Part shown: piece after piece, positions 1 to 64,000 of the stretch
How positions within the stretch are numbered: position 1 is the stretch's first letter
How the letters are laid out: every line of letters begins with the position of its first letter
NCBI GenBank assembly: GCA_947644195.1
Contig: CANRZB010000007.1
Coordinates: 7,107 to 71,106 of the forward strand
Length of the DNA: 64,000 nucleotides
Direction: 5' to 3'
Origin: an uncultured Clostridium sp.
Lineage (GTDB): Bacteria > Bacillota > Clostridia > Lachnospirales > Lachnospiraceae
The notes under the pieces: generated by a model
Databases searched by the model: none
What the model was told of the DNA's origin: nothing
Seen by the model: the letters and a program-made list of their open reading frames with translations, nothing else
Program-made: the position numbers and the translations under genes

Positions 1-1
1 C

Positions 2-103
2 TTAAGTATCCCTACCTTAGCGGTAATGAAAAATGGAACCGTCATAAATCAGTCAGTAGGTGTAAGACCAAAGTCGGAAATCCTTGCCATGTTAGAGGGT
101 TAG
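2..103 (+). CDS. trxA: Thioredoxin, 3' end only (gene starts before the window)
   Basis: Frame 2 reads LSIPTLAVMKNGTVINQSVGVRPKSEILAMLEG*, the typical thioredoxin C-terminus with the cis-Pro SIPT motif. Not in the ORF track. Overlaps the convergent Crp gene by 12 bp. Confidence 0.8.
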   Translation, partial: LSIPTLAVMKNGTVINQSVGVRPKSEILAMLEG

Positions 104-766
104 TTTTCGAAGACGTTTTTTATCGAGAAGAACGACGCCGCCTCTGGAAACTTCTACGATACCTTCTTCTGAAAAGTATTTCAACATTCGGGACACAACT
201 TCGCGGGCAGACCCCATATAACGGGCAATCTGCCCGTGTGTTAATGTTATGGTATCCGAACCAATTCTTGAGGATTCATCGGAAAGAAAAATAGCCAGTC
301 GTTTATCCAAACTCATGAACAGAATTTGCTGCATGACCCACATGACGTCGGAAAATCGGTTGACAGCGGTTTCAAGGGCAAAAATTTTGACTTCGGGGTT
401 TTGCTCTGAAACACTAGCAAAAACTGGCCCGCTGATTACAAAACATTCACTGTCTTCTTCCGCATCTATGAACACATCAAATGTGATGGCGTTCAGCACG
501 CAGGAGGCAGACAACATACACAGGTCGCCTTTGTGCAGGCGGTAAAGAGTGATATCTTTTCCTTCTTCTGACATGATATATAGCCGAAGACTTCCTGACT
601 GAACAAGAATCACACCGGAACATTCTGTACCATCGTGGATATTGCTTCCCTTCGGGTAGGAGCAAGCATAGGAGTTTTGACAGATCATGTTCCGGTCTGC
701 TTCCGATATTTTATTCCAAAAAGGAAAGATTTCTTGATAAACGGATTTCAATTTTAATTCTGGCAT
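92..766 (-). CDS. Crp/Fnr family transcriptional regulator
   Basis: cNMP-binding beta-barrel followed by the HTH motif LTHGQIARYMGSAREVVSRML. Start moved to the ATG at 766, which has a GGGGAG RBS. Confidence 0.9.
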   Translation of the reverse strand: MPELKLKSVYQEIFPFWNKISEADRNMICQNSYACSYPKGSNIHDGTECSGVILVQSGSLRLYIMSEEGKDITLYRLHKGDLCMLSASCVLNAITFDVFIDAEEDSECFVISGPVFASVSEQNPEVKIFALETAVNRFSDVMWVMQQILFMSLDKRLAIFLSDESSRIGSDTITLTHGQIARYMGSAREVVSRMLKYFSEEGIVEVSRGGVVLLDKKRLRKLTL

Positions 767-1028
767 TTCTTTCTCCCCATTCTTCATAAGATGTTTTAGC
801 ATACTCTTTTACTTATTTATATTCCAATCCTATTGTGCCATGATATTTTGGAAGATTCAAGTCATTAAAAGTTCAGAGATCTATGGTATGGTTTTTTTCA
901 TAAGGATTGGAACGTAGATACTTTTTTGTTATAATGATTGGAAAAGATTTTGGGAAAAGGAGCGTAGTGTGAAGGCAATGATGATATTGCAAGTCTTCGC
1001 GACAAGTCGCTCGGAAATGAGGATTTAT

Positions 1029-1724
1029 ATGAAGAGAAATTATAGTTGTAGGCTAGAACGATATTTGAGCCTGGTCTGTATTTTGGCAGTTGCAGTGTCC
1101 CTGATGATGTCAGGTGAAAGGGTGCAGGCGAAAACGTTCAAAAAAGGGTTTACCTACCAAAAACTGCCCGCCCATATCAGGAAAAAGATTACCGGGGTTT
1201 CCTATCGAAAGAACCGCCATATCAAGTATCGGGATTTGCGTTATGTCAAGGTTAGATACTATGATTTTGACGGAGTGGTTCAGGAGGGGGAATTGATCGT
1301 GAACAAGAAAATTGCGGACAAAACGGTACGAATTTTCTATGAGTTATACAAGATCAAATATCCGATAGAACGGATTGCCCTGGTAGACGAATATGGAGCA
1401 GATGATGAAAAATCCATGCGTGCCAATAATTCTTCTGCCTTTAATTACCGCACGGTGGCAGGGACCAGCCGATTGTCGAAACATGCCCTGGGAATGGCGA
1501 TTGATATTAACCCACGGATCAATCCTTATATTAACCGTCAGGGAATTCTTACGCCAGCCAATGCAAAGATTTATCGGAACCGTGATGAAAAAAAGTGTAA
1601 AGGGAAATATGCATCCCATATGATCCAGCCGGATAGTAAAATAACAAAGATATTTAAAAAGTACGGTTTTACCTGGGGTGGAGATTGGAAATACAGCAAA
1701 GATTACCAGCATTTCCAGATGTAA
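1029..1724 (+). CDS. Secreted M15 family Zn peptidase (D-Ala-D-Ala carboxypeptidase / endolysin-like)
   Basis: SKHALGMAID (SxHxxGxAxD) and DYQH motifs, hydrophobic N-terminal signal segment, GAGG RBS before the ATG at 1029. Confidence 0.85.
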   Translation: MKRNYSCRLERYLSLVCILAVAVSLMMSGERVQAKTFKKGFTYQKLPAHIRKKITGVSYRKNRHIKYRDLRYVKVRYYDFDGVVQEGELIVNKKIADKTVRIFYELYKIKYPIERIALVDEYGADDEKSMRANNSSAFNYRTVAGTSRLSKHALGMAIDINPRINPYINRQGILTPANAKIYRNRDEKKCKGKYASHMIQPDSKITKIFKKYGFTWGGDWKYSKDYQHFQM

Positions 1725-1740
1725 GATCGGGAACATAAAA

Positions 1741-1782
1741 ATCCTCTGAACTCTTGATTTGATATTCAAAAGTTCAGAGGAT
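1741..1782. terminator. Probable bidirectional terminator between the M15 gene and tRNA-Trp
   Basis: Perfect 12-bp inverted repeat ATCCTCTGAACT / AGTTCAGAGGAT between convergent genes. Confidence 0.6.
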
Positions 1783-1792
1783 TTGTCAGTAA

Positions 1793-1863
1793 CAGGGGCA
1801 CCAGGAATCGAACCCGGCTCTGGAGTTTTGGAGACTCTTATTCTACCGATGAACTATGCCCCT
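1793..1863 (-). tRNA. trnW: tRNA-Trp (CCA), no encoded 3' CCA
   Basis: Reverse strand folds as a cloverleaf: acceptor AGGGGCA/TGCCCCT, D-arm GTTC/GAAT, anticodon loop CTCCAAA, T-loop TTCGATT. Pair 27-43 is an A-C mismatch. Confidence 0.95.
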
Positions 1864-1964
1864 ATGCAATTATGTTATGCTTGTGAAAACATACTCACAA
1901 GCGACTAGATTAGTATACATTACTATGATACAGATGTCAAGAATTTTTTATCACTGCTTCTTTC

Positions 1965-2567
1965 TTATTCGGTTTCGTATTCAAAGATATATTTTTCATA
2001 GCCATTAATTACTGTCGTGTGTTCGAGGAAATTACATTCCCGTGGCAGTTTATGATTATAATTCAGGTGCATATGGCCATGCAGGAAATACTTAGGCTGA
2101 TATTTATATAATAGCCTGCGGAATACTTTGAATCCCATATGAGGCAGGTCGTTACCGTCATTGAGCTGGTAGGCAGGTGCATGGGTTACCAGTATGTCAA
2201 AGCCCCCATGGAACAGGAGCTTTGGCAGTAGTTTCCGGACACGGCGTGTCATTTGTTTCTCAGTGTACTGGATTGTACCATAATTATACTGCATGCAGCC
2301 ACCCAGCCCCAGGATTCGTATGCCATTATATTCATAGATCGTATCATCAATGCAGATACAGCCTTCCGGTGGTGTATCAATATAACATTCGTCATGGTTG
2401 CCATGGACATACAGAACAGGTGCTTTGGTGTAGGTTGCAATGAAGGACAGGTAATGAGGTTTCAGGTCGCCGCAGGAGATTACCAGATCAATGCCGTCAA
2501 AACGGCCTTCCTCATAAAAGTCCCATAAGTATTTTGATTCCACATCTGCCAGTACAAGTATCTTCAT
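1965..2567 (-). CDS. Calcineurin-like metallophosphoesterase
   Basis: Motifs LADVES, SCGDL, HGNHD, VTHAP, HGHMH. ATGA overlap with the upstream gene. Confidence 0.9.
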   Translation of the reverse strand: MKILVLADVESKYLWDFYEEGRFDGIDLVISCGDLKPHYLSFIATYTKAPVLYVHGNHDECYIDTPPEGCICIDDTIYEYNGIRILGLGGCMQYNYGTIQYTEKQMTRRVRKLLPKLLFHGGFDILVTHAPAYQLNDGNDLPHMGFKVFRRLLYKYQPKYFLHGHMHLNYNHKLPRECNFLEHTTVINGYEKYIFEYETE

Positions 2568-4504
2568 AGTAGGGAGGTTCCTTTCTGTTCCGGTGTAGCG
2601 GTATCCAGTCCACGCAGTTCCACGACTGGTTTCGCCGAATCTTTCAGTTCCTCTAGAGTCGGTATTCGTCCCACTACGTTTTCGGCCAGCCAGTTCATGG
2701 TTAGGATATCTTCTGGATACAGTACATCCGTATCAGAAATCCGTTCGATGCTGTTCTGATCGGCAATCGGGCCCACAAAGGGATGAAAAATGCCCTGTTT
2801 GATCAAATTTTTGATCAGCCGTACCAGTTTTTTGGTCTCTGCAGGTATCCGTTTGGAACAAAATACATCAATGACGCCAGCGGATAATCCCCACCAGTAG
2901 TTCATGGCCTTGCTTTCTCCGGCAACTTCTTCCGTCGGCAGGGTTCCTTGAATGATACTATTGACCAAACGCTCGTAAAATACTCCCCAGTTATAAATTG
3001 GCATTGCCAAATTGGTTTTTTCGCCATCATGTATCGAGTACAACCCATAGTTTTTGGTATTTCCATGCGGTGCTACCATTTCCTGTGCCGAGATATAATT
3101 GATCTGTTCGTTCCAAAAGAGCTGCTCGGCGTCTGTCAGCTTTAAGGTGGACCAGGATAGATATATTTTGGCATAAGGATTTACCATTTTGGCGCCCAAT
3201 GCAAAAGCGTTTATGCTGGCGGTCATGCCGTAGATCGGATAATCTGCAATATAGCCAATTTTGTTATTTTCGCACATAGCGCCAGCGATTATGCCCGTCA
3301 GGAATTTGGCTTCATACAGACGGGTGTAATAAGTACGCACCGTGTTATGTGGAGAATTTGGTGCACAGTTTAGGAATTTAACCTGTGGGTGTGCGGTTGC
3401 TGCTTTTAAGCTTGCTTTAATCAGCTGTGGTGTGGCGGTAAATATGATGTCATATTTCTCTTTACAGATCTGTTCTAATAATTCCTCTGCCTTGGTTTCT
3501 GTATCTTCCGCCAGGAATGATTTGGTTTCCACAGCGTCCCCTAATACGCTGTCCAGGTGCAGACGGCCCAATTCGTGGCCATAGATCCAGTCGGACGCTT
3601 TCGGATCTTTGTCATAGACAAACGCTATTTTTTTCTTGGCCGGGATAATTTTATTAATTACGGATTTAACGACATTTGTACTCTCCTTGGGATCCATTAC
3701 CAGCTCAACGGTATCTTCCCCGGTCAGCAAAATAATTTCCGGCCAGATTTTGTCCAGATGCTTCTTGATCTGTGCCATCGTCAGTTCTTTTGCTTCGCTG
3801 TAGGAATAGAGGGAGAGATAAAAGAGTAACGCATCTCCGCAAGTGATATTTTCCAGTTTCAGTCCACCCTTTTCCTTGTAGGCTTTGTAAAAGATAGAAT
3901 GGAAGGAGGAAAAGTCCAGCCGTTCCACATCGGTCCATTTCTGTGTTTTATCCTTGCCGGTCGCTTTCAGCAGTTTTTCATAGCTGCCCAGCTTAGAAAA
4001 CTGAACATAACTGATTTTAGTCAAGTCATAAAAATCCATAAATTCATAGTAAATCTGTATCTCCAAATCATCACTTTTCTTTGGAACTTTTCGGATGACT
4101 TCGGCAACGACCGTCGGAGAATCCAGGTATTTTAATACACTGACACGTTTATTGCCCTCAATGACATAGTATTTGTTAAGATATTCATATACTTTGATGG
4201 CATCCCGGATTCCTTCCTCCACCTGCGCATCCTGCAGAACAGACCATTTGTTGGCAAATTCGCTGCCAAAATCCAGCAGTGGCATAAAATTAGAGGCAAA
4301 CGCATTGGTTCTGCCGGCTGTGCTGGTACCGATGACCTGATATAAACGGATATCCATGATGCCAAGATTGATTTCACATTCGGTATCGGTTAAGGACAAG
4401 ATATCATCCAAAACCGGGAGATAAGGATACAGGCCTTTGGCAATATTCTTTTTAAATGCTTTTTGTCCTGCTTTTTGTGCTTTCAAATATTCTTCGTAAG
4501 CCAT
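2564..4504 (-). CDS. Fusion of an N-terminal ParB/Srx-like domain and a C-terminal BMP/PnrA-type ligand-binding domain, apparently cytoplasmic
   Basis: N-terminal YYVIEGNKRVSV matches the ParB/Srx GxxR motif. The C-terminal half has BMP-family motifs (YTRLYEAKFLTGIIAG, IGYIADYP, INAFALGA). No signal peptide or lipobox. Confidence 0.7.
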   Translation of the reverse strand: MAYEEYLKAQKAGQKAFKKNIAKGLYPYLPVLDDILSLTDTECEINLGIMDIRLYQVIGTSTAGRTNAFASNFMPLLDFGSEFANKWSVLQDAQVEEGIRDAIKVYEYLNKYYVIEGNKRVSVLKYLDSPTVVAEVIRKVPKKSDDLEIQIYYEFMDFYDLTKISYVQFSKLGSYEKLLKATGKDKTQKWTDVERLDFSSFHSIFYKAYKEKGGLKLENITCGDALLFYLSLYSYSEAKELTMAQIKKHLDKIWPEIILLTGEDTVELVMDPKESTNVVKSVINKIIPAKKKIAFVYDKDPKASDWIYGHELGRLHLDSVLGDAVETKSFLAEDTETKAEELLEQICKEKYDIIFTATPQLIKASLKAATAHPQVKFLNCAPNSPHNTVRTYYTRLYEAKFLTGIIAGAMCENNKIGYIADYPIYGMTASINAFALGAKMVNPYAKIYLSWSTLKLTDAEQLFWNEQINYISAQEMVAPHGNTKNYGLYSIHDGEKTNLAMPIYNWGVFYERLVNSIIQGTLPTEEVAGESKAMNYWWGLSAGVIDVFCSKRIPAETKKLVRLIKNLIKQGIFHPFVGPIADQNSIERISDTDVLYPEDILTMNWLAENVVGRIPTLEELKDSAKPVVELRGLDTATPEQKGTSLL

Positions 4505-5055
4505 GTATTTCTCCTTTCTATTCTTTCAAATTTTGTTATGTAGCGTTATTTAGAGCAAAGGGTTATATTCATTTACCCAGTGCCGAAAAAAGGGAAACCC
4601 TGCAAATTTTCATTGCCTATCATACCATAAAGTGTGTTGGAAATGTCATCTATTTTTGTCAATTTTTCTCTTAGTTTTTGGCAAAAATGACTAGTACAGT
4701 GGCGATTAAGTTTTTGATGCGTTCTCGCAGGATGATTGTATTGGATACAAGGAGGAAAATGGATAGTTTAGTGGGTGCTACAACTAGATTTTCCGACGCA
4801 GTCGATGAACAATGGAACAAGCGAAACTGTCAGTGCTTTCGTATTCTTTGTGCCAGGTCTACGATGGATGAATGAGTATCATTCTATAGAGAAGTATGGT
4901 ATACTGGGGTTATCTCTAAATTACAGATTGCATGAAAAAGGAAGTAAGTGATAAGATAGATCTGGACAGCGATACAGACAGAATGATTCATTGTGGCAAC
5001 GGTATTTAGATATTTTGTAAAAGATTATGGATCGGAAAGCAAGAAATAGGACAGG

Positions 5056-5997
5056 ATGGACAGAAACGTGGCAGTGGAGAGACAGGAACAGAACACAGAA
5101 AAAAGCGATGGGATTAACAGGGGGGAAATGGGTTTTCTGAATGGCGGTTATTCTTTAGACCATCAGGAGTCGCCTACCGAGCGGACCAGGGAGATTGAGC
5201 GAAGTATTATCAAGAAATTCCGTAAACCAATCTGGCGGAAATTTACGAAAGCGATCAACGATTATGCATTAATTCAGGATGGGGATAAGATTGCGGTCTG
5301 TATCTCAGGTGGGAAAGATTCCATGTTGTTAGCGAAGTTGTTACAAGAGTTAAAAAGGCATGGCAGGAATAATTTTGATCTGGTCTATCTCATCATGAAT
5401 CCGGGATACCGGGAGGAGAACTGGGAATTAATTCAGCACAATGCAAAGATATTGGGAATTCCGTTGACGGTATTTGATACCCAGATCTTTGATATTGTTT
5501 CTACCGTGGAGGAAAGTCCGTGTTATCTTTGTGCCCGCATGCGCAGAGGCTATCTATATAACCATGCAAAACAGTTGGGATGTAATAAGATTGCACTGGG
5601 GCATCATTTTGATGATGTGATAGAGACTACCTTGCTGGGGATGTTATACAGCGGTAAATTTGAGACAATGATGCCGAAACTGCACAGCCAGAATTTCGAG
5701 GGGATGGAATTAATCCGTCCGATGTATCTGGTTAAGGAGGAGGCGGTCAAAGCGTGGCGGGATTATAATAAACTGCATTTTATCCAGTGTGCCTGCCGCT
5801 TTACCGAGTTGTGCGCTGGGGGAGATGGAACGCAGTATTCGAAACGGGATGAGATGAAAGAGCTGATCCGTCAGTTTCGCGCTACCAGTGATATGATTGA
5901 GACGAATATATTTAATAGTACAAAAAATGTCAATCTGGATATGCTGTTAGGATATAAACAGGATGGTATCCGGCATCATTTTCTGGACGATTATTAA
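5056..5997 (+). CDS. ttcA: TtcA family tRNA 2-thiocytidine biosynthesis protein
   Basis: PP-loop SGGKDS, PCYLCARMRRG, LGHHFDD, IRP and a C-terminal Cys pair. Confidence 0.85.
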   Translation: MDRNVAVERQEQNTEKSDGINRGEMGFLNGGYSLDHQESPTERTREIERSIIKKFRKPIWRKFTKAINDYALIQDGDKIAVCISGGKDSMLLAKLLQELKRHGRNNFDLVYLIMNPGYREENWELIQHNAKILGIPLTVFDTQIFDIVSTVEESPCYLCARMRRGYLYNHAKQLGCNKIALGHHFDDVIETTLLGMLYSGKFETMMPKLHSQNFEGMELIRPMYLVKEEAVKAWRDYNKLHFIQCACRFTELCAGGDGTQYSKRDEMKELIRQFRATSDMIETNIFNSTKNVNLDMLLGYKQDGIRHHFLDDY

Positions 5998-6011
5998 GAA
6001 ATGAGGTTTCT

Positions 6012-9000
6012 ATGAGACAATTTGATTACAATTTGATTAAGGATCCGCAAATATTTGAACAGAACCGTCTGCCGGCGCATGCGGAGCTGTCTTCGTGTTA
6101 CCGAGGGATGGGGAAGACCTCTCCTTCCGGGAAGGAAGCGGAGCTGTCGGAATCCATTCGTTTTCTTTCTTTGGATGGCGAATGGAACTTTTCGTATGCA
6201 GAAAATTATGCGCAGTCCATTCGAGGATTTGAAGCGATGGAATTTGATTGCCATGGTTGGGCAGAGATCCATGTTCCGGGACACATTCAATTACAGGGAT
6301 ACGATATACCGCATTATACGAATACGGCTTATCCCTGGGATGGCAAGGAAGATGTGGCGTTAGGCGAGGTGCCGGAGCGATTTAATCCGGTGGCAGAATA
6401 TGTAAAATATTTCGATCTGCCAAAAGAATATGTGGGACAGGAATTACGCATCTCATTCCAGGGAGTGGAGAGTGGTGCTGCAGTATGGTTGAATGGAAAT
6501 TACGTAGGATATTTCGAGAATAGTTTTGACCCAAGTGAATTTGATATCACAGAATATGTTCGTCCGGGCGAGAATAAACTGGCGGTACAGGTTTTTAAGT
6601 GGACGTCCGGCAGTTGGTGTGAGGACCAGGACTTTTTCCGTTTTTCCGGGATCTACCGTTCTGTCTATGTGTATATTGTGCCGGAGCTGCATTTGGAAGA
6701 TCTGACGGTGCGGACATTGCTGGACGATACCTATCGAGATGCTGTTTTGTCCCTGGAACTGCGGACAAATCGGGAGAATGGCACGGCGGTCGTTTCTCTA
6801 TGGGATTTTGATACTACGAGTGTAGAATCGCAAGCTATTCTGGAAGCGGAACAATCTCTCTCGGAAGGGAAACCTATGACCTTTGAGGTAAAGGAACCCA
6901 AACTGTGGAGTGCGGAACACCCGAATCTGTATTTATTGCGGATAGAATTGAGGAATGAGTCGGGGGAACGGATCGAGGAAACGACGCAGTTGGTGGGATT
7001 TCGGCGTTTTGAGATCCGGGATCATATGATGTGTCTCAATGGAAAGCGAATTGTATTTAACGGGGTAAACCGTCATGAATTTAGTGCCCATACAGGAAGG
7101 GCGGTGTCAGATGAGGAGATTTTACAGGATATCTGTACTATGAAGCAGAATAATATCAACGCAGTTCGTACCAGCCATTATCCCGATGATGTGAGAATTT
7201 ATGACTTGTGTGACCGCTATGGAATCTATCTGTTGGCAGAAAATAATATGGAGACTCATGGAACCTGGAATAGAGCAGAGGCAAAGAATAATCCGGAATT
7301 GATTATTCCGGGCGACAAGGAGATCTGGGAACCGATGCTGCTTGATCGTGTCAATTCTTGCTACCAGCGAGATAAGAACCATCCTTCTATCCTGATCTGG
7401 TCCTGTGGAAATGAATCCTATGGAGGAAAAGTAATCTGGCATATGGCAGAGTTATTCCGTCGTCTTGACCCAGATCGACTGGTACATTATGAAGGGATTT
7501 TTCAGGACCGAAGATATCCGGATACCTCGGATATGGAGAGCCAGATGTATCCTCCGGTAGAGAAGATCAAAGAGTTTTTGGAACATGACCGGAGTAAACC
7601 ATTTATTTGCTGTGAATACTCCCATGCAATGGGAAATTCCTGTGGGGCAATGCACAAATATACGGATCTGGCGAAAACGGAACCTAGTTACCAGGGGGGA
7701 TTTATTTGGGATTATATTGACCAGTCATTAGATGCCGTTGACCGCTATGGAAATCCGTATCAGGCTTATGGGGGAGATTTCGGTGATCGTCCGTCGGATG
7801 GGATTTTTAGCGGAAATGGAATTGTGTATGGGGGAGACCGCACCCCGTCTCCCAAAATGCAGGAGGTGAAATTTAATTATCAGAACATTTGTGTGAAAAT
7901 GGACGAACATTCCATTTGGGTAAGCAATCAATTTCTATTTACGGATATCAGGGAATTTCAGTGTGAGGTATCTCTGTACCGTGATGGCGTATTGCAGCAG
8001 AGGGTATCGTTAGAAACAGCAGTGCCTCCTTTGGAGCAGAGAGAGTATTCCATGCCGGAGTGGGACCGAGAGATTGCTGGGGAATACTATGTGATCGTGT
8101 CTTTTCAGATGCGGGAAGATACACTTTGGTGTCAGCAAGGGCATGAGGTGGCTTTCGGACAATTTGTCTATCCAGACAAAACCGGAGGTGAAATGAGCTG
8201 GATGCAGAGAATTTCAGCGCCAACGGAAGCAAAATTTTCTGATATTAAGGTGATTCGGGGGTTTCAAAATCTGGGTGTACGGGGAGATGGCTTTGAAATT
8301 CTGTTCTCAGATTGGGAGGGGGGCCCTATCTCCTGCAAATATGAGGGCAGAGAATATCTGAGTATTGTGCCGATGCCGAATTTCTGGCGGGCGCCAACGT
8401 CCAATGACTATGGCTGCCGGATGGAACAGAGGTATGCACAGTGGAAGATCGCCAGCCTCTATCGGTATCATCGGACGCAGGAATTCTGGGAAAAGGGAGG
8501 CTCCGAAAAGATTCAGACAGAGAATTTATTCCAGACCTCTTATACCTATCATATGGCTACGGAGCCGGCTAGTTCCTGTAACGTGACTTATACCGTATAT
8601 CGGGATGGTAGGATTCGGGTTCGTTTGTCCTATGATCCGGTTCCAGAACTGGGAGATATGCCGGAATTTGGCATGATGTTTATACTGGATGCGGCTTTGG
8701 ATCAAGTGGAGTGGTATGGTCTTGGGCCGGAGGAAACCTATGCCGACCGCAAACATGGTGGGAAATTGGGGATTTATCGGAACCGTGTCACAGACAATAT
8801 GGCAAAATATCTGATGCCGCAGGAATGTGGAAATAAAGAAGGAGTGCGGTATCTAAAAGTCACAGATGCAGAAGGGAAGGGCCTGATGGTCAGCGGAGAC
8901 AGCTTGAGTGTATCAGTTCTGCCCTATACGCCCCATGAGTTGGAATATGCTAACCATAGCTATGAGCTGCCGCCGGTTCATCATACGGTGCTGCGGGTAG

Positions 9001-9119
9001 CCAAAGCGCAGATGGGGATTGGAGGAGATGATAGTTGGGGCGCCAAAGTGCATCCGGAATATCGGATTGATGTCTCTCAAAGAGTGGAATTTCAGTTTAT
9101 CATCCAGGGCGTGTCCTAA
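6012..9119 (+). CDS. lacZ: Beta-galactosidase, GH2 (LacZ/EbgA type)
   Basis: NAVRTSHYP, WSCGNES (acid/base), CEYSHAMGNS (nucleophile), GGFIWD, and a C-terminal small-chain domain. Confidence 0.9.
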   Translation: MRQFDYNLIKDPQIFEQNRLPAHAELSSCYRGMGKTSPSGKEAELSESIRFLSLDGEWNFSYAENYAQSIRGFEAMEFDCHGWAEIHVPGHIQLQGYDIPHYTNTAYPWDGKEDVALGEVPERFNPVAEYVKYFDLPKEYVGQELRISFQGVESGAAVWLNGNYVGYFENSFDPSEFDITEYVRPGENKLAVQVFKWTSGSWCEDQDFFRFSGIYRSVYVYIVPELHLEDLTVRTLLDDTYRDAVLSLELRTNRENGTAVVSLWDFDTTSVESQAILEAEQSLSEGKPMTFEVKEPKLWSAEHPNLYLLRIELRNESGERIEETTQLVGFRRFEIRDHMMCLNGKRIVFNGVNRHEFSAHTGRAVSDEEILQDICTMKQNNINAVRTSHYPDDVRIYDLCDRYGIYLLAENNMETHGTWNRAEAKNNPELIIPGDKEIWEPMLLDRVNSCYQRDKNHPSILIWSCGNESYGGKVIWHMAELFRRLDPDRLVHYEGIFQDRRYPDTSDMESQMYPPVEKIKEFLEHDRSKPFICCEYSHAMGNSCGAMHKYTDLAKTEPSYQGGFIWDYIDQSLDAVDRYGNPYQAYGGDFGDRPSDGIFSGNGIVYGGDRTPSPKMQEVKFNYQNICVKMDEHSIWVSNQFLFTDIREFQCEVSLYRDGVLQQRVSLETAVPPLEQREYSMPEWDREIAGEYYVIVSFQMREDTLWCQQGHEVAFGQFVYPDKTGGEMSWMQRISAPTEAKFSDIKVIRGFQNLGVRGDGFEILFSDWEGGPISCKYEGREYLSIVPMPNFWRAPTSNDYGCRMEQRYAQWKIASLYRYHRTQEFWEKGGSEKIQTENLFQTSYTYHMATEPASSCNVTYTVYRDGRIRVRLSYDPVPELGDMPEFGMMFILDAALDQVEWYGLGPEETYADRKHGGKLGIYRNRVTDNMAKYLMPQECGNKEGVRYLKVTDAEGKGLMVSGDSLSVSVLPYTPHELEYANHSYELPPVHHTVLRVAKAQMGIGGDDSWGAKVHPEYRIDVSQRVEFQFIIQGVS

Positions 9120-9195
9120 GTGAATGTAAGACACAAAAGAAACAGGGAAGCATTTTTGATGGGGAAGCTTTGCACGGTTTCCTGGAACGACAGAA

Positions 9196-10158
9196 ATGGA
9201 GAATACGATGGAGATGATAGAAGTGGCAGGAAAGGCTGCCCGGATACAAAATAATATTGCCAGAGTAATTATTGGGAAAGATCAGGTCATTCGCCAGATG
9301 CTTGCCGCTCTGTTAGCGGGTGGACATGTTCTGGTAGAGGATACGCCAGGAACGGGAAAAACCATGCTGTCCAAGGCTTTGGCAGCATCCATGGACGCTG
9401 GTTTTGGCAGGATTCAGTTTACACCGGATCTGTTACCGGCGGATGTGACCGGCTTAAATGTTTACAACCAGAAGACGATGACATTTGATTTTACGCCGGG
9501 ACCGGTGTTTACTAATATCCTCCTGGCGGATGAGATTAACCGGGCGACGCCGAGGACGCAGTCCAGTTTATTGGAATGTATGGAAGAAAAACAGGTCACG
9601 GTAGACGGAGAAACGAGAAAATTGGCCGAGCCATTTTTCCTGATTGCCACACAGAACCCGGTGGAGACAGCCGGCACCTATCCTCTGCCGGAAGCGCAGA
9701 TGGATCGGTTTGCGATGCAGTTATCCATGGGTTATCCAACGATGGAGGAAGAATTGAAAATTATGGACCGCTATATCAACGACAATCCTCTGGAGGAATT
9801 AAAGCCGGTCTGTACGTCGGCAGAGGTGATAGAAATGCGGGATGCGTGCAGACAGGTATTTGTGCATGACTGCGTGAGAAAATATATGGCACAGATCATC
9901 CAGGCAACCAGGGAACACAGCTCGTTATCTATTGGGGTCAATCCTCGGGGAACACTGGCGTATCTTCGTTGTGTGCAGGCATATGCGGCAATCCAGGGCA
10001 GGGAGTATGTGACGCCGGACGATGTCAAGGCGCTGTGTGTCCCGGTATTGGCACATCGGTTATTATCCTACGCAACTAATCAGAGTGGGGCAGTACAGAA
10101 TATCCTGGAGGAAATTATGGGTAGGATTCCGGTGCCGACAGAAGATTGGAGCAAATAA
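9196..10158 (+). CDS. MoxR family AAA+ ATPase
   Basis: EDTPGTGKT, RIQFTPDLLPAD, LADEINRATPRTQSSLLE, ATQNP, PLPEAQMDRF. Confidence 0.95.
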   Translation: MENTMEMIEVAGKAARIQNNIARVIIGKDQVIRQMLAALLAGGHVLVEDTPGTGKTMLSKALAASMDAGFGRIQFTPDLLPADVTGLNVYNQKTMTFDFTPGPVFTNILLADEINRATPRTQSSLLECMEEKQVTVDGETRKLAEPFFLIATQNPVETAGTYPLPEAQMDRFAMQLSMGYPTMEEELKIMDRYINDNPLEELKPVCTSAEVIEMRDACRQVFVHDCVRKYMAQIIQATREHSSLSIGVNPRGTLAYLRCVQAYAAIQGREYVTPDDVKALCVPVLAHRLLSYATNQSGAVQNILEEIMGRIPVPTEDWSK

Positions 10159-10191
10159 CGGCAGCCTCGGATGGGCAGAAGGGAAGGAAGC

Positions 10192-11298
10192 ATGGAGTTT
10201 GTTTTGGTGGTAATATTGGTTTGTCTGTTATATGGAATACAACACCGGTATTTCAGGAAACATTGGAACCGGGAACTGCATGTGGATCTGAACTTTCTGA
10301 GTAGGGGCATCAATGCGGGGGAGAACTGTAGGCTGGAGGAAGTGATTACCAATGGGAAACGTATGCCGTTGCCTGCATTACAGGTAAAATTCCGCACCGA
10401 TGCATCCTTTCGTTTTCATGAGGATGGAAATTCCGTCACGACGGATTATTATTACCGCCAGGATTTATTTTCGGTGGGAGGCAGGCAGAGGGTTACTTGC
10501 TGTCTGAAGTTTTGTGCCAGGCAGAGAGGTTTCTTTCAAATCACAGAGGTGGATATCCTGGTTAAAAATTTCTTTTTTACCGCACAATATTCTATCCGTC
10601 AGTCAAATGAAACGGCACTCTATGTCTACCCCTACAAACGGGATACCAAATCATTTGATTTTCTATATCGTCAGATGATGGGGGAGATCATTGCAAAGCG
10701 GAGAATAGAAGAAGATCCGTTTGCGTTTCGGGGAATCCGGGAGTATCACAGATCCGATCCGATGCGCCGAATTAATTGGAAAAGTTCTGCCAGAAATGGA
10801 TCTCTGCTGGTTAATAGTTTTGAATCCACAGCAACGCAGACCGTATGTGTCCTGTTAGATGGACAGACGCAGTCGGTCTATGCCCGGAAGAAGATGCAGG
10901 AGATGGGGATTTCTATGGCGTCTTCCATTGCAGGAAAGCTTCTGCAAACGGGAATACCCGTATCATTGTATTCCAATGCCAGGGATATTTTGACCGGGGA
11001 ACTGGTAAAGATAGAGCCGGGATCCCACCGCAGGCATCTGGAAACCATTGACCGGGGGCTGGCGCGTATTGATCTGGATCAGCCGATGGCGCCATTTGCG
11101 GAATTAATACATAATACCGTTGCCCTGGAAGATGATGGAAAATGTTATCTGATCGTTACCTCAGACGACAGGCCATCATTGCGGGAGGAATTTTTACGGC
11201 AGCGAAAGAATATGACAGAAATCTATGGGATGATTCTTTGCGAATCTATGGAACAGTGGGAACCATTCGAAGGGTTCTATCCATGGGAGGCAGAGTGA
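10192..11298 (+). CDS. DUF58 domain protein (MoxR partner)
   Basis: FRGIREYHRSDPMRRINWKSSAR DUF58 motif, N-terminal TM helix, directly downstream of MoxR. Confidence 0.85.
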   Translation: MEFVLVVILVCLLYGIQHRYFRKHWNRELHVDLNFLSRGINAGENCRLEEVITNGKRMPLPALQVKFRTDASFRFHEDGNSVTTDYYYRQDLFSVGGRQRVTCCLKFCARQRGFFQITEVDILVKNFFFTAQYSIRQSNETALYVYPYKRDTKSFDFLYRQMMGEIIAKRRIEEDPFAFRGIREYHRSDPMRRINWKSSARNGSLLVNSFESTATQTVCVLLDGQTQSVYARKKMQEMGISMASSIAGKLLQTGIPVSLYSNARDILTGELVKIEPGSHRRHLETIDRGLARIDLDQPMAPFAELIHNTVALEDDGKCYLIVTSDDRPSLREEFLRQRKNMTEIYGMILCESMEQWEPFEGFYPWEAE

Positions 11299-11366
11299 AA
11301 GCGCCAGGATGTTACTGACAGCGGATCCTAAGGTGGATTTGCCATGGAAAGAGGGAGGTGGAATGA

Positions 11367-12623
11367 TTGCAGCAGGGCAAGGGCAGAGATTATTATGAAG
11401 GAATCCATCTGTTACAGGATGTTTCCATCTGGATCCTCCACGGAGCGGCATGGCTTGGTGTGTACTTCTTTTTGGATAGATATATGCACGGAGAAACCCA
11501 GCTTTTGTTTGGAATATTCTGGATCTGCACGATTACATTGGCAGCCGTTTTGCTGCGGCATTTTTTTCATAAGCTGCCGTTTTTGCTGGCAGGACATGGT
11601 TTTCTTTACGGATTCGTATTGTTGTCTGCGCACGAAACCACCGATTTAAAAGAGGAGCGGGTAATCTTTTGTCTGCTATTGATAACGGGAGCTCTGCTGG
11701 GAAGTATTCAGAAATGGCGCTTGGGTTTTGGACATACTTATTATACGTTTCCGTGGTATCTGATCCCGGAAATCCTTATCTTATATTTCTATGGAATGTA
11801 TCAGTCTGATCCAGCATACCAGATGATGGCATTTGGTCTTTTGGCAGTTCTTGTGATGGGGCATTTTTGGTGCATGTATCTACAGGGAATGAATGATTAT
11901 CTGGATCAGAATAAAAAGTTAGAAGGGATCTCGGAGAGCAGAATTTTTCGGATTAATACCAAGGTGGTCTGTTCTCTGATGATCGGGATGTTACTTGTAA
12001 CTGTATTCGCAGGGATGGTCCAAATAGATCATTTTTCGGGACAGATGGGCGAATCCCTGGCCGCAGTGTTTCGGATGCTGCTTGTGGGATTACAGTCTCT
12101 GATCCGTGCGCTGCAATGGTGGAACCAGGGGAAAACCACGGAGCAGCCGGAGGAGATCGAAGCACCTTCTGCAACAAAGCTGCCGGAACCTTCCGGGGAA
12201 AGTGTGGACTCTGGTTATGCTGCCGTTGGATTGTTGTTAAGTCTCCTGGTGTTCTTCTATCTGGTATATCGTCTGGCAAAGGCTTTTGACGATAAGGATG
12301 ACCATGATTGGAAAAGACCAGATTATGGTAGAGACATTAGGACAGAGGATCAGGTTGAGAAGATCGTCGAAGAAGAGAGAAGACGTTTTCCTCTCTTTCG
12401 TACAAACCGCCAAAAGGTTCGTTACCTGTTTAAAAAGCGAGTGAAAAAGAATTTGAAAGGCCAGATTCCGGTGACTGATACCGCATGGGAACTGGCGGAA
12501 GAAATGAAAAGACGGGAAAAAGAAAATACTTCTGCGCTCCTTTCATTGACGCAGCTCTACGACGTGGCGAGGTATGGCAGCAGGGAAATTTCAGCAGAGG
12601 AGATCCGGCAGATCAGAAGATGA
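11367..12623 (+). CDS. Polytopic membrane protein, third gene of the MoxR-DUF58 operon (DUF4129-like C-terminus)
   Basis: About 8 hydrophobic segments. C-terminal TAWEL...LTQLYDVARYG resembles DUF4129. TTG start 8 nt after GGAGG. Confidence 0.65.
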   Translation: MQQGKGRDYYEGIHLLQDVSIWILHGAAWLGVYFFLDRYMHGETQLLFGIFWICTITLAAVLLRHFFHKLPFLLAGHGFLYGFVLLSAHETTDLKEERVIFCLLLITGALLGSIQKWRLGFGHTYYTFPWYLIPEILILYFYGMYQSDPAYQMMAFGLLAVLVMGHFWCMYLQGMNDYLDQNKKLEGISESRIFRINTKVVCSLMIGMLLVTVFAGMVQIDHFSGQMGESLAAVFRMLLVGLQSLIRALQWWNQGKTTEQPEEIEAPSATKLPEPSGESVDSGYAAVGLLLSLLVFFYLVYRLAKAFDDKDDHDWKRPDYGRDIRTEDQVEKIVEEERRRFPLFRTNRQKVRYLFKKRVKKNLKGQIPVTDTAWELAEEMKRREKENTSALLSLTQLYDVARYGSREISAEEIRQIRR

Positions 12624-12755
12624 GGAAGGAGACAATATGGTCGAGAAAGGGGGAGATACGATCATTTAGGACGAGAGATTTTAGGCATCAGTATTCAGCT
12701 TGATAGGATGATAGGAGGGGTTTCGATTCATTCTGTATAAAGGAGGGGCATATTC

Positions 12756-14585
12756 ATGAGAATTTTGAAACGACGGGTAATGTTTGGTAATTTGTTGATA
12801 TTCTTTCTGATCGTCTTTGTTGTAATGGGCCTAACCGCCTGCTCTGGAACGGGGGATCCCACCGCAAATCCGGTTGCCAGTGAGGCAAAATTGACGGAGA
12901 AAAAGGATGATGCAAAAGAAATGCGGAAACCACAGGAAACGCAAGAGCTTCAAGAGGTACAGGCAGCCAGTACGCTTACCCCAATAGAGCAAGCGCATAT
13001 TGATACAGGAAGATGTGGTAAAGATGCTGTATGGACATATGACGGAAATAACAGGATATTGTATATTACCGGTACAGGGATTGTGGATGGAATTATCAAT
13101 GATTCGCGAGGATTTCGTGAATTTAATGGATCAGATCAGATTAGGGTAAAAGAAATTCATATTGAGGAAGGGATTACGGCATTAGATGCCGGGCCCTTGT
13201 TTCTCAATGTTTATGCAGATGATTCAGAAGAATTGGGATCTGAAATGGAAGAGGTCAAACTTTTTTTGCCGGATTCTTTAGAAAAGATTGGTGCGGCTAC
13301 CTTTGATTACCGGGATCATCCATTAGGTATTCGGCATATCCATCTGCCATGTGGAGTGCGCTATTTGGATGGGGGTGCTTTTTGGGGAATGGGGGATGAT
13401 AAGATGGATTATTATGATGGAGAAGAAGATCGAGAAAAAAAGAAACTGAACATTACAGTTGACAGCAGTAATCCATTTTATACGGTGAAGGATGGTGTGC
13501 TTTTTACGAAAGATCAAAAGACACTTGTATATTATCCGTCAGAAAAAAGAGATTCCGTTTATCATATTCCTAAGTCAGTAACCAAAATCAAGCCGCTTGC
13601 CTTTGCCAGAAATTTTTATTTAGAAGAGGTTGTATTGCCGAGCGATCTTAAAGTGATTGGTGCGGGTGCTTTTTATAATAATAGCCTGCTTTCTAAAATT
13701 AACTTGGAACAGGCAGTTAAAATAAAGAGTATTCGTGATTTTGATGGGATAGAACATAAAATATACCGTGCTTCGACTGGAAAAGAAGCAGCCTGGGAAT
13801 CAGGATATGACGCGGACACAGAGTCTGGATATTGTGATTTTTCAGAGTGTATGCAAACGATCCATGGTTATTATCGTGATACCACTCAAGTTCGGAAAGA
13901 TGCCTATTTTCTGGGGACATTTGAAGGGACCAGGCTGGAATCTATTTCATTTTCAGATGAGTTAAAATATGTTTCTTATAATACCTTTAAGGGGTGTGCC
14001 GATCTAAAGAAGATTTCTATTGGAAAATCCTATGCCGGAGAAATTAATCCAGATAATATTTGTGACAGAAAGGGGTTTTCTTTATATAGTCTACCACCTT
14101 TGGAAATCCAGGTATCAGGGGAGAATCCGTATTATATCGTCAAGAATCACGTTCTTTACAGTAGGGATGGAAAGGTTGTTTATCGGGTTTTAAGCTCCTA
14201 TCAAAACGCTACACTTGTTTTGGATAAAAAAGTTCAGAAAATTGCTAGGGCGGCTATTACCGGGCATACTACACCCAAGATACTGCGGAAAGTGATCGTA
14301 TTAGGTGACTTGAAACAAATTTCCAAGGTAGCTTTTGCAGCCAGCAATATTGAAAGTTTTGAGGTGACTGGCAATGTGGATCGGATTGCGCCTGCGGCAT
14401 TTCATACCTGTAACAAATTGAAAAGGTTTATCTGCCATGGTTCCGTCAAACATATTGGTAAAGAGGCGTTTTGTTATGCTGAGAATTTGGAGAAACTATC
14501 TCTTGGAAAGAAAATTAAGTCTATTGGGAGGGACGCTTTTCAGGGGTGCAGATGGATAGAAAAGCCTCGTGTTAAGAAAAAATGA
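12756..14585 (+). CDS. BspA-type leucine-rich-repeat (LRR_5) lipoprotein
   Basis: Lipobox GLTAC after a hydrophobic stretch. Repeats such as LPDSLEKIGAATF, IPKSVTKIKPLAF, LPSDLKVIGAGAF. Confidence 0.85.
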   Translation: MRILKRRVMFGNLLIFFLIVFVVMGLTACSGTGDPTANPVASEAKLTEKKDDAKEMRKPQETQELQEVQAASTLTPIEQAHIDTGRCGKDAVWTYDGNNRILYITGTGIVDGIINDSRGFREFNGSDQIRVKEIHIEEGITALDAGPLFLNVYADDSEELGSEMEEVKLFLPDSLEKIGAATFDYRDHPLGIRHIHLPCGVRYLDGGAFWGMGDDKMDYYDGEEDREKKKLNITVDSSNPFYTVKDGVLFTKDQKTLVYYPSEKRDSVYHIPKSVTKIKPLAFARNFYLEEVVLPSDLKVIGAGAFYNNSLLSKINLEQAVKIKSIRDFDGIEHKIYRASTGKEAAWESGYDADTESGYCDFSECMQTIHGYYRDTTQVRKDAYFLGTFEGTRLESISFSDELKYVSYNTFKGCADLKKISIGKSYAGEINPDNICDRKGFSLYSLPPLEIQVSGENPYYIVKNHVLYSRDGKVVYRVLSSYQNATLVLDKKVQKIARAAITGHTTPKILRKVIVLGDLKQISKVAFAASNIESFEVTGNVDRIAPAAFHTCNKLKRFICHGSVKHIGKEAFCYAENLEKLSLGKKIKSIGRDAFQGCRWIEKPRVKKK

Positions 14586-14654
14586 AATTGGGATATCTAG
14601 CTCATAGACATATCCTGTAGCAATATATCGAAAATCAAAAAAGGAAATGCTGTT

Positions 14655-14703
14655 GCTCAGATGTCAAAGGAGGAAGGTAGCTCAGAAGTCAAAAGAGGAA
14701 GTC
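14655..14703. repeat. Two imperfect 25-bp tandem repeats upstream of the nadA promoter
   Basis: GCTCAGATGTCAAAGGAGGAAGGTA followed by GCTCAGAAGTCAAAAGAGGAAGTC. Confidence 0.7.
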
Positions 14704-14704
14704 G

Positions 14705-14734
14705 TTGACAAACGGGAATCGGGTAGCATATAAT
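14705..14734 (+). promoter_or_regulatory. Sigma-A promoter of nadA
   Basis: TTGACA-N18-TATAAT, about 45 bp before the start codon. Confidence 0.75.
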
Positions 14735-14779
14735 TCAGAGGTATGAGTAGGCGGAAACGGTACGAAAGGATGCGCAGAT

Positions 14780-15691
14780 ATGGAGGATAACATAAAAGAG
14801 GAGATCAGACGGTTAAAGAAAGAAAACGATGTAGTAATCCTGGCACATTATTATGTGGATGGCGAGGTACAGGCATTGGCAGATCTGGTAGGGGATTCCT
14901 ATTTTCTGGCAAAAAAAGCGACCGAAGTAACGGAAAAAAATATATTATTTTGTGGAGTTTCTTTTATGGGAGAGAGTGCCAAGATCCTAAATCCGGACAA
15001 GCGTGTCATTATGGCGGACGATACGGCGGATTGCCCTATGGCGCATATGCTGGATCTGGATCGTATTGCGGAGGTCAGACGGGAATACTCGGATGTTGCG
15101 GTAGTCTGTTATGTGAATTCTACGGCAGAAATTAAAGCGCATGCAGATGTATGTGTAACCAGTTCCAATGCGCTGCGAGTGGTACAGGCGTTGCCGAACC
15201 AGGATATTTTCTTTGTCCCGGACGAACATCTGGGACGTTATATTGCAGCAAAACTTCCAGAGAAGCATTTTATTTTTAACGATGGATTCTGCCATGTACA
15301 TACGGGAATTGATCCAGAAGCATTAAAGGCTGTGAAAGAACAGCATCCGCATGCTCCGGTTTTGACGCACCCGGAATGTACCGAGGAAGTGCTGGCGCTC
15401 TCGGATTTTATCGGGAGCACTTCGGAAATCTTGGATTTTGCGGAACAGTCTGAGGCGGAGGAGTTTGTGATCTGTACGGAAATAGGCGTGTTTTATGAAT
15501 TGGAATTACATAATCCAGGCAAGAAATTTTACTCGGTCGGTCAACATACCATGTGTCCGAATATGAAAAAAATTACGGTAGAAAAGGTCCTGCAGTCGCT
15601 GCGGACATTAGAGCCTGAGGTCAGGATGGAAGAAGATTTGAGGGTCCGTGCCAATGCGCCATTATCCAGAATGTTAGAACTGGCTAAGTAG
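14780..15691 (+). CDS. nadA: Quinolinate synthase
   Basis: ILAHYY, CGVSFMGE, ADCPMA, CYVNS, GFCHVH, THPEC and MCPNMK (Fe-S cysteines). Confidence 0.95.
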   Translation: MEDNIKEEIRRLKKENDVVILAHYYVDGEVQALADLVGDSYFLAKKATEVTEKNILFCGVSFMGESAKILNPDKRVIMADDTADCPMAHMLDLDRIAEVRREYSDVAVVCYVNSTAEIKAHADVCVTSSNALRVVQALPNQDIFFVPDEHLGRYIAAKLPEKHFIFNDGFCHVHTGIDPEALKAVKEQHPHAPVLTHPECTEEVLALSDFIGSTSEILDFAEQSEAEEFVICTEIGVFYELELHNPGKKFYSVGQHTMCPNMKKITVEKVLQSLRTLEPEVRMEEDLRVRANAPLSRMLELAK

Positions 15692-15759
15692 TGAAATTGG
15701 CAGAGTAATGAAGCTGGTAAAGCGATAGAATTGGCAGCGTAATGAAATTGGTGGAGTGA
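15675..15759 (+). repeat. Five degenerate 17-bp tandem repeats starting in the nadA 3' end
   Basis: TAGAACTGGCTAAGTAG / TGAAATTGGCAGAGTAA / TGAAGCTGGTAAAGCGA / TAGAATTGGCAGCGTAA / TGAAATTGGTGGAGTGA. Confidence 0.65.
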
Positions 15760-15761
15760 TG

Positions 15762-15929
15762 GATAAGAAAGAGTTTCGCTTTGCGAAACTCTTTCTTATC
15801 GAATAGGAAATTCCTCCTATTCGATAAAAAACACTCCGTGTGGATCGCACTCCGGCGGATGGGAATATGTTGCTTACAGCAACCCGCCGGAGGCGGAGAG
15901 TTTCGCTTTGCGAAACTCTTTCTTATTCT
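15762..15929. repeat. Compound palindromic (REP/BIME-like) intergenic element
   Basis: 18-bp perfect hairpin GATAAGAAAGAGTTTCGC-TTT-GCGAAACTCTTTCTTATC, a second hairpin TATCGAATAGG/CCTATTCGATA, a third CTCCGGCGG/CCGCCGGAG, then a second copy of GAGTTTCGCTTTGCGAAACTCTTTCTTAT. Confidence 0.8.
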
Positions 15930-15964
15930 TGCACTGTGCCATTAGGGAAGAATTGAGGTTTCGT

Positions 15965-17056
15965 ATGAGTGATAAAAAAACGGTAGTTGTGGGAATGTCA
16001 GGCGGCGTGGATTCCTCTGTGGCGGCGTATCTATTAAAGGAACAGGGGTATCATGTGATTGGTGTGACGATGCATACCTGGCAGGACAGGAAACAGGAGC
16101 ATGTAGATATGGGGGATGTCTGCTGTGGCAGCAGTGCGGTAGAAGACGCCAGTCGGGTGGCCGAAGTACTTGGGATTCCCTATTATGTAATGGATTTTAG
16201 AGAGGAATTTCAAACGCATGTGATTGATTATTTTGTCCGGGAATATCAGGAGGGGCGTACTCCGAATCCGTGTATTGCCTGTAATCGTTTTGTAAAATGG
16301 GAGGCACTGTTGCAGCGCAGCAGGGAGCTTGGGGCAGATTATATTGCCACAGGCCATTATGCTAGAATTCGAAGATTGAATTCGGGTAGATATGCGGTGG
16401 AACATTCTGTGACGGCTAAGAAAGATCAGACATATGCATTGTATAATCTTACACAGGAACAGTTGGCGAGGACCTTAATGCCGGTTGGGGAATACGAGAA
16501 GGATCGGATTCGGGAGCTGGCAGAAGAAGCGGGATTACCAGTGTACAAAAAATCGGACAGCATGGATATCTGTTTTGTGCCGGATGGAGATTATGCTTCC
16601 TACATTGAAAAAATGACGGGAACACCGTCAAAGCCCGGTAATTTTGTTGATACCCAGGGAAATGTTTTGGGAAAGCACCGGGGGATGATCCATTATACGG
16701 TAGGGCAGCGGAAAGGATTGGGACTGGCACTGGGATATCCGGCATTTGTTGTCAGGATAAAGCCGGAGACCAACGAGGTAGTGATTGGCACGTTGGAGGA
16801 TAATCTGTCCCAAAAAGTGTACATTCGCCAGGTCAACCGAATGGCAGTACCGGAATTTTCTGAGGATACCATGTATCTGGGAAAGATCCGCTATAATCAT
16901 GCCGGTTCTCCCTGTAGAGTTCGTCAGTTAGAGGAAGACTTTTATGAATGTACTTTCCCGGAACCGCAGAGAGGTGTGACGCCGGGACAGGCTTTGGTAT
17001 TATATGAACAGGGACTGGTAGCCGGGGGTGGAACGATTGTCAGAGAAATGTTGTAG
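15965..17056 (+). CDS. mnmA: tRNA-specific 2-thiouridylase
   Basis: GMSGGVDS, TPNPCIACN, ATGHYA, KDQTY, DSMDICF, HYTVGQRKGLG, TPGQ. Start corrected to MSDKK at 15965. Confidence 0.97.
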   Translation: MSDKKTVVVGMSGGVDSSVAAYLLKEQGYHVIGVTMHTWQDRKQEHVDMGDVCCGSSAVEDASRVAEVLGIPYYVMDFREEFQTHVIDYFVREYQEGRTPNPCIACNRFVKWEALLQRSRELGADYIATGHYARIRRLNSGRYAVEHSVTAKKDQTYALYNLTQEQLARTLMPVGEYEKDRIRELAEEAGLPVYKKSDSMDICFVPDGDYASYIEKMTGTPSKPGNFVDTQGNVLGKHRGMIHYTVGQRKGLGLALGYPAFVVRIKPETNEVVIGTLEDNLSQKVYIRQVNRMAVPEFSEDTMYLGKIRYNHAGSPCRVRQLEEDFYECTFPEPQRGVTPGQALVLYEQGLVAGGGTIVREML

Positions 17057-18137
17057 GGATAGGATAGCAGGGAATACGCAAACTACCGCGCAAGGGATAG
17101 CGTTGATAGACCAATTGGAGAGGGAACATTGCCTGAATCGGGAGGAAATGGCATATTTAATTGCTTCCCAATGCCCGGAATTGCAGGATTATGCTCAGAA
17201 GAAAGCCAGAGCGGTTTGCGATAGCCGATATGGAAAAAGAATATTTATCCGGGGACTGATTGAATTTACAAATTATTGCAGGAACGACTGTTATTATTGT
17301 GGAATTCGCAGAAGCAATGCCTGTGCAGAGCGCTATCGCTTGCAGGAGGAAGATATTTTAGCTTGTTGTCGGGAAGGGGAACGACTGGGTTTCCGTACCT
17401 TTGTCCTGCAGGGGGGCGAAGATCCTTACTACACCGATGAGCGTATGGTTTCTCTGATTCGGCAGATCCGGCAGGAGCACCCGGACTGTGCGATCACGTT
17501 ATCTCTGGGGGAACGGGAAAGAAGTAGTTATGAGCGGCTTTGGGAAGCTGGGGCTGACCGTTATCTGCTGCGTCATGAGACAGCTGTAGAATCTCATTAC
17601 CGAAAACTGCATCCTCAGGAATTGTCTTTGGAACATCGGAAGCAATGTCTGAGAGACTTAAAAGAGATTGGCTTCCAGACCGGATGTGGTTTTATGGTGG
17701 GCAGTCCAGGACAGACCGCAGAATATTTGGCGGAAGATTTTTGGTTTATTCACGAATTGCAGCCGGAAATGGTAGGGATCGGTCCCTTTATTCCGCATCA
17801 GGATACCCCGTTTGCCGGGGAGGAACCGGGAGGTTTGGAGCAGACCCTGTATCTGTTAAGTCTGTTGCGTATTCAGCAGCCGGATGTGTTATTGCCGTCT
17901 ACCACTGCACTGGCAACCATTCATCCGCAGGGACGGGAGAGGGGAATTTTGGCGGGTGCGAATGTAGTCATGCCAAATCTTTCCCCTATGGGAGTGCGGG
18001 AAAAGTATTTGCTGTACGATGGCAAGAAAAGTGTAGGAGGGGAGTCTGCAGAAGGTCTTAGTGAGTTAAAGAAACGGATGGAGAAGTTGGGATACCAGGT
18101 CGTGGTTGACAGGGGAGACCATTGTAGTTTAAGCTAG
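17028..18137 (+). CDS. hydE: [FeFe]-hydrogenase maturase HydE-like radical SAM protein (start uncertain)
   Basis: RGLIEFTNYCRNDCYYCG (CxxxCxxC), YLLRHET, GIGPFIPH, ANVVMPNLSP, YLLYDGK. Confidence 0.85.
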   Translation: MERLSEKCCRDRIAGNTQTTAQGIALIDQLEREHCLNREEMAYLIASQCPELQDYAQKKARAVCDSRYGKRIFIRGLIEFTNYCRNDCYYCGIRRSNACAERYRLQEEDILACCREGERLGFRTFVLQGGEDPYYTDERMVSLIRQIRQEHPDCAITLSLGERERSSYERLWEAGADRYLLRHETAVESHYRKLHPQELSLEHRKQCLRDLKEIGFQTGCGFMVGSPGQTAEYLAEDFWFIHELQPEMVGIGPFIPHQDTPFAGEEPGGLEQTLYLLSLLRIQQPDVLLPSTTALATIHPQGRERGILAGANVVMPNLSPMGVREKYLLYDGKKSVGGESAEGLSELKKRMEKLGYQVVVDRGDHCSLS

Positions 18138-18300
18138 TACAACGAATATTAAGTAATTGGCGGTTTGACTTGCCTGTTTTTCCGATAGCACGACTCCCCA
18201 AGCCTCGATGTAGCCACCGCTACACCTGTGTTTGTGAAGCCGCACTCTCAGAAAAACATTCTGTGTCAAACTATCCAAAACTTAATTTTCGTTGTACTAG
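18134..18300. mobile_element. 167-bp MITE-like element, copy 1
   Basis: Terminal inverted repeats CTAGTACAACGAA / TTCGTTGTACTAG (20 of 21 bp match when extended). Near-identical copy at 56802-56968. No ORF. Confidence 0.75.
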
Positions 18301-18348
18301 TACAGCATAAATGAATTCCTTTCAGGAATTTAATATCTGCTGTACTAG
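18297..18348. mobile_element. 52-bp mini inverted-repeat element sharing a CTAG with the MITE
   Basis: CTAGTACAGCA ... TGCTGTACTAG with an internal AATTCCT/AGGAATT hairpin. Confidence 0.55.
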
Positions 18349-18406
18349 GAAACGCAACGGTCAATTGATTAGTATGTCATTATGTTGGGGCAAAAACAGA
18401 TAGGAG

Positions 18407-19714
18407 ATGGAGAAAATCATGAAACCAGACAGGAAATTAAAATTTGAAACATTACAGTTACACGCAGGTCAGGAGCAGCCAGATCCCGTTACGGATGCAA
18501 GGGCGGTGCCGATTTACCAGACATCTTCCTATGTGTTTCATGACAGCGCCCACGCAGAGGCACGGTTTAATCTGTCAGATGCGGGCAATATTTATGGCAG
18601 GCTGACTAATCCGACGCAGGATGTTTTTGAGCAGAGAATGGCAGTGTTAGAGGGTGGCGTAGCAGCTCTTGCCGTGGCTTCGGGTGCTGCTGCCATTGCT
18701 TATACATTGCAAAACCTGGCACAGATGGGGGATCATATCGTATCTGCCAGTAATATCTACGGAGGGACCTATAATTATCTGGCGCATACATTTCCACAGT
18801 CCGGTGTGGAGACGACTTTTGTCGATCCGGCTGATTTTGATGCAGTTCGTGGAGCCATTCGGGAAAATACCAAAGCGCTGTTTATTGAGACATTGGGGAA
18901 TCCCAATTCGGATGTGGTCGATATTAAACAAATGGCAGAGATCGCACATGAGCATCGGATTCCGTTGATCGTGGATAATACCTTTGCTACGCCGTTTTTG
19001 GTGCGTCCGATTGAATATGGCGCAGATTTGGTCGTTCATTCCGCTACCAAATTTATTGGCGGTCATGGTACGACGATCGGTGGAGTGATTATTGACAGTG
19101 GGAAATTTGATTGGGAAGCATCGGGAAAATTTCCGTCGCTTACCGAACCTAATCCAAGCTACCATGGGATCAGTTTCACGAAAGCGGTGGGACCGGCAGC
19201 GTTTGTTACCAAGATTCGTGCCATTTTGCTGCGGGATACGGGCGCAACCCTGTCGCCGTTCCATGCATTTTTCTTTCTACAGGGATTGGAATCTCTATCT
19301 TTGCGTGTCGAGCGTCATGTGGAAAATGCATTACAGGTGGTGCAATTTTTGCAGAACCACCCGCAGGTAGAAGCGGTGCATCATCCATCCGTTTCGAAAG
19401 ATCCGGTACAGCAGAATCTTTATCAGAAATATTTTCCACAGGGGGGAGGTTCGATCTTTACTTTTGAAATACGGGGTGGAGACCGTACCGCCAGAGATTT
19501 TATAGATCATCTGGAAATTTTCTCCCTGTTGGCTAATGTCGCTGACGCCAAATCTCTGGTCATTCATCCGGCGAGTACGACACATTCCCAGATGACAGAA
19601 GAGGAGCTGGAACGTGTCGGGATTTATCAGAATACCATTCGACTGTCCATCGGTACGGAACATATTGATGATATTATTCAGGATTTAGAGGAAGCATTCC
19701 AGGCAGTACGGTAG
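18407..19714 (+). CDS. metY: O-acetylhomoserine aminocarboxypropyltransferase / sulfhydrylase
   Basis: PIYQTSSY, YGRLTNPT, VHSATKFIGGHG (PLP lysine), LANVADAKSLVIHPASTTH. Confidence 0.93.
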   Translation: MEKIMKPDRKLKFETLQLHAGQEQPDPVTDARAVPIYQTSSYVFHDSAHAEARFNLSDAGNIYGRLTNPTQDVFEQRMAVLEGGVAALAVASGAAAIAYTLQNLAQMGDHIVSASNIYGGTYNYLAHTFPQSGVETTFVDPADFDAVRGAIRENTKALFIETLGNPNSDVVDIKQMAEIAHEHRIPLIVDNTFATPFLVRPIEYGADLVVHSATKFIGGHGTTIGGVIIDSGKFDWEASGKFPSLTEPNPSYHGISFTKAVGPAAFVTKIRAILLRDTGATLSPFHAFFFLQGLESLSLRVERHVENALQVVQFLQNHPQVEAVHHPSVSKDPVQQNLYQKYFPQGGGSIFTFEIRGGDRTARDFIDHLEIFSLLANVADAKSLVIHPASTTHSQMTEEELERVGIYQNTIRLSIGTEHIDDIIQDLEEAFQAVR

Positions 19715-19719
19715 GGTCG

Positions 19720-19748
19720 TTGACATATTTTTGACAATCATTTACAAT
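19720..19748 (+). promoter_or_regulatory. Sigma-A promoter of the licC-licA-like gene
   Basis: TTGACA-N17-TACAAT. Confidence 0.7.
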
Positions 19749-19791
19749 AAACACGGTTTGTATCGAAAACAGCAGGATAAGCAAAACAGAA

Positions 19792-21387
19792 ATGGAGAGG
19801 GATATGAAAAAAAATGTGACCGCAGTAATTTTAGCCGCTGGTAAATCAAATCGATTTGCGCCGTTTACCTATGAGAAACCCAAGGGACTGCTCCGGGTGC
19901 GCGGTGAGATCCTGATTGAAAGACAGATTGAGCAACTTCAGGAGGCCGGAATTGAAAAGATTTATGTGGTTGTCGGTTTTATGAAGGAAAAGTACTTTTA
20001 TCTGGAGGGGAAATATGACAGTGTGGAGCTGGTCGTAAATAACTCTTTTGATAAGAAAGGAAACTTATTGTCGGTCTATGCTGCCCGGGAATATTTTGGC
20101 AATACGTATCTGTGTTGTGCAGATCAGTATTTTACGGTCAATCCATTTATGGAAGAACCGGAGTATTCCTATCGTGCCTGCGTGTTCCAGGATGGCAGTT
20201 TTCAGGAATTCCAGGTTGCATTAAGTAATGAAAATATTATCACGGGATTTCAGGTGGGTGGTCATGATTCCTATTGTATGGTAGGACATGCCTATTTTAC
20301 AGAGAGTTTTTCCAGAAAATTCCTGGATCTGGTGGAAGTGGAGAAAGAGGAGTTCGGTGTTGCGAATTTGTTCTGGGAGGAATTTTATGCGAAACATCAG
20401 CAGGATTTAACGCTCCATGCCAAAATAATGGAGAATGGTAAGGTCATGGAATTCGATTCAGTCGAAGAGCTGCGGAGCTTTGACCAGGATTTCCTTAATA
20501 ATATTGATTCAGGAATTGTCAATAATATCTGTCAGATCTTGAAATGTGAGCCGAATGAGATTAAAAAGATCGAGGTCATTCAAAAGGGGTTGACAAATGT
20601 GTCCTTTGCGTTCTGGGTCAAAGATACACAGTATATCTACCGTCATCCAGGTGGAAATTCCGGCCATCTGGTAGACCGTGATGCAGAAGTATATGCGCAG
20701 TACCGGGCGAAAGAATTGGGTCTGGATAAATCGGTTATCTATATTGACCCAACAGGATGGAAGATCTCATATTTTGTAGATCATTTGGTTGAGTGCTCTT
20801 TTGATAAATATCCTGATCAGCTCAAAAAGGGAATGGAGTATTTGAGGATTCTTCATTCAGCGGATTTCAAGACGGTTAAGAATTTTGATACTTACGAAGA
20901 GGCACTCCGCCTGATAGAAGTTGCATCTGCCTCTAAAGGGGATCTGAAAACAGAATTTGGCGATCTGATAGAAAAAGTGGGAAGACTGGATAAATATGTA
21001 AAAGAAGATGGATTCCCAAGAGTATTGTGCCATAATGATATCTATGAACCTAATTTCCTGGTTACAGAAGAAGGGGATATGTATCTGATTGATTGGGAAT
21101 ATACTGGCGTAAATGATCCGGCAAGTGATATCTGTGGAATATTAAGCCGTTATCATTATACAGATGAGGAGATTGAGAATTATTTACGGGCGTATTTTGA
21201 CAGAGAGCTGACAGAAAAGGAGCATAGGCATTATATTGCCAGTATTGCTGTATGTGCATTATACTGGCTTTCCTGGGGCTTGTATAAAGGCAGCGTGAAT
21301 GATGATGACGGTTTCTTTATGTTGCCGGCGTACCATAACTGTCTCCGTTTTATTGATCAGGCGTTGGAATCCTATGAATCCAAATAA
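19792..21387 (+). CDS. NTP-transferase (LicC-like) fused to a choline/ethanolamine kinase (LicA-like)
   Basis: N-terminal ILAAGKSNRF...KPKGLL. C-terminal GLTNVSF, LCHNDIYEPN and LIDWEY kinase motifs. Confidence 0.85.
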   Translation: MERDMKKNVTAVILAAGKSNRFAPFTYEKPKGLLRVRGEILIERQIEQLQEAGIEKIYVVVGFMKEKYFYLEGKYDSVELVVNNSFDKKGNLLSVYAAREYFGNTYLCCADQYFTVNPFMEEPEYSYRACVFQDGSFQEFQVALSNENIITGFQVGGHDSYCMVGHAYFTESFSRKFLDLVEVEKEEFGVANLFWEEFYAKHQQDLTLHAKIMENGKVMEFDSVEELRSFDQDFLNNIDSGIVNNICQILKCEPNEIKKIEVIQKGLTNVSFAFWVKDTQYIYRHPGGNSGHLVDRDAEVYAQYRAKELGLDKSVIYIDPTGWKISYFVDHLVECSFDKYPDQLKKGMEYLRILHSADFKTVKNFDTYEEALRLIEVASASKGDLKTEFGDLIEKVGRLDKYVKEDGFPRVLCHNDIYEPNFLVTEEGDMYLIDWEYTGVNDPASDICGILSRYHYTDEEIENYLRAYFDRELTEKEHRHYIASIAVCALYWLSWGLYKGSVNDDDGFFMLPAYHNCLRFIDQALESYESK

Positions 21388-21457
21388 GCGGTATATGGTA
21401 TCAGTGTTTGCCGTAGAAAGTCTGTCTGATGGACAGAAAATAATGAAAGCGTAAATA

Positions 21458-21496
21458 TTTATGCCATCGTTCCATTCTGTAAGACGATGGCATAAA
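21458..21496. terminator. Inverted repeat, possible terminator
   Basis: 13-bp perfect stem TTTATGCCATCGT / ACGATGGCATAAA downstream of the licCA-like gene. Confidence 0.5.
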
Positions 21497-21601
21497 CTTT
21501 GAAATTATGGAATGTACCAGGGTGTAAAATAGAAGAGTATTATTGCACCAACGGCACATAGATCTTGTAATGGTAGGAAAGACAGGAAGGAGGCTCACAG
21601 C

Positions 21602-22333
21602 ATGAGCACGAACAAGAATGTGGGGATAATTTTGGCGGGAGGTGTCGGCTCCCGTGTGGGTGCAGACTGCCCGAAGCAGTTTATAGAGATCCAGGGAAAA
21701 CCGATTCTGGTCTATACCATCGAAAAGTTTCAGAACCATTCGCAGATTGATGCTATTGAGGTTGTCTGTGTGGCTTCTCATATAGAATATATGAAGGAAC
21801 TGGTAGAACGATATCAGTTGACCAAAGTAAAATGGATTGTGGAGGGAGGCGTTGATTTTCAACATTCCGTGATTCAGGGAATCAATCATTTGAAAGGAAT
21901 TCTGGATGAGAATGACCAAGTATTGATTCATTATGGCGCTTCTCCCTTTGTATCGGAAGAGATTTTGACGGATGCAGTAAAAGTATGTGCGGAAAAGGGA
22001 AACTGTACTTCTGCCACTCCAATGTATTTGCTGGTAGGGAAGCGGGATGAGGGTGGTGTGTCCTCCAGCGAATGGTTAGACCGGGATGAGATTATGCAAC
22101 TCAATGCACCGCAGACATTTCGGTTTTCCTATGTCGTACAGCTCTATGAGGAAGCCATAGAAAAAGGATATCTGGATCAGGTGGAACCACATACGACTTC
22201 TCTGATGTTCAAGATGGGCAGGACGATCTATTTTTCGAAGGGGGATCAGACGAATATCAAGATCACGACCAAAGAGGATCTGGATCTGTTTGAGGGATAT
22301 GTGTTACTACAGGAGCAGAGGAAAAGTGTGTAA
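21602..22333 (+). CDS. IspD/TarI family sugar-alcohol-phosphate cytidylyltransferase
   Basis: ILAGGVGSRV...PKQF, KPIL, NAPQTF, NIKITTKEDL. Confidence 0.85.
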   Translation: MSTNKNVGIILAGGVGSRVGADCPKQFIEIQGKPILVYTIEKFQNHSQIDAIEVVCVASHIEYMKELVERYQLTKVKWIVEGGVDFQHSVIQGINHLKGILDENDQVLIHYGASPFVSEEILTDAVKVCAEKGNCTSATPMYLLVGKRDEGGVSSSEWLDRDEIMQLNAPQTFRFSYVVQLYEEAIEKGYLDQVEPHTTSLMFKMGRTIYFSKGDQTNIKITTKEDLDLFEGYVLLQEQRKSV

Positions 22334-22334
22334 A

Positions 22335-23384
22335 ATGAAATCTATTTTGGATTATGAGACGGTTTCCTATGAGGAAGAAAAAAATGCGCTGGTTATTATT
22401 GATCAGACGAAGCTACCGGGAGAAATTGAATTGATTTCGCTGACGACAGCACAGGAAATTTGGGATGCCATTTATCTGCTCAAGGTAAGAGGTGCGCCCG
22501 CGATTGGCGTTGCAGCGGCGATCGGATTCCTGGTGCTGGCACGTCAGATGGAAACGGATAACATGCAGGAATTTATTGGATTTCTGGAAGAGAAACGGGC
22601 ATTTTTGAATTCTGCCCGTCCCACGGCGGTCAACCTCTCTTGGGCTTTAGACCGTATGATGCAGGTGTGTTATGATCATTTGGAGGATTCTGTGCAGAAT
22701 TTGAAAAGGCGCCTGATGCGGGAGGCTATGGAAATTCGCCAGGAGGATATTGAGGTATGCCGTCGGATCGGGGAATATGGTTTGGCATTGCTTCAACCAG
22801 GGGATGGGATTCTGACACACTGTAACGCCGGCCAATTGGCAACCTGTAAGTATGGGACGGCGACAGCGCCCATTTATTTGGGACAGGAACGGGGCTATCA
22901 GTTCCGCGTATATGCGGATGAGACCAGACCGTTGTTGCAGGGTGCTAGATTGACTGCTTTTGAATTATATTCTGCAGGCGTGGATGTGACGCTGCTGTGC
23001 GATAACATGTCTGCCAGTTTGATGCAGCAGGGTTTGGTACAGGCGGTGCTGGTGGGATGCGACCGCGTGGCAGCGAATGGAGATACGGCTAATAAGATCG
23101 GAACGGCGGTGGTGGCGGCAGTGGCAAAGCAATATCAGGTGCCTGTGTATGTTTGTGCCCCGACTTCAACGATTGATTTTGATACCCCGACCGGAGCTGA
23201 GATTGTCATTGAGCAGAGGAAGCCGGAGGAAGTGTCCCATATGTGGTACACAGCTCCTATGACGGCAGAGGGGGTAAAGATTTACAATCCCGCTTTTGAC
23301 GTGACAAATCACGATTTGATTACCGGATTTATTACGGAACAGGGGGTAGTCAAACGTCCGGAGGAGTTATTGCGGAAAAAATAA
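22335..23384 (+). CDS. mtnA: S-methyl-5-thioribose-1-phosphate isomerase
   Basis: VRGAPAIG, ARPTAVNL, LTHCNAG, DETRPLLQGARLT, ANKIGT. Start corrected to 22335. Confidence 0.93.
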   Translation: MKSILDYETVSYEEEKNALVIIDQTKLPGEIELISLTTAQEIWDAIYLLKVRGAPAIGVAAAIGFLVLARQMETDNMQEFIGFLEEKRAFLNSARPTAVNLSWALDRMMQVCYDHLEDSVQNLKRRLMREAMEIRQEDIEVCRRIGEYGLALLQPGDGILTHCNAGQLATCKYGTATAPIYLGQERGYQFRVYADETRPLLQGARLTAFELYSAGVDVTLLCDNMSASLMQQGLVQAVLVGCDRVAANGDTANKIGTAVVAAVAKQYQVPVYVCAPTSTIDFDTPTGAEIVIEQRKPEEVSHMWYTAPMTAEGVKIYNPAFDVTNHDLITGFITEQGVVKRPEELLRKK

Positions 23385-23490
23385 ATAGAGAAAAACGGAA
23401 GCATATAAATGACTGGGATAGAAAAGAGGCGGCTATTCAGGATGCCTTGTGGATCTATCAGAAAGAATCGAATGTTTGGAAGGTTGGGGA

Positions 23491-24240
23491 ATGGAAGAGC
23501 AATTTTGCAGGACAGAATTATTGCTGGGCAGTCGGGCGATGGAACGGCTGGCGCAGTCCCGTGTTGCTGTATTTGGCATTGGCGGGGTAGGCGGCTATGT
23601 GGTAGAAGCCCTAGCGCGCAGTGGGATAGGCGCAATAGATTTGATTGACCATGACCAGGTCTCTCTCTCTAATCTTAACCGGCAGATCATTGCGACCAGG
23701 GAAACGGTGGGAAAGAATAAAGTAGAAATCATGCGGGAGCGGATTTTGGCGATTCATCCAGACTGTAAAGTGACGGTGCATCCGTGTTTTTATTTGCCGG
23801 AGACGGCAGAACGGTTTCAGTTTTCAAATTATTCCTATGTTGTGGATGCGATTGATACAGTAACAGGTAAGATTCAGTTAATTTTGCAGGCACAAGAAGC
23901 AGGTGTTCCTGTCATTAGCTGTATGGGAACGGGAAATAAATTAAATCCTGCGGAATTTATGGTCGCTGATCTCTATGAAACAACAATCTGTCCTTTAGCT
24001 AAGGTTATGAGAAAGGAATTAAAGAAGCGGGGAGTGGAACAACTGAAAGTCGTGTATTCCCGTGAGAAACCAATTGCTGTCAAACAGTCAAAGGAGATTT
24101 TGGCAAATCATAGCCAGAAGCCGGAAGATTCTGCTGGAAGGCGGAAGGCGGTTCCGGGATCGGTTTCTTTTGTACCGCCAGTGGCAGGATTTATTTTGGC
24201 GTCGGAGGTCATTAAAGATTTGATTGCAGATTTACAGTAA
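23491..24240 (+). CDS. tcdA: tRNA threonylcarbamoyladenosine dehydratase (ThiF family)
   Basis: GIGGVGG, SNLNRQ, VVDAID, CPLAKVMRK, VVYSRE, GSVSFVP. Confidence 0.9.
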   Translation: MEEQFCRTELLLGSRAMERLAQSRVAVFGIGGVGGYVVEALARSGIGAIDLIDHDQVSLSNLNRQIIATRETVGKNKVEIMRERILAIHPDCKVTVHPCFYLPETAERFQFSNYSYVVDAIDTVTGKIQLILQAQEAGVPVISCMGTGNKLNPAEFMVADLYETTICPLAKVMRKELKKRGVEQLKVVYSREKPIAVKQSKEILANHSQKPEDSAGRRKAVPGSVSFVPPVAGFILASEVIKDLIADLQ

Positions 24241-24264
24241 AGTTTTTGGCTGTATAGACGATAT
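24238..24264 (+). promoter_or_regulatory. Possible sigma-28 (FliA/SigD) promoter
   Basis: TAAA-N15-GACGATAT, versus consensus TAAA-N15/16-GCCGATAT. Confidence 0.4.
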
Positions 24265-24398
24265 AATAACAGAATGGAATGATCTGGTACGGATATTGTC
24301 AGGACCGAGAAATGAGTTTGGACGAGACCAGTATCAAGTAAACGGAATACATAGCTACGGAGAGCGCACGAATCCATGGAGGGAAATGGACCGTGTGC

Positions 24399-24442
24399 TT
24401 TTTTATCGAATAGGAGATTCCTCCGATTCAATAAAAATACTC
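24399..24442. repeat. Degenerate copy of the palindromic repeat at 15797-15837
   Basis: TTTTATCGAATAGGAGATTCCTCCGATTCAATAAAAATACTC aligns with TATCGAATAGGAAATTCCTCCTATTCGATAAAAAACACTC. Confidence 0.6.
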
Positions 24443-24499
24443 TGTGAGAAAGGGTTAATCAGTTTTTATAAAAAATCTATGTAGACAAGGAGGAGAACA

Positions 24500-25453
24500 A
24501 TGGCAGTAGGGATAGTTCAAGCCAGACCTGTGGATCGAGATAGTGCGTATGCAGGTGAGCAATCTGCACCGAAGATATCCTATCTGGATTATTATGATGC
24601 AGCATGTATGGCAAAAGAAAAGAAGAAAGAGGAGGAATCCGACGATGATTTCCCCAAAGAAAGGAAGGGGAACCGTTCCCAACCATCTGTGAAGGGAATG
24701 GCAGATTCATGGAAGACGAAACAGTCCCGTGGTGAGACTGTGGCATCAGAGGATGTAAAACCACAACATTCTATGACATATCGGGAGATGTTGGCAAGTA
24801 AAATCAATCAAATCCTGGAAAAAATAGAAGCTGGAGCTATAAAGCCGTCTTTTCCAATTGGGGCTGCTTATTTTACCTTAAAGGAATGGGAGCTGTTTCT
24901 TGAGGCTTTTGATAAAATTCAGGAGGAAATGAAAAAAGAGGCTGGTCAGGAAGTGCCGCCGGAGGATACTACGGTCTCTGGCAAGGAGAAATTTGGAATC
25001 GAGAAAGAACTGGCATCGGAACCGGAGGATCCTCTGTTGCGGTTACTTTCCGAACATACGGTCAGTAGCTATCCGTCGGAGCGAGAAGAGGAGGAGGAAC
25101 TGGAATATGTTACTTATTATTCGAAAGAGGGGATCTACTGTAAGAAGACGGATTCGACTGGCCTTACATGGGATATCCCATTGACAGAGGAATCCCAATA
25201 TGAGCGGGTAATAGAATTTTTAAATCATTTTCCCAGAGGTGAAAATCTCCGGTTCAGTTGTCATAAAAACTTCTGGCAGGATTTCCTGGATGGTTCGTTA
25301 GACCAGGAGGGATTTCTGGACTTTATGGACCATCGAGTGCACAATGGAGTTCCTAACTATCTGGATGAAAATGAGAATGGAATGTGGGTAAATAAAGAGG
25401 CATTGAAATACGCTAAATATATGAATCAACCCGGACTGTTTCCATTATTTTAA
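24500..25453 (+). CDS. Hypothetical acidic soluble protein
   Basis: Strong AAGGAGG RBS, 317-aa ORF, no family recognised with certainty. Confidence 0.75.
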   Translation: MAVGIVQARPVDRDSAYAGEQSAPKISYLDYYDAACMAKEKKKEEESDDDFPKERKGNRSQPSVKGMADSWKTKQSRGETVASEDVKPQHSMTYREMLASKINQILEKIEAGAIKPSFPIGAAYFTLKEWELFLEAFDKIQEEMKKEAGQEVPPEDTTVSGKEKFGIEKELASEPEDPLLRLLSEHTVSSYPSEREEEEELEYVTYYSKEGIYCKKTDSTGLTWDIPLTEESQYERVIEFLNHFPRGENLRFSCHKNFWQDFLDGSLDQEGFLDFMDHRVHNGVPNYLDENENGMWVNKEALKYAKYMNQPGLFPLF

Positions 25454-25770
25454 CCATTTTTCTGTTGATATTCGGTTCCCCATGCTACCATGGCGTCTAA
25501 TATTGGTTTTAGGCTATATCCGGTTTCGGTTAGAGTATATTCGACCCGTGGTGGCACTTCTGGATAGACTGTTCGGGTAAGTAGGCCGCTATGTTCCATG
25601 GAACGTAAATTTGCCGTCAAGACTTTTTGTGATACCGCTCCAATGGACTTTTTTATTTCTCCAAATCGTTTCGTACCGTCTAATAATTCTCGGATAATCA
25701 ATACCTTCCATCGGTCGCTGATCAGCATTAACGTTGTTTCCACCGGACAAGCTGGTAAATTTTTTTCCAT
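25450..25770 (-). CDS. HxlR family winged-helix regulator
   Basis: CPVETTLMLISDRWKVLII, RFGEI, SQKVLTANLR, YPEVPPRVEYTLT. Start corrected to 25770. Confidence 0.93.
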   Translation of the reverse strand: MEKNLPACPVETTLMLISDRWKVLIIRELLDGTKRFGEIKKSIGAVSQKVLTANLRSMEHSGLLTRTVYPEVPPRVEYTLTETGYSLKPILDAMVAWGTEYQQKNG

Positions 25771-25806
25771 AAGAAACCCCCATTTCTTCCTAATAGTTCC
25801 CTTTTG

Positions 25807-25837
25807 GTAACTATAGCACAAAAAAGTGCTTACTTTA
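25807..25837. promoter_or_regulatory. Candidate HxlR operator in the divergent promoter region
   Basis: Palindrome GTAA-CTA-TAGCAC-AAAAAA-GTGCTA-CT-TTAC. Confidence 0.5.
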
Positions 25838-25922
25838 CGTTTTCTCTGTACGGATTTATTATAATCTTGCAAGCGGAAAAAAACAAGCCGCAAATAAAGA
25901 GAGAAAGAAGGAGGAACACATT

Positions 25923-26714
25923 ATGAACAAAAGTACATTTCAAACAGTAAAACTCACGAAAGGGGAAATGAATATCTACGATTTTGGCAGTGTAAAACTG
26001 CACGCCTATAAGACGAATGATTTTATAGATGACGAGGTGTTCATCGTGGAGAAAAATGGTAAGGCGGTTGTCGTGGAATCTCCGTGCTTCTTTGACAACA
26101 ACAAGGAACTAACCGAATACCTTGAAAATGTTGAGGTCATGGGAATGTTCGTTGCTTATCACGGTGCGGGAGCTACTTTTCTTCCTAAAGTTCCGAAGTA
26201 TGCCACACAGAACGCCGCACTCTATTCCCAAAAGGGAGGAGGCAAGGCTCTGATTAATAACTTTACCGGTACATTTGGTGAGAGCTTTGATTCTTCTGTT
26301 CACGAAATTACCAATGTGATTGAGCCAGGTAAGATAACGATTGGGGATATTGACTTTGTCATCAAGCAGACAGACGACGCTTTTGATGTAGAAATCCCCG
26401 AAATCAATGCAATTTACACCCATATGATGGGGCATGACTGCCATTCTATCGTTGCAGGGGCAGGCCATGCCGATGCCATGATTGCTGAGCTTCGTGGCTA
26501 CATTGAAAAAGGTTATGATCTGATTCTTACCTCTCATTATACCCCGGAGGATTTGAAAGATGCTCAGACAAAAATTGACTACCTGGAAAATCTTAAAAAA
26601 ATTGCCGCAGGTGTTCAAAACGCAGACGAATTCAAAGCGGAAGTAGGGAAGCAGTATCCACAATATCGTGGTCAAAATTATCTGGATATGACGGCGGGAT
26701 TCTTCTTTGCTTGA
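25923..26714 (+). CDS. Hypothetical protein, probable degenerate metallo-beta-lactamase fold
   Basis: Beta-rich N-terminus, AYHGAG, HMMGHDCH and YDLILTSH resemble MBL motifs, but there is no HxHxDH. GGAGG RBS. Confidence 0.55.
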   Translation: MNKSTFQTVKLTKGEMNIYDFGSVKLHAYKTNDFIDDEVFIVEKNGKAVVVESPCFFDNNKELTEYLENVEVMGMFVAYHGAGATFLPKVPKYATQNAALYSQKGGGKALINNFTGTFGESFDSSVHEITNVIEPGKITIGDIDFVIKQTDDAFDVEIPEINAIYTHMMGHDCHSIVAGAGHADAMIAELRGYIEKGYDLILTSHYTPEDLKDAQTKIDYLENLKKIAAGVQNADEFKAEVGKQYPQYRGQNYLDMTAGFFFA

Positions 26715-26793
26715 TCAAGTATTCTGAAATGGTCTGGATTTCGATGGAATGAATATTTGTCCGCAAAAAGCAGTGATTGGAATGGAGTAGGAG

Positions 26794-27567
26794 ATGACAC
26801 AGAAAGAAAAAAGAATTTATTTAATTAAGTCTCTTTTGGGGGAGCAGTCCCGGTATGCAGATATGCCTATTCCGGCAGAGGAACAGGAGCAGAAAAAGTT
26901 ACTTCGTTCACTGTTCAATATTCGTCGGCCAAATTCTATATCAGAGACATTTTTACAAATACAAGATGAGTATTTGCAGGAAGAAACAATACAAAAAGGT
27001 GTGATTTCCTTAGAGGATCTTTCCTCTGTACAACCGGGAATTTACCTTTGGCAGGGCGATATTACCCGTTTGGCTGTAGACGCAATCGTAAATGCGGCTA
27101 ACAGTGCTATGTTAGGCTGCTTCGTTCCCTGCCATGGGTGTATCGACAATGCGATTCATTCTGCTGCAGGGGTGGAACTCCGTCTGGAATGTTCCCGGAT
27201 CATGGAACAGCAGAAAACCGAAGAACCTACGGGAAAAGCAAAAATTACCAAAGCATATAATCTTCCCTGCCGTTATGTAATCCACACGGTTGGTCCAATC
27301 ATCTACGGGGAAGTAACGGAAAAAGATGGTAGCCTGCTGGCGGACTGTTATCGTTCCTGTCTGGAACGGGCGGCAGCTTATCAGTTAAAAAGTATTGCCT
27401 TTTGCTGTATTTCTACGGGGGAGTTTCATTTTCCCCCGGAACAAGCCGCCCAGATAGCAATTCAAACGGTACAGGACTATCAAAAGAAGCATCAAAATAG
27501 TCTGGAGGTGGTTTTTAATGTTTTCAAAGACAGTGATTACGAAATCTACAAACAACTCCTGGGATAA
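26794..27567 (+). CDS. Zinc-type macrodomain ADP-ribosylhydrolase (SirTM partner)
   Basis: WQGDITRL, IVNAANS, GCFVPCHGCIDNAIHSAAG (Zn-loop), VIHTVGP, CCISTGEFHFP. Confidence 0.9.
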   Translation: MTQKEKRIYLIKSLLGEQSRYADMPIPAEEQEQKKLLRSLFNIRRPNSISETFLQIQDEYLQEETIQKGVISLEDLSSVQPGIYLWQGDITRLAVDAIVNAANSAMLGCFVPCHGCIDNAIHSAAGVELRLECSRIMEQQKTEEPTGKAKITKAYNLPCRYVIHTVGPIIYGEVTEKDGSLLADCYRSCLERAAAYQLKSIAFCCISTGEFHFPPEQAAQIAIQTVQDYQKKHQNSLEVVFNVFKDSDYEIYKQLLG

Positions 27568-28453
27568 AGGGGAAGTAACATCTTCTATCGAACAAATCAG
27601 AGAGAAATTAAATCGAGCGGATGCGATCGTGATTGGCGCGGGGTCGGGACTGTCAACATCTGCCGGATTTACTTATTCCGGGAAACGCTTTGAAGACTAC
27701 TTCTCGGACTTTATCGAAAAATATGGTTTCAAGGATATGTATTCTGGTGGGTTTCATCCATACGATACACTGGAAGAACATTGGGCATACTGGAGCCGGT
27801 ATATTTATATCAATCGGTATATGGATGCCCCAAAACCAGTCTATCATAAACTGTACGATCTGGTGAAAGACAAAGATTATTTCGTGCTGACAACGAATGT
27901 GGATCATTGTTTCCAAAAGACCGGTTTTGATAAAGACCGACTTTTCTACACCCAGGGGGATTATGGTCTGTTCCAGTGTAGTAAACCTTGTCATCGGAAT
28001 ACTTACAACAATGAGGCTATTATTCGGGAAATGGTTGAAGCACAAGGCTATGTTATTGATACGAATGGTACATTGATTCTGCCGGAAGGCGTATCGCTTA
28101 AAATGACGGTTCCGTCAGACCTTATTCCGTATTGCCCGAAGTGTGGGGAGCCCATGAGCGTGAATCTCCGGGCAGACCATACTTTTGTAGAGGATGAAGG
28201 ATGGCATCAGGCTTCGGAACGGTATGTAGAATTTCTCCGCAGACATCAGAATGAGAAAGTGATGTTTTTAGAGGCAGCAGTTGGATTCAATACACCAGCA
28301 ATAGTAAAATACAGCTTTTGGCGCATGGCACACGAATGGAAAGATGCGGTTTATGTCTGCCTGAACTTTGGAGAGGCATATGCGCCTTATGAAATAAAAA
28401 AGAAATCTATTTGTATCAATGGAGACATTGGAGAAATTTTGTATCAGCTTTAG
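27518..28453 (+). CDS. Class M sirtuin (SirTM) NAD-dependent ADP-ribosyltransferase
   Basis: GAGSGLSTSAG, TTNVDH, FYTQGDY (Gln in place of the catalytic His), CSKPC / CPKC Zn sites. Overlaps the macrodomain gene by 50 bp and has an internal GGAGGTG RBS. Confidence 0.88.
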   Translation: MFSKTVITKSTNNSWDKGEVTSSIEQIREKLNRADAIVIGAGSGLSTSAGFTYSGKRFEDYFSDFIEKYGFKDMYSGGFHPYDTLEEHWAYWSRYIYINRYMDAPKPVYHKLYDLVKDKDYFVLTTNVDHCFQKTGFDKDRLFYTQGDYGLFQCSKPCHRNTYNNEAIIREMVEAQGYVIDTNGTLILPEGVSLKMTVPSDLIPYCPKCGEPMSVNLRADHTFVEDEGWHQASERYVEFLRRHQNEKVMFLEAAVGFNTPAIVKYSFWRMAHEWKDAVYVCLNFGEAYAPYEIKKKSICINGDIGEILYQL

Positions 28454-28504
28454 GTAAAAAATCTGCAAATCCTGACCGTCCTGAGGTTAAGAAATATGAA
28501 TTAC

Positions 28505-28567
28505 TTGACAAAAATACCCTATGGGGGTATATTGTGCAAAGAGGCAATATACCCCCATAGGGTATTT
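28505..28567 (+). promoter_or_regulatory. csoR-copA promoter with two CsoR-type operators
   Basis: TTGACA-N17-TATATT. Perfect 23-bp inverted repeat (28512-28534 / 28545-28567), each arm containing ATAC-C-tract-G-tract-GTAT. Confidence 0.8.
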
Positions 28568-28591
28568 AGGGTTTCAGAAAAGAGGAATTTT

Positions 28592-28903
28592 ATGGCAGAA
28601 AAGCAAAAGAAATGTTGTCAGACGCATAAGACAAAAGAGCGCTCCGAGAAAGAATATCAGGATTTGATCCACCGCTTAAACCGAATTGAGGGGCAAATTC
28701 GCGGAATCCGTGGCATGGTGGAAAAGGACGCTTATTGTACGGATATTCTAATGCAGGTGGCGGCCGCCAATGCCGCTCTAAATAGCTTTAACAAAATTTT
28801 GTTGTCCAATCACATAAAAACCTGTGTGACGAGGGATATTAAAGAAGGAAAGGAAGAGACAGTGGACGAATTAATCGGGATGCTGCAAAAATTAATGAAG
28901 TAG
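28592..28903 (+). CDS. csoR: CsoR family copper-sensing repressor
   Basis: RLNRIEGQIRGI, YCTDILMQ, HIKTCV. Start corrected to 28592. Confidence 0.93.
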   Translation: MAEKQKKCCQTHKTKERSEKEYQDLIHRLNRIEGQIRGIRGMVEKDAYCTDILMQVAAANAALNSFNKILLSNHIKTCVTRDIKEGKEETVDELIGMLQKLMK

Positions 28904-28977
28904 TGCTAGTGTTTCACATGGCGCTTTGTATCTATGTGCTGCCTGGTGCAAAGCAATTTTTACGAAACATCCAGCGA

Positions 28978-29014
28978 CGTCGGAGACGGAGAATTTTGCT
29001 TTGCGAAACTCTTT
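28978..29014. repeat. Partial copy of the palindromic element at 15885-15921
   Basis: 33 of 37 nt identical: CGTCGGAGACGGAGAATTTTGCTTTGCGAAACTCTTT. Confidence 0.7.
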
Positions 29015-29051
29015 GCTTTGAGTAAGAGGCAGCGCAGAGGAGAGGATTTGT

Positions 29052-31610
29052 ATGGAACAATATGCAGTGACAGGGATGAGTTGTGCAGCGTGTAGTGCCA
29101 GAGTGGAAAAAGCAGTATCCGCAGTTTCCGGGGTACAGTCCGTATCGGTTAGCCTTCTGACTAATTCTATGGGTGTAGAAGGAATAGCAGAACCGGCAGC
29201 TGTGATCCAGGCTGTACAGGAGGCGGGGTATGGTGCTTCACAGAAAGGAAAGGGGACAGATACCCAGGAAAATAATACATCGGATGCATTAGAGGCTTTG
29301 CAGGACCATGATACCCCGGTATTGAGGAAGCGGTTCATCGTTTCTGTTTTTTTTCTACTGGTTTTGATGTATTTTTCGATGGGGGCAATGATGTGGGGCT
29401 GGCCGTTGCCGTCTTATTTCGCAGATAACCATGTGGCGATGGGATTGCTACAACTCTTGCTGACTGTGATTATTATGGTGGTAAATCAGAAGTTTTTTAT
29501 CAGTGGTTTTCGTAGTTTGTGGCACAGGGCCCCCAATATGGATACGCTAGTAGCGTTAGGGGCTGGAGCAGCATTTATCTATAGCACATATGCATTATTT
29601 GCTATGACGGATGCACAGGTGCACCATGGAATGGAAGCGGCCATGCATTATATGCATGAATTTTATTTTGAGTCCGCGGCCATGATCCTGACCCTGATTA
29701 CGGTGGGGAAGATGTTGGAAGCCCGCTCTAAGGGGAAGACCACGGACGCCTTAAAGGGATTGATGAAACTGGCACCGCAAACGGCAACGGTAGTGCAGGA
29801 TGGTGTTGAGACAGAGGTTGGCATTGAACAGGTAAAGATCGGGGATCATTTTGTGGTACGTCCGGGTGAAAATATACCTGTGGACGGAATTGTCCTGGAA
29901 GGAAGTAGTGCGGTGAATGAATCGGCGCTGACTGGCGAAAGTATTCCTGTAGATAAGGAAACAGGAGATACCGTGTCGGCGGCAACGGTGAATCAGTCCG
30001 GTTTTCTTCGCTGTGAAGCGACCAGAGTAGGGAGGGATACTACTCTTTCCCAGATAATTCAGATGGTTAGTGATGCCGCCGCAACCAAAGCACCAATTGC
30101 AAAAGTAGCGGATCAGGTATCCGGGATCTTTGTGCCGGTTGTGATTGGGATTGCTCTATTGACGATTGCAGTCTGGCTTCTGGCAGGGCAGACTGTGGGA
30201 TATGCATTAGCAAGGGGAATCTCCGTTTTGGTTATCAGCTGTCCCTGTGCTTTGGGACTGGCGACTCCGGTTGCCATTATGGTAGGGAATGGCGTAGGCG
30301 CCAGACACGGCATTATGTTTAAAAATGCGGTGTCTCTGGAACAGACCGGAAAGATGCAGATCATTGCCCTGGATAAGACCGGAACGATTACCAATGGGGA
30401 AGCCAGGGTAACGGATCTCTTGCCAGCGGACGGAGTTCCGGAAAAAGATTTGTTGTACTATGCCTATGCACTGGAGCGTCACAGCGAGCATCCTCTGGCA
30501 AAAGCAATTCTGCTGTATGGACAGGAACATGGGGTGCAGGAGACAGAAGTCCGAGATTTTTCGGCAGTGCCAGGTAACGGACTGCGGGCAGTTTTTGAGG
30601 GAAGCTCCCTTGCCGGAGGGAATGAGCGTTTTATTTCCGAACAGGCCCCAATACCGGGAACAGTCAGGAAACAGGCAGAACAGTTGGCGGAAGCAGGAAA
30701 AACACCATTATTTTTTGCTAGAAACGGCAGATTGCTGGGTGTGATTGCAGTGGCGGATGTGATGAAAGAAGACAGCATACAAGCGGTGAAAGAATTGCAG
30801 GGAATGGGATTGTATGTTGTAATGCTGACAGGAGATAACGAGAGGACAGCGCAGGCAATTGGTGCGCAGGCAGGTGTCGATGAAGTCATTGCGGGAGTAT
30901 TGCCGGATGGAAAAGAGAATGTGATTCGGCATTTCCAAAAACAGGGAAAGGTAGCCATGGTGGGGGATGGAATCAACGACGCCCCTGCGCTGACCAGGGC
31001 GGATATGGGAATTGCCATTGGTGCCGGCACAGATATTGCGATTGATGCGGCAGATGTGGTTTTGATGAAAAGCAGGTTGCGTGATGTACCGGCTGCCATT
31101 CGCTTAAGTCGTGCTACCCTGCGAAATATCCATCAGAATTTATTTTGGGCTTTTTTCTACAATGTCGTGGGAATTCCATTAGCAGCCGGCTTGTGGATTC
31201 CGTTGTTTCACTGGGAATTGAACCCGATGTTTGGTGCAGCGGCAATGAGCTTATCCAGTTTTTGTGTCGTGACGAATGCATTGCGGTTGAACCTTTGCCG
31301 GCTCTTTGATGCCAGCAGAGATAAAAAAATAAAAACCAGGTATGCCGGGGAAACGGTTTTGGCTGATGCCCCGGACACCAACCAAAAGGAGGAAAACAGG
31401 ATGAGTAAAACCATGAAAATTGAAGGAATGATGTGCGGACACTGTGAGGCGTCTGTTAAGAAAGCGTTAGAAGCGCTGGATCAGGTAGAGAAGGCAGAGG
31501 TCAGTCACGAAGCTGGTACGGCGGTGGTGACGCTGAAATCAGATGTGGGGGACGCAGTCTTGGCGAAAGCAGTGGAAGACCAGGATTACAAAGTACTGGG
31601 GATTGAGTAA
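29052..31610 (+). CDS. copA: Cu(I)-translocating P1B ATPase with N- and C-terminal HMA domains
   Basis: [41 protein letters not shown] and MSLSS motifs, C-terminal GMMCGHC. Confidence 0.95.
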
Positions 31611-31656
31611 ACCCACGGGGAACCGAGGAATATCAATGAGACTCTGGTGGAGTTTT

Positions 31657-31787
31657 TGCAATTATAATGTTGTTGTAGGATAGTTGGTGCAGGGAATACG
31701 AGAGGAATCAAAAGGAGATTTCGTATTCCCTGTATTTTTGTGGTTAGTGGAATAAATATCGTTGCATTAGCGGATTTAATCTAGTAC
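31657..31787 (+). repeat. 131-bp direct repeat, left copy (terminator plus promoter)
   Basis: Aligns without gaps to 33715-33845. Contains the hairpin CAGGGAATACGA/TCGTATTCCCTG followed by a T-tract. TTGCAT-N17-TACAAT at 31762-31790 straddles its end. Confidence 0.9.
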
Positions 31788-31824
31788 AATATCCCATAAA
31801 AGCAGACGGAAAGCAGGTGGTAGA

Positions 31825-33558
31825 ATGGAAAGGACAGTTACATCCGCCAATCCGGTGCCGAAGAAGGGCAGAACGGTAGCCATTGGAGTGCAGGATTTTG
31901 AAAAATTAATCTCCAATAATTGTTTTTATATTGATAAAACAGCGTTTATTCAGGAATGGTGGGAAAGTAATGATGAGGTTACGCTGATTACCAGGCCCAG
32001 ACGTTTTGGCAAAACTTTGAATATGAATATGCTGGAACGTTTTTTTAGCAATCGGTACCAGGGGCAGGGTGAGATATTTGAGCATCTGGATATTTGGAAC
32101 AAAGAGAAGTACAGAAAGTTGCAGGGGACTTATCCGGTTGTGTTTCTGTCTTTTGCCGGAATCAAGGAGAGAAATATAGAGGATGCCATAGAAAATATGA
32201 ACTCTAATTTGGTAAGCCTGTATAATCAAAACCGTTTTCTGTTAGAAGAAGAGTTCTTAAACCCGGTGGAACAGGAACAGTTTCAATCCGTTACAATAGG
32301 GATGTCCCATGTTACAGCAGCGAAGTCTATTCATTTTTTATGCAGTTATCTCTATAAATACTACGGCAAAAAAGTCATTATCCTGCTGGACGAATATGAC
32401 ACGCCTTTGCAGGAGACATATGTAAATGGCTATTGGGAAGAGCTGGTGGGCTTTACCCGGTCATTGTTTAATAATACCTTTAAGACCAATCCTTATCTGG
32501 AACGGGCGGTAATGACAGGGATTACTAGAGTTAGCAAAGAGTCTATGTTTTCTGATCTAAATAACCTAAAAGTTGTAACAATGCAATCTGATAAATATGC
32601 CTCTTATTTTGGCTTTACGGAGGCAGAGGTATTTGCTGCAATGAAGGAATTTGGATTAGCTAATCAAGAGGAAGTTAAATTCTGGTATGATGGATTTACC
32701 GTTGGGGATCATAAAGACATCTACAATCCATGGTCCATTATTAGTTTTCTGGATGAACGGAAGCTGGACACCTATTGGGCCAACACCAGTTCCAACAGTC
32801 TGGTGGGGAGTCTGGTACGGACGGGGGATATAGAGATAAAAATGCAGTTTGAAGATTTGCTACAGGGAAAGACCATTCACAGTGACATTGATGATGAAAT
32901 GGTTTTCAATCAACTGGATGACCATGATGCCAGTGCTGTATGGAGCCTGCTGTTTGCCAGCGGATACCTTAAGGCAGTGAAGATACAGGGCGAACGTTAT
33001 GAGCTGGAACTGACGAATTATGAAGTGCACAGGATGTTTGAAACCATGGTAAAAGGCTGGCTCCGAAAAGACAGTATCCACTATAACCAGTTTGTCAAGG
33101 CAATGTTGCAGGCGGATGTGGAATTTATGAATGAGTATATGAACCGTTTTGCACTCAGCGCCATCAGTTATTTTGATGTGGGAGGAAAACCTTCAGACCA
33201 GGTGGAACCGGAGCGGTTCTATCATGGCTTTGTTCTGGGGCTGTTGGTAGACCTTCGGGGGAGGTATGAAGTTCTGTCCAACCGGGAGAGTGGATTTGGG
33301 CGTTACGATGTCATGCTGAAACCACTGAATGACACAGATGACGGCATTATTCTGGAATTTAAGGTTTATAATGCCAGAAAAGAAAAAGATCTGCAAGAAA
33401 CGGTGCAGGCGGCATTGCAGCAGATTCAGGATAAAAAATATGATCAGTCCCTGTTAGACCAGGGGATTGCAAAGGAGCGGATACGGCAGTATGGTTTTGC
33501 GTTCCGGGGGAAGGAGATTTTGATTGGCGATGGCTCCCAAGAGGACGTGGCTGATTGA
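31825..33558 (+). CDS. AAA-ATPase-like plus PD-(D/E)XK nuclease domain protein
   Basis: Walker A RPRRFGKT, Walker B ILLDEYD, WYDG, YNPWS, C-terminal RESGFGRYDVML...ILEFK. Confidence 0.9.
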   Translation: MERTVTSANPVPKKGRTVAIGVQDFEKLISNNCFYIDKTAFIQEWWESNDEVTLITRPRRFGKTLNMNMLERFFSNRYQGQGEIFEHLDIWNKEKYRKLQGTYPVVFLSFAGIKERNIEDAIENMNSNLVSLYNQNRFLLEEEFLNPVEQEQFQSVTIGMSHVTAAKSIHFLCSYLYKYYGKKVIILLDEYDTPLQETYVNGYWEELVGFTRSLFNNTFKTNPYLERAVMTGITRVSKESMFSDLNNLKVVTMQSDKYASYFGFTEAEVFAAMKEFGLANQEEVKFWYDGFTVGDHKDIYNPWSIISFLDERKLDTYWANTSSNSLVGSLVRTGDIEIKMQFEDLLQGKTIHSDIDDEMVFNQLDDHDASAVWSLLFASGYLKAVKIQGERYELELTNYEVHRMFETMVKGWLRKDSIHYNQFVKAMLQADVEFMNEYMNRFALSAISYFDVGGKPSDQVEPERFYHGFVLGLLVDLRGRYEVLSNRESGFGRYDVMLKPLNDTDDGIILEFKVYNARKEKDLQETVQAALQQIQDKKYDQSLLDQGIAKERIRQYGFAFRGKEILIGDGSQEDVAD

Positions 33559-33714
33559 TCTGGTTTAGGAAAGGCTCTGCGATTACTGGAAGAAATTACT
33601 TGCTTGACAATGGGAATTCCTTTGGCTGAAAAAGCCAGGGAAGTGGAATTGGCTGGTAATGACATACCGGAAAGGGAAGAAAAAGACGGTCAAGTTTAAA
33701 ATCAAATAAATTGC

Positions 33715-33845
33715 TGCAATTAAAAGGTTGCTGTAGGATGGTAGGTACAGGGAATACGAGAGGAATCAAAAGGAGATTTCGTATTCCCTGTATTTTTGTG
33801 GTTAGCGGAATAAATATCGTTGCCTTAGCGGATTTAATCTAGTAC
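33715..33845 (+). repeat. 131-bp direct repeat, right copy
   Basis: Same sequence as 31657-31787, but the -10 box is broken (TACTTG). Confidence 0.9.
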
Positions 33846-33867
33846 TTGGCTTTGTAAGAAAATTTCA

Positions 33868-33896
33868 TTGCGTTTGCATAAAGATAATGTTATACT
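33868..33896 (+). promoter_or_regulatory. secA promoter
   Basis: TTGCGT-N17-TATACT with an extended TG. Confidence 0.65.
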
Positions 33897-33986
33897 TGAG
33901 AATGGTTTGTAATATTTTGAGGGGAGAGGACGTGGGATTGATCGATGAATGTCCTCTGACAGGAACAAAAGTTAGGAGAGAATTTC

Positions 33987-36551
33987 ATGAGTGTATTTAC
34001 GAAGATTTTTGGAACACACAGTCAACATGAAGTAAAACGTGTCATGCCTATCGTGGAACGAATCGAGGCGATGGCGCCGGAATACGAGAAACTCAGTGAT
34101 GCTGAATTGCAGGCGAAAACGCCGGAGTTCAAGGAGCGTCTGGCGGCGGGGGAGACTTTGGATGATCTTCTGCCGGAAGCGTATGCGACTGTCCGGGAGG
34201 CAGCTACCCGTGTTCTGGGGATGCGTCATTATCAGGTACAGCTCATCGGTGGCGTGATCCTGCATCAGGGCCGAATTACCGAGATGCGTACCGGTGAAGG
34301 TAAGACGTTGGTATCTACGTTGCCAGCCTATCTCAATGCTTTGGAGGGCAAAGGTGTCCATATCGTCACAGTCAATGACTATCTGGCAAAACGTGATGCG
34401 GAATGGATGGGACAGGTTCATGAATTTTTGGGATTAAGCGTGGGTGTGATTCTGAATTCTATGGATAATGATGAGCGCCGGGAAGCTTATAATTGCGACA
34501 TTACCTATGCGACAAATAATGAGCTGGGATTTGATTACCTGAGGGATAACATGGTGGTCTACAAGGCTGATCTGGTACAGAGATCCCTGCATTATGCGAT
34601 TATTGATGAGGTGGACTCGGTATTGATTGACGAGGCGCGTACCCCGTTGATTATTTCCGGGCAGAGCGGCAAATCCACGAAATTGTATGAGGCATGTGAT
34701 ATCTTTGTGAAGCAGTTGACCCGCGGACAAGCCAAAGAATTATCCAAGATGGATATTCTGATGAATGAAGAGGAAGAGGAAACCGGCGATTATGTTGTCG
34801 ATGAAAAGGATAAGAATGTCAATCTGACCGAAGAGGGTGTGCGCAAAGCAGAGCGGTTCTTCCAGGTGGAGAATCTAGCGGATCCGGACAATCTGGAATT
34901 ACAGCATAATATTAATCTGGCGTTGCGTGCTCATTCCCTGATGGCAAGGGATAAAGATTACGTGGTTAATGACGATGAAGTTTTGATTGTCGATGAATTT
35001 ACCGGACGAATTATGCCAGGGCGCCGTTTCTCAGACGGTCTGCATCAGGCGATTGAGGCGAAGGAACATGTCAAGGTCAAGAGAGAGAGCAAGACATTAG
35101 CGACGATTACTTTCCAGAACTTCTTTAATAAATATGAAAAGAAATCCGGTATGACCGGTACGGCGTTGACGGAGGAAAAGGAGTTCCGCGAGATCTATGA
35201 GATGGATGTGGTGGAAGTGCCAACCAATCTTCCCGTTGCCCGTATTGATTATAATGATGCGGTTTATAAGACCAAAGAGGATAAATTTAATGCAGTCATT
35301 GCGGATATTGTGGAAGCGCATGAAAAGGGGCAGCCTGTTCTGGTAGGTACGATCACGATTGACACCTCAGAGTATCTGAGCGCTAAATTGCAGCGCAAGG
35401 GAATTCCACACAAGGTGTTGAATGCAAAGTTCCATGAATTGGAGGCGGAGATTATTGCTGATGCCGGCCAGATGGGGGCAGTTACGATTGCAACCAATAT
35501 GGCGGGTCGTGGTACGGATATTAAATTAGGTGAAGGAGTAACTGAGCTGGGCGGTCTCAAGATTATCGGAACAGAGCGGCATGAGTCACGCCGTATTGAT
35601 AATCAGCTCCGTGGACGTTCCGGTAGACAGGGAGATCCCGGGGAATCCCGTTTTTATATTTCTCTGGAAGACGATTTGATGCGTCTGTTTGGTTCCGAAC
35701 GTCTGATGGGATTATTTGAGGCAATGCCCGATGGAGAGCAGGTAGAGCACAAGATGTTATCCAGTGCGATCGAAAATGCCCAGAAAAAGATTGAGGGAAA
35801 TAACTTCGGTATCCGTAAAAATCTGTTGGAATATGACCGTGTCAACAATGAGCAGCGTGAGGTAATTTATGCAGAGCGCCGCCGGGTGTTAGATGGGGAA
35901 AGCATGCGGGATACCATTTACAAGATGATTACTGATGTGGTGGAATCCTGTGTCAATTCGGTAATTCCAGAGGATGGCAATGCCGAAGAATGGGATATGA
36001 AAGAATTGAATCATGTGCTGCGCCAGACGATTCCGATGGATAAGGTAAGACTGACGGAAGAACAGAAAAAGCATGCTACGAGAAAAGAACTCCTGCAGCA
36101 GATGAAAGAGGAAGCGGTCAAGGTCTATGAGGCAAAAGAAGCAGAATTTCCGGAGGCAGACCAGATCCGTGAAATTGAGCGTATCATTCTTCTGCGAATC
36201 ATTGACCGGAAATGGATGGATCATATTGATGATATGGATCAGCTTCGCCAGGGAATTGGCTTGCAGGCATACGGCCAACGTGATCCGGTACTGGAGTACA
36301 AGTTTGCCGGATTTGAAATGTTTAACGATATGATTGACTCTATCAGCGAAGAAACCGTTAAGGCATTGACCCATATCCAAATTGAGCAGAAGGTGGAGCG
36401 GGAGCAGGTGGCAAAGCCGACTGGAACAAATAAAGATGAAAGTTTAGCTGCTACACCGAAGCGCCGAACTACCAAGAAAATCCAGCCAAATGATCCGTGT
36501 CCATGTGGCAGCGGACGGAAATATAAACAGTGTTGTGGGAAAAGGGCATAA
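33987..36551 (+). CDS. secA: Preprotein translocase ATPase SecA
   Basis: [37 protein letters not shown]-terminal [13 protein letters not shown]. Confidence 0.98.
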
Positions 36552-36633
36552 GAGTTGAAGTTTCACTAAGCTCGTAAAACTCGCCAAGTGAAACTAAGTC
36601 AACTCTGGAAGAACGCAAAAGCAGCGTTCTTCC
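36552..36633. repeat. Two adjacent hairpins between secA and prfB
   Basis: GAGTTGA-AGTTTCACT / AGTGAAACT-TCAACTC and GGAAGAACGC / GCGTTCTTCC. No U-tract follows. Confidence 0.55.
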
Positions 36634-36764
36634 CATCGAGATCCGATTGGTTAGTGATGAATTTATAAATGGTTTGTGCTGTGCAAATTCTTCGCATGGA
36701 AAGCCCATTGATTAACGATGTATTTTATGGAGTATTGATTATTTATAGAAAGAAGGTGAGCAAG

Positions 36765-37875
36765 TTGGTAGAATTTGACAATATCAAAATGACATTATCT
36801 AATTACGAACAGCCACTGCTTGAAATGGGGAATTCACTTTGACCTTGCTAACAAGACAGATCGGGTAGAGGAATTAGACAAAACCATGGAAGAACCTGGT
36901 TTTTGGGATGATCCTGAGGGTTCCGCAAGGATTGTGCAGGAGCATAAAAAATTAAAGTCCGTCATTGAGCGTTTTGAAGCGTTGACCGACAGCAGGGATG
37001 ACATGCTGATGTTGATTGAGATTGCGGAGGAAGAGAATGACGGCAGTATTTTGCCGGAGGTTGAGGAGACCTTACAGCGGTTTGAAGAGGATTTTGAATC
37101 TCTTCGGATTGAAACCCTGCTCAGTGGGGAATATGATAAAGACAATGCAATTCTGACGCTGCACGCTGGTGCAGGCGGGACAGAGAGCTGCGACTGGGCA
37201 AGTATGCTTTGCCGGATGTATCAGCGTTGGGCAGAGAAAAAAGGATTCCAGGTAGAAATGTTGGATTTCCAGGATGGTGATGAGGCAGGCTACAAATCTG
37301 TCACGTTACAGATCAATGGAATCAATGCGTATGGTTATCTTCGTTCCGAACATGGTGTGCACCGTTTGGTTCGGATTTCTCCATTTAATGCGGCCGGAAA
37401 GCGTCAGACTTCTTTCGTGTCCTGCGATGTTATGCCGGATATCGAGGAGGATTTGGATGTCGAGATTGCGGATGATGATATCCGAATTGATACTTACCGT
37501 TCCAGTGGTGCGGGTGGACAGCATATTAACAAGACCTCATCGGCAATTCGTATTACACATTTTCCGACCGGAATCGTGGTACAGTGTCAGAATGAGCGTT
37601 CCCAGCATATGAATAAAGATAAGGCAATGCAGATGTTAAAGGCAAAGCTTTTTATTCTCAAACAGCAGGAACAGTTAGAAAAGGCCAGTGGAATCCGTGG
37701 AGAGTCCAAGGAAATCGGCTGGGGCAGCCAGATCCGTTCGTATGTGATGCAGCCCTATACCATGGTAAAGGATCATCGGACGAACGCAGAAATTGGCAAT
37801 GCGCAGAGCGTACTGGATGGAAATTTAGATCCGTTTATCAATGCTTTTTTGGCGTGGAACGGAGCAGGAAATTAA
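36765..37875 (+). CDS. prfB: Peptide chain release factor 2 with programmed +1 frameshift
   Basis: TTG start at 36765 after GAAGGTG. 25 codons end in CTT TGA C (36837-36843); the +1 frame continues DLANK... and contains the SPF and GGQ motifs. Confidence 0.95.
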
Positions 37876-37996
37876 AATAGCCGATGGGATATTTTCGGTT
37901 TTTATGTGTTGTTTGTGCTGCCTGTGGCGGCATGGCTGGAAATGTGTTAGAATTACATGAGCTTCATTGAGATACGATAACAGGGAGGATGAAGAT

Positions 37997-39211
37997 ATGA
38001 TAAACGTAGGAGTATTAGGTTATGGTACGGTGGGATCTGGAGTGGTAGAAATCATTCAGACGAACCATGATATTATCGCAAAACGTGTGGGAACCGAGGT
38101 ACAGATGAAATATGTATTGGATCTACGGGATTTTCCTGGGGATCCGGTGGAAAAGATTCTGGTACATGACTTTGAAGTGATCAAAAATGACCCGGATGTT
38201 CAGATTGTTGTGGAGACAATGGGTGGTCTGCACCCGGCCTACGAATTTGTCAAAGCTTCCCTGGAAGCTGGTAAGAGTGTATGTACTTCCAACAAAGCTC
38301 TGGTAGCAGCGTTCGGGCCGGAGCTGTTGCAGATTGCGGCAGAAAACCATGTCAACTTTATGTTTGAGGCCAGTGTCGGAGGTGGGATTCCGATTATCCG
38401 TCCATTGAAAACATCTCTGGCTCCAGATGAGATCGAGGAGATCTCCGGTATCTTAAATGGGACGACAAACTATATTCTGACAGAAATGACAGAGAAAGGT
38501 TCTGTGTTTGACGATGTATTGAAAGATGCGCAGGACAAAGGATATGCAGAAAAAGATCCAACGGCTGATGTAGAGGGATACGACACTTGTAGAAAGATTG
38601 CTATTTTGACTTCTCTGGCGTATGGAAAACAGTTGGATTTTGAAGATATTTACACCGAAGGAATTACGAAAATTACAGACCGGGATATCTGTTATGCCCG
38701 AAAACTAAAGGCGAAGATCAAGATTTTCGGATCGAGCAAGAAGGTGGGAAATCAGGTCAGTGCTATGGTTGCGCCGAAGCTGATTACTGCAGAGCATCCA
38801 TTATATAGTGTGGATGGTGTCTTTAATGCGATCTTAGTCAAAGGAAATATGGTGGGCGATGTGATGTTTTATGGGCAGGGTGCCGGGAAATTAGCGACGG
38901 CAAGCGCAGTCGTTTCCGATGTCATGGATTGTGCCCGCCATCAGGGAATCAATATCGACACCTTGTGGGAGCCGGAAAAACTGGATCTTGTACCTGTGGA
39001 TGATGTGAAAAACCGTTTCTTTGTCCGGGTATCCGGGACTCCGCTGGAGAATGAAGCAAAAGTGGCTGCTGCGTTTGGTAAGGTAACAGCAGTAGATGCG
39101 GGCTATCCCGATGAATATGGCTTTGTAACGGATGATATGACCGAGAGAGCGTTTGCTGAGGCGGCAGAACGTCTGGGGAACGTGCTGGGAAAAATCCGTT
39201 TTGATTCATAA
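37997..39211 (+). CDS. hom: Homoserine dehydrogenase
   Basis: GYGTVGSG, VCTSNK, FEASVGGGIP, GILNGTTNYIL, GYAEKDPTADVEG, GAGKLATASAV. Confidence 0.95.
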   Translation: MINVGVLGYGTVGSGVVEIIQTNHDIIAKRVGTEVQMKYVLDLRDFPGDPVEKILVHDFEVIKNDPDVQIVVETMGGLHPAYEFVKASLEAGKSVCTSNKALVAAFGPELLQIAAENHVNFMFEASVGGGIPIIRPLKTSLAPDEIEEISGILNGTTNYILTEMTEKGSVFDDVLKDAQDKGYAEKDPTADVEGYDTCRKIAILTSLAYGKQLDFEDIYTEGITKITDRDICYARKLKAKIKIFGSSKKVGNQVSAMVAPKLITAEHPLYSVDGVFNAILVKGNMVGDVMFYGQGAGKLATASAVVSDVMDCARHQGINIDTLWEPEKLDLVPVDDVKNRFFVRVSGTPLENEAKVAAAFGKVTAVDAGYPDEYGFVTDDMTERAFAEAAERLGNVLGKIRFDS

Positions 39212-39226
39212 AAGGAGGAAGCAAAA

Positions 39227-40444
39227 ATGTTAATCGTTAAGAAATTTGGTGGCACATCGGTTGCCAATAAAGAACGCATTGTCAATGTAGCGAAACGCTG
39301 TATTGAAGATTATAAAAAGGGAAACCAGATCGTGGTCGTTCTTTCCGCCATGGGAAAACAGACGGATGTGCTGTTAGAGATGGCGAATGAGATCAATCCC
39401 AAGGCATCCCGCAGAGAGCTGGATATGCTGCTGACAACCGGAGAACAGACTTCTGTAGCGCTTATGGCGATGGCAATGGATGCGCTGGGTGTTCCGGCAG
39501 TGTCTATGAATGGCTTCCAGGTAGCAATGCACACCACGACCGATTATGGCAATGCGAGATTAAAACGTATTGATACCGAACGAATCCGCTATGAGCTGGA
39601 TAACCGTAAAATTGTTGTAATTACGGGTTTCCAGGGCGTGAATAAATACGATGATTATACGACTTTAGGACGCGGCGGTTCCGATACCACGGCAGTGGCA
39701 TTGGCGGCGGCCCTTCATGCAGATGCCTGTGAGATTTATACGGATGTTGATGGCGTATTTACCGCTGATCCAAGAGTAGTACCGGATGCACGTAAGTTAG
39801 ATGCGATTACGTATGATGAAATGTTAGAGCTTGCCAGTCTGGGTGCGGGCGTCCTGCACAATCGATCTGTTGAGATGGCAAAGAAATATGGCGTACAGTT
39901 AGTGGTACGTTCCAGCTTGAATACCAAGGAAGGGACTGTGGTAAAGGAGGAAAGTAATATGGAGAAAATGTTGGTAAGCGGAGTTGCAATTGATAAAAAT
40001 GTAGCCCAGATTTCTGTAGAGGGATTAGAAAATAAGCCGGGAGTAGCCTTTAAGCTGTTCCAGCATCTGGCAAACCATAAGGTAAACGTAGATATGATTC
40101 TACAGTCTGTGGAACATAATGGTACCCAGGATATCAGCTTTACCGTGACGGAGGAGATGGCAGACACTGCGATGGAAACCTTAGAGCGTCATGGAAACAC
40201 CAGCTTAAAATGTGAGAAGACTACGGTTTCTACCGATGTGGCAAAAGTATCCATCGTAGGAGCCGGTATGATGACCAATGCCGGTGTGGCTGCCAAAATG
40301 TTTGAGGCATTGTATGATGCGGGGGTAAATATCCGCCAGATTTCAACCTCTGAGATCCGTGTCACTGTGCTGGTTGATGAGAGGTATGTGGAGGATGCAG
40401 CGCAGGCAGTGCATGAGGCGTTTTCTTTGGCACAGGTAAAATAG
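39227..40444 (+). CDS. lysC: Aspartate kinase
   Basis: KFGGTSV, TTLGRGGSDTTA, TDVDGVFTADPR, two ACT domains. Confidence 0.93.
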   Translation: MLIVKKFGGTSVANKERIVNVAKRCIEDYKKGNQIVVVLSAMGKQTDVLLEMANEINPKASRRELDMLLTTGEQTSVALMAMAMDALGVPAVSMNGFQVAMHTTTDYGNARLKRIDTERIRYELDNRKIVVITGFQGVNKYDDYTTLGRGGSDTTAVALAAALHADACEIYTDVDGVFTADPRVVPDARKLDAITYDEMLELASLGAGVLHNRSVEMAKKYGVQLVVRSSLNTKEGTVVKEESNMEKMLVSGVAIDKNVAQISVEGLENKPGVAFKLFQHLANHKVNVDMILQSVEHNGTQDISFTVTEEMADTAMETLERHGNTSLKCEKTTVSTDVAKVSIVGAGMMTNAGVAAKMFEALYDAGVNIRQISTSEIRVTVLVDERYVEDAAQAVHEAFSLAQVK

Positions 40445-40700
40445 AAAAAGAAATCAAAAGGTATTTGATAATAGCATCCAACTTTTTCAGGCGGGATGCT
40501 ATTTCTTTATTTACTTTCCGGGAAAGTTCATCAGAAAAAATGCACCGCTGATGATAAGAAACCTATATCATTCTTGAATTTTTATGTATTAGGTGTCATA
40601 ATAGCAAGGAGGTTTTTTGTTCCGCAGTGAGACAAGGTTTCGCTGTTGGCAGCATGCCCGAAAGTAGGAAAGAGCAGAAAAATAGAAATGGAGACAAATC

Positions 40701-43028
40701 ATGGATATCACGAATAAGATCGCAGAAGAGTTAGGAATCCACCGCTGGCAGGTAGAAGCCACCATCCAATTGATTGATGAGGGCAATACCATTCCGTTTA
40801 TTGCCAGATACCGTAAGGAGGCGCATGGTTCCCTGGATGACGAACAATTGCGTAACCTGAACGAACGGTTGGTATATCTGCGCAACTTAGAAGAGAAAAA
40901 AGAGCAGGTACTTGCAACGATTGAGGAGCAGGGAAAGTTGACGGACGAGCTGCGGTCGCAGATATTAGCTGCGGAGACACAGGTTATGGTAGAAGACCTG
41001 TACCGCCCATATCGACCAAAACGCCGTACCAGGGCTACGATTGCCAAAGAAAAGGGATTGGAACCGCTTGCAGATCTTATTTTGGCGCAGGAAACAACAG
41101 AGAGTATCGAAGTTGCTGCCGCTGCCTATCTGTCAGAAGAAAAAGAGGTAGTAACCGTCGAGGATGCCATCGGGGGAGCAAGAGATATTATAGCGGAGAT
41201 GGTTTCCGATGATGCAGATTACCGCACTTATATCCGTGACATTACGAGAGAAGAGGGAATGGTAATCTCCACAGCCAAAGACGAAAAAGCGCAGTCGGTG
41301 TATGAAATGTATTATGACTTTCAGGAGCCGGTTAGCAAAATAGTCGGTCATCGGATTCTGGCTTTAAATCGTGGAGAGAAGGAAAAATTTTTGGTGGTAA
41401 AACTGGAGGCGCCAGAAGAACGGATTCTGCGCTTTCTGCAAACCAAGGTAATTACTGGAGAGAATGAATATACAACACCGATTCTGCAAGAAGCGATCGA
41501 AGATAGTTATAAACGTCTGATTGCTCCGGCCATTGAGAGGGAGCTTCGCAATGAATTGACGGAAAAGGCAGAAGACGGAGCGATCCATGTCTTTGGCAAG
41601 AATCTGGAACAGCTTCTGATGCAGCCACCGATTGCCGGGAAGACCGTGCTGGGATGGGACCCTGCTTTCCGTACCGGTTGTAAATTGGCGGTGGTAGACG
41701 CCACTGGTAAAGTGCTTGATACCAAGGTGATTTATCCGACTGCACCACAGAATAAGGTAACTGAGGCAAAACGTGAAGTCAAAAAATTAATTGATAAATA
41801 TGGGATATCCTTAATTTCCGTGGGAAATGGAACGGCGTCCCGGGAATCGGAACAGATCATTGCGGACATGCTGCATGAGATTCCAAAGCCGGTACAATAC
41901 ATGATTACCAATGAAGCAGGAGCTTCCGTATATTCTGCCAGTAAGTTGGCCACGGAAGAATTTCCAAACTTTGATGTGGGTCAGCGCAGCGCCACTTCTA
42001 TTGCCCGCAGAGTGCAGGATCCATTGGCGGAACTCGTTAAAATAGATCCGCAGTCCATCGGCGTGGGGCAGTATCAGCATGATATGAACCAAAAAAAGCT
42101 GGGAGAAACTTTATCCGGTGTGGTAGAGGATTGTGTAAATAAGGTAGGGGTCGATCTCAATACGGCTTCCGCTTCTCTTTTAGAATATATTTCCGGGATC
42201 AGCAAAGCGATTGCAAAAAATATTGTGGTTTACCGGGAGGAAAATGGAAAATTCCAGAATCGGAAAGAGCTGCTTAAAGTACCGAAATTAGGGCCGAAAG
42301 CATTTGAACAGTGTGCTGGCTTTATGCGGATTACCGATGGGAATAATCCACTGGATGCCACCAGTGTACACCCGGAATCGTATGATGCTGCCAATGCGTT
42401 GCTGGAGAAGCTAGAGATCTCTCCAGAAGAATTGAAAAAAATTCAGTCGGAGGCAGTAAAACAGCAGCCTTCCCACAAGAAATCCGCACCAAAGAAGAAA
42501 CAAAAAGAATTTGTGGTAAGAAATACGAATACTGCATTTGGTGCTGCCTTTGCCAAGGCATTTGGGGAGATGTCATTGCCGGCAGGGGAGGAACAACCTG
42601 AGAAAGAGAATCGGACGGCAGTTTCCGCTGGCACGATTGCGAAACGTGTGGGCAATAAAAAGGCCATGGCGGAAGAATTGGGGATTGGAGAGCCAACGCT
42701 GATTGATATTATAAAGGAGTTGGAAAAACCGGCGAGGGATCCAAGAGATGAGATGCCGAAGCCGATTTTACGGACAGATGTGTTGGAATTAAAAGATCTG
42801 CAGGAGGGAATGGTTCTCAAAGGAACCGTTCGAAATGTCATTGATTTTGGTGCTTTTGTAGATATCGGCGTCCATCAGGATGGTTTGGTGCACATTTCTC
42901 AGATGTCGGACCAAAAATTTGTAAAACATCCGTTAGATGTGGTTAGCGTAGGGGATATTGTGGATGTTAAAGTGATGAGTGTGGATTTGAAGAAGCAGCG
43001 GATACAATTAACAATGAAGGGAATTTAA
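40701..43028 (+). CDS. tex: Tex family RNA-binding transcriptional accessory protein
   Basis: TIPFIARYRKE, DPAFRTGCK, NEAGASVYSAS, SIGVGQYQHD, C-terminal S1 domain. Confidence 0.93.
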   Translation: MDITNKIAEELGIHRWQVEATIQLIDEGNTIPFIARYRKEAHGSLDDEQLRNLNERLVYLRNLEEKKEQVLATIEEQGKLTDELRSQILAAETQVMVEDLYRPYRPKRRTRATIAKEKGLEPLADLILAQETTESIEVAAAAYLSEEKEVVTVEDAIGGARDIIAEMVSDDADYRTYIRDITREEGMVISTAKDEKAQSVYEMYYDFQEPVSKIVGHRILALNRGEKEKFLVVKLEAPEERILRFLQTKVITGENEYTTPILQEAIEDSYKRLIAPAIERELRNELTEKAEDGAIHVFGKNLEQLLMQPPIAGKTVLGWDPAFRTGCKLAVVDATGKVLDTKVIYPTAPQNKVTEAKREVKKLIDKYGISLISVGNGTASRESEQIIADMLHEIPKPVQYMITNEAGASVYSASKLATEEFPNFDVGQRSATSIARRVQDPLAELVKIDPQSIGVGQYQHDMNQKKLGETLSGVVEDCVNKVGVDLNTASASLLEYISGISKAIAKNIVVYREENGKFQNRKELLKVPKLGPKAFEQCAGFMRITDGNNPLDATSVHPESYDAANALLEKLEISPEELKKIQSEAVKQQPSHKKSAPKKKQKEFVVRNTNTAFGAAFAKAFGEMSLPAGEEQPEKENRTAVSAGTIAKRVGNKKAMAEELGIGEPTLIDIIKELEKPARDPRDEMPKPILRTDVLELKDLQEGMVLKGTVRNVIDFGAFVDIGVHQDGLVHISQMSDQKFVKHPLDVVSVGDIVDVKVMSVDLKKQRIQLTMKGI

Positions 43029-43032
43029 TGGT

Positions 43033-44919
43033 ATGAGCTTTTGGAAAAATTGGTTGGTAGAAGTCAGAAGAGGATCTAAGATTACCTACAGTCCGTCTGA
43101 TTTAAATAAACTGGACCGGACCTATGAACGTGAGGTATTTGAACAGACGAAACGCAAGGTGATGTCTCCGTTTCGAAAAGAGCCACAGCGCTCCTTTACC
43201 GCGCAGGTAAGAGATTATGCCTTTGAGCAGATACTGGACCGCAGGCTGTATACGTTTACGCATATTTTAGTGATTCCTAACCCGTATGGACTGGCGCAGC
43301 AGACGGCCCTCCTTTTGTTTAATTCGTCCAAAGAGTACCGGGTTCGATATCGTGTGCAGGGAGATGATGGAGCCGATTTTGTCGCAGAAACAGAGCCTAC
43401 AAAGAGACATCGTGTGGCGGTTATGGGACTTTATCTGAATCGCAGCAACAAGGTGGATCTCTATCTAGTGGATGAAAATGACGAGATTGTGAAACACAGG
43501 ATGATACGGATCTATGTGCCGGACGCGCCCATTAATTCACAGGGAATTGTAACGAAAGTGGAGCGGAAGCCAGAGCTTCCGATGCCAATGATGATGGTTA
43601 ATGGTGTTACATTTAAGCCGATGGCATTGGATGGCAATGGAGCGATACGTTATGCACTTCAGTTGCGGACAAACCGTATGGGTATGATTCCTCTGCAAAA
43701 CGGACATTTTCTGTTTGCTGACCGAACCGCAAGCTGTGTGAATTCTCTCGGAAAGGTTCAACCTTGCCGTTACCACGAGATGGATTATCTGGGCAGAGTC
43801 TACCGCACTTTTATCATTAAAGAACCGATTAGTCCGATTGTGGCGCAGAATGAAGATTCCCTCTATCTGGCAACAGCTTCGGATGTAGAACACAGCAATG
43901 ACTGTATTATGGAACTGGATATGAACCATGGTGAGATTGTGCGCAAGATTGATCTGGCTCAGATCCTGGGCAGCCAGTATCGGGATGTTTCCGATTGGAC
44001 CAAGCTGTCCTATATGGCATACCACGATGGCTGTCTGCTACTGACCTTCCGTCGCCTGCACACGGTATTTTGCCTGGAATTGGATACATTGCAGCCACGC
44101 TTTATCCTGTCTGCTGCCGGAGTGTGGGATGGCACAGAGTTAGAGAAATATGTCCTGCAGCCGGAGCCGGGAACCCAATTTCCCATGGGATGGCCGTGCA
44201 GCGCAATTTGGACCGGTGACAATACTATGTTGGTCTTTAACGGCAGGGCAAAAGGAGATCTGGAACAGGGATATTCCGATCTGGAACATTCTGAAGTGGC
44301 AGAAATCGTCTGGAACCAGGAGCAGAATAGCTACAGCTGTCGATATTCCCACCAGAGCGACCGGACATTGACCTATGGTACAGCAATGCAGCTGCCGGAT
44401 CAGAAGATGGTATATCTGCAGGGTTCCGTGCAGAAGAAAACGGACGACAGACGTTCTGTATTAACTATGGTAGACCAGAAACAGGACAGTGAGGGTAGCA
44501 GGCTGACACTCTCTAAAGCATTTATCAATGCCTGGGAATTTCAGCCGGATATCGCTTCGTTCAGTCAAATTATAGATGTAAGGGAACAGTGTGTGTTTGG
44601 AAGTCTGCATATGCCGAAAGTATTTACCGGAAAATTGCCGGAACTGACCACGGAGAAAGTACCGAAAACTTTTTTCCGCAGACCACATTTATGTGATAAT
44701 CTCTTTCTGTTTTCTATGCTGCCGGGATCTCTTACCAGGATATATTTCGTCGGAAAGAATCATGCCTATGTAGAGGATTATTCCCAGTTAGAGGAGGGCA
44801 GCCGCCAGGAAGTGTTTGCCATTCAGGTCGATGGATTTGAGCCGGATGAGTACTTTATTTATTTAGAGTTTGATGGGATTGCCAGCCGATTAAAAAATGA
44901 GATACGGATTTTGCCGTAG
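43033..44919 (+). CDS. Aryl-sulfate sulfotransferase-like protein, apparently degenerate
   Basis: IPNPYGLAQQTALLLF (ASST N-domain), HRVAVMGLY, YHEMDYLGRVYR. No signal peptide. Confidence 0.65.
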   Translation: MSFWKNWLVEVRRGSKITYSPSDLNKLDRTYEREVFEQTKRKVMSPFRKEPQRSFTAQVRDYAFEQILDRRLYTFTHILVIPNPYGLAQQTALLLFNSSKEYRVRYRVQGDDGADFVAETEPTKRHRVAVMGLYLNRSNKVDLYLVDENDEIVKHRMIRIYVPDAPINSQGIVTKVERKPELPMPMMMVNGVTFKPMALDGNGAIRYALQLRTNRMGMIPLQNGHFLFADRTASCVNSLGKVQPCRYHEMDYLGRVYRTFIIKEPISPIVAQNEDSLYLATASDVEHSNDCIMELDMNHGEIVRKIDLAQILGSQYRDVSDWTKLSYMAYHDGCLLLTFRRLHTVFCLELDTLQPRFILSAAGVWDGTELEKYVLQPEPGTQFPMGWPCSAIWTGDNTMLVFNGRAKGDLEQGYSDLEHSEVAEIVWNQEQNSYSCRYSHQSDRTLTYGTAMQLPDQKMVYLQGSVQKKTDDRRSVLTMVDQKQDSEGSRLTLSKAFINAWEFQPDIASFSQIIDVREQCVFGSLHMPKVFTGKLPELTTEKVPKTFFRRPHLCDNLFLFSMLPGSLTRIYFVGKNHAYVEDYSQLEEGSRQEVFAIQVDGFEPDEYFIYLEFDGIASRLKNEIRILP

Positions 44920-45106
44920 CAGATTTTTATAAGCAGATTCGGTATGATAGAAACGGGCCCTGCCAGTCAACAAGTAAACGTTGTTACCCTGGCGGGGTCT
45001 GTTTTGCGGTTGCATTCTTTGAGATTATTCGTTATAATTGCACTATGAGTTTTGGGGTTACAACTTGAAAATTATGCAAAACCTACAAAAAGGAGGGTAT
45101 TATTAC

Positions 45107-46255
45107 ATGGCAAACAGATTTGTATTGAATGAGACATCCTATCATGGTGCAGGAGCAATCCAGGAGATTGCTGCCGAAGCAAAGGGAAGAGGGTTCCAGA
45201 AAGCATTTATCTGCTCTGACCCGGATCTGGTTAAGTTTGGTGTAACACAGAAGGTAATTGACGTACTGGATCAGGCAGGGCTGTCCTATGAACTGTATTC
45301 GGATATCAAGCCAAATCCGACGATTGAAAATGTACAGAATGGGGTGGCTTCATTCAAAAAAGCAGGTACGGATTATATTATTGCCATCGGCGGCGGTTCT
45401 TCTATGGATACTGCCAAGGCAGTGGGAATCATTATTAATAATCCAGAGCATGAGGATGTACGCAGCCTGGAGGGCGCTGTAGATACCAAGAATAAATGTG
45501 TTCCGATCTTTGCAGTCCCTACTACAGCAGGTACCGCAGCGGAGGTTACGATCAACTATGTTATTACAGATGCGGAAAAGAACCGCAAAATGGTATGTGT
45601 AGATCCACATGATATTCCGGTGGTAGCTTTTATAGATTCTGAAATGATGGCTTCTATGCCGAAAGGACTGACGGCGGCTACTGGTATGGATGCGTTGACG
45701 CATGCGATTGAAGGATACATCACCGCGGGAGCTTGGGAATTGTCGGATATGTTCCACATCAAAGCAATTGAGATCATAGCCCGGTCTCTGCGCGGCGCCG
45801 TAGATAACACACCGGAAGGTCGGGAAGATATGGCGTTAGGCCAGTATGTTGCTGGTATGGGATTTTCAAATGTTGGACTGGGATTGGTTCATTCCATGGC
45901 ACATCCTCTGGGTGCATTGTATGATACGCCGCATGGAGTTGCCAATGCAATCATTCTACCGACGGTCATGGCTTATAATGCGGAAGCAACCGGTGAAAAA
46001 TATCGTGATATTGCAAAGGCAATGGGCGTAGAGGGAACCGAGAACATGTCCCAGGAAGAGTACCGTAAAGCAGCCGTGGATGCGGTTCAGCAGCTCTCCG
46101 TGGATGTGGGAATTCCAGCGGACTTAAAGGAAATTGTCAAGGAAGAGGATATTCCGTTCCTCGCACAGTCTGCTTATGATGACGCCTGCCGCCCGGGAAA
46201 TCCAAAGGAGACCAGCATAGAAGATATTACTGCGTTGTATAAGAAATTGCTGTAA
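45107..46255 (+). CDS. fucO: Lactaldehyde reductase (Fe-dependent alcohol dehydrogenase)
   Basis: MANRFVLNETSYHG, GGGSSMDTAKA, DALTHAIE, HSMAH, PHGVAN. AAGGAGG RBS. Confidence 0.9.
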   Translation: MANRFVLNETSYHGAGAIQEIAAEAKGRGFQKAFICSDPDLVKFGVTQKVIDVLDQAGLSYELYSDIKPNPTIENVQNGVASFKKAGTDYIIAIGGGSSMDTAKAVGIIINNPEHEDVRSLEGAVDTKNKCVPIFAVPTTAGTAAEVTINYVITDAEKNRKMVCVDPHDIPVVAFIDSEMMASMPKGLTAATGMDALTHAIEGYITAGAWELSDMFHIKAIEIIARSLRGAVDNTPEGREDMALGQYVAGMGFSNVGLGLVHSMAHPLGALYDTPHGVANAIILPTVMAYNAEATGEKYRDIAKAMGVEGTENMSQEEYRKAAVDAVQQLSVDVGIPADLKEIVKEEDIPFLAQSAYDDACRPGNPKETSIEDITALYKKLL

Positions 46256-46429
46256 TCTTTCTGCTGGCTGTCAAGAATGACAGAATAATTTGAATGATAT
46301 AATTAATATGTATAAAAGGCAGTGTCTTTTCCTTGGGATCAGATATTGCCTTTTATGCATTTTTGGTTACGTGTTTGTTTGGTGGGTGAAATTTGTGTAT
46401 GATTTTGTGTATGAAATTAAAAAAAGTGC

Positions 46430-46458
46430 TTGCATTTTTAATGGTACTAGTGTATACT
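46430..46458 (+). promoter_or_regulatory. Promoter of tRNA-Arg
   Basis: TTGCAT-N17-TATACT. Confidence 0.65.
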
Positions 46459-46495
46459 CTATCAAGTACGGTACAAATGACGTACATTATATCAT

Positions 46496-46569
<74 letters not shown>

Positions 46570-46574
46570 CTACC

Positions 46575-46602
46575 AAGTCCTTGAGTATTCAAGGACTTTT
46601 TT
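46575..46602 (+). terminator. Intrinsic terminator after tRNA-Arg
   Basis: AAGTCCTTGA / TCAAGGACTT followed by a T-run. Confidence 0.75.
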
Positions 46603-46665
46603 CTATCATAGGAAATTCCTCTGGAGTTCCTATGATAGAAAAACACTCCATGGGGATGCGCACGC
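46599..46665. repeat. Copy of the palindromic repeat family
   Basis: TTTCTATCATAGGAAATTCCTC...CCTATGATAGAAAAACACTCCATGGGGATGCGCAC parallels 15797-15851. Confidence 0.65.
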
Positions 46666-46709
46666 AAATCCAATGTTCCAGCAGTTCCAGAAAAGAAGGG
46701 AGATCATCT

Positions 46710-47687
46710 ATGTTTCAAATTCAGAGATTAGAGCAGATGGTAGGCAGGGATCATATCCGGTCGCAGGAACCGTTATCGAAACACACGACATTCTGGATTG
46801 GCGGACCGGCAAAATGGTATGTGGAACCGGATACAACGGAAGAACTGGTTCAGGTGGTACGCTATCTGAGGGAACAGGGAGAGCCTTATTTTATTTTGGG
46901 AAATGGGAGCAATGTGCTGGTAAATGATGATGGAATTGACGGTGTTGTGGTGTGTACCCATAATGGCAGAGGGGGCAGCCTGGAATCGGTGGGATGTTTT
47001 ACCGAAGATCAGACGATGCGGCAATTTTTCTACGAAAAGGGATATTGTACCCCGAAGGAAGGGAAGGGTCGGGTTCTGTTGTATGCAGGTAGTGGCATCC
47101 TGCTTTCCAAAATGGCTTCTGAGGCGGCGAAAGAGAGCTTGACAGGATTAGAATTTGCTGGGGGGATTCCGGGCACCTTGGGAGGTGCAGTCACGATGAA
47201 TGCGGGAGCCTATGGGGGCGAAATCCGGGATGTGATTGTCAGCGCCAGGGTATTGGACCGGGATGGTGTTGTTCGTATCGTCAGCAGGGAGGAATTGGAT
47301 CTGGGATACCGAAGCAGTTTGATCCAGCGGGAGAACATGATTGTATTAGATGCTGTGTTTGCCCTGGAAATCGGGGAGGAGCAGCAGATCCGGGAACGGA
47401 TGCAGGATTATAATGAGAGGCGCCGGGCAAAACAACCCTTGGAATATGGTAGTGCCGGCAGTACCTTTAAGAGACCCGAGGGATATTTTGCCGGTAAGTT
47501 GATCCAGGATGCCGGATTGCGCGGTTACCGAGTCGGGGACGTAATGGTTTCCGAGAAGCATTGTGGTTTTGTAGTCAATGTGGGAGAGGGAACCTGTGCG
47601 GAGGCGAATCAGGTTATTGCACATGTGCAGAAGACGGTACAGGAGCAGTTTGGTGTGGAGCTGGAAACAGAGGTCAGAAGATGGTAG
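46710..47687 (+). CDS. murB: UDP-N-acetylmuramate dehydrogenase
   Basis: HTTFWIGG, LGNGSNVL, GIPGTLGGAVTMNAGAYG, QPLEYGSAGSTFKRP, SEKHCGF. Confidence 0.95.
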   Translation: MFQIQRLEQMVGRDHIRSQEPLSKHTTFWIGGPAKWYVEPDTTEELVQVVRYLREQGEPYFILGNGSNVLVNDDGIDGVVVCTHNGRGGSLESVGCFTEDQTMRQFFYEKGYCTPKEGKGRVLLYAGSGILLSKMASEAAKESLTGLEFAGGIPGTLGGAVTMNAGAYGGEIRDVIVSARVLDRDGVVRIVSREELDLGYRSSLIQRENMIVLDAVFALEIGEEQQIRERMQDYNERRRAKQPLEYGSAGSTFKRPEGYFAGKLIQDAGLRGYRVGDVMVSEKHCGFVVNVGEGTCAEANQVIAHVQKTVQEQFGVELETEVRRW

Positions 47688-47781
47688 GCATTAGAAGAGG
47701 CTCTAACATCAATGATATGCACAGGGGCATATCGTCGGTTTCCATGTAATATGGAAAGAGTGGTCTTAGGTGGAGGGGATT

Positions 47782-48642
47782 ATGGAGAAACGTTATGTGA
47801 TTGTAACTGGAATGTCTGGAGCGGGTCGGAGTTCTGTGCTTAAAATGCTAGAAGATATGGGTTATCTCTGCGTGGACAACCTTCCGGTACGGCTTTTGTC
47901 AAAATTTACCAAGCTGATTGACCTGGAAGGGGATGATTCCAAGCAGGTCGCACTGGGGATTGATATTCGCAATCTGGAGGGATTGGCGGAGTTGGACAGG
48001 ACGTTGGATACCCTGGAAAAGGAAGGGTATCATTATGAGATCCTATTTCTGGAAGCGGATAGCAATGTTCTGGTAAAACGTTATAAAGAAACCCGCAGAA
48101 ACCATCCATTAGCTCTGCAGGGCAGAGTGGATAAGGCGATTGAGGCGGAACGGGTAGAATTATCCTTTATCAAACAACGTGCCGATTATATTCTGGACAC
48201 CAGCCATATGCTGATCCGGGAATTGAAACATGAGATAGACCGGATCTTTCTGGGTGAGGAAGAGTATGAGAATTTCTTTGTGACCCTGCTGTCTTTTGGG
48301 TTTAAGTATGGGATTCCGGAGGATTCTGACCTGGTGTTTGATGTGCGTTTCCTGCCGAATCCGTTTTATATTCCGGAACTTAAGCCCCTGACCGGAAACG
48401 ACCGGGCCGTCTATGATTATGTGATGGCGGCGGAGCAGGCACAGATTTTTCAGAAACAATTGTATGAGATGATTCGGTTTCTGATCCCAAATTATATTAC
48501 AGAGGGGAAGAACCAAATTGTCATCAGTATCGGTTGTACCGGTGGCAAACACCGTTCTGTTACAATGACAAGGGCATTAGAAGCACAGATGAAACGGCTG
48601 CCATATACGGTAAAAATGGAACATCGGGATATTAACCGATAA
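47782..48642 (+). CDS. rapZ: RapZ/YvcJ P-loop nucleotide-binding protein
   Basis: TGMSGAGRS, CVDNLP, SFGFKYG, DVRFLPNP, GCTGGKHRSV. Confidence 0.95.
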   Translation: MEKRYVIVTGMSGAGRSSVLKMLEDMGYLCVDNLPVRLLSKFTKLIDLEGDDSKQVALGIDIRNLEGLAELDRTLDTLEKEGYHYEILFLEADSNVLVKRYKETRRNHPLALQGRVDKAIEAERVELSFIKQRADYILDTSHMLIRELKHEIDRIFLGEEEYENFFVTLLSFGFKYGIPEDSDLVFDVRFLPNPFYIPELKPLTGNDRAVYDYVMAAEQAQIFQKQLYEMIRFLIPNYITEGKNQIVISIGCTGGKHRSVTMTRALEAQMKRLPYTVKMEHRDINR

Positions 48643-48769
48643 ATTCTGGTACAGAAGTTCTATGTCGCTGTGCAGAGGAGATTACCGTTATTCTACGAGA
48701 AACAGTATTCTCTTGTCATGGCTGTTTGAATTTGTGCGATTGCTTTATTGCACAGAAACGGAGGATACC

Positions 48770-49756
48770 ATGTCTTTCTCTGGCAGGGTAAAGGAAGAAT
48801 TAGGGAAACAGGTCAGTCAAGCACGACATTGCCAGTTGGCAGAATTTGCTGCGTTGTTTCTATTGTGTGGCAAAGTAAGGCGGGGATCCAGAGGGAAAAT
48901 TTCTTTGGAGATTCATACAGAAAACTTGACAGTTGCGCAAAAATCTTATATGTTATTAAAGATGGCGTTTGATACCAGCATAGAAATACGGATTCGGAAT
49001 CACAGTTTAAAGTCGTATACACCGGCGTATTATCTGGTAATTCGGAATCAGGCTGCGGTGATGCAGATATTAAAAGCGGTAAAGCTGTTGGATGAATCGG
49101 AAAGTCGATGGGGCGATTTTTCGGGGATACCATACCGTCTGGTGCAGAATACCTGTTGTAAGCGGGCGTATTTACGTGGTGTATTTATGGCGGCTGGATC
49201 AGTGACCAATCCGAAGAAGGGATATCATCTGGAGATTGCAGTGTCTTCTGCCAGTTTTTGCAGGCAGCTGCAGGAGATCGTTGTATCGTTCGGTATTGAG
49301 GCGAAAATTGTAGAGCGCAAGAAATATTATGTGCTATATGTCAAAGAGGGCTCTTTGATTGTTGATTTCCTCAATGTCATGGAAGCGCATTTGGCTTTGA
49401 TGGAATTTGAAAATATCCGAATCTTAAAGGATGTCCGAAATTCTGTTAATCGACAGGTGAATTGTGAGACGGCGAATATTAATAAGACAGTGACGGCTGC
49501 GGCCAGACAGATTGAAGATATACAATATATAGAGCGTCGTAAGGGGTTTCGTCAGTTAAATGATGGTTTGCGGGAAATCGCAGAATTACGTCTGGATTAT
49601 CCAGACAGCTCCCTGACTGAACTTGGGCAGATGTTATCCAAGCCCTTAGGTAAATCCGGTGTAAATCATCGTTTGAGAAAACTGAGTGATATTGCAGTGC
49701 GGATGAGGGAGCAGAAAGAGTTATTTCCGGATCCAAAGGAGGACGAAAGGTCATGA
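48770..49756 (+). CDS. whiA: DNA-binding protein WhiA
   Basis: MSFSGRVKEEL, RAYLRG...GSVTNP, NRQVNCETAN, SGVNHRLRK. Confidence 0.95.
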   Translation: MSFSGRVKEELGKQVSQARHCQLAEFAALFLLCGKVRRGSRGKISLEIHTENLTVAQKSYMLLKMAFDTSIEIRIRNHSLKSYTPAYYLVIRNQAAVMQILKAVKLLDESESRWGDFSGIPYRLVQNTCCKRAYLRGVFMAAGSVTNPKKGYHLEIAVSSASFCRQLQEIVVSFGIEAKIVERKKYYVLYVKEGSLIVDFLNVMEAHLALMEFENIRILKDVRNSVNRQVNCETANINKTVTAAARQIEDIQYIERRKGFRQLNDGLREIAELRLDYPDSSLTELGQMLSKPLGKSGVNHRLRKLSDIAVRMREQKELFPDPKEDERS

Positions 49757-50013
49757 TCACAAAGAAAATCAAGATTCAGATTAAAAGCGGGCTGGAAGCC
49801 AGACCGGTAGCAATTCTGGTACAGGTAGCCAGTCAGTATAGCAGCAAGATTTATGTGGAATGTGAAAACAAAAAAGTCAATGCCAAGAGTATCATGGGTA
49901 TGATGGCATTAGGGTTGGCAAGCGGCGAAGAGGTTGTTGTGTCAGCGGATGGAGATGACGAACAGACTGCTATGACAGAGATTGAAAAATATCTAAGTTC
50001 AGCGCATGCATAA
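49753..50013 (+). CDS. crh: HPr-like protein (Crh position) with Glu at residue 15
   Basis: GLEARP replaces GLHARP. NAKSIMG (Ser46) is intact. Located after rapZ-whiA, as crh is in Bacillus. Confidence 0.8.
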   Translation: MITKKIKIQIKSGLEARPVAILVQVASQYSSKIYVECENKKVNAKSIMGMMALGLASGEEVVVSADGDDEQTAMTEIEKYLSSAHA

Positions 50014-50219
50014 AAAAGATAAGGGTAAAAAAGATAAGAGATGGTCACTTATTGATTGTCTCTTTTTTTTTGCGGTTATTTAGGGTATACTAGTATGGTA
50101 TCTATTTAGGATTTCTAGTACTGGAGATAGAATGTTACATAAGAGATTTAGGATGAACACGGCCATGGATATGGCGTCTGACAAATCGTTCGGGGTCGTG
50201 GCAGTCTTTTGAAGTAGAA

Positions 50220-53200
50220 ATGGGGAAAACTATGAGTTTTACACATCTGCATGTCCATACGGAATATTCCCTGTTGGACGGCTCCTGCAAAATACCAAAA
50301 CTAATGACACGGGCAAAAGAATTGGGAATGGAACATTTGGCAATCACAGATCATGGCAATATGTATGGCGTGATTGATTTTTATCGTGCAGCGAGGGATG
50401 CTGGCATCAATCCGGTCATTGGCTGTGAAGTCTATGTGGCGCTGGGGTCTCGTTTTGATACGCAAAATGTAAAAGGGTCGGAACGTTACCACCATCTGGT
50501 ATTGCTGGCAGAAAACAACCAGGGATACGCCAATCTGATGAAAATTGTCTCTAAAGGGTTTACGGAGGGATTCTATTATAAGCCCCGGGTAGACTATGAA
50601 GTCTTAACAGAATACCATGAGGGAATCATTGCGCTAAGTGCATGTTTGGCGGGAGCTGTGGCAAGCGCTCTACGGCAGGGCCAGTATGATCTGGCGAAAC
50701 AGGAAGCGCTTCGTCTGTCGGAGCTGTTTGGGCCAGACCATTTTTATCTGGAAATGCAGGATCATGGGATACCGGATCAGGCGACGGTCAATCAGGGATT
50801 GATGCGGATGAGCCAGGAAACAGGCTTGGAACTGGTCTGCACGAACGATGTGCACTATATCCTTGCGGAAGATGCCGAACCGCATGATCTTCTTTTGTGT
50901 ATCCAGACGCAGAAAAAGGTACAGGATGAAGACCGGATGCGCTATGAGGGTGGTCAATATTATTTGAAATCTGAGGAGGAAATGCTGGCGCTCTTTCCTT
51001 ATGCAAAGCAGGCGGTTGAAAATACATCGAAGATTGCTGCCCGCTGTCATGTGGAGATAGAATTTGGCAAGTACAAGTTACCACAGTTTGACGTGCCGGA
51101 GGGTTATACCGCATGGGAGTATTTAAATAAGATCTGTAAGGAGGGCATGCAGGAGCGGTATCAGGAATTGACACCGGAATTATCGGAACGATTGGATTAT
51201 GAATTGGAAACGATCCATACCATGGGATTTGTCGATTATTTCCTGATTGTTTGGGATTTTATAAAATATGCGAGGGATCATGGTATCAGTGTCGGACCTG
51301 GCCGAGGGTCAGCGGCGGGTAGTATTGTTTCCTATTCTTTGGGGATTACTAATATTGATCCCATTCGATACGATCTGCTGTTTGAGCGTTTTCTGAATCC
51401 AGAAAGGGTAACCATGCCCGATATTGATATTGATTTCTGCTATGAAAGACGCCCGGAGGTAATCAAATATGTCATGGATAAGTATGGCAGGGATCATGTG
51501 GTGCAGATTGTTACGTTTGGTACGATGGCGGCGCGCGGTGTGATCCGTGATGTGGGCCGAGTTCTGGATCTGCCCTATAACTTTGTGGATGTGGTTGCAA
51601 AATCCATCCCTATGGAGTTAGGGATTACCATAGATAAGGCATTACATTCCAATCCAGAGCTGCGCAGCTTATATGACAGTGACGACCAGGCACGGAACCT
51701 GATTGATATGTCCCGTAAACTGGAAGGGCTGCCAAGGCATACCTCCATGCATGCGGCGGGAGTGTTAATCAGCCCAAAGCCGGTGGATGAATTTGTACCG
51801 CTCTCCAAGGCGTCGGATGGTACCATTACCACCCAGTATACCATGACGACGTTGGAAGAATTGGGTCTGCTCAAGATGGATTTCCTGGGGCTGCGGACGC
51901 TGACCGTGATCCAGGATGCGGCAAAATTGGCAGGAATCCAGGATCAGGATTTGATGGAGATTGATTTTGAGGATCCCGCTGTATTTGAAATGATCAGCTC
52001 CGGGAAATGTGAGGGTGTATTTCAGCTAGAAAGTGCTGGTATGAAGCAGTTCATGAAAGAACTGAAACCCAGAAATATGGAGGATATCATTGCCGGAATT
52101 TCTCTGTACCGCCCTGGGCCGATGGATTTCATTCCGCAATACATTCAGGGAAAAAACAGTCAGGAAAATATTGTTTACGACTGTCCGCAGTTGGAGCCAA
52201 TTCTCTCGCCGACGTATGGCTGTATCGTTTATCAGGAACAAGTGATGCAGATTGTTCGTAATCTTGCGGGCTACAGTTTTGGCCGGAGTGACCTGGTGCG
52301 GCGTGCCATGTCCAAAAAGAAGGCCAAGGTGATGGAGGCGGAACGGCAGAATTTCATCTACGGAAATGAGGCGGAAGGCGTCAAAGGCTGTATTGCAAAT
52401 GGGATATCAGAGCAGGTTGCCAACAAGATTTACGATGAAATGATTGACTTTGCGAAGTATGCTTTTAACAAATCCCATGCGGCAGCTTATGCGGTTGTGG
52501 CATATCAGACGGCATATCTGAAATATCATTATCCGGTAGAATTTATGGCGGCGCTGATGACATCGGTCAAAGATTATACCGTTAAGATTACGGACTACTC
52601 GATGCATTGCCGGGAAATGGAAATTCAGATCCTACCCCCGGATATCAACAAAGGATACGCCGTGTTTTCCGTGGATCAGGGGAATGTTCGCTACGGAATG
52701 GCGGCAGTTAAGGGTGTGGGGACCCAGGTGGTTAGCACCATTGTGGAAGAACGGGAACAGGGCGGAGAATACCGCTCCCTGCAGGATTTCGTGGAACGTC
52801 TGAATGGCAAAGAAGTCAATAAGACGGTGATCGGTAATCTGATCAAGGCAGGGGCATTGGATTCTCTGGAGGGCAGCCGGAAACAGAAGTTGCTGGTCTA
52901 TCAGCGAATGATGGAAAATATAGCGAGGGAACACAAAGATGCGATGGCAGGTCAAATATCTTTATTTGATCTGGGGGATGAAGAATTGGTGGCCAGGAAA
53001 GAAATTCCGTTCCCGGAAGTCGGGGAATACGAGCAGGAAGAATTGCTGGCGATGGAAAAAGAGGTTCTGGGAATCTACATCAGCGGACATCCTCTGCAAA
53101 ACTATGCGGTATTGATGGATCGAAACTGTTCCCACAATTCGGCAGATTTTTTGCCGGAGGATGAGGGAGAAAATGCAGGTATGCCAAGGGTGCAGGAGGG

Positions 53201-53735
53201 GGAGAATGTAGTTATCGGCGGAATCATAGAAGCCAAGACGGTAAAGACTACCAAAACGAATTCCCTGATGGCTTTTCTGACGATTGAGGATATGTATGGA
53301 ACGGTGGAAGTAATTGTATTTCCTAGAGACTACGAACGTAGAAAGGAATTGTTGGAGGAAGGGGCCAAGGTGTTTGTGCGTGGACGCGCCCAGGTGGAAG
53401 AAGAACGGGGTGGCAAGGTGATCTGCCAGAATGTCATTCCTTTTGCACAGATACCGTGTGAGCTATGGGTACGTTTTGTAGATAAGGCCGCTTATCTGGA
53501 ACACGAAGCAGATTTTTTGCGCACGATAGCGCCATATGATGGTAATGATCAGATCTGTGTCTATCTGGATGCGGAAAAACAGGTAAAACGCCTGTCCAGA
53601 CAGTATCAGACCGATGCCAGGAGGATTGCCGCTGACGGTGTGCTGATGGATTTTCCGGGGATCTCTGGTGGAAAAGAGGAGATTTTGGCAGGAAGATCTG
53701 TTGCAATTCAGGAAAAGAGTATTGAAAAATTTTGA
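50220..53735 (+). CDS. dnaE: DNA polymerase III alpha subunit
   Basis: HLHVHTEYSLLDG PHP domain, GRGSAAGS, PDIDIDF, LLKMDFLGL, C-terminal OB fold. Confidence 0.98.
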   Translation: MGKTMSFTHLHVHTEYSLLDGSCKIPKLMTRAKELGMEHLAITDHGNMYGVIDFYRAARDAGINPVIGCEVYVALGSRFDTQNVKGSERYHHLVLLAENNQGYANLMKIVSKGFTEGFYYKPRVDYEVLTEYHEGIIALSACLAGAVASALRQGQYDLAKQEALRLSELFGPDHFYLEMQDHGIPDQATVNQGLMRMSQETGLELVCTNDVHYILAEDAEPHDLLLCIQTQKKVQDEDRMRYEGGQYYLKSEEEMLALFPYAKQAVENTSKIAARCHVEIEFGKYKLPQFDVPEGYTAWEYLNKICKEGMQERYQELTPELSERLDYELETIHTMGFVDYFLIVWDFIKYARDHGISVGPGRGSAAGSIVSYSLGITNIDPIRYDLLFERFLNPERVTMPDIDIDFCYERRPEVIKYVMDKYGRDHVVQIVTFGTMAARGVIRDVGRVLDLPYNFVDVVAKSIPMELGITIDKALHSNPELRSLYDSDDQARNLIDMSRKLEGLPRHTSMHAAGVLISPKPVDEFVPLSKASDGTITTQYTMTTLEELGLLKMDFLGLRTLTVIQDAAKLAGIQDQDLMEIDFEDPAVFEMISSGKCEGVFQLESAGMKQFMKELKPRNMEDIIAGISLYRPGPMDFIPQYIQGKNSQENIVYDCPQLEPILSPTYGCIVYQEQVMQIVRNLAGYSFGRSDLVRRAMSKKKAKVMEAERQNFIYGNEAEGVKGCIANGISEQVANKIYDEMIDFAKYAFNKSHAAAYAVVAYQTAYLKYHYPVEFMAALMTSVKDYTVKITDYSMHCREMEIQILPPDINKGYAVFSVDQGNVRYGMAAVKGVGTQVVSTIVEEREQGGEYRSLQDFVERLNGKEVNKTVIGNLIKAGALDSLEGSRKQKLLVYQRMMENIAREHKDAMAGQISLFDLGDEELVARKEIPFPEVGEYEQEELLAMEKEVLGIYISGHPLQNYAVLMDRNCSHNSADFLPEDEGENAGMPRVQEGENVVIGGIIEAKTVKTTKTNSLMAFLTIEDMYGTVEVIVFPRDYERRKELLEEGAKVFVRGRAQVEEERGGKVICQNVIPFAQIPCELWVRFVDKAAYLEHEADFLRTIAPYDGNDQICVYLDAEKQVKRLSRQYQTDARRIAADGVLMDFPGISGGKEEILAGRSVAIQEKSIEKF

Positions 53736-53858
53736 ATTTTAGCGTAAAATTTTGGAATGAGAAAATAGTTGGAATAAGGTACCAATACAACGAATATTAG
53801 GATGTTTTACAAAACAAACCTGGTATTCACTGCACTAAAAGCAGCATGGAGGAATAAA

Positions 53859-54839
53859 ATGGATAATGCAGTAAAAACAATTGGGGTATTGACAAGCGGC
53901 GGCGATGCGCCGGGAATGAATGCAGCGATTCGTGCCGTTGTGCGGACTGCCATTGCAAATGGCGTGAAGGTAAAGGGAATCCGCCGTGGATATGCGGGGC
54001 TGTTAGAGGAAGATATCTTTGATATGAATTCTTTATCCGTATCTGATATCATTCAACTGGGCGGGACCATACTATATACCGCAAGATGCCGGAGATTTCG
54101 AGAGCCGGAGCATCAGAAAAAAGCTGCGGAAATCTGTCGAAAACACGGGATAGACGGTGTTGTGGTAATTGGTGGAGATGGCTCTTTTAATGGGGCAAGC
54201 CGGTTATCGGAGCATGGTATCAATACAATCGGCGTGCCGGGAACCATTGACCTGGACATTGCCTGCACAGAATACACCATTGGTTTTGATACTGCAATTA
54301 ATACAGCAATGGAAGCAATTGACAAATTGCGGGATACTTCCGAATCCCATGAGCGCTGTAGTATTGTAGAGGTAATGGGACGCACGGCGGGCCACATTGC
54401 ACTGTGGACTGGCATTGCCAGCGGCGCCGAATATATTTTGACCACGGAGGAATATCATGGTGATATTCAGCGTATTATAACCAAGATTAAAGACCGCCGT
54501 AAAATGGGAAAAAAGAATCACATCATCATTAATGCCGAGGGAGTAGGAAATTCCAATGAGATGGCGAAAGTCATTGAGATTGCTACCGATGTGGAAACTA
54601 GGGCAACCATTTTGGGACACATCCAGCGAGGTGGAAATCCTACCTGTAAAGACAGGGTATATGCTTCTGCCATGGGAGCGAAAGCGGTAGAGCTTTTATG
54701 CGAGGGGGCTAGCAATCGAGTTGTGGCATATAAAGATGGTGAGTTTATAGATTTTGATATCCAGGAAGCATTGGCGATGCAAAAGGGCCTGGATCCGTAT
54801 TTGTTCCATATTACTAGAAAGCTAACGACCAGGATTTAA
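53859..54839 (+). CDS. pfkA: 6-phosphofructokinase
   Basis: TSGGDAPGMNA, GGTIL, IGGDGS, PGTID, EVMGR, GHIQRGG. Start corrected to 53859. Confidence 0.97.
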   Translation: MDNAVKTIGVLTSGGDAPGMNAAIRAVVRTAIANGVKVKGIRRGYAGLLEEDIFDMNSLSVSDIIQLGGTILYTARCRRFREPEHQKKAAEICRKHGIDGVVVIGGDGSFNGASRLSEHGINTIGVPGTIDLDIACTEYTIGFDTAINTAMEAIDKLRDTSESHERCSIVEVMGRTAGHIALWTGIASGAEYILTTEEYHGDIQRIITKIKDRRKMGKKNHIIINAEGVGNSNEMAKVIEIATDVETRATILGHIQRGGNPTCKDRVYASAMGAKAVELLCEGASNRVVAYKDGEFIDFDIQEALAMQKGLDPYLFHITRKLTTRI

Positions 54840-54934
54840 TGTTATCTCTGGCCGACGTATATGTTATGATTATTGCACTGTCAGCATAACATATACCGTA
54901 TAGCAGCAGGCAGTGCAGAAATGAGGAAAAAACT

Positions 54935-55162
54935 ATGAAAAAATTATTGAAATTTATTGTGGCAATTGCAGCAGCGGCCGGTATTGTGTTAGGGGTACTC
55001 TATGTTCTTCGTGATCGTCTGGGTTTTGATTCCGATGGGGATGATGCAGAGGAAAACGACTTTGACGAAGTATTTGCGGATGAAGTGGATGACCGGGAAT
55101 ATGTCACGCTGGATATTGACCAGGAAGAAGAGCAGGATAGCGAAACGGAAGAAGAGAATTAG
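54935..55162 (+). CDS. Small membrane-anchored acidic hypothetical protein
   Basis: GAGG RBS, N-terminal TM helix, very acidic tail. Confidence 0.75.
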   Translation: MKKLLKFIVAIAAAAGIVLGVLYVLRDRLGFDSDGDDAEENDFDEVFADEVDDREYVTLDIDQEEEQDSETEEEN

Positions 55163-55244
55163 ATCCGACGCTGCTTTTCGCTAATGTACGGGTACATTTT
55201 TTTGTGATAAGAGTGTCAGTACACTAGGAATTTATTGTTTTTTT

Positions 55245-55291
55245 AACAGGGCATCAGAAGGGATGGTTTTTTCTGGTGTCCTGTTTTTTTT
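55245..55291. terminator. Intrinsic terminator
   Basis: AACAGGGCATCAGAA / TTCTGGTGTCCTGTT followed by a T-run. Confidence 0.7.
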
Positions 55292-55359
55292 CGTTTGTAG
55301 ATGGGATAGATGTTGATCATGGATAAAAGATAGGCGGAAACAGGATGCTAAGGATGCGA

Positions 55360-56535
55360 TTAAAAGGAACCATAGATAATTTCTGTAATCTGTTCTGCCC
55401 TTTGCTTCCAGGTATGCTCTGCGGATACTTTTTGATATGCAAGGTCTGTAATTAACTCTGCTTTTTTGTAGTCGGTTAGATGACGATGTATTATCTCGTT
55501 TAAGTGATCTAAATGATTATAATCAATGAACAAAATTTCCTTGCCGTTATCAAAGATCTTGTCCAGATATTGATTTCGATCAGATATGCAAAGAGTTTTT
55601 GATAACATGGATGAAAAAATTCTTTCATGAGCGCCAGAGTGAAATCCAATGTCTGGGTGAATAGTTATTTTTGCATGGTTTATCAATTCTAAGTTTTCTT
55701 CAAAATTTACGGCTGGATGAAAATGGATATTATCTGCTTTTATCGTACATTTTTCCCAGTCTTGCCCGTATATTTCTACACAGTAATCTTCTCCTGCCAT
55801 AGTTTCTAACAGTCGGTCTCGATAAATCCCACGTATGTAATGATCTACAATATTGCCTATAATGTTGAGCCATTCTGGAAACTCTTCTTGAGTTAATACG
55901 ATTCCAAGATTTTGCAACGCTTTGGAAAAAGCATCTTCTTGTTTTAGTTTGGGATGTGATAATATTTCATTTGCCATAGAAATAGAGATTTTGCTGGCAG
56001 GTTCCGGTGAATCGTGCATTATTTGTAACAATTCATTGCATGGTTTAAAAGTACCTGTAAATAGCACGTCAATCTTACGTTTGTTGTATGCGACAGGTGT
56101 TCCTGTATAGCCTCCACCGTGATAGACTGTGTGGACAGAACGGATGTGAGGATAGTACTTGGAAAGATATTCGCTGTGATAGTTATCAATACATAGGGCA
56201 TGAAAATCATGTAAATTTTCCTTTAATATGGCATGATGATGCATGGGATGATCTACCAGGAAATAATAATAAGGTGCATGGATGTAATCCTGAAGGTATT
56301 TGCCATTTGATAATTTTATATTGCTAATAAAACAATTAAAAGATAGAACAGCATCAAATGACTCATCGCTTAGTTGAAAAATCCGTTCTAATGCATTGCT
56401 TTCACCTAAATCAACCACGGTAGTCTGGATGTTCAGTTCCTGAAAAGCAGATAGCAGGTCATTCATGAAATAACGTAAAGTACCATAGGGAGCATTGACT
56501 TGATAGATAAGAAATTTTTTGCATAATTTGTGCAT
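55360..56535 (-). CDS. GT-B glycosyltransferase-like protein (CgeB / Glyco_trans_1_2 type), AT-rich
   Basis: FLVDHPMHH, IDVLFTGT, HERIFSSML, C-terminal EHTWKQRAEQI. A minus-strand TTGACT-N17-TACACT promoter near 56570-56598 favours the start at 56535. Confidence 0.7.
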   Translation of the reverse strand: MHKLCKKFLIYQVNAPYGTLRYFMNDLLSAFQELNIQTTVVDLGESNALERIFQLSDESFDAVLSFNCFISNIKLSNGKYLQDYIHAPYYYFLVDHPMHHHAILKENLHDFHALCIDNYHSEYLSKYYPHIRSVHTVYHGGGYTGTPVAYNKRKIDVLFTGTFKPCNELLQIMHDSPEPASKISISMANEILSHPKLKQEDAFSKALQNLGIVLTQEEFPEWLNIIGNIVDHYIRGIYRDRLLETMAGEDYCVEIYGQDWEKCTIKADNIHFHPAVNFEENLELINHAKITIHPDIGFHSGAHERIFSSMLSKTLCISDRNQYLDKIFDNGKEILFIDYNHLDHLNEIIHRHLTDYKKAELITDLAYQKVSAEHTWKQRAEQITEIIYGSF

Positions 56536-56801
56536 GTGAATTGTGTTTCCCTTCGTTTTCATAGCTTGTAGTGTATAATTTCCAGTGTATAAAGTCAAGT
56601 CGTTTTTCTCTATATGATAATGAAATCTGGATGGAAAGTCAGGAAAATTGATGTTCTTCTGACGAATTGAAGTGAAATGAAATGAATAGTAAATAGAATA
56701 GATAAAGTATTGTCAGTAACCTTGGATTTTGCTAAGATATTATAAATAATAAAGAGTAATGTAGAACAACAGTAGGCAGGCAAAGATATTTGCAGGACAT
56801 G

Positions 56802-56968
56802 CTAGTACAACGAATATTGAGTAATTGGCGGTTTGGCTTGCCTGTTTTTCCGATAGCACGACTCCCCAAGCCTCGATGTAGCCACCGCTACACCTGTGTT
56901 TGTGAAGCCGCACTCTCAGAAAAACATTTTGCGTCAAACTATCCAAAACTTATTTTTCGTTGTACTAG
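56802..56968. mobile_element. 167-bp MITE-like element, copy 2
   Basis: Same length, orientation and CTAG-bounded inverted repeats as 18134-18300, with only a few substitutions. Confidence 0.75.
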
Positions 56969-57052
56969 ATTATAGTTGAGTAATAAGTTGTCCTTATAAG
57001 AGAGTAAGTGTAAATAACCATGAATATAATATGTTTAAAGGAGTGGTATCAT

Positions 57053-57505
57053 ATGATTGATATATATACAGAAAAAAAACAATCAACTGATTGGATTCTT
57101 CAAAATGATTTATATTTTAATTTAAATACAGGAAATGAAGAAATGTCTGAAAATGAAATAAAAATCATTCAGCAAGTGGATCAGGCAAAACTGACACCAG
57201 ATAAGCACATTGAAACAAAATATGGATTAGGTACAATTCGTAATTTGTCATCGGGATGCAAAACGTTACTTAATATTGTAAAGCATCCTGATAAAGTGGT
57301 GTGTGTAGAGGAATGTGGTCCAAATGTACTTGAAATTATTTTTACGATGGATAATATAAAGATATATATGTCACGTCCTACGCTTACAGAGATTCCAGAC
57401 GATGCAGAAATCAGATTTAATGATGCTGATGTGGTAACTGGAAATTCTGGGTACAATACTTGGTGGGGTAAAGAGTATGAAAGGAGAGAAGCAAATGATA
57501 TATAA
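57053..57505 (+). CDS. DUF4869-like protein with an ABC-signature-like motif
   Basis: AAAGGAG RBS. LSSGCKTLLNIVKHPDKVVCVEEC. The family name is from recall, not a search. Confidence 0.65.
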   Translation: MIDIYTEKKQSTDWILQNDLYFNLNTGNEEMSENEIKIIQQVDQAKLTPDKHIETKYGLGTIRNLSSGCKTLLNIVKHPDKVVCVEECGPNVLEIIFTMDNIKIYMSRPTLTEIPDDAEIRFNDADVVTGNSGYNTWWGKEYERREANDI

Positions 57506-57896
57506 GAACATCGCATTTAAAGCAGATCCATTTTCATATGATTTAGCGTTCAATGATAGAATAACTCTTGTTGGTGGAGACAGTGGTACAGGTAAAACAG
57601 TTCTTTATGGAATGTTGGAAGACCTAAGGCTTACCGACGAATATAAAGGGATAAAATTGTTTAATTACAAATCAGATAATCTTTTAGAGTCGATGAAAAA
57701 GTGTAGAGATAATTTTATTGTGATTGATAATGCGGATATTTTAATGGATGATGATATCAGAAGATTCATCAATTTTGAATTTTCCAATCAATATATGCTT
57801 TTTTTAAGAAATTGTGATGGACTTAACGTATCTGATAAGAGTTTTAAAGTGTTGAAGCTTGTTAATAACAAAATAACACTGGAAGAGGAGTTGTAA
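57495..57896 (+). CDS. Minimal P-loop (ABC-like) ATPase
   Basis: ITLVGGDSGTGKT Walker A and FIVIDNAD Walker-B-like motif. AAGGAG RBS; overlaps the upstream gene by 11 bp. Confidence 0.7.
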   Translation: MIYKNIAFKADPFSYDLAFNDRITLVGGDSGTGKTVLYGMLEDLRLTDEYKGIKLFNYKSDNLLESMKKCRDNFIVIDNADILMDDDIRRFINFEFSNQYMLFLRNCDGLNVSDKSFKVLKLVNNKITLEEEL

Positions 57897-57897
57897 T

Positions 57898-58575
57898 ATG
57901 AAATATGTGTGGACAGAAGATACGGGCGCAGGACTTCACTTCTGGAAATTGGTTAATCAACTTTTCTTTGAAAATGCACTTGTGGTTGAAAGTAAAGAAA
58001 GTAATCAGGGCATCTTGGATGCACTAACAGTTTTGGAACCTAAAGATAACGATGAGTATTATATTGCTTTTGATTATGTGTTAGACAATCAGGATATTCG
58101 CAATAAGCATCGTTTACTGAAATCAATAGCAGAAAAGTCAAAAGGAAAGATTATAATTTTGGATATAATTTGTTTTGAATATTTAATTCTTTCCTTTGAC
58201 AAGCTGGTAACATGGACAGGCACTGGAAAGGCAGATAAAATCAAGATTCGTGAAGAAGTTTTAGCGGCAATTGAGAATCATAGAATCAACTTGTTAAAGA
58301 TTGATGACGAGAAGACATTACAGTATTTAGCAGGTTTTAAGAGATATTCTACAGAGCGGGTGATGAAAGCATTGGTAGGTGAATTTACGCAAAATGAGAA
58401 ATGGTCTGTTAAAGGTACACTTATGGGAGAATGTTGGTATAAGGATTGTTGTGTATCCAATTTTCCGGATAATTTTAGGTGTGGTAAACCAGAAGTTGGA
58501 GATGGAAGTGAAAAGATGCGGATGCTGATACAGTCAGAGGTTATGTATAAAATGATATCAACTATTATCGGATAA
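57898..58575 (+). CDS. Hypothetical protein, TOPRIM-like (OLD/AriB-type) fold suspected
   Basis: YVWTED, LVVES, YYIAFDYVLD, ICFEYLIL, Cys-rich C-terminus. GAGGAG RBS; starts 1 nt after the upstream stop. Confidence 0.55.
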   Translation: MKYVWTEDTGAGLHFWKLVNQLFFENALVVESKESNQGILDALTVLEPKDNDEYYIAFDYVLDNQDIRNKHRLLKSIAEKSKGKIIILDIICFEYLILSFDKLVTWTGTGKADKIKIREEVLAAIENHRINLLKIDDEKTLQYLAGFKRYSTERVMKALVGEFTQNEKWSVKGTLMGECWYKDCCVSNFPDNFRCGKPEVGDGSEKMRMLIQSEVMYKMISTIIG

Positions 58576-58798
58576 AAGAAAGAGGGAGATATATTGCAAT
58601 TTAGAAAGGGAAAGAGATTTTTGGAGATTAATCATGTCAATAGTATATAGAAGATGAACAAAGAATGATCTGGAAACATTTAATCACCAAAACGACGAAA
58701 ACATAGTTTGCATTTTTTCCAACCCCTATGCTATAATAGCACACGGATCGAAAATAAGTTCGGTTTTTTAAGCAACATGATAGAAATGAGGGAATACA

Positions 58799-60787
58799 GT
58801 GGCAGAGTATACGGGAAAAGAAATCGTCGTTTTAGAGGGATTAGAGGCAGTGCGGATGCGGCCGGGAATGTACATCGGTTCCACCGGGTCTCGTGGGTTG
58901 CATCATCTGATCTGGGAAATTTTAGACAATGCTATAGACGAGCATCTCGCAGGATATTGTGATGAAGTACACATTACCATGCAGCGGGATGGAGGCATTA
59001 GTATAGAAGATAATGGCCGTGGGGTGCCGATCGACCTGCATCCCACACAGAAGATTCCGACGGTACGCGTTGTCTATACGGTACTGCACGCTGGGGGCAA
59101 GTTTGGAAATGGCGCCTACAAAGTATCAGGTGGATTGCACGGCGTTGGATCCTCGGTGGTCAATGCTCTGTCGCGCAGCATGAGTGTGGAAGTCAAGCGG
59201 GATGGGCTGATCTACCATGACGCCTATGCTGATGGAGGAAAACCGATTAGCCCCTTAATCAAAGGCGAACTGGAGGTAATCGGGAAATGCAGGAAATCAG
59301 AGACCGGCACCAAGGTTACCTTCTATCCGGATCCAGAGATCTTTGAAACCGTAACATTCAAGCCTGAGACCGTCAAAAAGAAATTAAAAGAAATCGCATA
59401 TCTCAATAAAAATCTCAAATTAGTTTACTATAATGAAGCGGATGAGGAGGAGCGCACTTATCTGGAAGAGGATGGAATCCGCAGTTTCGTATCTTATATT
59501 AATCGGGAGGCATCCGTTATCCATGACACTCCCATATATGTAGAGGGAAAGAGCGGAGATATTGAAGTAGAAGTGGCTTTTCAATATACGCACAATTTTT
59601 CAGAACAGATCAACGCCTATTGTAACCGGATCAATGTCGCCGACGGCGGTACGTTGGTCACGGGCTTCAAGACGGCATTAACCCGTATCATGAATCAATA
59701 TGCCAGGGAGTTAGGGATTCTCAAAGAAAAAGATGAGAATTTTGACGGAAAGGATATTCGTAACGGTATCGTAGCGATCATTTCCATCAAGCATCCAGAT
59801 CCTCAGTTTGAAGGGCAGACTAAGACGAAACTGGGAAATACGGATGCCAAGGTAGCGGTGGAGGAAGTCTTTAGTGCGGAAATACAGCACTATCTGGATA
59901 AGAATGTAGACATCCTGAAAAATATTCTGGACAATTCCATGAAATCCTATAATGCCCGCAAAGCAAGTGACAAAGCGAGAAATGCTGCATTGAAGCAGCT
60001 TGGGGATATGGATGCCAAAGGCAAGCTGGCGGCATGCACTTCCAAGAAACCGGAAGAGTGTGAAATTTATATTGTCGAGGGGGATTCTGCCGGCGGAACG
60101 GTAAAGACAGCCCGAAACCGTAAGACACAGGCTGTTCTGCCATTACGGGGCAAGATTCTGAATGTAGAGAAAGCCGCGTTAGAAAAAATATTAGTGAACA
60201 ATGAAATAAAATCCATGATCACTGCGTTTGGATGTGGAATCGGGGATGCCTTTGATTTGAGCAAACTGCGCTACGACAAGATTATTATTCTGACCGATGC
60301 CGATGTGGACGGAGCGCATATCAGTACCCTGCTTCTGACATTCTTTTATCGGTTCATGCCGGAGTTGATCTATTCCGGCAAGATCTATCGGGGACTGCCA
60401 CCGTTATATAAAGTGGATTATGAAAAAGCGGCCGGCGCAAAGCCTACGGCGGCAGACGAGGCGGCGCAGGTGCATACCTCCGGGAACAAGAAAAAAGGTA
60501 AAAAGAAATATTCCCGCTATGTGTTCAATGATTTTGAGTTAGAAAAATTCCGCAAAGTGAAGGGGAATAAAATTTTGGGAATACAGCGTTATAAGGGCTT
60601 AGGAGAAATGGATGCGGAGCAGCTCTGGGAGACAACCCTGGATCCCGACAGCCGGATCCTGGCTCAGGTCAGCATCAGCGATACCTTAGAGGCCGATGAT
60701 ATTACCGCCACATTGATGAGCAGCAACGTTCCGCCCCGCCGGGAGTTCATTATGGAAGAGGCAAAATATGCCACGGTTGATATTTAG
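58799..60787 (+). CDS. parE: Type IIA topoisomerase B subunit, probably topoisomerase IV ParE
   Basis: EAVRMRPGMYIG, EILDNAIDE, DNGRG, GGLHGVG, IVEGDSAGG, PLRGKILNV, TDADVDG, RYKGLGEM. Confidence 0.85.
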   Translation: MAEYTGKEIVVLEGLEAVRMRPGMYIGSTGSRGLHHLIWEILDNAIDEHLAGYCDEVHITMQRDGGISIEDNGRGVPIDLHPTQKIPTVRVVYTVLHAGGKFGNGAYKVSGGLHGVGSSVVNALSRSMSVEVKRDGLIYHDAYADGGKPISPLIKGELEVIGKCRKSETGTKVTFYPDPEIFETVTFKPETVKKKLKEIAYLNKNLKLVYYNEADEEERTYLEEDGIRSFVSYINREASVIHDTPIYVEGKSGDIEVEVAFQYTHNFSEQINAYCNRINVADGGTLVTGFKTALTRIMNQYARELGILKEKDENFDGKDIRNGIVAIISIKHPDPQFEGQTKTKLGNTDAKVAVEEVFSAEIQHYLDKNVDILKNILDNSMKSYNARKASDKARNAALKQLGDMDAKGKLAACTSKKPEECEIYIVEGDSAGGTVKTARNRKTQAVLPLRGKILNVEKAALEKILVNNEIKSMITAFGCGIGDAFDLSKLRYDKIIILTDADVDGAHISTLLLTFFYRFMPELIYSGKIYRGLPPLYKVDYEKAAGAKPTAADEAAQVHTSGNKKKGKKKYSRYVFNDFELEKFRKVKGNKILGIQRYKGLGEMDAEQLWETTLDPDSRILAQVSISDTLEADDITATLMSSNVPPRREFIMEEAKYATVDI

Positions 60788-60832
60788 AAAAAATAGTAGG
60801 CACAGTAAAGCAGTGCAGAAATCAGGAGAACT

Positions 60833-63091
60833 ATGAGTACACAGAAAGATTCCATTATTCAATTAGACTTTACGGAGGAAATGCGTAATTCGTATCGGGA
60901 TTATGCAGTCAGCGTCATTATTTCCCGCGCCCTGCCGGATGTGCGCGACGGGCTGAAGCCTGTGCAGCGTCGTATCCTGTATGCGATGACGGAGTTGGGG
61001 CTGGACCCGGACAAGCCGCATCGAAAAAGTGCGCGTATCGTCGGGGATACCATGGGTAAATACCATCCCCACGGGGACAGTTCCATCTATGACGCCCTGG
61101 TACATATGACGGAGGACTATTCTCTGTCCGTGCCGCTTGTGGACGGCCATGGTAACTTTGGTTCCATCGACGGGGATGGGGCGGCGGCCATGCGTTATAC
61201 GGAGGCAAGATTATCCAAAGGCGCCATGACCATGTTGGAAAATTTGAATCAAAATCTGGTGCCATTTGGCCCAAACTTTGACGAGAGTGAGCAGGAACCT
61301 CTGGTTTTGCCAGCGACCTTACCCAATCTATTGATCAATGGAACAACGGGAATTGCTGTTGGCATGGCAACCAATATGCCTCCTCACAATCCGGGAGAAG
61401 TGATAGACGGCGTCATTGCCTATATGAAGAACCCTGAGATTACCACCAGGGGCTTGATGAAACATATCCAGGGGCCGGATTTTCCAACGGGGGCAATCAT
61501 TACCAATGCGGATGAGATTGCACAGATTTACGAGACCGGAGAGGGCAAACTGCGTGTCCGTGCCAGGACAGAGATAGAAAAGAGTGATTATGGCAGACAG
61601 AATATTGTCATTACAGAAATACCGTATACTGTGGCGGGCAATAAGTCCAAGTTGTTGGAAAGCCTAGTGGCGCTTGCCAGGGACAAGGTCTTTGAAGAAA
61701 TCTACGATGTGCGGGACGAATCTTCCAAGGAGGGAATTCGTCTGGTCATTGAAGTTAAAAAAGACCGTGATATCGAAAACCTTTTGAATGGTCTGTATAA
61801 AAAAACGGCGATGGAAGATACTTACGGTGTCAACATGCTTGCCGTCAAAGATAAACAGCCAATCACGTTTTCTTTGAAACGTCTGGTTCAGGAATTTGTC
61901 AGTTTTCAGGAAGAACTGTATACCAAGGAATATACGAATTTATTGGAGAAAGCGCATGCCAGACAGGAAATTGTGGAGGGGCTGATCAAGGCGACCGATG
62001 TCATTGATCTGATTATTGAAATCTTGCGGGGCAGTTCTTCGGTCAAACAGGCGAAAGATTGTCTGGTAAACGGCAACACCGAGGAGATTAGCTTTAAGAC
62101 GAAAGCGTCAGAGAAACAGGCGCAGACGTTAGATTTTACGATGCCGCAGGCCGAAGCGATTCTGGCGATGCCGTTAAGCCGTTTGGTCGGATTGGAACTG
62201 CTGAAGCTGCATCAGGAAAACGATACGCTTACCGCAAATATCGCAGAATATAATAAAATTTTGGGTGACCGTGCGGAACTGCATCAGGTTATTATGACTC
62301 GCCTGAAAGCCTATAAAAAACAATTTGCAATACCGCGCAGGACAGAACTTGCCAATTTAACCATCAAAAATTATGTTGTGGAGGAAAAGGAAGAAGAACT
62401 CTATGTGCTGATTGACCGCTTTGGTTATACGAAGTCTATGGATGCCGGGGCATATGGCAGGATGTCGCCGGATAATCTGGAAGAATATGTCCATATTGTG
62501 CCTATCAGAAATACCGATAAACTATGCGTATTTACGACTGCGGGCAATATGTATCAGGTCAAGGCGAAAAGTATTCCGAAAGGGAAACCGAAGGATAAGG
62601 GGACATTGATCCATAACCTCTGCAAAATTGAACAGGAGGATCCGCTATTATATATCTCTTTTGAAGAATTGTTTGATTCCCAGCTGCTGTTTATTACCAG
62701 GCATGGTTTTGTCAAACTGGTATCCGGAGTGGAATATGAAACCAACCGCCAGCAGATTGCCAGTACCAAACTCGAAGAAGGAGATGAGGTAGTCTGTGTA
62801 CAATCCGTTCACATTGAGGATGTCATTGCCGGTGACCGCAAAGTCATTATGATAACAGAACAAGAGTTATCCTTGGGATTTGGTCTGGAAGAAGTCAGTG
62901 AATTCAAGAAAACCAGCCGAGGTGTCAAGGGAATTGCCCTCACGTCAGGAGATCAGGTACAATATGCCGGGTTTGTCACACCGGAACAGGAAGTGATTAC
63001 GTTTGACGGAAAAGAATTTCTGCCAAAGAAGATCCGCAACCGGAAACGGGCAGCCAAAGGACAGAAGGCAAGCATCCGAAATAACCCTTGA
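60833..63091 (+). CDS. parC: Type IIA topoisomerase A subunit, probably topoisomerase IV ParC
   Basis: [29 protein letters not shown] (catalytic Tyr). Shortened CTD with no QxRGGKG GyrA-box in the first blade. Confidence 0.85.
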
Positions 63092-63212
63092 TTTGCAGGA
63101 GGAATGTTGTTTTGCAGCAGGTTTTCACGGACATTGCATCGTGCAAATGGCTGCATTGCGAGTAAAACTGTAAATATTATAGATGCATTATACAGAAAGA
63201 AGGAACGTTACT

Positions 63213-64000
63213 ATGAAAAAAATACCATTTGTAACCAAAGAACAAGTAGAAGAGATTGTAAAAACCTATCCCACACCATTTCATATTTATGATGAGAAAG
63301 CAATTCGGGAAAATGCCCGCAAGCTAAAGAAGGCATTTGCCTGGAATAAGGGATATCGGGAATATTTTGCCGTGAAAGCCACCCCCAATCCATTTATTCT
63401 AAAAATCTTGCAGGAAGAGGGATGTGGTGTAGACTGTTCCTCCCTGACCGAGTTGATGATGTCGGAAGCCTGCGGGTTCCGAGGAGAAGATATCATGTTT
63501 TCCTCCAATGTAACGCCGGTGGAAGAATACCAAAAGGCAAAAGAATTGGATGCTTTTATCAATTTAGATGACATTACCCATATTGAGTTTCTGGAGCAGG
63601 CAGCCGGTATTCCGGAAACCATTTGCTGCCGTTTTAATCCAGGCGGTGTCTTTAAGATGGGCACCGACATTATGGATCATCCGGGAGACGCAAAATATGG
63701 CATGACGAGAGAGCAGATTGCAGAAGCATTCCGGCGTTTAAAAGATTTGGGAGTAAAACGCTTTGGAATACACTCTTTTTTGGCAAGCAATACAGTGACG
63801 AATCAGTATTATCCGACGCTTGCGGGGATCTTATTTCAGCTGGCAGTAGACTTGCATGAGGAAACAGGGGTGGAGATTGCGTTTGTCAATCTTTCCGGCG
63901 GAGTCGGCGTACCATATACACCGGACAAAGAACCGAATGACATTGCGGTAATCGGCGCAGGCGTCCGCGAGCAATTTGAAAAAATTATGGTTCCGGCGGG
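63213..64000 (+). CDS. lysA: Diaminopimelate decarboxylase, 5' part (runs off the window)
   Basis: MKKIPFVTKEQ...PTPFHIYDE, YFAVKATPN (PLP lysine), DAKYG, NLSGGVG. Not in the ORF track. Confidence 0.9.
   Translation, partial: MKKIPFVTKEQVEEIVKTYPTPFHIYDEKAIRENARKLKKAFAWNKGYREYFAVKATPNPFILKILQEEGCGVDCSSLTELMMSEACGFRGEDIMFSSNVTPVEEYQKAKELDAFINLDDITHIEFLEQAAGIPETICCRFNPGGVFKMGTDIMDHPGDAKYGMTREQIAEAFRRLKDLGVKRFGIHSFLASNTVTNQYYPTLAGILFQLAVDLHEETGVEIAFVNLSGGVGVPYTPDKEPNDIAVIGAGVREQFEKIMVPA

Follow-up and report, generated by a model that had tools for sequence, protein, structure and literature searches.

The window analysed here, a stretch of 64,000 nucleotides from an uncultured Clostridium sp. 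of the Lachnospiraceae, carries three intact genes, named g1, g2, and g3 (Table 1), upstream of a gene for a GyrB/ParE-family subunit and then one for a ParC/GyrA-family subunit. The sequence-only reading of this DNA had described the three genes as tightly coupled, each with its own ribosome binding site, in an AT-rich block beside parE, and all of this holds at the coordinates given in the table: g1 and g2 overlap by 11 nt, g2 and g3 are separated by 1 nt, a purine-rich ribosome binding site stands 7–9 nt 5′ of every start, and the GC profile lies at 0.31–0.35 over about 55250–58750 vs. 0.42–0.50 in the flanks. In a genome of the same genus (G201), 109 bp separate the pfk region from parE, and bases 1334–4905 of the query are missing; the trio-bearing insert is absent from the same site in that genome. 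The neighbours of the trio within the window are housekeeping and envelope genes, without defence genes. The glycosyltransferase gene that shares the insert was considered as a part of the system and rejected, as it is unlinked to the trio in every other locus. A scan for promoters and terminators detected no terminator 3′ of g3, with hairpins confined to the upstream repeat element, and an Rfam search of 55000–59000 returned no RNA family.

Table 1. Features of the three-gene locus and of the insert that carries it (positions of the window).
Feature	Position	Strand	Sequence or description
AT-rich insert, 3.6 kb	55133-58705 (limits approximate)		between the pfkA region and parE; from GC profile and same-genus comparison
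Glyco_trans_1_2 gene	55360-56598	-	inside the insert
Repeated MITE-like element	~56800-56968		inside the insert
RBS of g1	57037-57043		AAAGGAG
g1	57053-57505	+	150 aa, intact; DUF4869 protein
RBS of g2	57480-57486		AAAGGAG
g2	57495-57896	+	133 aa, intact; predicted minimal P-loop ATPase
g1 stop/g2 start overlap, 11 nt	57495-57505	+	ATGATATATAA; same overlap length at 147/148 loci
RBS of g3	57884-57890		AGAGGAG
g3	57898-58575	+	225 aa, intact; Toprim-like domain, then helical domain; presumed nuclease effector

All three open reading frames are real genes under purifying selection, with median dN/dS values against homologues of 0.09 for g1, 0.07 for g2, and 0.16 for g3. The homologue alignments contain 52–64 sequences and reach down to about 26–35% identity, and the motifs discussed below are invariant columns in these alignments and, therefore, not the product of chance. 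Conservation of the trio as a unit had been set beforehand as a test of the sequence-only reading, and the homologues do keep the three genes together at about 30% identity, arranged either as g1-g2-g3 or as g3-g1-g2. In both cassette types, g2 always follows directly after g1, and the near-constant length of their overlap (a single exception among 148 loci) implies translational coupling. A natural g1-g2 fusion was also looked for and none was found, the lone in-frame case (locus L193) being a pseudogene with stop codons. The cassettes decay in a preferred direction: of the 74 type A loci, 14 have a truncated g3 next to an undamaged g1 and g2, as do 10 of about 63 type B loci, and the reverse is seen in 2–3 loci. 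Such a preferential loss of g3 is the pattern expected of a toxic effector.

Related loci were sought with the g2 alignment. The cassette was found in 16 of the 200 Lachnospiraceae genera searched, and g2 relatives in 367 of 185,579 species genomes, besides hundreds of metagenome contigs. The g2 proteins are 79–92% identical across many genera, and the cassette moves horizontally between many genera of the Lachnospiraceae. Occasionally, as at locus L109, the cassette resides in a mobilisable element that also carries an integrase and Mob_Pre, and most copies are chromosomal, without a recognisable mobile backbone. A prophage origin was rejected, given that relatives occur in only 4 of 2.9 million viral contigs. 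A test of the homologues for defence-island enrichment had been proposed, and outside the window a defence-island setting was found as qualitative context in several species. The cassette often lies there among restriction, SIR2, and toxin genes, and the neighbours include type I restriction, SIR2_2, DUF3800, SLFN_AlbA_2, HicB, and PLDc_2 genes, and also an ADP-ribosyltransferase-family gene.

The second protein of the trio looks like a P-loop ATPase reduced to its core. The motifs ascribed to it (GGDSGTGKT, IVIDN, and Q99-YMLFL-R105) are all present, and its N-terminus appears to be of the ABC type with the signature motif absent, in agreement with the initial proposal of a P-loop ATPase lacking that motif. 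Walker A spans G28-T35, Walker B reads V76-I-D78-N79-A-D81, and the strand N98-Q-Y...R105 occupies the H-loop position; the Walker B is D-N and not D-E, with an Asn at the position of the catalytic Glu of ABC ATPases. Aligned by hhalign with ABC domains of the same genome, g2 reaches 94% probability across the strand-plus-P-loop region, and the best match of its profile in its own genome is an ABC ATPase of the AAA_21-like kind, with both the P-loop and the H-loop strand aligned. In PADLOC, the matches of g2, its type B counterpart included, are the LmuB, GajA, AriA, and PtuA heads, none of them at the curated cut-off; the type B g2 matches AriA at E 5e-4 in the P-loop region, and the g2 of the window has no AriA match. 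The Pfam families AAA_22, AAA_14, nSTAND, and ABC_tran all remain below their cut-offs, and a sequence-profile search of the PDB gave generic P-loop matches only. With no signature motif and a D-N Walker B, g2 falls outside the full definition of a single-chain ABC ATPase.

The sequence-only reading had known of no described function for the trio; one correction to that reading is that g1 belongs to a named Pfam family, PF16163 or DUF4869 (30.7 bits, E 3.1e-7, gathering cut-off 28.9), as does its type B homologue (30.8 bits against the same cut-off); DUF4869 itself has no mention in the literature searched. Profile alignment of g1 with a canonical member of the family also reaches 92% probability (E 5.7e-7). 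The Walker A P-loop (GxxxxGK[ST]) is absent from g1 and its homologues, so that g1 would be a pseudo-ATPase. In its place, g1 has a signature-like LSxGCKT loop (L65-T71) and a D-loop-like ECGxN motif (E87-N91), with canonical DUF4869 proteins having LSGG at the position of the signature-like loop. In the AF2 model (pLDDT 92.6), LSSG heads the helix 67–77, a short strand 82–84 comes next, and then E87-C-G, an order that fits the signature-to-Walker-B-to-D-loop segment of ABC proteins. The parallel originally drawn between that segment and g1 (LSSGCKTLLNIVKHPDKVVCVEEC) finds support in a stretch which the model places on an ABC-like fold devoid of a P-loop. Of the 35 best Foldseek matches of g1 in the PDB, about 33 are ABC ATPase domains, retron and Septu PtuA-type defence ATPases among them, with individually weak scores (E 0.077–2.5, TM 0.28–0.38). 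The profile methods return less: hhalign against an ABC C-half profile gives the expected register at 0.3% probability, a search of its own genome with the g1 profile brought up no ABC protein, and the sequence-profile search of the PDB had no match. Further invariant motifs, NDxxF, D43, and WW, lie on the surface of g1. We also considered GCKT as a decayed Walker A, given that the top local hhalign match pairs it with a P-loop, also at 0.3% probability, and rejected it because canonical DUF4869 has LSGG, because the modelled loop heads a helix leading into the Walker-B-like strand as the ABC signature does, and because the structural matches of g1 cover whole ABC domains.

The third protein is the candidate effector. 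WTED, VVES, IAFDYVLD, FEYL, and the four cysteines are found as had been listed, and the TOPRIM strand order proposed for g3 reappears in its AF2 model (pLDDT 85, pTM 0.81) as a predicted Toprim topology with acidic residues ending strands 1 and 3. The four strands (2–6, 29–32, 53–59, and 85–90) carry the acidic or polar residues E7/D8, D59, D63/N64, and E94, and the helical domain adds E153 and the cluster C179, C184, C185, and C195. E7, D8, D59, E94, and E153 are kept in 80–81 of 81 sequences, fused relatives included, an acidic constellation that seems intact and typical of catalytic Toprim domains, even though the acidic pair D59...D63 makes a DxxxD instead of the classical DxD after strand 3. 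The top three Foldseek matches in the PDB are C-terminal regions of class 2 OLD proteins (6njw, 6njv, and 6nk8), with weak scores (E 5e-3 to 7e-3, probability 0.90–0.94, TM 0.30–0.37), and the top BFVD match, also weak, is an RloB-like protein. No Pfam Toprim family matches g3, and a sequence-profile search of the PDB yielded noise only. DUF4435 (PF14491) is matched weakly by 5 of 64 g3 homologues, at E 0.0044 or worse, and not by the g3 of the window; aligned with DUF4435, g3 has a probability of 0.9% by itself and of 36% once the fused family is merged in.

In this fused family, canonical DUF4869 is encoded beside a 320-aa protein made of a g2-like N half and a g3-like C half, to which hhalign aligns g2 at 97.8% probability (E 1e-12) and g3 at 93.9% (E 1.6e-7), with the ATPase core preceding the Toprim-like part as in the domain order of OLD. 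These alignments indicate that the trio is a split version of a two-gene form that is commoner and encodes g2 and g3 as a single protein. The two-gene pair has parts homologous to g1, g2, and g3, is common in gut anaerobes, and is, like the trio, tightly coupled, mobile, and decay-prone; its fused protein also lacks a signature motif of its own and still needs DUF4869 for one. In contrast, the trio has the ATPase and the Toprim-like part on separate genes, a D-N Walker B in g2 where the fused form has D-E, LSxGC and ECG in g1 where canonical DUF4869 has LSGG and ACG, and in g3 a C-terminal four-cysteine cluster absent from the fused family.

As for the known systems, OLD nucleases comprise class 1 (P2 Old and Thermus scotoductus OLD), class 2 (GajA of Gabija), and class 3 (the retron Eco8 effector), to which PARIS, consisting of the AriA ABC ATPase and the AriB DUF4435/Toprim nuclease, has been proposed as class 4. 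The trio shares the ATPase-then-Toprim logic of OLD proteins. These, however, are single chains of about 500–600 aa that contain an entire ABC domain and have DxD as their Toprim motif, whereas the trio has three chains (508 aa in total), a separate pseudo-ATPase partner, DxxxD, and a P-loop subunit without the catalytic Glu; with three genes, and with ATPase and Toprim joined only in the fused relatives, it lies outside the OLD-family nucleases. PARIS resembles the trio in having AriA and AriB on adjacent genes, with fused single-gene relatives (PMC10568477), and in being defence-associated and abortive-infection-like. AriA, however, is a full-size ATPase: it has about 55 kDa, contains a signature motif itself, and carries a coiled-coil insertion, whereas in the trio a 133-aa core would share the ATPase functions with a 150-aa protein without a P-loop, and the AriA and AriB matches are below the curated cut-offs, placing it outside PARIS. 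AbiL (AbiLi/AbiLii) and RloAB-type pairs likewise couple, on two genes, an ABC ATPase to a small Toprim-like protein, and the model of AbiLii superimposes on the OLD entry 6NJV (PMC13064643). Of 64 g3 homologues, 1 is matched by PADLOC AbiLii (E 0.013), and AbiLi has no PADLOC match in the trio, which, therefore, does not belong to AbiL; AbiLi and RloA are full-length ATPases, and neither system has a DUF4869-like third component. Searches of NCBIfam and PHROGs with g1, g2, and g3 returned nothing useful, and in PADLOC, a check that the sequence-only reading had proposed, as in NCBIfam and PHROG, no model covers the system.

Every fold-level match is individually weak. Taking together the genes, their relatives, and their neighbours, we consider it somewhat probable that the three genes make up a mobile conflict module, the likeliest role being anti-phage and abortive-infection-like, with a miniature three-protein build of the OLD/PARIS/AbiL kind. 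The original proposal of a split ATPase is retained in that g1 and g2 have complementary ABC-like features, and modified in that they do not seem to be one domain cut in two: since each keeps Walker-B-like, H-loop-like, and C-terminal strands, they would rather be two complementary degenerate ABC-like domains. In the mechanism that we propose, g2, having a P-loop and no signature, and g1, having a signature-like loop and a D-loop and no P-loop, would form an asymmetric ABC-like heterodimer with a single composite ATP site, built hypothetically from the Walker A and B of g2 and the LSxG loop of g1. Given the Asn in place of the catalytic Glu in the g2 of this clade, this heterodimer would more likely be an ATP-binding switch than a fast ATPase. 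The switch would restrain g3, a putative Toprim-like, metal-dependent nuclease with a Cys4 cluster, until an infection trigger or an altered nucleotide state releases or activates it, upon which g3 may cut DNA or tRNA and thereby stop the growth of the infected cell.

Within this mechanism, the part of g1 may be a different one. It could be a pseudo-ATPase sensor, adaptor, or decoy, for instance binding a phage protein or capping g2, which would then work as a self-dimer or monomer; the retention of Walker-B-like and H-loop-like strands in g1 and g2 alike could allow g1 to mimic a partner of g2, and the invariant surface motifs of g1 are not explained by the ATP-site idea. We regard this as unlikely, since the family-wide elements of DUF4869, LSxG or LSGG and the D-loop-like CGxN, are precisely those that act in trans in ABC dimers, since g2 and the fused relatives have no signature motif of their own, and since conservation of the translational coupling suggests that g1 and g2 form a stoichiometric complex.

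The purpose of the whole module can also be read in other ways. It is distinctly improbable, in our estimate, that mobile islands have in the trio a toxin-antitoxin-like module for addiction or stabilisation, with g3 as the toxin and g1-g2 as its neutraliser, serving island retention and not the blocking of phages. A cassette that is small, tightly coupled, AT-rich, and horizontally mobile, that loses its putative effector preferentially, and that has toxin-antitoxin neighbours such as HicB and occasionally a mobilisable element would suit this role; yet most copies lack any recognisable mobile backbone, the adjacency to restriction, SIR2, and Schlafen-like genes is repeated, and the ATPase-plus-Toprim pairs that have been tested, namely, PARIS, AbiL, Gabija, and Old, serve phage defence (PMC10568477, PMC13064643). 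Addiction and defence are, besides, not mutually exclusive roles. A module for repair, recombination, or element maintenance has also to be weighed. In RecR, a Toprim domain is combined with a zinc finger of four cysteines, and its partner is the ABC-type ATPase RecF (Aravind et al. 1998, cited in PMC10568477); g3 too pairs a Toprim-like domain with four invariant cysteines, so that g3 might bind DNA without cutting it, loaded by the small ATPase. We find this very improbable in view of the patchy spread (16 of 200 genera, 367 of 185,579 species genomes), the clear horizontal transfer, the frequent decay, and the defence-island context, besides the acidic constellation of g3, which appears intact and typical of catalytic Toprim domains, and the fact that no RecR or RecF profile match was seen.

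A bolder version of the conflict-module reading, possible although we hold it to be doubtful, is that the trio would be the smallest known ABC-type switch, in which half-competent P-loop-only and signature-only subunits share one composite ATP site, hydrolysis-poor because Asn replaces the catalytic Glu, that gates a Cys4 Toprim nuclease, and that it would form a distinct and widespread OLD-like immunity class of gut Firmicutes with its own trigger and target. Even if the defence interpretation were wrong, the trio is still a conserved, mobile, and selected three-gene operon worth experiment. If it is true, the trio would show how far an ATPase-plus-Toprim immune module can shrink and split, with the ATP sandwich of two full ABC domains built from a 133-aa core and a 150-aa pseudo-ATPase, and the nuclease part fused or separate among relatives. 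It would also offer a very small, tractable system of 508 residues in which to study the gating of a toxic nuclease by ATP binding, give Pfam DUF4869 a function, and add a common, unannotated defence candidate to the pan-immune system of the gut Lachnospiraceae.

The trio comprises g1 (the DUF4869 protein), g2 (the minimal P-loop ATPase) and g3 (the Toprim-like putative nuclease), which the sequence-only reading had described as three coupled open reading frames in an AT-rich block, and this was confirmed by their coordinates, by the 11-nt overlap of g1 with g2 (ATGATATATAA), by the single base separating g2 from g3, and by a GC content of 0.31–0.35 across about 55250–58750 versus 0.42–0.50 in both flanks. 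An AGGAG-type site lies 7–9 nt 5' of all three start codons, and a GyrB/ParE-family gene and a ParC/GyrA-family gene are found downstream. The motifs quoted in the earlier reading are all present in g1–g3 and are invariant columns of the homologue families. Directly 5' of g1 there is a MITE-like repeat of ~168 bp (56800–56968), also found at 18134–18300, with near-identical copies on at least four other contigs of the source genome and about seven copies at 86–88% identity in a genome of the same genus (G209). The repeat holds two terminator-like hairpins (56827–56842 and 56877–56892), and given their position upstream, the trio probably has its own promoter within 56969–57052.

Coordinates of the trio and of the gene upstream of it
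Feature	Position	Strand	Description
g1	57053-57505	co-directional with g2, g3	ORF, 150 aa
g2	57495-57896	co-directional with g1, g3	ORF, 133 aa
g3	57898-58575	co-directional with g1, g2	ORF, 225 aa
Glyco_trans_1_2 gene	55360-56598	minus	AT-rich; upstream of the trio, opposite strand

A six-frame search of 200 genera of Lachnospiraceae (locus L002 being the same stretch as L069, from Hominisplanchenecus faecis) found g3 relatives in 16 of them, with g1 and g2 accompanying g3 at every locus with complete DNA. Relatives of g2 occur in 367 of 185,579 species genomes, and the loci sampled came from 80 of these 367 genomes and from 80 metagenome contigs. The cassettes are of two types, namely type A, with the order g1-g2-g3 as in the window and at least 65% identity, and type B, with the order g3-g1-g2 and only about 30% identity. 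The proposal of a single three-gene system holds up in that the trio is conserved together, being complete in 56 of the 74 type A loci and 46 of the ~63 type B loci whose three positions were all assessable. In all loci of both types g2 lies directly 3' of g1, and the 11-nt overlap between them is kept in 147 of 148; the g2-g3 gap of type A is 1 nt in 67/72 loci, and the g3/g1 overlap of type B is 4 nt in 43/46. That the gene order changes yet the g1-g2 adjacency persists is good evidence for a functional linkage of the trio. Median dN/dS values of the window genes against type A homologues are 0.09 for g1, 0.07 for g2 and 0.16 for g3, and by their sequence all three are real, selected and translationally coupled genes.

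The decaying part of the cassette is g3, truncated beside intact g1 and g2 in 14 type A and 10 type B loci, with the reverse decay, where only g1 is damaged, in 2–3 loci; these loci were retrieved through g2, so that the comparison between g1 and g3 is a fair one. Further examples of cassette decay are the locus L008 (G165:C48) and the protein P0367, both deletion remnants that have lost g2 and join an N-terminal part of g1, reaching about residue 119 in L008, to a C-terminal part of g3. In a Lachnospiraceae MAG (L043:5559-9491), a type A cassette is followed 1.1 kb on by a type B cassette about 35% identical to it, as paralogous systems side by side.

The stretch at about 55133–58705 of the window is an insert, given that in G201, of the same genus, the pfk region and parE are only 109 bp apart. 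In G202 that site is occupied by 9 kb of envelope genes (YfhO, Big_2/PIG-L, DUF6020), and G207 and G209 show rearrangements there, so that the pfkA-parE interval varies within the genus; in G203 a g1-like stretch lies on another contig. None of the window's flanking genes, Glyco_trans_1_2 included, travels with the trio in other loci. Horizontal spread is indicated because g2 is 79–92% identical across Lachnospira, Roseburia, Blautia, Coprococcus, Oribacterium, Anaerostipes, Eubacterium and others, versus a parE DNA identity of only 68–83% within the genus. Among 2.9 million viral contigs, just 4 carry a relative.

Waltera-like genomes carry the trio downstream of guaA, with an ADP-ribosyltransferase-family gene, HicB, DUF2971, SLFN_AlbA_2, SIR2_2 and type I restriction genes as neighbours, and once inside an integrase/Mob_Pre element; in Lachnospira pectinoschiza it lies among type I HsdR, DUF3800, a 1009-aa SIR2_2 protein and a 922-aa PHP/AAA_21 protein. 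At the Waltera-like loci L100–L109 (bases 9587–10222), a 211-aa ADPrib_exo_Tox-family gene begins 64 nt past g3 in 10 of the 10 places read, regardless of the other flanks; this gene, absent from the window, may travel along with the cassette or may be a fourth component of it in the Waltera-like lineage. Type B cassettes (L233–L239) often have a 229-aa PLDc_2 protein and a 168-aa CxxCxxCC protein encoded within the next 40 nt; on other contigs, a 999-aa AEP-TOTE/DEAD/PLDc_2 protein and Fic come after them.

As the sequence-only reading had stated, g2 has a Walker A motif (invariant G28, S30, G33 and K34) and a Walker-B-like strand (invariant V76, D78, N79, A80 and D81, with Asn at the catalytic Glu position) and lacks the signature motif; N98, Q99, Y100 and R105 are also invariant. 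No Pfam class was obtained for g2, with AAA_22, nSTAND and others all below their cut-offs. Several results nevertheless point to a place in the ABC clade: the pre-P-loop strands and P-loop match ABC domains at 94% probability, the PADLOC matches are to N-terminal heads, those of LmuB (E 2e-7, with the type B g2), GajA, AriA, PtuA, PbeC and mad8, and in a profile search of all open reading frames of its own genome, seven of the top ten matches are ABC ATPases, the best being an AAA_21-like one that aligns at the P-loop and, about 150 residues later, at the H-loop strand.

The g1 protein passes the Pfam DUF4869 threshold (30.7 bits, gathering score 28.9), and canonical DUF4869 proteins match its profile at 92% probability, with LSGGVKT and ACGDN at the corresponding positions. 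Its AlphaFold2 model (57-sequence alignment; pLDDT 92.6, pTM 0.87) retrieves ABC ATPase domains in about 33 of the top 35 Foldseek matches to the PDB, each individually weak (E 0.08–2.5, TM 0.28–0.38), among them retron and Septu PtuA-type ATPases, CFTR NBD1, MRP2, CydDC and McjD. In the model, LSSG (65–68) forms the N-terminus of helix 67–77, followed by a five-residue Pro-containing loop, strand 82–84 (VVCV), E87-C-G-x-N, helix 90–96, strand 102–105 and two C-terminal strands, an order that is, as modelled, that of the signature, Walker B, D-loop and H-loop strand of an ABC domain, and there is no P-loop anywhere in g1. The parallel with LSGGQ...DE drawn from the sequence is in register but falls short of significance in a profile comparison: against the C-terminal half of 30 ABC domains of the source genome, LSxGCKT...ECGxNAL pairs with LSGG...DEPTxxLD at 0.3% probability.

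For g3, no sequence match was found in Pfam, PADLOC, NCBIfam or the PDB. Its AlphaFold2 model (64-sequence alignment; pLDDT 85, pTM 0.81, falling to 60–65 in the cysteine region at about 165–200) has strands at 2–6, 29–32, 53–59 and 85–90 with helices between them, then a helical domain; E7/D8 follow strand 1, D59 ends strand 3 with D63/N64 four residues past it, and E94 follows strand 4. This strand order fits the claimed TOPRIM fold, as do the three best PDB matches (6njw, 6njv and 6nk8), which are C-terminal Toprim-plus-helical regions of class 2 OLD nucleases, but every match is weak (for these three, E 5e-3 to 7e-3, probability 0.90–0.94, TM 0.30–0.37); all others have receiver or Rossmann-like folds. 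Against BFVD, an RloB-like protein comes first (E 0.03), and of 64 homologues scanned singly, five match DUF4435 (best E 0.0044) and one AbiLii. Each of these signals is weak, and all lead to the Toprim branch of OLD, RloB and DUF4435.

We also aligned 17 fused ATPase/Toprim-like proteins (~320 aa) from DUF4869-adjacent pairs, whose domain order is the same as in OLD. In these proteins, residues 13–134 (the N half) align with the g2 profile (97.8% probability, E 1e-12), from Walker A through Walker B (FIDEg, against VIDNAD in g2) to the NY-VIVTRE strand; residues 161–300 (the C half) align with the g3 profile (93.9%, E 1.6e-7), and the g1 profile matches none of the 17. Because of this, the trio is, by profile comparison, a three-gene version of the DUF4869 plus fused pair, in which separate genes encode the ATPase and nuclease-like parts; PARIS also varies between split and fused forms (PMC10568477). 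Compared with a small DUF4435 alignment, the fused C half scores 60% probability (E 9e-5) and, when merged with g3, 36% (E 4e-4) with all four strands covered. Throughout the g3 and fused family, E7, D8, D59, E94 and E153 are kept in 80–81 of 81 sequences; the four-cysteine cluster is found only in the three-gene clade. At the ABC catalytic-Glu position, the three-gene clade has an invariant E87 in g1 (57311–57313) and N79 in g2 (57729–57731), and the two-gene clade shows the reverse, its DUF4869 protein carrying Ala and its ATPase Glu.

We propose that g1 would keep the trans-acting ABC elements (signature loop and D-loop-like CGxN) after losing its P-loop, and g2 the cis elements (P-loop, Walker B Asp and H-loop-position strand) without a signature, and therefore a head-to-tail g1-g2 heterodimer could form one composite ATP site, a geometry less certain than the overall reading. 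In a standard head-to-tail dimer, the ATP bound to g2 would lie beyond the reach of E87 of g1. Glu-to-Gln substitutions trap ABC dimers with ATP bound, and the resemblance of the g2 Asn to these suggests a binding switch rather than a motor. A variant of the same reading, that g1 is a sensor or decoy instead of the site-completing partner, is rather unlikely; a pure addiction or toxin-antitoxin role for the cassette is somewhat less probable still, and a non-catalytic DNA module similar to RecF/RecR is very improbable.

The sequence-only reading had taken the trio for a candidate new defence system, and PADLOC 2.0 has no model for it. The literature searched holds no mention of DUF4869 or PF16163. 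The cassette falls outside OLD, PARIS and AbiL by those systems' own models, and its likeness to them is one of proposed working. On balance, we lean slightly towards an ATP switch gating the putative g3 nuclease, where g1-g2 would restrain g3 until an infection cue or a change in the nucleotide pool releases it, with PARIS, Gabija and P2 Old as models for such a switch-restrained nuclease (PMC11464382, PMC10781630, PMC10568477).
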